DNA of 32,000 bases from the NCBI RefSeq assembly GCF_000022265.1, contig NC_011979.1:2820001-2852000 (forward strand). The letters are read 5' to 3'. Positions 1-32,000 of the stretch are shown one piece after another (the stretch's first letter is position 1; each line of letters opens with the position of its first letter). A program made the translations under genes and the position numbers. Under the pieces are notes generated by a model. It was not told the origin of the DNA. It ran no database searches and was given only the letters and a program-made list of their open reading frames with translations. The stretch is from Geotalea daltonii FRC-32. Lineage in GTDB: Bacteria > Desulfobacterota > Desulfuromonadia > Geobacterales > Geobacteraceae.

Positions 1-68
1 ATCACCATTATCATTTTCTTGTTCTACAATCAAACCTCATTCCAGGTAGTTACGTCCTTTCTGCTCTT

Positions 69-84
69 TGGCACGCATGTTGAT
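69..84 (+). promoter_or_regulatory. candidate sigma54 (-24/-12) promoter for the small periplasmic protein pair
   Basis: TGGCAC-gcatg-TTGAT has the correct GG-N10 spacing, but the -12 dinucleotide is GA, not GC. It lies about 65 nt upstream of ATG 148. E. coli zraP, of the same protein class, is sigma54-dependent, so the call is plausible but unproven. Confidence 0.3.
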
Positions 85-147
85 ATTGAATAGTTAACAA
101 GTACAGGCTTACACCTGACATATTTCGACTCTAAAGGAGAGAGAAAA

Positions 148-462
148 ATGAAAAGGAAAATTATTATAGGAATTGCTTTGGCAATGGGGATGGTGGCGGC
201 AGCAATGCCGGCTTCGGCTGCAGGTTCATGCCGGGAAGAAGGAAAATGTGCCGATAAGCAGATATTTCAGCAGTTTACTCAGGAAACGTCTGGTTTGGTC
301 AGTGCTTTAAAAGCGAAGGATCTGGAGCTTAGAGAGCAATATGCTTTCGATCGTATCGATGCAAGTACAGTAGGCGAACTTGAGGCGGAGCTTGATGAGC
401 TAAAAGGCCAAATCAACACTGTAGGAGAGAAATTTGGAATCCCTCTCTGTTGCCGGAGTTAA
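148..462 (+). CDS. small secreted protein, Spy/CpxP/ZraP-like periplasmic stress/metal protein, paralog 1
   Basis: SD AAGGAGAG lies just upstream. Signal peptide MKRKIIIGIALAMGMVAAAMPASA. The helical core QQFTQETSGLVSALKAKDLELREQ recurs in the next ORF. The family call is from memory of CpxP-like 'periplasmic heavy metal sensor' proteins. Confidence 0.6.
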   Translation: MKRKIIIGIALAMGMVAAAMPASAAGSCREEGKCADKQIFQQFTQETSGLVSALKAKDLELREQYAFDRIDASTVGELEAELDELKGQINTVGEKFGIPLCCRS

Positions 463-513
463 TGCATTCCCGAACAAGATGCCATCACACAGCTGTACGA
501 GAGGAGAGCGGCA

Positions 514-852
514 ATGAAAAAGAAAATAGTTCCCATGATGATGTTGGGATTGAGTATGCTCTCAGTCGGAATCGCATCTGCATCAGGGCTCGATGCCGCA
601 GGTCAGAAAGCTTGCGCCGAGAACCCGGCTTATCGACAATTTATGGAAGAGACTGCCGCCTTGAGAAATGCTTTGAAGGCAAAGGATGCCGAACTGAGGG
701 AGCAGGAAGGCTATGCAGGCATCGAGCGTGGCTATGAAGGTATGGATTTGGAGAAGGTCGGTAAACTTCAGACAGAACGTAAAGCGCTCGAAGCCAGAAT
801 AAATCTGGCAGCGCAAAAACATGGGATAAAACCAGCTGGCGGAAAAGAATAA
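514..852 (+). CDS. small secreted protein, Spy/CpxP/ZraP-like, paralog 2
   Basis: SD GAGGAGAG lies upstream. Signal peptide MKKKIVPMMMLGLSMLSVGIASA. The core RQFMEETAALRNALKAKDAELREQ is paralogous to ORF 148-462. Confidence 0.6.
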   Translation: MKKKIVPMMMLGLSMLSVGIASASGLDAAGQKACAENPAYRQFMEETAALRNALKAKDAELREQEGYAGIERGYEGMDLEKVGKLQTERKALEARINLAAQKHGIKPAGGKE

Positions 853-947
853 ATGGGGGCAGGATAATTCGATACCAGCTGGAGAACCTTTACCAGCGGT
901 GCCAAGCGGTTAAGGCAGGTTCTATAAGATTCCAAAACGTGTTATTG

Positions 948-991
948 GGCGTACCCTTGAATCCCTCCTTCTTCGGGGTACGCCATTTTTT
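948..991 (+). terminator. intrinsic terminator after the small-protein pair
   Basis: 9-bp stem GGCGTACCC (948-956) / GGGTACGCC (976-984), followed by A and a T6 run (986-991). Confidence 0.55.
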
Positions 992-1073
992 AAAACCATA
1001 GGCTCGTGCCGGTGGCTGTGCCAGCGGTTGCTTTAATGCTTCTTTGCCGTCTGAAATAGAAAGGCTCTTTTAC

Positions 1074-3539
1074 TTAAGGTTGACACAGACCATCAGCGGC
1101 AAGACCTTCATCCGCATCTCCACTGCGCCAGAATTCGTCCACTTCTCCGAGAATACTATCGGAAACAAGTTCCCTTGCCTCCGACCGGAACCAGTCGGCG
1201 GGCATGGAACGGCTGTAACCAGGTTCCGTGAACCTGCTGTCCATGAGGACGATCAAACCGCGATCGGTCTCCGAGCGGATGACTCTGCCGGCTGCCTGGA
1301 CCGCTTTGGCCATGGCGGGAATGATATAGGCATAGTCGAAACCGGCGCCGTATCGCTGCTGATAATAGCGCCTCATCTCCTCCCTTTCCAGATCGAAGCT
1401 CGGCAGGGGCGGTCCGACAATGAAGGCACCTATCAACGTTTCCCCGGCATAGTCCATCCCTTCGGCCAGGGACCCTCCCTGAACGGCAAAAACGATATTT
1501 GCCCCATTGGTCTCCTGGAGCTGCTCCATGATCGTTTTCACTTGACTGGTCTTGATGTTCCGCTCCTGCAGGATGAGGGAGAAACCGGCAGGAAGTTGGA
1601 AAAACGCTGCCAACCGTTCGAGAAAATCAAAGCTGGGAAAGAAGACGATATAATTGCCGCGGCGCAGGGAGGCAATGCGCACCACCGCTTCGGCGATCCT
1701 CGCATAATTCCGCTCCCTTTGGCTGTAGCGGGTTGAAACCTGCGGGATCAGCATCAGCTTTCGCCGATGCGTGGGGAAGGGGGAGGTAAACTCCGCCGTC
1801 AGGGTCTTTTCCAGGTCCAGTCCGGAAAGGGTTTTATAGTAGTCGAATGGTTTGAGCGTGGCGGAAAAGGCCACCACTTGCTGATAATTGTCATAGCAGT
1901 CCCTGATCATGGCTGAGGCGTCGCAGCACGTTATTTTGACCGTGCCGGTTGGATGCCAGGTGGTGAAAAATTCTGCCCGCGCAGGGTCTGCCGCATATTC
2001 AAGGGCGTTGGTGAATTCCGACCAGTAAAAACTAAGACGGAGAATGACATCATGGTGCTGTATTTCCACCATGGACTCCAGGTAGCGGGTAAGAAGGGTA
2101 CGCAGTCGAATGTCCTGCTCAAGAAATGCGTCTACAGGGGGCTCGATAACAGCAGGTTTTTTGCCATGGCCGCAGGAGGCAACGGTACTGAGGCAGCCAT
2201 CGAGAATGTTTTCAGCTTCCCTGCGAAAACGCTGTGCGATAGATTTTATTTCATTACGCATTTTCTCCAATACCACCGAGGAGAGCGCCGGCGAATAGCA
2301 TTCCATCGCTCTTGAAGGAAGATTGTGTGCCTCGTCGATGACCAGATTCGCCTTGCCTGTCTGGTCGATACCTGGGTTGGTCATGCCGGAGAGAGCCGAT
2401 CTGGGGGCAAAGATGTAATTGTAGTCGCAGATCACCACATCGGCCTCTTCCATCCCCTCAAGCTGCAATTCGAATGGACAGACCTGGTATTTCTCCCCCA
2501 GTTCCCGAAAACTACGCGCCGTCAGCTTTCTTTTGCGGGCAAGAAGATCACGAATGCCATATTCATACACCTTGGTGTAGTAATCTAGTGCATATTCGCA
2601 GAATTCAGGGTTGCACAACGGTTCGTTCTTGAAGCAGATCTTTCCCTTGGCGGTAATGGAGAGGGATTTGAGGTGGGAACCGGTATCATGGAAACGGCGG
2701 ACGGCATCTTCGGCAACGGAATGCTGGCTGTTTTTCGGTGTGACGTAGATGACCTGCTGCCCCCTGCCCAAGGCCTCTTTCAGTACCGGGTAGAGCACGC
2801 CGACCGTTTTTCCCAACCCGGTGGGAGCCTGGATCAGCATCGGTTTCCCTTCGTTCATCCCCTGGTCGATGGTCTCCATGAGTTCAATCTGGCCGGGGCG
2901 CGGATCAGGGAAGGGAAAGACAAAGCCTGCGGCCATCTTTCGCCGCCGGGCTGCCCGTTTTTCAGCCAACCGTGTTTCCCTGACCAGTTCGTCAAGTCTT
3001 TCCTCCAGCCACTGTTCATAGAGAGTAATATCCAGCTGCAGCGGCAGATCAAGTGAGTCAGCGCTACGGGAAGAAACCAGATGAAAGGATAACTCAGGGA
3101 TAACTCCTTGTCTGAGCCAGTAAAAATAGCCGTAACTGAACAGCTGCAGGCAGTAGGGATGGTCCAGCGGCTGATTGTCAAGGCGGCGGGCCAGTTCCGA
3201 CAGGTTGAAAGTAGACTTTATCTCCTCAATTTTAGGCGGCTCGGTATCAAACAGGCCGTCCATGCGCCCATCCACCCGGAAGCAGAACTCTTCCCTCTGA
3301 AACTCTGCGCCGATGGCCACTTCAGAGCGGTAGGACCCGTCGCTCTTCGCCCGCTTCTTTTGCACCTTGAGATGAATTTCCTGGCCCTCGGCGGCTGCGC
3401 GGCCGTATCCCGAAAGGGCCTCGATGCTCCCTTTCCTGGGCACAGGTATGGCGAATTCCCTCAGGGGGATGTTGATTAATTTTTGAGCTGCGACCATGGC
3501 ATGAGTGTAGAGTATTTTACCGCAGAGATAAAGACCCAT
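1074..3539 (-). CDS. XPD/Rad3/DinG-family Fe-S DNA helicase with N-terminal RecB-type (PD-(D/E)XK) nuclease-like domain
   Basis: Walker A QAPTGLGKT and DEAH box IDEAHNL. A four-Cys cluster lies between them (CFKNEPLCNPEFCEY...CPFE). The C-terminus is helicase_C_2-like (AVQGGSLAEGMDY...AAGRVIRSETDRG). The N-terminus carries VDGRMDGL...IEEIKS...QLFSYGY. The start is uncertain (3539 or ATG 3497). Confidence 0.8.
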   Translation of the reverse strand: MGLYLCGKILYTHAMVAAQKLINIPLREFAIPVPRKGSIEALSGYGRAAAEGQEIHLKVQKKRAKSDGSYRSEVAIGAEFQREEFCFRVDGRMDGLFDTEPPKIEEIKSTFNLSELARRLDNQPLDHPYCLQLFSYGYFYWLRQGVIPELSFHLVSSRSADSLDLPLQLDITLYEQWLEERLDELVRETRLAEKRAARRRKMAAGFVFPFPDPRPGQIELMETIDQGMNEGKPMLIQAPTGLGKTVGVLYPVLKEALGRGQQVIYVTPKNSQHSVAEDAVRRFHDTGSHLKSLSITAKGKICFKNEPLCNPEFCEYALDYYTKVYEYGIRDLLARKRKLTARSFRELGEKYQVCPFELQLEGMEEADVVICDYNYIFAPRSALSGMTNPGIDQTGKANLVIDEAHNLPSRAMECYSPALSSVVLEKMRNEIKSIAQRFRREAENILDGCLSTVASCGHGKKPAVIEPPVDAFLEQDIRLRTLLTRYLESMVEIQHHDVILRLSFYWSEFTNALEYAADPARAEFFTTWHPTGTVKITCCDASAMIRDCYDNYQQVVAFSATLKPFDYYKTLSGLDLEKTLTAEFTSPFPTHRRKLMLIPQVSTRYSQRERNYARIAEAVVRIASLRRGNYIVFFPSFDFLERLAAFFQLPAGFSLILQERNIKTSQVKTIMEQLQETNGANIVFAVQGGSLAEGMDYAGETLIGAFIVGPPLPSFDLEREEMRRYYQQRYGAGFDYAYIIPAMAKAVQAAGRVIRSETDRGLIVLMDSRFTEPGYSRSMPADWFRSEARELVSDSILGEVDEFWRSGDADEGLAADGLCQP

Positions 3540-3567
3540 ATGGATTGTATGGAGCTTGAAGAGGCAG

Positions 3568-3583
3568 TGGCACAGGTCGTGCT
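3568..3583 (+). promoter_or_regulatory. sigma54 -24/-12 promoter of nifV
   Basis: TGGCAC-aggtc-GTGCT with canonical GG-N10-GC spacing, 92 nt upstream of ATG 3675. Confidence 0.6.
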
Positions 3584-3611
3584 AGTACAAGTGCAACGGA
3601 AGATTTCCAGC

Positions 3612-3656
3612 GGCAATGGCGCCCGGAGGGAAGTAATAATTCCTTCGGGCGTTTTT
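3612..3656 (+). promoter_or_regulatory. nifV leader: short hexaloop hairpin overlapping an intrinsic terminator (attenuator)
   Basis: GGC-AATGGC-GCC (3612-3623) overlaps the 5' arm of the stem GCCCGGAGGGA (3621-3631) / TTCCTTCGGGC (3640-3650), which is followed by G and T5. The element sits between the promoter and the start codon. Confidence 0.55.
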
Positions 3657-3674
3657 GCTTTAAAAGGGGGAGCC

Positions 3675-4823
3675 ATGGAAGGAATCAGCAGCAGTATCAT
3701 TATCGATGACACCACCCTTCGTGACGGCGAGCAGACGGCAGGTGTGGTTTTCAGCAAAAAGGAAAAGATCGCCATCGCCACCATGCTCGACGCCATGGGC
3801 ATCCAGGAGCTGGAATGCGGCATACCGGCCATGGGCAAAGATGAACAAGCATCCATTCGTGCCCTGGTCGACCTTGGGCTCAATGCCCGGCTTATTACCT
3901 GGAACCGCGCCGTCAGGGAGGATATCGAGGCAAGCATTGCCTGTGGTGTCAAGGCGGTGGATATCTCCCTTTCCGTCTCGGATATCATGATTGCCCATAA
4001 ATTGGGCAAAAATAGAGAATGGGTAAAGGACCAGTTAAAACGGACTCTTGAATTCTGCAAGAAAAAAGGGCTGTATGTCTCGGTCGGTGGCGAAGATTCA
4101 AGCCGTGCGGAGATTCCTTTTCTCCTGGAACTGATGTCCATTGCCCTGGAATTTGGCGCCGACCGCTTCCGTTACTGCGACACCCTCGGTATTCTCGATC
4201 CATTTACCATGTTTGACAATATAGCCGCGCTGCGCCGGGGAGTGCCCGAACTGGACCTGGAGGTCCACACCCACAACGATTTGGGCATGGCCACGGCCAA
4301 TGCCATTGCCGGTATCAGGGCGGGTGCACGCTTTGTCAACACCACCGTCAATGGCCTGGGTGAGCGTGCCGGCAATGCAGCCCTGGAAGAGGTGGTCATG
4401 GCCCTGAAACTGGCATTGGGCATTGAGCTCGGAATCGAGACCAGACAGTTTCATCAAATTTCGAAGCTGGTAGGCTCCGCTTCCCGGCGGCCCGTTCCCC
4501 CCTGGAAAGCCGTGGTGGGGGAACGGGTATTCTCCCACGAGTCGGGACTCCATACTGATGGGGTTATCAAGGATCCTGCAAACTATGAAGGGTTTGATCC
4601 CGAAGAGGTGGGGCTCAGGCGGCACCTTGTGGTTGGCAAGCACTCCGGCGCCAGTGGACTGATGGAAAGGTACCGTTCCATGGGGATCCACATGGAACGG
4701 GAGGAAGCCAAGATGCTCCTTTGCCGGGTCAGATCCACCGCACAACGAAACAAGCAGGCATTGAGCGATAAAGATCTCTCCAGGCTGTACCTGGATAATA
4801 AGGCAGACAACTGGGCCGCTTGA
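3675..4823 (+). CDS. nifV: homocitrate synthase NifV
   Basis: HMGL-like motifs (IIDDTTLRDGEQ, HTHNDLGMATANA), length ~382 aa and nif context. The start is moved to ATG 3675 (SD AAAGGGGGAG), because the upstream part of the track ORF covers the promoter and leader terminator. Confidence 0.9.
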   Translation: MEGISSSIIIDDTTLRDGEQTAGVVFSKKEKIAIATMLDAMGIQELECGIPAMGKDEQASIRALVDLGLNARLITWNRAVREDIEASIACGVKAVDISLSVSDIMIAHKLGKNREWVKDQLKRTLEFCKKKGLYVSVGGEDSSRAEIPFLLELMSIALEFGADRFRYCDTLGILDPFTMFDNIAALRRGVPELDLEVHTHNDLGMATANAIAGIRAGARFVNTTVNGLGERAGNAALEEVVMALKLALGIELGIETRQFHQISKLVGSASRRPVPPWKAVVGERVFSHESGLHTDGVIKDPANYEGFDPEEVGLRRHLVVGKHSGASGLMERYRSMGIHMEREEAKMLLCRVRSTAQRNKQALSDKDLSRLYLDNKADNWAA

Positions 4824-4928
4824 TGATGATTCAGCAGTGATTAAAAAAGCGGCAATTGTCTTGATTTCTTTAAAGTGTTGGATGAGAAAATAGAGCAAAC
4901 ATTGTGAAAAACAATAGATTTAAGAACT

Positions 4929-4944
4929 TGGCATAAGCAATGCA
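4929..4944 (+). promoter_or_regulatory. sigma54 -24/-12 promoter of nifHDK
   Basis: TGGCAT-aagca-ATGCA with GG-N10-GC spacing, ~155 nt upstream of the nifH ATG. Confidence 0.65.
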
Positions 4945-4953
4945 AAAAGGTAA

Positions 4954-5970
<1,017 letters not shown>

Positions 5971-5973
5971 CGA

Positions 5974-6084
5974 ACGCTTTTGGGCCATTTCGGCGTTGCC
6001 TTCGTCATCGCTTGTGCGACGTGGCGTTGCCACGCCTCCGCGCTCTTCCTCGGCGCCGCCGAACTGACTCCAAAATCGTTCGCC
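5974..6084. repeat. ~110-nt imperfect palindromic intergenic element, copy A (nifH-nifD spacer)
   Basis: Shares a near-identical core with 7687-7792, including the identical 34-mer GGCGTTGCCTTCGTCATCGCTTGTGCGACGTGGC and GCCACGCCTCCGCGCTCTTCCTCGGCGCC. The outer arms CGCTTTTGGGCCATTTCGGCG / CGCCGAACTGACTCCAAAATCG are mutually complementary. Confidence 0.8.
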
Positions 6085-6233
6085 AGTTGGTTTAAAAAAT
6101 GAACCGCAACGCCTCAGATGGACTTTTGGCGGAGCCGTATAATGAGGCTCCACCCCCCTTCACAGTGTTCGCTTCCTCCCTATGAAATAGGGGGGATAGA
6201 GGGGGGTTTACAACGAAACAGAGGGGATTTCTT

Positions 6234-7673
6234 ATGTCAGATGCGATAACGAAAATAGAAGGCATTACCAAAGAGTCGACCCAGTCCATGATCGACGAAG
6301 CACTTGAAATTTATCCCGAAAAAGCGAAGAAAAAACGGGCTCCACATTTGGCTCCCAATGCCGGTGAAGGCGCTTGCGTAAAATCCAACCGCAAAACGGT
6401 TCCCGGAATCATGAGCGCCCGGGGGTGTGCCTACGCAGGCGCCAAGGGGGTTGTCTGGGGGCCGATCCGCGATATGGTCCATGTTTCACATGGACCGGTC
6501 GGTTGCGGCTGGTACTCGTGGGGAACCCGGCGTAACCTCATGACCGGCATCAACGGGGTCAACCAGTTCGCCATGCAGTTTACCTCCGATTTTCAGGAAA
6601 AGGATATCGTCTACGGGGGGGACAAAAAACTGAAGCAGCTGCTGGTTGAGGCGAAGGAACTTTTCCCGCTGGCCAAGGGCATTTCCGTCCTTTCCGAATG
6701 CCCCGTCGGCCTCATCGGCGACGATATCAACGCCGTGGCAAAGCAGTCGGCCAAGGAACTGGACATCCCGATCATCCCCTGCAACTGCGAGGGGTTCCGC
6801 GGTGTTTCCCAGTCCCTGGGGCACCATATCAGCAACGACACCATTCGCGACCACATCATCGGTACCAGAGAGTTTGCCGAGCCTGAAACCCCTTACGACA
6901 TCGCCCTTATCGGCGATTACAACATCGGCGGCGACGTCTGGTCGGTAAAGCCGCTGCTGGAAGAAATCGGCCTCAACGTCAAGTCGGTCTGGACCGGCGA
7001 CGGCGAACTGGAGAAGATCGCCGCCACCCATAGGGTGAAATTGAATCTGATCCACTGTTACCGCTCCATGAACTACATGTGCCGGGTCATGGAAGAGAAA
7101 TACGGCATTCCCTGGCTGGAGTTCAACTTCTTCGGTCCGACCAAGATCAGGGAGAGCCTGCGGAAGATTGCCGACTTTTTTGACGACACTATCAAGGAGA
7201 AGGTAGAAGCGGCCATTGCCAAGTATGATCCTTTGATGCAGGCGGTCATCGACGAATACCGTCCCCGCCTGGAAGGAAAGAAGGTGATGCTCTATGTGGG
7301 CGGTCTCCGTCCCCGGCACACGGTCAACGCCTATGCCGATCTGGGGATGACGGTCGTGGGAAGCGGCTACGAGTTTGCCCATGGCGACGACTATGAGCGA
7401 ACATCTCCAGAAATGCCCGAAGCGACTGTCATTTACGATGACGCCTCCGAACACGAACTGGAGGAATTCGTCCATAAGCTTCGTCCCGACCTTGTGGGAA
7501 GCGGCATCAAGGAAAAGTACCTGTTCCAGAAGATGGGCATTCCGTTCCGCCAGATGCACAGCTGGGATTACTCTGGTCCCTATCATGCCTATAATGGCTT
7601 TCCGATCTTTGCCAGGGATGTGGATATGGCGATTAATAGTCCAACGTGGTCACTGGTCAAGGCACCTTTCTAG
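6234..7673 (+). CDS. nifD: nitrogenase MoFe protein alpha chain NifD
   Basis: Typical NifD sequence ([50 protein letters not shown]). Length 479 aa, located between nifH and nifK. Confidence 0.97.
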
Positions 7674-7686
7674 CTTAAAACGGCGC

Positions 7687-7792
7687 CCGCTTTTCGGCCA
7701 GATTGGCGTTGCCTTCGTCATCGCTTGTGCGACGTGGCTCTGCCACGCCTCCGCGCTCTTCCTCGGCGCCACCAATCTGACTCGAAAATCGG
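7687..7792. repeat. ~105-nt imperfect palindromic intergenic element, copy B (nifD-nifK spacer)
   Basis: Aligns almost base-for-base with 5974-6084. A related half-element in inverted orientation (CGCGGAGGCGTAC-atcg-GTACGCCGCACAAGG) lies at ~7905-7937 in the same spacer. Confidence 0.8.
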
Positions 7793-7997
7793 ACGCCGGC
7801 AGGTTTTACACATACACGACCCTGGACAGATTCGTCCGGGTTAAAAAAATCTGGTTTAGTGGGGAATGCGATTTTTTCGATGAGAACAAGGAAGGCAAAC
7901 AGCGACGCGGAGGCGTACATCGGTACGCCGCACAAGGAGCTGTGAGGCCTGACGCAGTTATCGCGGAAAGGGCGCATTCCCCTAAGGAGAAACTACT

Positions 7998-9461
7998 ATG
8001 AGCTCTGAAGCTGCTGTGAAATATGTGACTGACACCCCCGAATCCGAAGTAAAGCGGGTGGCCGAGTGGATCAATACCGAAGAATACAAGGAAAAGAACT
8101 TTGCCCGCCAGGCGCTGGTCATCAACCCGGCCCACGCCTGCCAGCCGTTGGGTGCCGAGCTGGCTGCCCATGGCTTCGAGGGGAGCCTCCCCTTTGTCCA
8201 TGGCTCCCAGGGGTGCGCTTCCTACTACCGCTCCACCCTCAACCGCCACTTCCGTGAGCCTGCCCCGGCTGTCTCCGACTCCATGACCGAGGACGGCGCG
8301 GTGTTCGGAGGCCAAAACAACCTCCATGAGGCCCTGGAGAATGCCTATACCATCTATAAGCCGAAGATGATGCCGATCTTCACCTCCTGCATGCCCGAAA
8401 TCATCGGCGACGACCTGACCGCCTTCATCAAGAATGCCAGGCAGAAGGGGTGCATCCCACAGGATTTCCCGCTCCCCTATGCCAATACCCCCAGCTTCAA
8501 CGGCTCCCACGTCCATGGCTATGATGCCATGCTTCTCTCCATCCTCCAGACCCTGACGGAAGGAAAGGCCGTGGAGGGGCGCTGCACCGGTAAGCTGAAC
8601 CTGATTGCCGGTTTCGATGCCAATACCGGCAATTACCGGGAGTACAAGCGGATACTGGAGGCCTTCGGCATTCCCTACACCCTGCTGGCCGATATTTCCG
8701 AGACCTTCGACTCGCCGCTTGACGGCACCTACCGCGCCTATCCGGGCGGCACCAAGCTGGAAGACGCCGCCGATTCCATCAATGGCAAGGCGACCATCGC
8801 CCTTGGCACCTATTCCACCGCCAAGACCTTCGGCTGGCTCAAGGACAATTATGCCGGCAAGCATGCTGCCCTGCCGACCCCCTTTGGTGTGGAGAAAACC
8901 GATGCATTCATCATGAAGCTCTCCGAGCTTTTCGGCAAGCCGGTTCCCGAATCACTCAAGGCCGAACGCGGTCGCGCCGTGGATGCCATGACCGATGCCC
9001 ACCAATACATGCACGGCAAGAAGTTCGCCCTCTTCGGCGATCCCGACTATCTGCTCGGCTACGTCTCATTCCTGCTGGAAATGGGCGCCCGTCCGTACCA
9101 CATCCTCTGCAGCAAGGGGACCAAAAAACTGGAGAAAGAGATCCAGGCGCTTCTTGACGCCTCTCCCTACGGCAAGGATGGCAAGATATACATCAACAAG
9201 GACCTGTGGCACCTGCGCAGCCTGGTCATGACCGATCCGGTAGACGCCATGATCGGCGATACCCACGGCAAGTTCGCCGCACGGGATGCCAACATCCCCC
9301 TTTTCCGTTTCGGCTTCCCGGTCTTCGACCGGGTCAACCTGCACCGCTACCCGCTGATCGGCTATCAGGGGACAATCAACATGGTGTCGACCATCTGCAA
9401 CAAGTTCATCGAGATGAGGGATGAGACGTGCGAGGACCGGCACTTCGAGATGATGCGCTAG
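7998..9461 (+). CDS. nifK: nitrogenase MoFe protein beta chain NifK
   Basis: NifK-type sequence (ALVINPAHACQPLGA, VHGSQGCASYYRS, TSCMPEIIGDD). Length 487 aa; SD AAGGAGA upstream. Confidence 0.97.
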   Translation: MSSEAAVKYVTDTPESEVKRVAEWINTEEYKEKNFARQALVINPAHACQPLGAELAAHGFEGSLPFVHGSQGCASYYRSTLNRHFREPAPAVSDSMTEDGAVFGGQNNLHEALENAYTIYKPKMMPIFTSCMPEIIGDDLTAFIKNARQKGCIPQDFPLPYANTPSFNGSHVHGYDAMLLSILQTLTEGKAVEGRCTGKLNLIAGFDANTGNYREYKRILEAFGIPYTLLADISETFDSPLDGTYRAYPGGTKLEDAADSINGKATIALGTYSTAKTFGWLKDNYAGKHAALPTPFGVEKTDAFIMKLSELFGKPVPESLKAERGRAVDAMTDAHQYMHGKKFALFGDPDYLLGYVSFLLEMGARPYHILCSKGTKKLEKEIQALLDASPYGKDGKIYINKDLWHLRSLVMTDPVDAMIGDTHGKFAARDANIPLFRFGFPVFDRVNLHRYPLIGYQGTINMVSTICNKFIEMRDETCEDRHFEMMR

Positions 9462-9626
9462 GAGTCTGTCTGACTTAGGGGATCGTAGCGAGAGGATAGC
9501 AGGTCGAGGACAGATTTACGGAAATTTGAAGACGAATAGTGGACCTATTTGTCGAAAATTTCCGGGAATATGGACCGATCTGCTATTCTCGCAGCAGATT
9601 CATTCCTAAGTCCGACAGACTCCTAG
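9458..9626. repeat. ~170-nt CTAG-bounded long hairpin element overlapping the nifK stop codon
   Basis: Arms CTAGGAGTCTGTCTGACTTAGG (9458-9479) and CCTAAGTCCGACAGACTCCTAG (9605-9626) are complementary with one mismatch. Inner segments also pair (GGAAATTTGAAGACGAATAG / CTATTTGTCGAAAATTTCC). Confidence 0.8.
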
Positions 9627-9627
9627 G

Positions 9628-9824
9628 GAAGCGCGACTTTCTCGCCCTGGCTGCGTAAGTCTTCGAGGCCGGTTGTGCGGCGTAGCGCTGCTACGCCTCC
9701 GCCCGTCCCCTCGACAGCCTTGCCAGGACAAGAAATCCGCGCTCCTTTGCGAGCGAGCCTTTTCCGCTGCTACGCCTCCGCGCTCTTCCTCGGCGCCTTG
9801 ACCTGACGAAAAAATCTCGCTCGC
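9628..9824. repeat. two further long imperfect palindromes downstream of nifK
   Basis: Hairpin 9628-9745 has arms ...CCTGGC/GCCAGG... and the core GCGGCGTAGC-gct-GCTACGCC. Hairpin 9749-9824 has arms GCGAGCGAG/CTCGCTCGC and contains the half-element GCTACGCCTCCGCGCTCTTCCTCGGCGCC shared with copies A and B. Confidence 0.75.
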
Positions 9825-10040
9825 AGTTATTGTGAAAAAAACAAAAGGGCACTCTCAGAAACTTGTGAGTGCCCCCGGCAGGGAATTCATCTCCCCGGCG
9901 ATGGTGGAGAGTGGCAGCGCCTCTGCAACAAGATGGCCACCGGCAGCGGCAAAACCATCGTCATGGCTATGATCATTACCTTCTACGACATTTTCGACCT
10001 TTGCCCATCTGAGGCCATGCGCCAGAAGCTCAATCAGGAC

Positions 10041-10082
10041 AAAAAAAGAGATACTTGGCCATTGGCTAAGCATCTCTTTTTT
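10041..10082. terminator. bidirectional intrinsic terminator; on the - strand it ends the oxidase/cytochrome operon
   Basis: A7-AGAGAT...ATCTCT-T6, with inner pairing CTTGGCCA/TTGGCTAAG. It lies 55 nt downstream of the - strand stop at 10137. Confidence 0.6.
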
Positions 10083-10136
10083 GTTTATGCACAAGCCGTA
10101 AAATTGCTGTTGATACGCCAGGGATGACATCAGTAT

Positions 10137-11600
10137 TTATGGCTGTGAGTAACCATCCGAAAGTGTCTGTAAAAATTTCATCAGCGCCATGCCCTCAGGT
10201 GGTGTCAGGCCAAGATTTCCCATGTTTACCCGATCAATGTCGGTGCCCACTTCCGGTGCAGGAAAGCAAGTGGCACCTCCCATAGGGTCTTTCGGTGGGT
10301 CTGCACTGCTGCAGGGTGGCAGCACATCGCGCAAATTATAGAAGTGAACGATCTCCTGCAGGCTCTTGAAATAACCATTGTGCCCATAGGCTTTGACGAA
10401 ATCAGATGTCGGGCGTTTGTCCACATTACGTAGAGAAGGGGTTTTGTGCTTGCCATAATTCAATGTGGCATTCTGGACATAGTCCCTCGGGTTGCCGTAC
10501 AGGTCGGTCATGCCGGCAGTCTTTGCCAGGAAGCCCCCCAGCCCCTGATCGATCCAGGCCTCGCCCTGGGGGTTCCACTGCTTCGGCATCGAGTAAAACG
10601 GGTTGTCCGGGTTCTTCGGCATCCCCAGGTTGTGGTATCGGAAATCGGTCAACAGGGGTGCCTGACTGCCACGCATGGGCATGATGATGTGGCAGGTCGA
10701 ACATTTGCCCTTGGAATTGAAGAGGGCCAATCCCTTTAACTCAGCCTCGTCCAGACCGCGGTTCTTGAATTTGCTCCAGTTCATGCCGTTGATGTTTTGC
10801 ACCGGCGGCATCTTGCCCAATGAATTTTTCCAGAAGGCATCGAACTTGGAAGAAAATGGGTTTACCTCCGCTGATCGTTCATAGGCCGCCACGGATTTGC
10901 CGATGCGTTGATAGGTTCCCGTCACGTCCTTGACACAATCCAGGCTCTTTTCCCCCCATACCTGTTCAAAGAGATTCTCATAACCGGCTTTGCGCACCTG
11001 CAGGCAGAGATGCCGGGCGTTGGGGTTGTTCTGTTCCAGGGGATTAAGGAACGGGCCCATGGCCTGCTCGGCAAGGGGATCGCCCAGGACCCAGCCGCTG
11101 GCGCGACCATCCCAGAACATGCCGCCGACGAAGTCACCGCTGTTGCATGACATGCCACCCATGCCGCCACCACCCATGCCGCCACCACCCATGCCGCCAC
11201 CACCCATGCCGCCACCACCCATGCCACCACCACCCATGCCACCACCACCCATGCCACCACCGCCCATGCCACCACCGCCCATCATGTCGCCGCACTGGTG
11301 CAACAACGGATTGAAACCGGCATAGGCCGATGCAGGGGGTTTACGGTTACCATACCTGGTGTGGACTGCCCCTTCATAGACCCCCTTAGACAAATTGGTG
11401 GCGGAGTCCGGACCGGTCCAGCCAACTCCGGGGTCGTGGCACGAGGCACAAGACTGTCCGGGAGGGTTGGAAAGCCCTTTCTCAAAGAAGAGCAATTTTC
11501 CCAGTTCTTCAATGGGTGACAGTTCTGCCGCGGCACTGACTCCGCCGGTAATCAGCAATGCAACAGTTAATCCGATAACAATCTGCGTTTTTCTGCCCAT
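10137..11600 (-). CDS. di-heme cytochrome c peroxidase family (CCP/MauG-like) protein with (MGGGG)n insertion
   Basis: Two CxxCH motifs (CASCHDP, CSTCHI) and the signal peptide MGRKTQIVIGLTVALLITGGVSAAA. The start is set at ATG 11600 because of the strong SD GAGGAGGA. Confidence 0.8.
   Translation of the reverse strand: MGRKTQIVIGLTVALLITGGVSAAAELSPIEELGKLLFFEKGLSNPPGQSCASCHDPGVGWTGPDSATNLSKGVYEGAVHTRYGNRKPPASAYAGFNPLLHQCGDMMGGGGMGGGGMGGGGMGGGGMGGGGMGGGGMGGGGMGGGGMGGMSCNSGDFVGGMFWDGRASGWVLGDPLAEQAMGPFLNPLEQNNPNARHLCLQVRKAGYENLFEQVWGEKSLDCVKDVTGTYQRIGKSVAAYERSAEVNPFSSKFDAFWKNSLGKMPPVQNINGMNWSKFKNRGLDEAELKGLALFNSKGKCSTCHIIMPMRGSQAPLLTDFRYHNLGMPKNPDNPFYSMPKQWNPQGEAWIDQGLGGFLAKTAGMTDLYGNPRDYVQNATLNYGKHKTPSLRNVDKRPTSDFVKAYGHNGYFKSLQEIVHFYNLRDVLPPCSSADPPKDPMGGATCFPAPEVGTDIDRVNMGNLGLTPPEGMALMKFLQTLSDGYSQP
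11151..11282. repeat. in-frame 15-bp tandem repeat (8 full units plus a partial one) encoding (MGGGG)8
   Basis: CATGCCRCCACCRCC is repeated head-to-tail. The units fall into blocks of 4, 2 and 2 that differ by single synonymous changes. Confidence 0.95.
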
Positions 11601-11676
11601 GGATGTCCTCCTCTGTATAATGACTGCATCTACTGATTTGTTGGTGCACATTGATGCTGCAGCTAGTCCGGTTGCG

Positions 11677-13203
11677 TCACATGGGCATTCCTTCTGCCAT
11701 TATATCCCACACCCCCATCATGCCTATGTCCTCATGCTCAATGATGTGGCAGTGGAACATGGTCATGCCATCCCAGTCCATGACAGGTACCAGCAGCTTG
11801 ACGCTTCCCCATTTAGGGACGATGACCACATCCTTCCAGGCGGGGATCTTGGTGTAAAGGGAGGTATAGGCGGAATCGCCACCGGTTATGGATAATACCT
11901 GGGCTGAGTTGACGTGCTGGTGGAAGGGGTGATCCATGCCGCTCTGGTTGACGATCTCCCATACTTCCCAGCCCCCCAGGTGTGACATGATGGTGCAGGC
12001 GTTGTCCATGCCTAGGAAGGTCTGGCCGTTGATGTATCCTTTGCCCTGCATCATGCTCAGGGTAAGCCTGCGCTGTGGCAGAGCTGTCGTATCCATGGCA
12101 ACCCGTTTGGCATCCGTATTGATTGAGTCAGGCAGTGAACTATTCAGCTGGGAGCCTTTGTAGGAGAGGGTCAGGAGGGTGACCTGCTGTTGAGTGCTCA
12201 TGCCGCCACGGTTGTAGGGGAGGGAAAGGAAGCGGTAGCTCTTTTTCGCCTGGTTTGCCTTGACCAGGATATCTACACGCTCTCCCGGCGACAGGAGTAT
12301 TGAGGATACAGGATAGGGCTTATCCAGCAGACCGCCATCCGTGCCGATCAGATTGATGGAATGATTTTCCAGGGCAAGGTTGAAAAAGCGGGCATTGCAG
12401 GCATTGACGATCTGCCACCTCTGCACCTGTCCCGGCTGGATATTAAGCACCGGATTCACCTGGCCGTTGACCATGACCAGGTTCCCTTCCTTACCGTGCA
12501 TGTATTGCATGGTTGAAGTATAAGGCTCCGGCACCGATCCGCTCAGGGTAAGGTCTTTCAGCACCATGATGTGGGTTTCCAGGCCGACCAGTGCCGCTGT
12601 TTCATCCTCCACCACCAATGGACCGGCCAGTCCCCCCCAGTATTGTTCGGCGACAACCCCGTGCACGTGGGGATGGTAGAAGTTCAAGTGTCCCGGTTCT
12701 TCAAAGTCCATGCAGTAATTGTAATCGTAGATCTCTCCCGGATGCAGCTGGATCATCATGCTGTCAGCCGGCGGTTTGGGCGAGACATGGAGACCGTGGG
12801 TATGCAGGTTGGTGATGTTTTTGGTGTGGCCTAAAATGTTCTTTTCCGAAGTATGAGGGAGGAAGTTCTTCAACTGCACCAGAAGATTCTCTCCCCGCTT
12901 CGCCCGAATGGTTGGCCCGGGGAATGAACCGTTATAGGTGAGGAGGGTAGCAAGCGTCCCATTGACATTGATGCTGGTTTCCTCAATGGCCAACTCATAG
13001 ACACCATTGATGTTCTTTACCGCCTCGGGAGGATCACGGAAAACAGCTCCCGGCGGCGGGTTGATGATTGTCGTTCCTCCCCCCATACGGCTGTTGCCCA
13101 TCATAGCTTGTGCCAGCCCCGTGTGCAGACTCAGATACGCTCCGGTTATGCCACAAGAGCTAAGAGCCATGAACTTCCTTCTGCTGATCCTTTTTCTTGT
13201 CAC
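11677..13203 (-). CDS. three-domain multicopper oxidase (CueO/CopA/laccase-like), Tat-exported
   Basis: Twin-arginine signal SRRKFMALSS. Copper-ligand motifs HTHGLH, HPHVHG, HPFHQHVN and HCHIIEHEDIGMM. GTG start at 13203 with SD AAGGAGGG. Confidence 0.9.
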   Translation of the reverse strand: MTRKRISRRKFMALSSCGITGAYLSLHTGLAQAMMGNSRMGGGTTIINPPPGAVFRDPPEAVKNINGVYELAIEETSINVNGTLATLLTYNGSFPGPTIRAKRGENLLVQLKNFLPHTSEKNILGHTKNITNLHTHGLHVSPKPPADSMMIQLHPGEIYDYNYCMDFEEPGHLNFYHPHVHGVVAEQYWGGLAGPLVVEDETAALVGLETHIMVLKDLTLSGSVPEPYTSTMQYMHGKEGNLVMVNGQVNPVLNIQPGQVQRWQIVNACNARFFNLALENHSINLIGTDGGLLDKPYPVSSILLSPGERVDILVKANQAKKSYRFLSLPYNRGGMSTQQQVTLLTLSYKGSQLNSSLPDSINTDAKRVAMDTTALPQRRLTLSMMQGKGYINGQTFLGMDNACTIMSHLGGWEVWEIVNQSGMDHPFHQHVNSAQVLSITGGDSAYTSLYTKIPAWKDVVIVPKWGSVKLLVPVMDWDGMTMFHCHIIEHEDIGMMGVWDIMAEGMPM

Positions 13204-13344
13204 TTTGTTGCCCTCCTTTTAGTTTTTTTTACTGGTGTTCCAGGTCAGGTTACCTTTAGCCGGCTATCACCAGATTCATGAATAAAAGCATTTTACTTTT
13301 TGCAGAGGCAGGCTGAACTTGATCATTTTGGTGCAGTGGGCAAT

Positions 13345-13372
13345 AAAAAAGGCCTGTGGAAGCAGGCCCTTT
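13345..13372 (-). terminator. intrinsic terminator on the - strand upstream of the oxidase gene
   Basis: On the - strand: GGCCTG-cttcca-CAGGCC followed by T6. No annotated - strand gene lies upstream of it. Confidence 0.55.
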
Positions 13373-13649
13373 AGTCTGTTGCGTCGGCAAGGTCGTACAT
13401 ATCCGCATTATACTCTCCACGGAGATCTATTTGATAACAGGAAGCGGTACTGTCTGGGCGGGTTGAAGGAGGATTCTTCCGTTAGCAACTATACCTGTTT
13501 GTTAGAGTTTTGCAATAATTGCCCTCTTCATCACTCAATAATGCTCTTAAAGCGGATGGCTGCCCAAATTATAGGCATTTCCTTTGGGCAACAACGAAAA
13601 GAATCAGGCAACTGGCGGAAATAACGCAGAAGTTGAATCATGATCATCT

Positions 13650-13665
13650 TGGCACGGCAAATGCT
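13650..13665 (+). promoter_or_regulatory. sigma54 -24/-12 promoter of nifEN
   Basis: TGGCAC-ggcaa-ATGCT with canonical spacing, 115 nt upstream of ATG 13780. Confidence 0.65.
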
Positions 13666-13703
13666 CAAGAGACAGTAAAGCAATATCGCATATGCAGGTT
13701 ATT

Positions 13704-13747
13704 GGCAAAGGCGCCAACCATTTCATAGATGGGGGCGCCTTTTTTTT
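13704..13747 (+). promoter_or_regulatory. nifEN leader: hexaloop hairpin overlapping an intrinsic terminator
   Basis: GGC-AAAGGC-GCC (13704-13715). Terminator: GGCGCCAACCAT (13710-13721) / ATGGGGGCGCC (13729-13739), then T8 (13740-13747). Nearly the same sequence as the nifH leader at 5002-5043. Confidence 0.65.
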
Positions 13748-13779
13748 CAGGCTTCGCATTGATGAAAGGGAGACTAAAC

Positions 13780-16650
13780 ATGGCAAAGCCCGACTATTAT
13801 GATGTAACCGACTGCAAGACCAACGATGCAGGCGCACCCAAGTTCTGCAAAAAGTCCGAACCGGGTGAGGGGACCGAGCGCAGCTGTGCCTATGACGGTG
13901 CACGGGTCGTCCTCATGCCTATTACGGACGTCATTCACCTGGTCCATGGTCCCATCGCCTGTGCCGGTAATTCCTGGGACAACAGGGGGGCGCGCTCATC
14001 GGGGTCCCAGCTCTATCGACGAGGCTTTACCACCGAGATGCTGGAAAATGACGTGGTCTTCGGCGGCGAGAAGAAGCTCTACAAGGCGATCCTGGAAGTG
14101 GCAGGACGCTATCCCGAGGCCAAGGCCATCTTCGTTTATGCCACCTGTGTCACTGCCATGACCGGTGATGACGTGGAGGCGGTCTGCAAGGCTGCCGCGG
14201 AAAAGGTTGTCGTGCCTGTGATACCGGTGAATACTCCCGGCTTCATCGGCGACAAAAACATCGGCAACCGCCTGGCCGGCGAGATCCTCTTCAAGTATGT
14301 CATCGGCACCGCCGAGCCGCCGGTGCTGGGGGAATACTCAATTAATCTGATCGGCGAGTACAACATCGCCGGCGACCTGTGGGGCATGCTGCCGCTTTTC
14401 GATCGACTCGGTATCCGAATCCTTTCCTGCTTTTCCGGCGATGCCAAATTTGAAGAGCTGCGCTATGCCCACCGGGCCAGGCTCAACGTCATTATCTGTT
14501 CCAAATCCCTGACCAATCTTGCCAAGAAGATGCAGAAGACCTTCGGCATGCCTTACATCGAAGAATCCTTCTACGGCATGACCGATACGGCCAAGGCCCT
14601 CCGTGACATTGCCCGGGAACTGGACGACGCGGTGGGTGGGCTGGAAAAGCGGGTCATGCAGGACCGGGTGGAGAAACTTATCGAGGAGGAAGAGGCCAAG
14701 TGCCGGACTGCCATTGCCCCTTACCGGGCGAGGCTGGAAGGGAAGCGTGCGGTGCTTTTCACCGGCGGGGTCAAGACCTGGTCCATGGTCAATGCCCTGC
14801 GGGAACTGGGGGTTGAGATCCTGGCCGCCGGTACCCAGAACTCCACCCTTGAAGATTTTTATCGCATGAAAGGGCTGATGCATCAGGACGCGAAGATTAT
14901 AGAGGACACCTCCACCGCCGGTCTCCTCAAGGTGATGCAGGAGAAGATGCCCGATCTGATCGTGGCCGGGGGCAAGACCAAGTTCCTGGCCCTCAAGACC
15001 AGGACCCCCTTTCTCGATATCAATCATGGCCGCTCCCATCCCTATGCCGGTTACGAAGGAATGGTGACCTTTGCCAGGCAGCTGGATTTGACGGTAAACA
15101 ATCCCATCTGGCCAGCGCTCAATGCAGCATTTCCATGGGAAAAAAGCGCAATGGAGCTGGCAGCGGATGTGGCAGGGGCTGCAGGTCATGGGGAGCGGTT
15201 CCTTGCCTTGCCGATTCCGGCAGCCGAATCCTTGTGTCCCCCTCCTCTGTTGGGAAGGGGACAGGGGGAGGGGGCTGTCAGCCCAGCAGGCAACAGTGAT
15301 GGCAACGTCACCCTCTCCCCAACCCTCTCCCATCAAGGGGGAGTGAGAATTAAGCAGTCCACCGTCAATCCCCAGAAAAATTCGCCAGCCCTGGGAGCAA
15401 CCCTGGCTTTTCTTGGCATTGATGGGATGCTGGGCCTCCTCCATGGCGCCCAGGGGTGCAGCACCTTCATCCGTCTCCAGCTGTCCAGGCATTTCAAGGA
15501 ATCCATCGCCCTCAACTCCACAGCCATGAGCGAAGACACCGCCATCTTCGGCGGCTGGGAGAATCTGAAAAAGGGCATTGGCAGGGTTATCGAGAAGTTC
15601 GATCCAAGGGTTGTCGGGGTCATGACCTCGGGACTTACGGAAACCATGGGGGACGACGTGCGCAGTGCCATCGTGCACTTCCGCCGGGAAAATCCCCAGT
15701 ACGATCATGTTCCGGTCGTCTGGGCCTCGACCCCGGACTACTGCGGTTCCATGCAGGAAGGTTATGCAGCGGCTGTGGAGGCGATTGTCGATGCCCTGGT
15801 GGAGGAAGAGGACGAAGCGACCATTGTCACCCAAGTCAACCTCCTCCCCGGTGTGCATCTGACCCCAGCCGATGTGGAGGCGCTGAAGGAGATCACCGAG
15901 TCCTTTGGCCTCACGCCGGTGGTGATCCCGGATATTTCCAACGCCCTGGACGGCCACATCGACGACACCGTCTCCCCGCTCTCCACCGGGGGCATCACTG
16001 TGGAGCACATCCGGGCGGCTGGGCGTAGCGCGGCAACGCTCTATATTGGAGACTCCCTGGCAAAGGCAGCGCTGAAACTGAAGGAGCGCTGCGGCATTCC
16101 TGCCTACGGCTTTACTTCCGTTACCGGTCTCAAAGAGGTGGATATGCTCATGGAGACCCTGTCGGCCATCAGCGGCCGACCGATCCCGGAAAAGCATCGC
16201 CGCTGGCGCAGCAGGCTCACGGACGCCATGGTGGACAGCCATTACCAGTTTGGCAACAAGAAGGTTGCATTGGCCCTTGAGGCTGACAATCTGAAGACTT
16301 TGACCGGCTTTCTGGCAGGCATGGGGTGCGAAGTTCAGGCCGCGCTCTCTGCAACCAGAACCCGTGGGCTTGACGCTCTTCCCAGCGCTACTGTTTTTGT
16401 CGGAGACCTGGAGGACCTTGAGACCGCGGCTCTGGGGGCGGACCTGCTGGTGGCCAACTCCAACGGCCGTCAGGCAGCGGCGAAACTGGGGATCAAAGCC
16501 CATCTGCGGGCGGGCCTGCCCGTTTTCGATCGCCTGGGTGCCCACCAGAAGATGTGGGTGGGATACCGGGGGACCATGAACCTGGTTTTTGAAGTGGCGA
16601 ACATATTTCAGGCCAATGCAAAAGAATCGCAAAAACTGGCGCACAATTAG
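13780..16650 (+). CDS. nifEN: fused FeMo-cofactor scaffold NifE-NifN
   Basis: The N-terminal half is NifE-like (SCAYDGARVVLMPITDVIHLVHGPIACAGNSWD). The C-terminal half is NifN-like (NPQKNSPALGATLAFLGIDGMLGLLHGAQGCSTF). A low-complexity linker joins them. The start is set at ATG 13780 (SD GGGAG), because the track start at 13729 lies inside the leader terminator hairpin. Confidence 0.92.
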   Translation: MAKPDYYDVTDCKTNDAGAPKFCKKSEPGEGTERSCAYDGARVVLMPITDVIHLVHGPIACAGNSWDNRGARSSGSQLYRRGFTTEMLENDVVFGGEKKLYKAILEVAGRYPEAKAIFVYATCVTAMTGDDVEAVCKAAAEKVVVPVIPVNTPGFIGDKNIGNRLAGEILFKYVIGTAEPPVLGEYSINLIGEYNIAGDLWGMLPLFDRLGIRILSCFSGDAKFEELRYAHRARLNVIICSKSLTNLAKKMQKTFGMPYIEESFYGMTDTAKALRDIARELDDAVGGLEKRVMQDRVEKLIEEEEAKCRTAIAPYRARLEGKRAVLFTGGVKTWSMVNALRELGVEILAAGTQNSTLEDFYRMKGLMHQDAKIIEDTSTAGLLKVMQEKMPDLIVAGGKTKFLALKTRTPFLDINHGRSHPYAGYEGMVTFARQLDLTVNNPIWPALNAAFPWEKSAMELAADVAGAAGHGERFLALPIPAAESLCPPPLLGRGQGEGAVSPAGNSDGNVTLSPTLSHQGGVRIKQSTVNPQKNSPALGATLAFLGIDGMLGLLHGAQGCSTFIRLQLSRHFKESIALNSTAMSEDTAIFGGWENLKKGIGRVIEKFDPRVVGVMTSGLTETMGDDVRSAIVHFRRENPQYDHVPVVWASTPDYCGSMQEGYAAAVEAIVDALVEEEDEATIVTQVNLLPGVHLTPADVEALKEITESFGLTPVVIPDISNALDGHIDDTVSPLSTGGITVEHIRAAGRSAATLYIGDSLAKAALKLKERCGIPAYGFTSVTGLKEVDMLMETLSAISGRPIPEKHRRWRSRLTDAMVDSHYQFGNKKVALALEADNLKTLTGFLAGMGCEVQAALSATRTRGLDALPSATVFVGDLEDLETAALGADLLVANSNGRQAAAKLGIKAHLRAGLPVFDRLGAHQKMWVGYRGTMNLVFEVANIFQANAKESQKLAHN

Positions 16651-16741
16651 TTCCCGTCTTACCCCCTGCACTGTAGGGGGACTCAGGGTAGCTTTGAGCG
16701 CGAAATGGAAGCTTAAAGTCAACTCCAAGGAGGAATGAATA

Positions 16742-17128
16742 ATGAAAGTGGCATTTACCAGCAGTACGGGCGAGATAATCGACCAGCATTTCGGCATGTC
16801 GGACAGCTTCCATGTCTGGGAGATTGGTCCTGACGAAGCTCATTTCCTGGAGACGGTAAGGGTGGGTATTCATGGTGATGATGAAGAGGACAAAATAGGC
16901 GCACGGGCCGATGTGCTTCTTGATTGCGCCATCGTCTATACCATGCAGATCGGCGGGCCTGCAGCGGCCAAGCTGGTGGCGAGAAAAATAAATCCCATGA
17001 AAACAAATACGGAAGTTCCGGTTGCCGAGATTGTCGGCAAGCTTCAGGAAGTGCTCAGGGGGGCACCACCTCCCTGGCTGAGGAAGGCGATGAACAAGGA
17101 CAAACTTACATCCTTTCTGGATGAATAA
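16742..17128 (+). CDS. nifX: FeMo-cofactor carrier NifX
   Basis: MKVAFTSSTGEIIDQHFG belongs to the NifX/NifB-C-terminal family. SD AAGGAGGA. The gene lies directly after nifEN. Confidence 0.85.
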   Translation: MKVAFTSSTGEIIDQHFGMSDSFHVWEIGPDEAHFLETVRVGIHGDDEEDKIGARADVLLDCAIVYTMQIGGPAAAKLVARKINPMKTNTEVPVAEIVGKLQEVLRGAPPPWLRKAMNKDKLTSFLDE

Positions 17129-17148
17129 CAAAAATGGAGGATTGGACC

Positions 17149-17412
17149 ATGGCTTACATTACAGGATTGAGAAGAAACAAGACAGAATATACTCCCGAAT
17201 TCATCAAGGCGATCGATGAGGAAACTTGTATCGGCTGTGCCCGCTGCTACAAAGTATGCGCCCACGGGGTGCTGGCCTTCGAAGAGGTGGACGAGGACGA
17301 TTCGGCCAAGATGTTCATGCGGGTGGCGAATCCGGACAACTGCATCGGGTGTCAGGCGTGTGGCAGGACGTGTAGCAAGAAATGTTTCTCATTCGAGCCA
17401 GTGTTGGCATAA
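17149..17412 (+). CDS. 2x[4Fe-4S] ferredoxin, nif-specific ferredoxin III-like
   Basis: Two cluster motifs, CIGCARCYKVC and CIGCQACGRTC. Length 87 aa. The start at ATG 17149 is preceded by GGAGGA, and the track start at 17134 would lie on that SD. Confidence 0.85.
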   Translation: MAYITGLRRNKTEYTPEFIKAIDEETCIGCARCYKVCAHGVLAFEEVDEDDSAKMFMRVANPDNCIGCQACGRTCSKKCFSFEPVLA

Positions 17413-17627
17413 CGGCTGTGGCTTTTGGGCAATAGCTGCGTTGGTCTTCGGCCCTCCTTGCTCTTGCCGCAAAATCCGCAGCCGGTTGGTTTTAAAACCT
17501 GAAAAAGCGGTTAACCTATGGGGCGAAGAGTTTCGGGTTCTGGCAAGGCTTTGCGAGGAGTCCCGGCGGAGGCGTAGCAGCGCTACGTCGCACAATGGGC
17601 TCCGAAGCAAAACGCCGCCAGGTTCCG
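17403..17627. repeat. two long imperfect palindromes in the ferredoxin / NifX-like spacer
   Basis: Hairpin ~17403-17475 has arms CGGCTGTGGCTTTTGGGCAA / TTGCCGCAAAATCCGCAGCCG. Element ~17536-17627 is the reverse-orientation relative of 9628-9745 (CGGAGGCGTAGCAGCGCTACG[T/C]CGCACAA). Confidence 0.7.
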
Positions 17628-17655
17628 GAAATCTTCGTTCCTCAGAGGAGGACTT

Positions 17656-17985
17656 ATGCTGATCGCCGTAGCTTCGAAAGACGGAAAAGAAATCGACCAG
17701 CACTTCGGCCATGCCGAGCGTTTCCTGATTTATGACGTTGCAGGCAACGAGGCGAAGCTGGTGGATGAAAAGAAGGTGGAGCGCTACTGCTCAATGGATC
17801 AAGATCACCCCATGCGTGCTCATCTCCTTTCAGCCATTGCCGAAGCACTAGTGGACTGCCGGGCGATGGTCTGCGCCCAGATCGGCCAGGCGCCGCAAAT
17901 GGAGATGGAGCGCCTGGGGCTGGACGTCTTTGTGACCGAAGGGCCGATCAAGCCGACGCTGGTGGAATTGGGGAAAATGCTTTGA
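17656..17985 (+). CDS. NifX/NifB-family FeMo-cofactor-binding protein (stand-alone)
   Basis: MLIAVASKDGKEIDQHFGHAERFLIYDV matches the dinitrogenase iron-molybdenum cofactor family signature. SD GAGGAGGA. Confidence 0.8.
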   Translation: MLIAVASKDGKEIDQHFGHAERFLIYDVAGNEAKLVDEKKVERYCSMDQDHPMRAHLLSAIAEALVDCRAMVCAQIGQAPQMEMERLGLDVFVTEGPIKPTLVELGKML

Positions 17986-18075
17986 AGGGTGTGGAATCAA
18001 GGGTGATTGGTTATTGGTGATTGCTAACTCCTAACCTAGAACCTCGAACCTCGAACCTCGAAAGTTGGTTTGGCT

Positions 18076-18873
18076 ATGGAAAATACTTCTTTTAATCACT
18101 GCAATCTCCCTCCCTGGGTCATTGCCTCCCGCCATTTCAACGATAACCCGCAGCCGCTGGAAATTCAGGGGGTCAGGCAGGCCAACCGCTTTCTTTTCGA
18201 GAAGCTGGAGGCTCTCCCTTCTCCCGAGGAACGGGCGCTGGTCTTCAACGACTACATGTCGGTGAAGTTCCAGCTCCACCAGTGGCAGAGCCAGTCCACG
18301 GACACTGCCAGGAAAAGCATCAAGAACAGCTACCTCCGCTTTTTGCGGGGCTGGATGATGGACTCCAATTCCGTGGAAGGAGCGGTGCTCAAGGGCTGGG
18401 TGGAGAGCCGCATGGGACTTCCCCCCACCTTCCACAAGATACGCATTCCCGGTATCCATGGGGAAGAGTACATGATCTTCGCCATGGACAGGACCAGGGG
18501 AAGTGCCCGCACCAATGCCATCAATTCCCAGCTTGATCTTCTCTACGAGTACGGCCAGTACGAACTGGCAAGGCGCTACCCGGAAAAGCGCCTGCTCACA
18601 CTCTACCGGGGCACCTTCGATGCCGGCGAACATGACGTGCTGGAAAATATGGGCAAACGGCAGCAGCTGGTGCGCCTCAACAATCTTTCATCGTTCACTT
18701 CGGAGGAAGAGCGGGCCTGGGAGTTCGGTTTCACGGTCTGGGAGGTGCAGGTGCCGCTCTCCAAGGTGTTTTTCTACAATGACCTGCTTCCAAACAGCAT
18801 AATGAAAGGAGAGGGGGAATACATGGTGATCGGCGGGGAGTATCAGGTGCGGGTGGTGCCGTGTACGGTGTGA
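18076..18873 (+). CDS. draT: NAD+--dinitrogen-reductase ADP-ribosyltransferase DraT
   Basis: The N-terminus NLPPWVIASRHFNDNPQPLEIQGVR and the overall ~265 aa layout resemble DraT as I remember it. nif context and a convergent draG support the call. The first ATG is at 18076; the track start at 18070 is TTG. Confidence 0.75.
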   Translation: MENTSFNHCNLPPWVIASRHFNDNPQPLEIQGVRQANRFLFEKLEALPSPEERALVFNDYMSVKFQLHQWQSQSTDTARKSIKNSYLRFLRGWMMDSNSVEGAVLKGWVESRMGLPPTFHKIRIPGIHGEEYMIFAMDRTRGSARTNAINSQLDLLYEYGQYELARRYPEKRLLTLYRGTFDAGEHDVLENMGKRQQLVRLNNLSSFTSEEERAWEFGFTVWEVQVPLSKVFFYNDLLPNSIMKGEGEYMVIGGEYQVRVVPCTV

Positions 18874-19039
18874 GGCCAATGCCGAATTTGAAGCGGTCCA
18901 AGGTTATTTTGGCAGCGATGGGTGTGCTAGGACTCCATCTGCAACCGTTTTGATTTTAATCGATTTCATATTTATCTTTCACGTCGTGGGGGCGCACCGG
19001 CGGAGCGAAGCGGAGACCGTGTGCCGCCATCTTGTCGAG

Positions 19040-19591
19040 CTATTTTATCTTTTGAATGTCAACATATACAAAAGCACTCTTAGGAAGGCTTCTTCCAAAA
19101 TCCAGCCGTACTTTCTGACGGGATACTGTCCACACATAATTCTTAAAATGCTTATAGTGATGAAACCGTAAAGTACCATAGTACAGTTCCGTGTCACCAA
19201 TCGAATAGCTACCCCCGTACCGGCTCTTCAAAAACCTGATTAGCGGCATTACAACCCTATCTTCAGCATTTCGCCCGAATATGGTGCACTTATAGAGTTT
19301 GTCTTCTGGGTCAACATAGAAGCGTATATCGTATTTCTGCCCGCCAATGTTCACATCATCGATAGTGACAGTTTCGTCTTGTATCGGACGATATGCGTCA
19401 TTTGTTTCTTTGCCTTTATGTAACTTTCGATTTGGGAATGTTTTTTTAACGGCTTTCAGAGTGTCCTTATAACTCAGATCGTAAGGAATTTGTCTGAATA
19501 GAAGCTCTTTGCACAGAGCATGCTTAGGGAGCGATAACAACAACAAGACTAAGAATCCTAATTTCTTCACTTGAGTCCTACCTATTGGCAT
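19040..19591 (-). CDS. hypothetical secreted protein (island gene 3)
   Basis: AT-rich ORF with a hydrophobic N-terminal signal (KKLGFLVLLLLSLPKHALC). The start is either ATG 19591 or GTG 19570 (preceded by AGGA). I recognise no family. Confidence 0.5.
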   Translation of the reverse strand: MPIGRTQVKKLGFLVLLLLSLPKHALCKELLFRQIPYDLSYKDTLKAVKKTFPNRKLHKGKETNDAYRPIQDETVTIDDVNIGGQKYDIRFYVDPEDKLYKCTIFGRNAEDRVVMPLIRFLKSRYGGSYSIGDTELYYGTLRFHHYKHFKNYVWTVSRQKVRLDFGRSLPKSAFVYVDIQKIK

Positions 19592-19648
19592 TCCTGTTAT
19601 TTGCTCAACGGGCCGGGAGATCACCTGACTGGCGTTCGGCCAGGTGGA

Positions 19649-19714
19649 GGGAAGAATATGTGTCAGAGGGAAGAATATGTGTCAGGTCTAAGGGAAGAAT
19701 ATGTGTCAGGTCTA
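19649..19714. repeat. three direct copies of GGGAAGAATATGTGTCAG (copies 2 and 3 extended to a 24-bp unit with GTCTA)
   Basis: Exact 18-mers at 19649-19666, 19668-19685 and 19692-19709, in the spacer between the KAP gene and island gene 3. Confidence 0.95.
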
Positions 19715-19751
19715 CACCTTGACACTAATTTAATCCTTTTCTGTCAAGGTG
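19715..19751. repeat. perfect 10-bp inverted repeat CACCTTGACA-N17-TGTCAAGGTG
   Basis: Arms at 19715-19724 and 19742-19751, immediately next to the triple direct repeat. Each arm contains TTGACA. Confidence 0.9.
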
Positions 19752-19820
19752 AGCCGATATGCCGATGCCCCGGCATCCTGCCGCTTGGATTAGAGCTCCG
19801 TCCCGCTCCTGGGTTATGTG

Positions 19821-21961
19821 TCACCAATCTTCACGTTCAGATGCATCTACCGTGTAATACTCCTTGCCTGTTCTAATGCTTTGATAAATGGCTCGTAATG
19901 CCATGTCGCCCACTCCGGCCTCAATCCGCTCTTCGGCTCGTAAACGCAGCTTATCAATGTCGCCGATTGAGGCAAGCCACCTCTCTTCAATGCGGATAAA
20001 TCCGCCTTTGGTACTGTCTTGGCCATAGCCCCTGAAAACCTGAACAAAAGAATCTAGATCGGCATCATCTATTAATAGCGGTCCAACGAGTGCTGGCAAT
20101 TCTTCATGTGCTAGATTTAGCATCATGAAAAAGATGTGAGATTTATCACTAGCAGTTAGGAAGGATTTGGTTCTAAAGGCTTCAGAGGTTATAGTAATCC
20201 ATCTTTCGCTTAATTCTCTAAGCTCGTCTGAAGCAACCCATCTCTCAGTTTCAGGCAATTCCTTTTCCTTGGAAATAATTCCATGTTGTCGTATAACTTC
20301 ACTAATAATATGTGATGTAAGCGATATTATCTGTTCCTCATCTACTAACTTGAAAATCATATTTTTACGTTCTTCTGCGCTTAGTTCTGAAAGAACCTTC
20401 TTTGCAACCCACCAGCACTGTCTAATTGGTCCAGCTGCAAGCATTTGTCTGGGCTTACTTTCTATCTCTTTTGTCACATCCAATTCGATTATTCTTCCTA
20501 TTGTTACAAGAAAGTTTAATGGATCTACAGGATTCAGTTGTTCGTTGCCTTGTCGCATCAACTCAATAAAACGTTCGATAGTATCGGTTCTTTCATAGAA
20601 CTTAAGAATTTCATCTCGTTCATTTGGCAATTGAATAAACCTATTCACATCCTTTGTTGAGACCTCCTCAGATGGCAATCCATAGGTTATTGCAATCAGT
20701 AAACGGTCATTGGAAGCGATTCTTCCCTCTTTCGAATACTGCGATTGACTTAAATGTCCAAATTGTGACCCTTCGATAAGAGGGAAAAGGGTTTTCAATA
20801 GCTCGTTTATGTAGCCCCTTTCAGATGGATCTATTTTCTCGATCTCCTTCCTTCTATCCTCTTCAAATTTTTTTATATACTCCTCAGGCTTTTCAAGGGT
20901 GTAATCGACCTCAGGGGGTATTCCTGTATAGGCACCTGGATTAGATACAATGTGTTCATAGATTGAAGGAGCTTTTATAGCTAGAGCCTCAAGCCCAAAC
21001 AAGTCAGAAAACGCTACCTCACCTCTTATAGCTTTCTCTAAAAAATAAAGCCTATTGAAAATTCTTTTAATTTCTCTTGGTGATTGAATTATTGGCTTTA
21101 CACAAAGATGATAGACTTCAGTAAGTCGATCTTGATCAGTACTGAAATGTTCTGTGAGATTGACATCAGCAAGATTTGCTAATTCCTCTGTGGCTAACTT
21201 ATGAAGGTCGACCTTGCTAATCTTAGGTAAGTTGAGGCGGACCTGAATGATTTTGTCTAAATATTTGTCTGCATCTTTTATGTTGTGTGAAATCAATGCT
21301 TCTTCGACGTACTTTCTCTCAAAAGCAAGCATGAACAGAGTTCGAGGAAACTCTGAAACTGCCTTTACAGCTCGAATCATTTGAAATACTTCATCGGGCG
21401 GCAATCGGTCTAAATCATCGATGAACACAATGATTGGTCGTTTCAATTCCTTTAAAGCACCGATTACCGACTCTTTACGTTTTTCGATGCTCAGTTCTTT
21501 TAGCTTTCCTATTTTGCTAGCAGCAGTTCCAAAACCTTTTCAACTAAAGACGCCCATGGCTCGGCACCGGGTACCCATTTTAGAACCGTAAAAATCTGAG
21601 AATATGCAAGTAATTGTTTAGCAGCATCTTGTGTTTCTTTTGCTCTGTCAGATGTGCCTATAGCTGATGCAAATTGTACTAAGAACTCTTGTACTAGATT
21701 GCTGGCGTTACCAACAAGCCATGGATTAAAGTCAAAAATTATCGGATTATTCGATGAGTCTGCCCTAAGTTCTTTTTTTATAAGATTTATCGTCGATGAT
21801 TTTCCATATCCCCATTTGCCCTCGATCGATATGACTACGCCTGCCGATTCCTGTGACAAAACGAGTGAATTCGCTATGCGAGTTGAGTATTCGGATCTGT
21901 TCAGCCGATCTGGTGTTTCATGATCTCCATTAATCGGCAAGTCTGAATGAAAGGACTTCAT
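19821..21961 (-). pseudogene. KAP-family P-loop NTPase split by a single frameshift (N-fragment 21509-21961, C-fragment 19821-21539)
   Basis: Walker A GKWGYGKSS lies in the 150-aa ORF and Walker B PIIVFIDDLDRL in the 541-aa ORF. The downstream frame stays open up to 21539 (KGFGTAASKIGKLKELSIEKRKESVIGALKELKRPIIVF), so the two frames overlap at 21512-21539, where A4/T4 runs occur. Confidence 0.75.
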
Positions 21962-22087
21962 TGATTCTACCTCGCTTCCTCATATAAGGTGGGAGAACTG
22001 ACCTGCCGCCTTTGCTTCTAGGCCGGTCCAGCGCTTTGTTGTACATCGTTCACGAGTTCTTGATAAGGTGAAAAACGACGAGTTGAC

Positions 22088-22486
22088 TCAATTCTTTTTT
22101 ATCTTTGCGGAGCCGTGACCTATATGATCTTTGAGAGATTCTTCACAGTGATGAACCAATTCACCATTCTCTGGATTAACTACGACTTCTCTATATTTGT
22201 CATTATCTTTGTCTATATTTCTTTCCTTTTTCATCCACTTACTGTCAGATGCTCTGATCTCATCTCCTACAAAGAATTCACGTCGTGGATTTTTCTTAGA
22301 AGGGAAGTTTTTATCTTTGACTTTTCCCTTTAACGCCTCGTGGAGTTCTAATTTTTCGCAGATAACAAGCTTGACTGTACGAGCGATAGAACCGCATGAG
22401 GCGCAAGGATCTGGCAGAGAATCTATTGGCCCTTCTCCTTTGTTTATAAGCATGCCACAATTAGAGCAAACTACTTCTCTTGACAT
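22088..22486 (-). CDS. hypothetical zinc-ribbon protein (island gene 1)
   Basis: ATG 22486 with SD GGAGGT 8 nt upstream. The N-terminus is CSNCG...x18...CASCG (CxxC-CxxC), followed by a Lys/Asp-rich tail. AT-rich; I recognise no family. Confidence 0.55.
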   Translation of the reverse strand: MSREVVCSNCGMLINKGEGPIDSLPDPCASCGSIARTVKLVICEKLELHEALKGKVKDKNFPSKKNPRREFFVGDEIRASDSKWMKKERNIDKDNDKYREVVVNPENGELVHHCEESLKDHIGHGSAKIKKN

Positions 22487-22808
22487 TACACTCGACCTCC
22501 ATCTTTTAATTTTTGTGTACAACAAATTATTGACAGTTAGAGATGAAGCATCTACAGCTTTTCCTCAAACCCACCTTACAGATGCCGGGCGCCTGCAGCA
22601 GCACCACCATCACTACACCAAATATTTGCCCAACTCAATGGGAAAAATTAAAAAACGAGGCACAGTAATCCCCAAAACGCAAAAGGCCCAGGAGCATGCT
22701 CCCAGGCTTTTCCTAAATCATCAGGCGCGACTCAATCTTGCGCCGTAATATTGGGGGCCGGTCTCCGCGTTCAGCTGCCATCCAGCGTATGCCGGATGGA
22801 AACTAGAC

Positions 22809-23708
22809 TTACGGTAAATTGACAGCCGATGATAGCCGCACCAGGCGCCCGGCAAGCATCGTCGCTTCCTCCATGACCTTCCTGTCCAGCTTCCTCAGCC
22901 ACCGCCGCGGGATGTTCTCCATACCGTAATAGGCGCCGGCCAGCATGCCCATGATGGCGCCGGTGGTATCCGCATCTCCCCCCTGGTTAACCGTGCTCAC
23001 CAGGCATTCTTCGAAATTACTCCCCCGGAAAAAGTGGTGAAAGACGGTCTGCATCGTATCGACCACGTAGCCGGTGGCGAGGCCTTTGTATGGATCGAAG
23101 CGAAAAGCGGGGTGGGCCGCGATCAGTGCATCCACCTCTTTGCGCAGGCGGGACTTGGAGTACCCGCAGACGGCGTGGGAAACCATTCTGCCCAGGCAGA
23201 TGCAGGCCGAGTCGGAGAGAGGATGGTTGTGGGTGAGATGGGCCTGGGCCACCACCTGTCTTTCCAGTTCCCCATCATTTCCCAAATTTGCCAGAACCAC
23301 CGGCAGGATGCGCATCACGGCGCCGTTACCGGCATCCCACTGGTTGAAGGGGGTTTCCAGAGTCCCTTTCAGCATGTAGTTCCTGATTCCCTTGCGGCAG
23401 GTGTCCCCCACATCTATGGGCCTGGATTTCAGCCAGGCGGCGAAGTTGTCGGCGACGGCCCTTAGAGACATGCCACCTTCCGCAACCATGGCCCTGGCAA
23501 TGCAGAGGGTCATCTCCGTATCGTCGGTAACCTGTCCGGCCTTGAGGCGCAGCCATCCGCCACCGACCAGGTCTTTGAGAAGCCCATATTTGGCTTTGAT
23601 CTCTCCGGTGGTCATGAATTCTACCGGCGCGCCCAGGGCATCTCCAATGGCAAGTCCCATAAAAGCAGCCTGGCTTCGGGAAAGGATTTCCCGCAGCTGG
23701 GCATTCAT
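22809..23708 (-). CDS. draG: ADP-ribosyl-[dinitrogen reductase] glycohydrolase DraG
   Basis: ADP-ribosylglycohydrolase family signature (AFMGLAIGDALGAPVEF, GGDADTTGAIMGMLAGAYYG). Length ~299 aa from ATG 23708. nif/draT context. Confidence 0.8.
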   Translation of the reverse strand: MNAQLREILSRSQAAFMGLAIGDALGAPVEFMTTGEIKAKYGLLKDLVGGGWLRLKAGQVTDDTEMTLCIARAMVAEGGMSLRAVADNFAAWLKSRPIDVGDTCRKGIRNYMLKGTLETPFNQWDAGNGAVMRILPVVLANLGNDGELERQVVAQAHLTHNHPLSDSACICLGRMVSHAVCGYSKSRLRKEVDALIAAHPAFRFDPYKGLATGYVVDTMQTVFHHFFRGSNFEECLVSTVNQGGDADTTGAIMGMLAGAYYGMENIPRRWLRKLDRKVMEEATMLAGRLVRLSSAVNLP

Positions 23709-23947
23709 GAACAGCTGCAACCGGTGCAGGAGCCGGTGCAGATTTTCAATTGTCTCTCCTCCGGGGCAGCAGCCTGCCAACGGGCCACCGATTCACTGGT
23801 GACGAGCCATTCCCCTTCGCTCAGTCTTCCTGTCAGGGATTTATTCCTCATCAACATCAACACCTGCACGTTGGTCGTACCCAATCTGTCTGCCGCTTCT
23901 TCGGCAGTGATGAAGGAAGTTTCGTCGATTATCTTTGCCATGATCAT
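23705..23947 (-). CDS. small helix-turn-helix (excisionase/MerR-like) protein translationally coupled to draG
   Basis: SD GGGAGGA precedes ATG 23947/23941. ITAEEAADRLGTTNVQVLMLMRNKSL resembles the excisionase-type HTH. Its stop overlaps the draG start (ATGA at 23705-23708). The long N-terminal extension in the track ORF is rejected. Confidence 0.45.
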   Translation of the reverse strand: MIMAKIIDETSFITAEEAADRLGTTNVQVLMLMRNKSLTGRLSEGEWLVTSESVARWQAAAPEERQLKICTGSCTGCSCS

Positions 23948-24143
23948 TTTCCTCCCAGGATGTCCATTACATATAGCATGCCGAGTTGTCGTCGCCCATT
24001 TTGTACGGCAGGGCAATGGGCTATCGGCCTGATTGCTTAAATCATGGACATTTCTGCCATCATATCCGGCATTATCGGGTCGAGTTGCCGCCATTTCTGC
24101 CCAACATTTTTGCATAAGGCGGGAAAACGGCCACCTGCCGGGC

Positions 24144-24159
24144 TGGCATGATACTGGCA
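24144..24159 (+). promoter_or_regulatory. sigma54 -24/-12 promoter of nifB
   Basis: TGGCAT-gatac-TGGCA with GG-N10-GC spacing, ~125 nt upstream of ATG 24283. Confidence 0.55.
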
Positions 24160-24184
24160 ATGTAATGAGAAACTGAATAATAAG

Positions 24185-24250
24185 GGAATACAGCGACGTA
24201 TTTCCGATAGCGCAATGAAGCCCGGTGGATATATTCTGCCGGGCTTTTTT
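24185..24250 (+). promoter_or_regulatory. nifB leader: two hexaloop hairpins plus intrinsic terminator
   Basis: P1 is GGAATAC-AGCGAC-GTATTCC-like (24185-24205, loop A1/G4). P2 is GC-AATGAA-GC (24212-24221) and overlaps the terminator arm. Terminator: AGCCCGG (24219-24225) / CCGGGCT (24239-24245), then a T run to 24250. Confidence 0.6.
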
Positions 24251-24282
24251 CGTCCAAATCAAATATCGGAAGGAGAATTTCT

Positions 24283-25143
24283 ATGGCAAATTCATGCTCT
24301 GGAAACAACAAGATGCAGGGGCATCCCTGTTTTGGCGGCAACCATCACCAGAATGGCCGCATGCACCTGGCGGTAGCTCCCCGCTGCAATATCAAATGCG
24401 GCTACTGTTCACGCCGTCACGACTGCGCCAATGAGTCCAGGCCCGGCGTGACCAGCAGGCTCCTCACTCCTGAAGAGGCCATGGTAAAGGTGCGTGAGGT
24501 GATGGCCAGCAAGGTTCTTGGCTCCATGATAAAGGTGGTCGGTATTGCCGGCCCTGGCGATCCCCTTGCAAATGAAGAAACTTTCGAAACTTTTCGTCAG
24601 GTGGGGGAGGAATTCCCGCATCTGATCAAGTGCATGAGTACCAATGGACTCTTGCTGCCTGAAAAGATCGACCTGCTCCAGGAACTGGGGCTGCACAGCC
24701 TGACCGTTACCATAAATGCCATCGACCCAGCCGTTGGCGCAAAAATCTATTCCCACATCCTTTACCATGGCCGAAAACTGAACGGTCCCCAGGCGGTGGA
24801 AATGCTCATTGCCAATCAGCTTGCGGGGTTGAAGAAAGCAGCAGAGTTCGGTATGACCATCAAGGTAAATACGGTGCTCATTCCCGGAGTCAACGAAGGG
24901 CAGGTGCCACTGATTGCAGAAAAGGTCAAGGCTCTGGGGGCATTTGTCATGAACGTGCTGCCCCTCATCCCCCAGGCAGACTTTGCCGCCCATTTGCCGC
25001 CAACTGAGGCACAACTGGAGGAGGTGCGACGCGCAAACGAGCGGATCATCGGCCAATTCAGGCATTGCCGCCAGTGTCGAGCCGATGCTGTAGGGCTGCT
25101 CGACACTGATTTCAAAGCTGCAGAGGTCGGCTGTGCGGCCTGA
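24283..25143 (+). CDS. nifB: radical-SAM FeMo-cofactor biosynthesis protein NifB, short form without C-terminal NifX-like domain
   Basis: HPCFGGNHHQNGRMHLAVAPRCNIKCGYCSRRHDCANESRPGV contains the CxxxCxxC radical-SAM motif and the NifB N-terminal signature. Length 286 aa; SD GGAAGGAGA. Confidence 0.9.
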   Translation: MANSCSGNNKMQGHPCFGGNHHQNGRMHLAVAPRCNIKCGYCSRRHDCANESRPGVTSRLLTPEEAMVKVREVMASKVLGSMIKVVGIAGPGDPLANEETFETFRQVGEEFPHLIKCMSTNGLLLPEKIDLLQELGLHSLTVTINAIDPAVGAKIYSHILYHGRKLNGPQAVEMLIANQLAGLKKAAEFGMTIKVNTVLIPGVNEGQVPLIAEKVKALGAFVMNVLPLIPQADFAAHLPPTEAQLEEVRRANERIIGQFRHCRQCRADAVGLLDTDFKAAEVGCAA

Positions 25144-25951
25144 GGTTACCATTGAACCGTTTCGCCCCTACCAGGTGCCGCTCTTTCTTGCCCTGGCGGC
25201 AAAAGAGGGGTGGAAATGCGGGCAGTGGGAATTCGATTTTCTCCTGGAGAACTTTGGCCAAGGATGCTGGGTGGCGCGCCATAATCAGCACGTCGCCGGT
25301 TTCGTCACCTCTGTGAAGTATGGGAAAAGCGGGTGGATCGGTAATCTGCTGGTACGGGCTGAGTTGCGGGGACAAGGCCTTGGCCGGTTCTTAATGGAGC
25401 AGGCCATTGCTTCCCTTGATCGTGCCGGTACGGAGACGATCTGGTTGACTGCTTCCCGGTCCGGCCGACCCCTGTATGAAAAACTTGGATTTTTCCAAAT
25501 CGACATGATCACCCGTTGGCGGGGGAGCGGCGACATCAATAGCCGCAAATTACAGCAGGGGTATACGTTGGAGATGGTCGAAGAACTCGATCAGCTTGGC
25601 TGGGGGGACCACCGCAGTCTCATCATCCGCAAAGCGGCAGAACAGGGAACGGTGCTGAGTGTTCCTGACGGTTTTTGCATGGTCCAGAATGCAGGTGGGA
25701 CACTGCAACTGGGACCATGGTGTTGCCGCAGCCTCCCGGCAGCGGAAAATTTGCTGGAACAGGCTTTGACGATGATGGGGCAGGGGGATGTTTTTCTCGA
25801 CGTCCCTGATTCCAATGGCAATGCCGCTTTTATCCTGCGCAAGCGGGGCTTCACCCCGTGCGGTGGGACTGTCCTCATGTACCGGGGGGCGTCACCCGCC
25901 TATCGGTCCCAGCTCATTTATGCCCTTGCCACCATGGGCAGCATCGGCTGA
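25133..25951 (+). CDS. GNAT-family N-acetyltransferase (two-lobed)
   Basis: The acetyl-CoA binding motif region is LLVRAELRGQGLGRFLMEQAI...PLYEKLGF. GTG start at 25133 overlaps the nifB stop by 11 nt. Confidence 0.7.
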   Translation: MRPEVTIEPFRPYQVPLFLALAAKEGWKCGQWEFDFLLENFGQGCWVARHNQHVAGFVTSVKYGKSGWIGNLLVRAELRGQGLGRFLMEQAIASLDRAGTETIWLTASRSGRPLYEKLGFFQIDMITRWRGSGDINSRKLQQGYTLEMVEELDQLGWGDHRSLIIRKAAEQGTVLSVPDGFCMVQNAGGTLQLGPWCCRSLPAAENLLEQALTMMGQGDVFLDVPDSNGNAAFILRKRGFTPCGGTVLMYRGASPAYRSQLIYALATMGSIG

Positions 25952-26097
25952 TTCCCTTTCTCCCCGCGTCTGCGTTTGCTTAATCCTCTTCAGGCCTTCC
26001 GACGAATATTTCCCTTGCAGAATTCCCTCAAGCTGGACCCATTCTTTACCGATTAATGAGGAAAGCCGGGTTCAGGATTAAAACATCGGAGGTAGTA

Positions 26098-28086
26098 ATG
26101 TCGTTTACTATGGGGAAGAAGCTGTATTTGGTCATTATCCTTGTAGCCACCATGGTTGTTCTCAACATCCTTTCCTCGTCCATGGTAGCCGGTGCTCTAC
26201 GCACAATCAAGGAACAGGCGGGCACCATGCGGGGCAACTCGGAAGAAGGGCGGCTGACCCAGGAACTGCAACTACAGGTGGCGAATGTCTGGCAATATAT
26301 TACCGATGCTTCCCTGGTAAAAGAGCGAGAGGTGATCGATAATGAGGCGAAACCTGCCTATGACAAAGCGCTGAAATTAGTTGATCGGCTCATTGAACTC
26401 AATCACCAGGACAAAGGGCTGCTGGCCAATCTTGAGGAGCTTAAAAAGAACCTGCCTGCCATGTGGGAAACGGGTGAAAAAATGTTTGCTGCCTTTCAGA
26501 CTGATTTTGAACAGGGTAAGGTTTTGATGGATGCCTATGACAAAGCCTGTGACAAAGTTATCATGGATGCGGCCAGTATCAACGAGCAGCATAAGAAAGA
26601 TAATGACAAGCTTTTCGAACAACTATTCAGTGAGGCAGCCGATACCAGGATCAATGCCATTTTGACAATGGTGGTGATAATCGTAACCAGCATGGTGGTT
26701 CTTCTGGCTACATTCATGGTCCGGCGGTCGATCATGGCCTCCATGCATCATATGCTGAAAACGGCTGCCGATGTGGATGGAGGAAATCTCGTCGTTGCGG
26801 ATGAAGAGGCTGGAGCGACCGGCAGCAAGGACGAAATAGAGCGGCTCAGGCAGTCGTTCACGGGGGTTGTCGGCAAGTTTCACGATGTGGTCGATGACGT
26901 GGTGCAATCGGCAGCCTGTTTGAGCGGCAGCATGGCAATCCTGAAAAATCGTGCCGAGAATACCGCCGATGGAGCCCGGCGCCAGACGGAGCAGGCCACC
27001 CAGATCGCCACCGCTGCCGAAGAGATGAGTCTTACCATAGCCGACATCTCCCAGACCTCTGCTAATGCTTCGGACATTTCCGGAGATGCCCTGCAAACAG
27101 CCCAGCAAGGAAAGACCGTGGCTGCCGAGGCGGTTGAGGCCATCGATCGCGTCTTGATCAGCAATAAGGAACTGGCCCATATGGTCGGCGAACTGAACAG
27201 CCAGGTCACTGAGATCAGCGGTGTTGTGGAAGTGATCTCAGACATTGCCGACCAGACAAATCTTTTGGCATTGAATGCGGCAATAGAAGCAGCAAGGGCT
27301 GGGGAACAGGGACGCGGCTTCGCCGTGGTCGCCGACGAGGTCAGGGCGCTGGCCGAGCGGACCATAAAGGCGACACGGGAAATTGGCACCAAAATCACCA
27401 AGGTTCAGGACGAATCCCAGCGAACCGCCAACTCCATGGATACGGCCTCGACCGAGGTGGAGAGGGCCACCGGATTCATCGGCAAGGTGGAGGAAGCCCT
27501 GGACAGTATCGTTGGACAGGTGCAAATGGTGCGCGACAAGATCGTGCAGATTGCCACGGCGATCGAGGAGCAATCGGCAACCGCTTCCGATGTGGCGGCC
27601 AATGTGGAAAGAACAAGCAACATAGCCCGCGATATGGAAAGAATGTCTTCAGATGTGCTGCAGGAGGTGAGCGCGCTGACCCAGACCAGCGAAACACTGA
27701 GAAACAGAACCGCTGCCTATAAGACAAAAGGCAGCAAGCTGCTTATCCTGGAACTGGCAAAAGCCGACCACCAGCTATTTGTCGGCAAGGTAGGAGCTGC
27801 GGTCAACGGGCACCAGGATCTGGATCCGGCGCAGCTTCCCGATCATCGCAACTGTCGCTTCGGCAAATGGTATTACAGCGAGGGGACGGAGACGTGTGGC
27901 AAAGCTGCCAGCTTCAAAGCCATTGAAGTCCCCCACGAGCGGATTCACACCTTGGCCAGGGAAGCGGTCATCGCCTATCGGAAAGGACAGAAGGCAGAGG
28001 CATTGCAGCAACTGGCAGAGGTGGAAAAGATATCCGGTCAGATATGCAAGGGGCTGGATGCAATCAAGTTGGAGTGCAAAGGCTGA
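26098..28086 (+). CDS. methyl-accepting chemotaxis protein with C-terminal CZB (chemoreceptor zinc-binding) domain
   Basis: Two TM segments flank a ~170-aa periplasmic domain. The MCP signalling hairpin is [43 protein letters not shown]. The C-terminus is HQLFVGKV...[12 protein letters not shown]...PHERIH. ATG 26098 has SD GGAGG. Confidence 0.88.
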
Positions 28087-28108
28087 GTTTGATTATATTT
28101 ATTGCTTG

Positions 28109-28146
28109 AAAAAAAGGAGCCCTCCTCGCGGAGCGCTCCTTTTTTT
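28109..28146. terminator. bidirectional intrinsic terminator between the convergent MCP and CoA-transferase genes
   Basis: A7-GGAGCCCTCC-tcgc-GGAGCGCTCC-T7, a 10-bp stem with one mismatch. Confidence 0.75.
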
Positions 28147-28165
28147 GTCAGCTGTGGAATCTTTC

Positions 28166-29728
28166 TCAGATTTCCCAGTTATCGATTTTCATGGTGCCGT
28201 TCTTAGCCAGGTTGACCTGCATCTTGAAGACCCGGTCCAGAAGCTGGGGCTCATGGCCGGCCTTCCTTGCCAGGCATTCCTTGGTCGCCATGTCCAGGTA
28301 CTCCTGGAGGAGCGGCTTGTAATCCGGATGGGCGCATTTGTCGATGATGAGCCGGGCGCGGCTTTTCGGATCGAGGCCGCGCAGGTCGGCAAGTCCTTGC
28401 TCGGTGACCAGGACGTCCAGGTCGTGCTCGGTGTGGTCAACGTGGGGCACGTGAGGCACGACGCAGGTGATGCCGGTCGGGTCGGTCTTGGTGGGACGGG
28501 CCGACGGGGTATGCATGATGGACAGGTAGGCGTTGCGCAGGAAGTCGCCGGAGCCGCCGATGCCGTTGATCATGCGGGTGCCGCCTACCAGGGTGGAGTT
28601 GGCATGGGCATAGATATCGAATTCCACCGGGGTATTCATGGCAATACAGCCCAGACGGCGGATCGGTTCCGGGTGGTTGGCCACGGAGAGGGGGCGCATC
28701 ATCACCTTGCTGCTATACTTGTCCCAGTTGCCGTAAAAACGCTTGAAGCCGTCAACGGAGAAGGAGAGGGAGACGGTTGAGGCGAAGTCCAGCTTCCCTG
28801 AATCGAAAAAGTCGAGCATGGTGTCCTGGAGTACTTCGGTCCAGACATTGAGGCCGCTGAACGGTCCATTGGCCAAGCCGCCGATGACGGCGTTGGCGAT
28901 GGAGCCGACACCCGATTGCAGCGGCAACAGGTTTTTCGGCAGCCGGCCGTTATCCACTTCGAACTTGAAGAAATCGATGATGTTGTCGGCGATGGCTTTA
29001 GATGTATCGTCCTGCTCGCTGAAGGAACGACCGTTGTCGGGGTGCTTGGATTCGACAATGGCGACGATGCGGTCGGTGTCGATGCGCACGTAGGGAGAAC
29101 CGGCACGATCGTCAACCCGGCTGATGAGGAACGGGAGGCGGTGGGGAGGATTGACCGGTTCGATGATGTCGTGGAGCCCTTCAAAGCTGGGGATGGAGGT
29201 GTTGATTTCGATGATGATCTTGTCGGCGATCTGCACTATTTCAGGGACGGCGCCGCAGGAAGCGGTGAGGACCAGGCCGCCGTTTTCGGTGATGGCGGAA
29301 CATTCGATGATGGCGATATCCAGACGGCCGCCGTTATCCTTGGTATAGAAGCCATAGCCAAGGTCCTGGGCGAACATGGAGAGGTGACGATCTCCCATGC
29401 GGATGCGCCCTTCGTTGATGCCGGCCTGGATGTTCTTGCCGGTCTGGTAAGGCCAGCGGCGGTCGATCATGTCCAGTGATGCCCAGCGGTCTTCGGTCTC
29501 AACCCCGACCGATGCACCGATGAAAAGGTTGAACTTCAGTTTTCCCTGCAGGCCGTTTTTTTCCACATGATCGGCAAGGGCGATGGGGACCATTTTCGGG
29601 TAGCCGGCCGGGGTAAAACCGGACCAACCGACATTCATTCCGTTCTTGAACAGCGGAATGACTTCTTCCACCTTGGTGATCTTGGCGTGGAGGCTTGTTT
29701 TTCTAATTCTGTCATGAATTTCCGACAT
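28166..29728 (-). CDS. acetyl-CoA hydrolase/transferase family enzyme (succinyl-CoA:acetate CoA-transferase-like)
   Basis: The family is recognised from [23 protein letters not shown] and an overall ~520 aa layout. The start is moved to ATG 29728 (SD GAGGAG). Confidence 0.85.
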
Positions 29729-29897
29729 CTGCCTACTCCTCTTCTCAGTAAGAAATATCTGCATCAATTGCAGGTCGAACGTTCGTTCGAATTCGGGGGA
29801 GGATATTAACATCTAAAAAAATACCCTGCAATCAAATTTGTATACAGTAAGTGGGAAGAATGGGAGTGGCGGCGTGTGGCGGAGGCTTTGGCTGCTG

Positions 29898-30063
29898 CTA
29901 GTGTCCCGATCGGTTAATTCATTCCTTACAATTCTGGCTCTTTTGGCCCCTGGCTGCGTTGCGTCTCCTTGGCTTAGGCCCTGCTAGGCCTGCATCGCCG
30001 CGCCTTGCCAGGAACCAAAATCCCTCAGAATTCTTGCGGTGAACTAACCGCACGGGACACTAG
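29898..30063. repeat. ~165-nt CTAG-bounded nested palindromic element overlapping the TetR stop codon
   Basis: Outer arms are CTAGTGTCCCGATCGGTTAATTCA... and ...TGAACTAACCGCACGGGACACTAG. The inner part carries the CCTGGC...GCCAGG palindrome family seen at 9628-9745. Confidence 0.8.
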
Positions 30064-30650
30064 GTGAGAATTCCCTTGCCGAACAGGTCCATGTAATGGC
30101 GGATCAGTTCTTCATCCCTTTCGGGTGAGTGGCTGACGATTTCCCGGGTGGCGAGGGTGCTGAGAAAGTAGTAATTGACCATGCCCACCATGGCCAGCAC
30201 CGTATCCACAGGGCTCAGTCCCTGGCGAAAATGGCGGATGCGGATGCCTTCCCCAATGGTGTCCATGAGGATGCGGATGACTTTCTTGATGGCCGGATCG
30301 ACAATGGTGGCAAAGTAGGGTGTGGGATTGGTCAGCTCGCTGGTATAGAAACGCATCAGATACGGGTATTCCCGGTGGCGCCTGATGCTCCAGCGGATGT
30401 AGGCCTCGATTTTTTCCAGCGGCGCGGCCTCCAGCTCCCTGATGGTTTCGATCTGCTCGAAACAGGCGAACTGTTCCTGCAGGACCAGTGAATAAAGTCC
30501 CTCCTTGCCGCCGAAGTGATAGGAGATCATGGAAATGCTGACCTCTGCAGCTTTGGAAAGCTCGCGGATGCTGACGCCTTTGAGTCCCCGTTCGGCAAAA
30601 AGTCGGGTGGCCGTTTCGATAAGGTTGTTGCGGTAGTCTTTTTTTACCAT
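30060..30650 (-). CDS. TetR/AcrR-family transcriptional regulator
   Basis: The N-terminal HTH is NLIETATRLFAERGLKGVSIRELSKAAEVSISMISYHFGGKEGLY. Length 196 aa. Confidence 0.9.
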   Translation of the reverse strand: MVKKDYRNNLIETATRLFAERGLKGVSIRELSKAAEVSISMISYHFGGKEGLYSLVLQEQFACFEQIETIRELEAAPLEKIEAYIRWSIRRHREYPYLMRFYTSELTNPTPYFATIVDPAIKKVIRILMDTIGEGIRIRHFRQGLSPVDTVLAMVGMVNYYFLSTLATREIVSHSPERDEELIRHYMDLFGKGILT

Positions 30651-30774
30651 TTCTCACCTTTGGCGTTTGTCCGGGGAATATAACCAAAAAGATGAAACAA
30701 GGCAAATGATATGGGTATTCCTATTCATCAAGGGGGGGCCATGGATTCCCCCTATCGAAACCTTTTGCTGAAAT

Positions 30775-30806
30775 AAAAAAAAGCCCCTCCGCGAAACAGA
30801 GGGGCG
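30775..30806 (-). terminator. intrinsic terminator of the malectin-repeat gene
   Basis: On the - strand: GCCCCTC-tgtttcgcg-GAGGGGC followed by T8, 28 nt after the stop at 30834. Confidence 0.75.
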
Positions 30807-30833
30807 AAAAGAAGCATCCATGGGCATTCTAAC

Positions 30834-32000
30834 CTACATGCTCTTCACCATAATCGCACTCACCTTGCCATAATCTTTGGTGCTGGTGAATTTGACGGTG
30901 ATGGCGCCGTTGGTCGCTGTGACCGGAATCACCACGTCATAGGCGACGTTTTTCCCCACCTTGGCATAGATGTCCAGGTTGCTGATGACGGTTTGGCCGT
31001 TGATGGCCACGTTGAAGACCCGTCGACCGGCTGCTGAGAAGTAAATCTCGGCAAACTTCAGCGTGACCAGGTAATTGCCGTTGGCTGCCGGGATAGTGTA
31101 GGAGAAATTGCCCCACCGTTCGGACTGGTAGAGGACGTCATTGGTGGTGCCGGCGATGGTCGCAGTGGTCTTGGCGGAAGATCCGCCGCTGAATCTGCCG
31201 TCAGCCTGATACACGGCGCCCGTTGAATCGGTGAACCCGGTGCCGCCGCTGTTGACGGCAAATTGTACTGCCGATGTTGTCGGGACGAAGGCTGCCGCAA
31301 TAGTGTGATTGGCGGTGACGTTGCTAAAGGTGTAGGTGGATACTGCCCCGACCGAAGTGCCGTCGACGGTAACGGCAGAGATTTTGTACCCGCTGCCCGG
31401 GATAATGGTAAAGGTCTGACTGCTTCCGCCAGTGACCGTGGTAGTGCCGGCAGGGCTTATGGTGCCGCCGGTTCCGGCGGAAGCTGTGATGCCGTATGAA
31501 GCAATGCCGGCTGAGGGGCTTATCTTGATGGCGCTGATCTTACCGTAGTCCCTGGTGCTGGTGAAACCGATGGTTACGGCGCCGGTGGTGACGTTGATCG
31601 GAATCACCACGTCATAGGCCACGTTTTTGCCCACTTTGGCAAAAATGTCCAGGTTGCTGATAACGGTCTGGCCGTTGACGGTGACGCTGAAGACCCGCTG
31701 GCCTGCTGCGGAGAAGTAAATCTCGGCGAATTTGAGTGTCAGTGAATAGTTGCCGTTAGCTACGGGGATGCTGTAGGAGAAATTGCCCCAGCGCTCGCTC
31801 TGGTAGAGGGTATCGTCGGTGGTGCCGCCGATTGCGGCTGTTGTTTTTGCGGCACTTCCGCCGCTGAAAGCGCTGTCGGCACCGTAAATCAAACCGGTTG
31901 CATCGGTGAATGCCGCACCGCCGCTGTTGGCGGCAAAAGATTTCAGGGTACTGCCGGCGGCGACGAAAGTGGCTTGAATGGTGTGGTTGGCGGTGACATT
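30834..32000 (-). CDS. secreted/surface repeat protein with alternating malectin-like carbohydrate-binding domains and bacterial beta-repeat modules (5' end outside window)
   Basis: Two ~125-aa malectin-like units (LYQSERWGNFSY..P.ANGNY..TLKFAEIYFSAAG.RVF.V..NGQTVISNLDI.AKVGKNVAYDVVIP) are separated by a ~80-aa unit (SAGTGGTISPAGTTTVTGGSSQTFTIIPGSGYKISAVTVDG). The frame stays open from 31892 to base 32000 and repeats the same module (NVTANHTIQATF...), so the gene is truncated by the window edge. Confidence 0.8.
   Translation of the reverse strand, partial: NVTANHTIQATFVAAGSTLKSFAANSGGAAFTDATGLIYGADSAFSGGSAAKTTAAIGGTTDDTLYQSERWGNFSYSIPVANGNYSLTLKFAEIYFSAAGQRVFSVTVNGQTVISNLDIFAKVGKNVAYDVVIPINVTTGAVTIGFTSTRDYGKISAIKISPSAGIASYGITASAGTGGTISPAGTTTVTGGSSQTFTIIPGSGYKISAVTVDGTSVGAVSTYTFSNVTANHTIAAAFVPTTSAVQFAVNSGGTGFTDSTGAVYQADGRFSGGSSAKTTATIAGTTNDVLYQSERWGNFSYTIPAANGNYLVTLKFAEIYFSAAGRRVFNVAINGQTVISNLDIYAKVGKNVAYDVVIPVTATNGAITVKFTSTKDYGKVSAIMVKSM

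Follow-up and report, generated by a model that had tools for sequence, protein, structure and literature searches.

The AT-rich island between the convergent draT and draG genes of Geotalea daltonii FRC-32 is best explained as a small integron cassette array in decay that lacks a nearby integrase, that is, a CALIN in which a truncated attI site persists. We place the probability of this reading at about 0.8. The window analyzed is the whole 32-kb stretch of DNA around the island. The island carries three head-to-tail genes, all on the minus strand, and its features are listed in Table 1. The KAP P-loop NTPase gene is a pseudogene in this strain. Our literature search turned up no earlier annotation of an integron in strain FRC-32.

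Position and composition of the island

The interval between draT and draG is 3.9 kb long and has a GC content of 42.1%. The cassette part (18983-22522) is 41.4% GC compared to 56.7% and 56.2% in the flanks. These values bear out the first-pass annotation, made from the sequence by eye, which had described an AT-rich 3.9-kb interval with three minus-strand genes. Its guess of 35-40% for the island fits the lowest 300-nt windows, which fall to 35%, but not the mean of ~41%.

Table 1. Features of the draT-draG interval and its two bordering genes, in window coordinates.
Feature	Coordinates	Strand	Basis or sequence
draT	18070-18873	+	Pfam DRAT, 1e-116
draT-proximal flank, downstream of last cassette	18874-18982	-	common with Geotalea sp. 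SG265 (88% identity), missing from G. toluenoxydans
attC3, pseudo-attC of secreted-protein cassette	18976-19040	-	R'' GCTCGAC (19040-19034), core GGCGGCACACGGTCTCCGCTTCGCTCCGCCGGTGCGCC
cassette 3 ORF, N-terminal signal peptide, Geob_2586, 176 aa	19040-19570	-	NCBI annotation, homologues
attC2 region of KAP cassette	19603-19819	-	R'' ACATAAC (19819-19813); R' GTTGAGC (19609-19603)
cassette 2 ORF, PifA-like KAP P-loop NTPase, pseudogene	19821-21961	-	Pfam KAP_NTPase PF07693, 1.3e-48
attC1, pseudo-attC of Zn-ribbon cassette	21982-22044	-	R'' GTACAAC (22044-22038); R' CTTATAT (21988-21982)
cassette 1 ORF, Zn-ribbon protein, Geob_2588, 132 aa	22088-22486	-	CxxC..CxxC (C7xxC10...C28xxC31)
attI-like site, array start	22517-22557	-	CTGTAGATGC-ttcatc-TCTAACTGTCAATA-attt-G|TTGTAC
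draG-proximal flank	22558-22808	-	common with SG265, missing from G. toluenoxydans
draG	22809-23780	-	Pfam ADP_ribosyl_GH, 1e-69

The earlier view of the island as foreign DNA also stands. Of 33 relatives in which the two genes converge, 17 have a draT-draG spacer of ~0-150 bp, and that of G. toluenoxydans measures 24 bp. Ordinary genes occupy the spacer in other lineages (MCP, subtilase, SulP plus MarR, CorA, metallophosphoesterase, and beta-lactamase-fold genes). In Geotalea sp. SG265, the sister species (locus L006; its DraT is 94% identical), the flanks and the attI-like site are the same but the cassettes differ: a 361-aa ORF with a well-folding attC (z -4.2), and then a second unit. By blastn, window positions 18700-18982 correspond to 10631-10913 of the SG265 locus, with the common sequence beginning at GTGAAAGATAAA, and positions 22548-23000 correspond to 12781-13223 at 89% identity. 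A terminator-like hairpin, the intrinsic terminator of draG, lies at 22707-22686 within the draG-proximal flank. The first-pass annotation noted that the insertion separates the two genes that switch nitrogenase off and on. As convergent genes, these two form distinct transcription units in every relative, and neither ORF is disrupted; the island is therefore probably without consequence for either of them.

No tRNA gene and no match to an Rfam family were found within the 32-kb window. A tblastn search of the window with an IntI probe detected no integron-integrase-like sequence. The same probe does detect the true IntI in another locus (L037), as confirmed by NCBIfam. Genes for phage, transposase, or conjugation functions are missing from the island. 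The earlier statement that integrase, transposase, and tRNA are missing holds over these ranges.

The attI-like site and the three cassettes

The attI-like site (22541-22517, crossover at 22523|22522) heads the island. The same architecture heads arrays in the SG265 locus and in loci L002/L003 and L037, and the attI regions of SG265 and L002 match with an E value of 1.6e-14. L037 encodes a true integron integrase (TIGR02249, 335 bits; cut-off 265) at a distance of ~1 kb from the site. A complete integron has intI adjoining and divergent to attI. The gene in this position in the window is draG, and neither blastn nor tblastx detected an intI remnant in 22500-22830. A conserved small ORF lies immediately upstream of this attI type in two cases; no relic of it was detected in the draG-side flank. 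The array in L002 is integrase-less and lies beside hydrogenase genes. An attI type common to integrase-less arrays may merit a separate look.

The three attC-type sites of the window were recognized by sequence homology, cassette boundaries, and a heuristic scan; with a standard covariance model for attC, only some of them, or even none, might be called. Three MAFFT alignments of curated attC sites had misaligned ends or centers and gave no RNAalifold consensus pairs, and no covariance model was obtained. A strict scan (AAC..GTT, R-box complementarity, and an end-to-end hairpin) overlooked several obvious attC sites and was used as a conservative counter only; its sole hits in the window were two hairpins between nif genes. 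Bottom-strand pairing of R'' with R', a CALIN feature, is absent at all three window sites. Intact related attC sites in L171, L002, SG265, and L001 do pair R'' with R' and have z values from -0.6 to -4.2. The unfolded window sites with unpaired R boxes fit pseudo-attC sites and decay.

The first cassette encodes the Zn-ribbon protein. Besides the zinc ribbon, Geob_2588 has a beta-rich domain, and a PLS-H-GHGSAK motif is conserved at its C terminus. Its homologues lie in co-oriented arrays with many toxin-antitoxin cassettes and clear attC sites (L002 and L005). A 313-aa gene precedes the homologue in L002, and tblastn found no remnant of it in the window. The attC1 site looks by eye, without a formal alignment, like the attC downstream of the L002 and L005 homologues. 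The crossover G of its R' is replaced by C, its R boxes are unpaired, and its fold is close to that of shuffled sequences (z -0.22). The protein has no match in Pfam, PADLOC, NCBIfam, or PHROGs, and its AF2 model (pLDDT 93) matched nothing in PDB or BFVD at E<=0.001. In viral contigs the family occurs at four loci only, with no neighbor in common. At E<=1e-3, the family comprises 1363 cluster representatives, almost all of them ~130 aa long; this large family, confidently modeled and matching no known fold, may merit a separate look.

On sequence comparison, the KAP gene is the only one of the three cassettes with a recognizable function. The first-pass annotation had assigned it to the KAP NTPases of conflict systems, and the family assignment is confirmed. 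The full-length PADLOC match to PifA has an E value of 1e-78 (residues 2-678 against profile positions 3-698 of 720), and hhalign of the KAP family profile against F-plasmid PifA gives a probability of 99.9% (E 5.8e-32, 627 columns). Plain tblastn against PifA covers only residues 18-336 at 25.6%. Partial PADLOC matches to QatA (5.7e-17) and PDC-S20 (4e-19) are far weaker. This profile similarity suggests that the cassette ancestrally encoded an NTP-dependent phage-exclusion (abortive infection) protein of PifA type that needs no partner. Such a protein would act through an abortive, membrane-linked response to particular phage proteins.

The KAP gene is in two pieces. The first (21961-21509, 150 aa) holds the Walker A motif GKWGYGKSS and the second (21446-19821, 541 aa) holds the Walker B motif IVFIDDLDRL. 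Alignment with an 89%-identical intact homologue of 716 aa maps a 10-nt deletion at ~21537 (within GTTGAAAAG|GTTTT, 21544-21531). The deletion is edged by AAAG microhomology, removes Ile-Phe-Lys, and leaves eight codons out of frame before a premature TAG at 21511-21509, after 150 codons. A 1-nt loss in the A-run GCAAAATAGG with -1 slippage was also considered and was dropped, since the homologue alignment puts the deletion further upstream. The same truncated 150-aa ORF is present in three independent Illumina (Logan) assemblies, and the contigs retrieved from two of the three are 100% identical to the window. Among the 120 KAP homologues listed, all but the G. daltonii copy are annotated as a single ORF of ~715 aa or as a contig-end fragment. 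The earlier gene descriptions were correct for the 132-aa Zn-ribbon protein and for the Walker motifs, but the KAP gene is split and its ancestral length is 716 rather than ~690 aa, and the secreted protein most likely has 176 rather than ~185 aa.

In L001 and in L091/L092/L100, attC sites lie on either side of the KAP homologue with 89% amino acid identity, and its neighbors there are different. Similarity between the KAP cassettes of the window, L001, and L091 runs from (G/C)|TTAT(G/A)TGA(A/G)GAA to ACATAAC. The strict scan found an attC hairpin just downstream of the gene at no fewer than 11 of 72 KAP-homologue loci compared to 5 of 360 shuffled controls, and one KAP-homologue locus adjoins an IntI relic. 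The R'' of attC2 is conserved with the KAP cassettes of L001 and L091. Beyond R'', the region is unlike the attC in the closest KAP cassette. It is abnormally long at 217 nt, and its fold is not significant against shuffles (z -0.10). The repeats that had been noted between the second and third genes are real: three perfect 18-nt direct repeats TGACACATATTCTTCCCT (19648-19665, 19667-19684, and 19691-19708) lie within attC2, and the block also has a short inverted repeat, GTGTCA..TGACAC. Neither the 18-nt repeat nor the whole 19603-19825 segment was detected in the other loci compared or in viral contigs.

The third cassette encodes the secreted protein. Its most likely start is GTG 19570, as in NCBI Geob_2586 and both homologues, and its stop is at 19040. 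Only two relatives were found among 5.8 billion proteins (90% and 66% identity). Both (L172 and L171) are single cassettes with attC sites on either side and are followed by the same attC family. Homology with the L172 cassette begins exactly at G|TTGAGC, 19609. The protein has no match in Pfam, PADLOC, NCBIfam, or PHROGs, and its AF2 model, too poor to rely on (pLDDT 62), gave only a weak DcrB-like match and no significant PDB match. The core of attC3 matches the cassette-flanking attC sites of L001 (two sites), L091/L092/L100, L171, and L172. Its R'' is GCTCGAC compared to GCTCAAC in the homologue, and the R' position (18982-18976) reads GTGAAAG in place of GTTRRRY. The attC3 bottom strand folds no better than shuffles (z +0.89), whereas the intact homologues pair R'' with R'.

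Origin of the island and competing explanations

The proposed array would consist of three promoterless cassettes behind the attI-like site, each comprising one ORF and then an attC. An integron integrase encoded elsewhere may have captured them singly at the G|TT of attI or attC. One-by-one capture fits the presence of other cassettes at the same site in SG265. In FRC-32 the array would now be a fossil, with a frameshift in the KAP gene, an attI that has lost most of its repeats, and mutated R boxes in the attC sites. The R box mutations indicate that the cassettes are probably no longer mobile.

The three genes had been proposed to form one co-functioning, uncharacterised defence or conflict module. 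They are co-oriented and close together in an AT-rich foreign island, and the KAP NTPase comes from a defence family. We nevertheless consider such a module highly improbable. Across 81 loci with a KAP homologue, relatives of the Zn-ribbon or the secreted protein are present at 0, and apart from near-identical contigs no family recurs in the flanks. A lack of neighborhood conservation is among the findings that the first-pass annotation itself had said would refute the module. The closest homologues of all three proteins lie in different, unrelated neighborhoods, and attC-type sites separate the genes. PifA-type KAP proteins act as single genes, and this type of defence is already known and validated (PMC13552941). 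An attractive three-gene defence idea gives way to a testable and mostly ordinary one, in which adjacency within the array would be accidental. When genomes are mined for defence systems, neighboring genes in integron arrays should not be taken for an operon.

A generic horizontally acquired island is an unlikely but more serious competitor. It would be a phage, ICE, or transposon remnant, or an import by transformation and recombination, with an incidental attC likeness and no part played by integron recombination. The unfolded attC sites with mutated R boxes, the 32-kb window devoid of an integrase, and the uptake of ordinary genes by the spacer in other lineages are all consistent with it. 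Against it, several independent contexts place the cassette boundaries at G|TT, and the same ORF-plus-attC units occur in other arrays with other neighbors. The attI-like site is shared with the array beside the true integrase in L037. SG265 carries different cassettes, including an intact attC, between the same junctions, and genes of the expected mobile elements are missing from the island. These data favor the integron array over a generic import.

We give very little credence to an array that still functions, in which a PifA-like protein would be made in spite of the frameshift, either because ribosomes slip at A-AAA-TAG or because two polypeptides interact, and would protect the cell. If tRNA-Lys slipped by -1 on GCA-AAA-TAG, translation would return to the downstream frame. 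The lesion is also stable in the three assemblies. The lesion is, however, a 10-nt deletion relative to an intact homologue, with no conserved slippery site or stimulator, and the other listed homologues are uninterrupted or end with their contigs. The deletion also leaves Walker A and Walker B on separate fragments. The decayed array remains the preferred reading. It is a doubtful possibility that the draT-draG locus of G. daltonii and SG265 is a present or recent "orphan" integron platform, having an attI with palindromic GTAGATGC-type repeats and no cis integrase and being served in trans. Service in trans would imply cassette turnover after the split of the two species. If true, integrons of the Desulfuromonadales would be able to establish satellite attI arrays at other places on the chromosome.

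Relation to known systems

CALINs and IntI-mediated genomic insertion have been described (Loot et al., 10.1101/2022.09.11.507474; Cury et al. 2016, PMC4889954), and integrons are common in a Geobacteraceae subclade (PMC11434368). Like a CALIN or a sedentary chromosomal array, the island is small, has a GC content below that of the host and no integrase close by, and would consist of co-oriented, promoterless ORF-plus-attC units with G|TT boundaries whose cassettes occur singly in other arrays. It differs in retaining a truncated attI-like site at its head, in its mutated and unfolded attC sites and abnormally long attC2, and in its location within the nif regulon. The mutated R boxes, truncated attI, and frameshifted cargo gene document the decay of an array.

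F-plasmid PifA is described as excluding phage T7 (Schmitt, Kemp and Molineux 1991, cited in PMC13552941). The KAP protein is collinear with it over ~630 columns, including the C-terminal region, and shares its single-gene architecture. The two proteins are only ~21% identical, and the KAP gene has no pifC repressor gene upstream, belongs to an integron cassette rather than a plasmid operon, and carries the 10-nt deletion in FRC-32. QatA of the Qat system and PDC-S20 have the KAP NTPase core in common with it, but both matches are partial, QatBCD partner genes are missing, and the other two island genes match no PADLOC family.

Phage defence encoded by integron cassettes (BRiCs) has been reported (10.1101/2024.07.02.601719); the main text of that study mentions neither PifA nor KAP. 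PifA-like KAP NTPases circulate as integron cassettes in anaerobic sediment bacteria, which extends the "integrons as defence biobanks" picture past Vibrio and clinical mobile integrons. The island differs from BRiCs in being a chromosomal, integrase-less relic in an environmental Desulfuromonadales bacterium. It resembles them in carrying a compact defence-type gene as a cassette and in the defence-like neighbor cassettes of related arrays; L001 has a PtuA/PtuB-like pair and L002 has toxin-antitoxin pairs.

The island between draT and draG

The 3.9-kb spacer that separates draT from draG has a GC content of 42.1% compared to 56–57% in both flanks, and it carries three genes, all on the minus strand. 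The first-pass annotation had described an AT-rich foreign island at this position. The foreign island is real and was correctly spotted, with small corrections to its GC estimate, to its ORF lengths and to the state of the KAP NTPase gene, which is split into two ORFs. We did not detect a tRNA or a match to any Rfam family in the 32-kb window, and a tblastn probe using an IntI sequence found nothing resembling an integron integrase there. The insertion had also been seen as splitting the genes that turn nitrogenase off and on. An effect on this switch is unlikely because the two genes converge, are transcribed separately, and are both intact.

Features of the island (window coordinates)
Feature	Position	Strand	Description
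draT	stop 18873	+	intact; Pfam DRAT 1e-116
draG	stop 22809	-	intact; Pfam ADP_ribosyl_GH 1e-69
attI-like site	22557-22517	-	CTGTAGATGC-N6-TCTAACTGTCAATA-N4-G/TTGTAC; start of island
Zn-ribbon ORF	22486-22088	-	132 aa, CxxC..CxxC
attC1	21982-22044		after Zn-ribbon ORF
KAP NTPase, ORF 1	21961-21509	-	Walker A
KAP NTPase, ORF 2	21446-19821	-	Walker B
attC2	19603-19819		after KAP ORFs
Signal-peptide protein ORF	19570-19040	-	176 aa
attC3	18976-19040		after signal-peptide protein ORF

Probable integron cassettes and their putative insertion site

The attC recombination sites in the comparison loci (L-numbers) have the form RYYYAAC ... GTTRRRY, with the two boxes enclosing an imperfect palindrome. 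The KAP ORF has attC sites on both sides in L001 and in L091/L092/L100, and its neighbors up- and downstream differ between these two contexts. Their common sequence opens with G/TTATGTGAAGAAACG and stops after ...TGACACATAAC-attC-G/TT. The window KAP cassette starts at this point too (C/TTATATGAGGAAGCG), and its R'' box, ACATAAC, is that of the L001 and L091 cassettes. A deliberately strict hairpin test found an attC directly downstream of the KAP homologue in 11 of 72 loci compared to 5 of 360 shuffled controls, and one KAP cassette adjoins an IntI relic. Homology between the secreted-protein gene and L172 begins exactly at G/TTGAGC (19609); in both L172 and L171 the attC after the ORF belongs to the family GGCGGCACACGGTCT.CGCTTCGCT..GCCGGTGCGCC, which is present in the window at 19021-18992. 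The site after the window Zn-ribbon gene resembles, by eye, the attC after its homologues in L002 and L005. These two loci are textbook sedentary-integron arrays: all genes point the same way, pairs of the MazE/PIN and HigB/A types are present, and well-formed attC sites are numerous. We read the island as a decayed integron cassette array lacking its integrase, with a probability of about 0.8.

The arrays of Geotalea sp. SG265 (L006) and of L002/L003 start with the same attI-like architecture as the island, preceded by several palindromic CATCTAC..GTAGATG repeats, and the attI regions of SG265 and L002 are significantly similar (E 1.6e-14). The L037 array also begins this way, approximately 1 kb from an integron-integrase gene that scores 335 bits against TIGR02249 (cut-off 265). 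Since this architecture heads all of these arrays, including one near an integrase, we infer that the site at the head of the island is a putative attI of the L037-type integrase clade. Two other features of these arrays were observed. A small conserved ORF lies directly upstream of the attI-like site in the otherwise unrelated arrays of L002 (3134-3424) and L037 (18928-19335, between intI and attI); the products of 96 and 135 aa are 52% identical and matched no family. Directly after the first attC of the complete L037 integron, the minus strand at ~18250-18000 starts with GTGCGCCCAG... and continues as structured GC-rich sequence, which resembles the start of a group II intron (its 5' end) lying within an attC site.

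Of 80 draT loci from species-representative genomes, 33 have a convergent draG no more than 10 kb away. In 17 of these 33 the spacer measures ~0-150 bp (24 bp in G. toluenoxydans), and in eight it exceeds 1 kb. The large insertions other than that of SG265 have host GC and ordinary genes, encoding an MCP, a subtilase, SulP with MarR, CorA, a metallophosphoesterase, and a beta-lactamase-fold protein. Whatever the mechanism, the convergent spacer is a recurrent insertion-tolerant spot. In other Geobacteraceae (L007, L013, L017, L020, L032, L050, and L084) it took up 1-7 kb of these host-GC genes in independent events. SG265 is the closest relative (DraT 94%), and it shares both flanks of the island, 18874-18982 on the draT side and, on the draG side, 22548-22808 together with the attI core. 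The cargo between these flanks is different from that of FRC-32 and AT-rich (39% GC), and consists of a 361-aa membrane protein gene, an attC with a good fold (z -4.2 against shuffled sequence), and a second small unit. Therefore, the junctions are the same in both genomes, and the cassettes between them have diverged. The 361-aa protein (L006 11537-12622, minus strand) has C-terminal membrane helices and matches PHROG 9373, of unknown function, at 2e-70.

The cargo genes and the module hypothesis

In searches with the repaired KAP protein, Pfam KAP_NTPase scored 1.3e-48, and the PADLOC PifA model aligned along the full protein at 1e-78 (residues 2-678 against positions 3-698 of 720). A family profile of 29 members was aligned with F-plasmid PifA, whose sequence came from an annotated IncF plasmid, and gave a probability of 99.9% and an E of 5.8e-32 over 627 collinear columns. 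Based on the PADLOC match and the profile alignment, the KAP protein is classed as a distant (~21% identity) yet full-length PifA homologue. The window gene is broken by a 10-nt deletion. Compared to an intact 716-aa homologue (89% identical), the window lacks ATATTTAAAG, between two AAAG, at ~21537, which gives eight out-of-frame codons and then TAG; the product is the KAP NTPase that is labeled 'LOW QUALITY PROTEIN' in Geotalea (Geobacter) daltonii FRC-32. The truncated 150-aa ORF is identical in three independent short-read runs, and contigs retrieved from two of the three match the window at 100% identity over up to 8.8 kb. These data establish that the frameshift is genuine and not an error in the reference sequence. 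The KAP gene is a pseudogenized member of the known PifA family and the sole recognizable cargo of the array, which runs against the earlier proposal of an uncharacterized defense system.

The window Zn-ribbon protein is 100% identical to Geob_2588 and is a member of a large family that lacks annotation (1363 cluster representatives, ~130 aa) and has an invariant Cys quartet, a conserved C-terminal PLS-H-GHGSAK, and variable gene neighbors. AlphaFold predicts an all-beta structure with confidence (pLDDT 93), and searches of PDB and BFVD gave no fold match at E<=0.001. For the secreted protein, which has just two relatives, the model is poor (pLDDT 62), and a resemblance to the periplasmic lipoprotein DcrB is too weak to rely on.

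The first-pass annotation had joined the three genes into one candidate defense module, a reading that depends on the Zn-ribbon and KAP genes being conserved neighbors. This conservation is absent at the KAP-homologue loci, and the module reading is refuted by the criterion that the annotation itself had set. Relatives of the Zn-ribbon or secreted protein were found by tblastn at none of 81 KAP-homologue loci (80 metagenome loci plus L001). When all flanking ORFs at the KAP loci were clustered, no flanking family was common to more than six loci, and those were near-identical contigs. The closest KAP homologue lies between a PtuA/PtuB-like pair on its upstream side and unrelated small genes on its downstream side, the closest relatives of the Zn-ribbon protein are in other arrays without any KAP gene, and both relatives of the secreted protein have yet other neighbors. 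The cassette adjoining the closest KAP homologue (L001 91-2480) contains two overlapping genes, one for an AAA_15/AAA_21 ATPase (PtuA-like, 1e-13) and one for a 285-aa protein that gives weak HNH-type matches; it is a possible Septu-like two-gene defense cassette.

Single-gene KAP NTPases were recently shown to protect against phage (PMC13552941). An intact PifA-like protein would act alone, using its NTPase to respond to a component of the phage and abort the infection; we infer this phage-exclusion function from homology only, by analogy with F PifA.

Decay of the array, its proposed history, and nif-side elements

The recombination sites in the window are degraded. The crossover G of attC1 is replaced by C, attC2 is 217 nt long, and attC3 has GAC in place of AAC in R'' and lacks GTT at the R' position. 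The folds of all three sites are no better than those of shuffled sequence; in intact relatives the R boxes are paired. The window attI has lost the upstream repeats seen in SG265, a sigma-70-like promoter was not found ahead of the first cassette, and draG is followed by a terminator (22707-22686). Together with the KAP frameshift, these features suggest that the array is now an immobile relic and probably silent. Between the KAP and secreted-protein genes, inside the enlarged attC2 region, there are three perfect 18-nt direct repeats (19648-19708) with start-to-start spacings of 24 and 19 nt. In all three independent short-read runs the recovered contigs break precisely at 19722, immediately ahead of these repeats, which suggests a graph branch or copy-number variation.

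In the history that we propose, an attI would have arrived between draT and draG in the common ancestor of SG265 and G. daltonii, and an integrase encoded elsewhere would have inserted cassettes there. Excision and insertion would have left different cassette sets in the two genomes, and the attC and attI sites and the PifA-like gene would have decayed later in FRC-32.

Two paralogous long hairpin elements lie on the plus strand of the window at 5969-6084 and 7675-7809 (RNA fold z -3.4 and -3.2), in the spacers after ORFs 5101-5970 and 6234-7673; with gene identities judged by position, these are probably the nifH-nifD and nifD-nifK spacers. Neither element has an Rfam match. They share a ~60-nt core (GGCGTTGCCTTCGTCATCGCTTGTGCGACGTGGC..TGCCACGCCTCCGCGCTCTTCCTCGGCGCC), and their outer stems differ and are still complementary; they could be REP-like or mRNA-stabilizing elements inside the operon.
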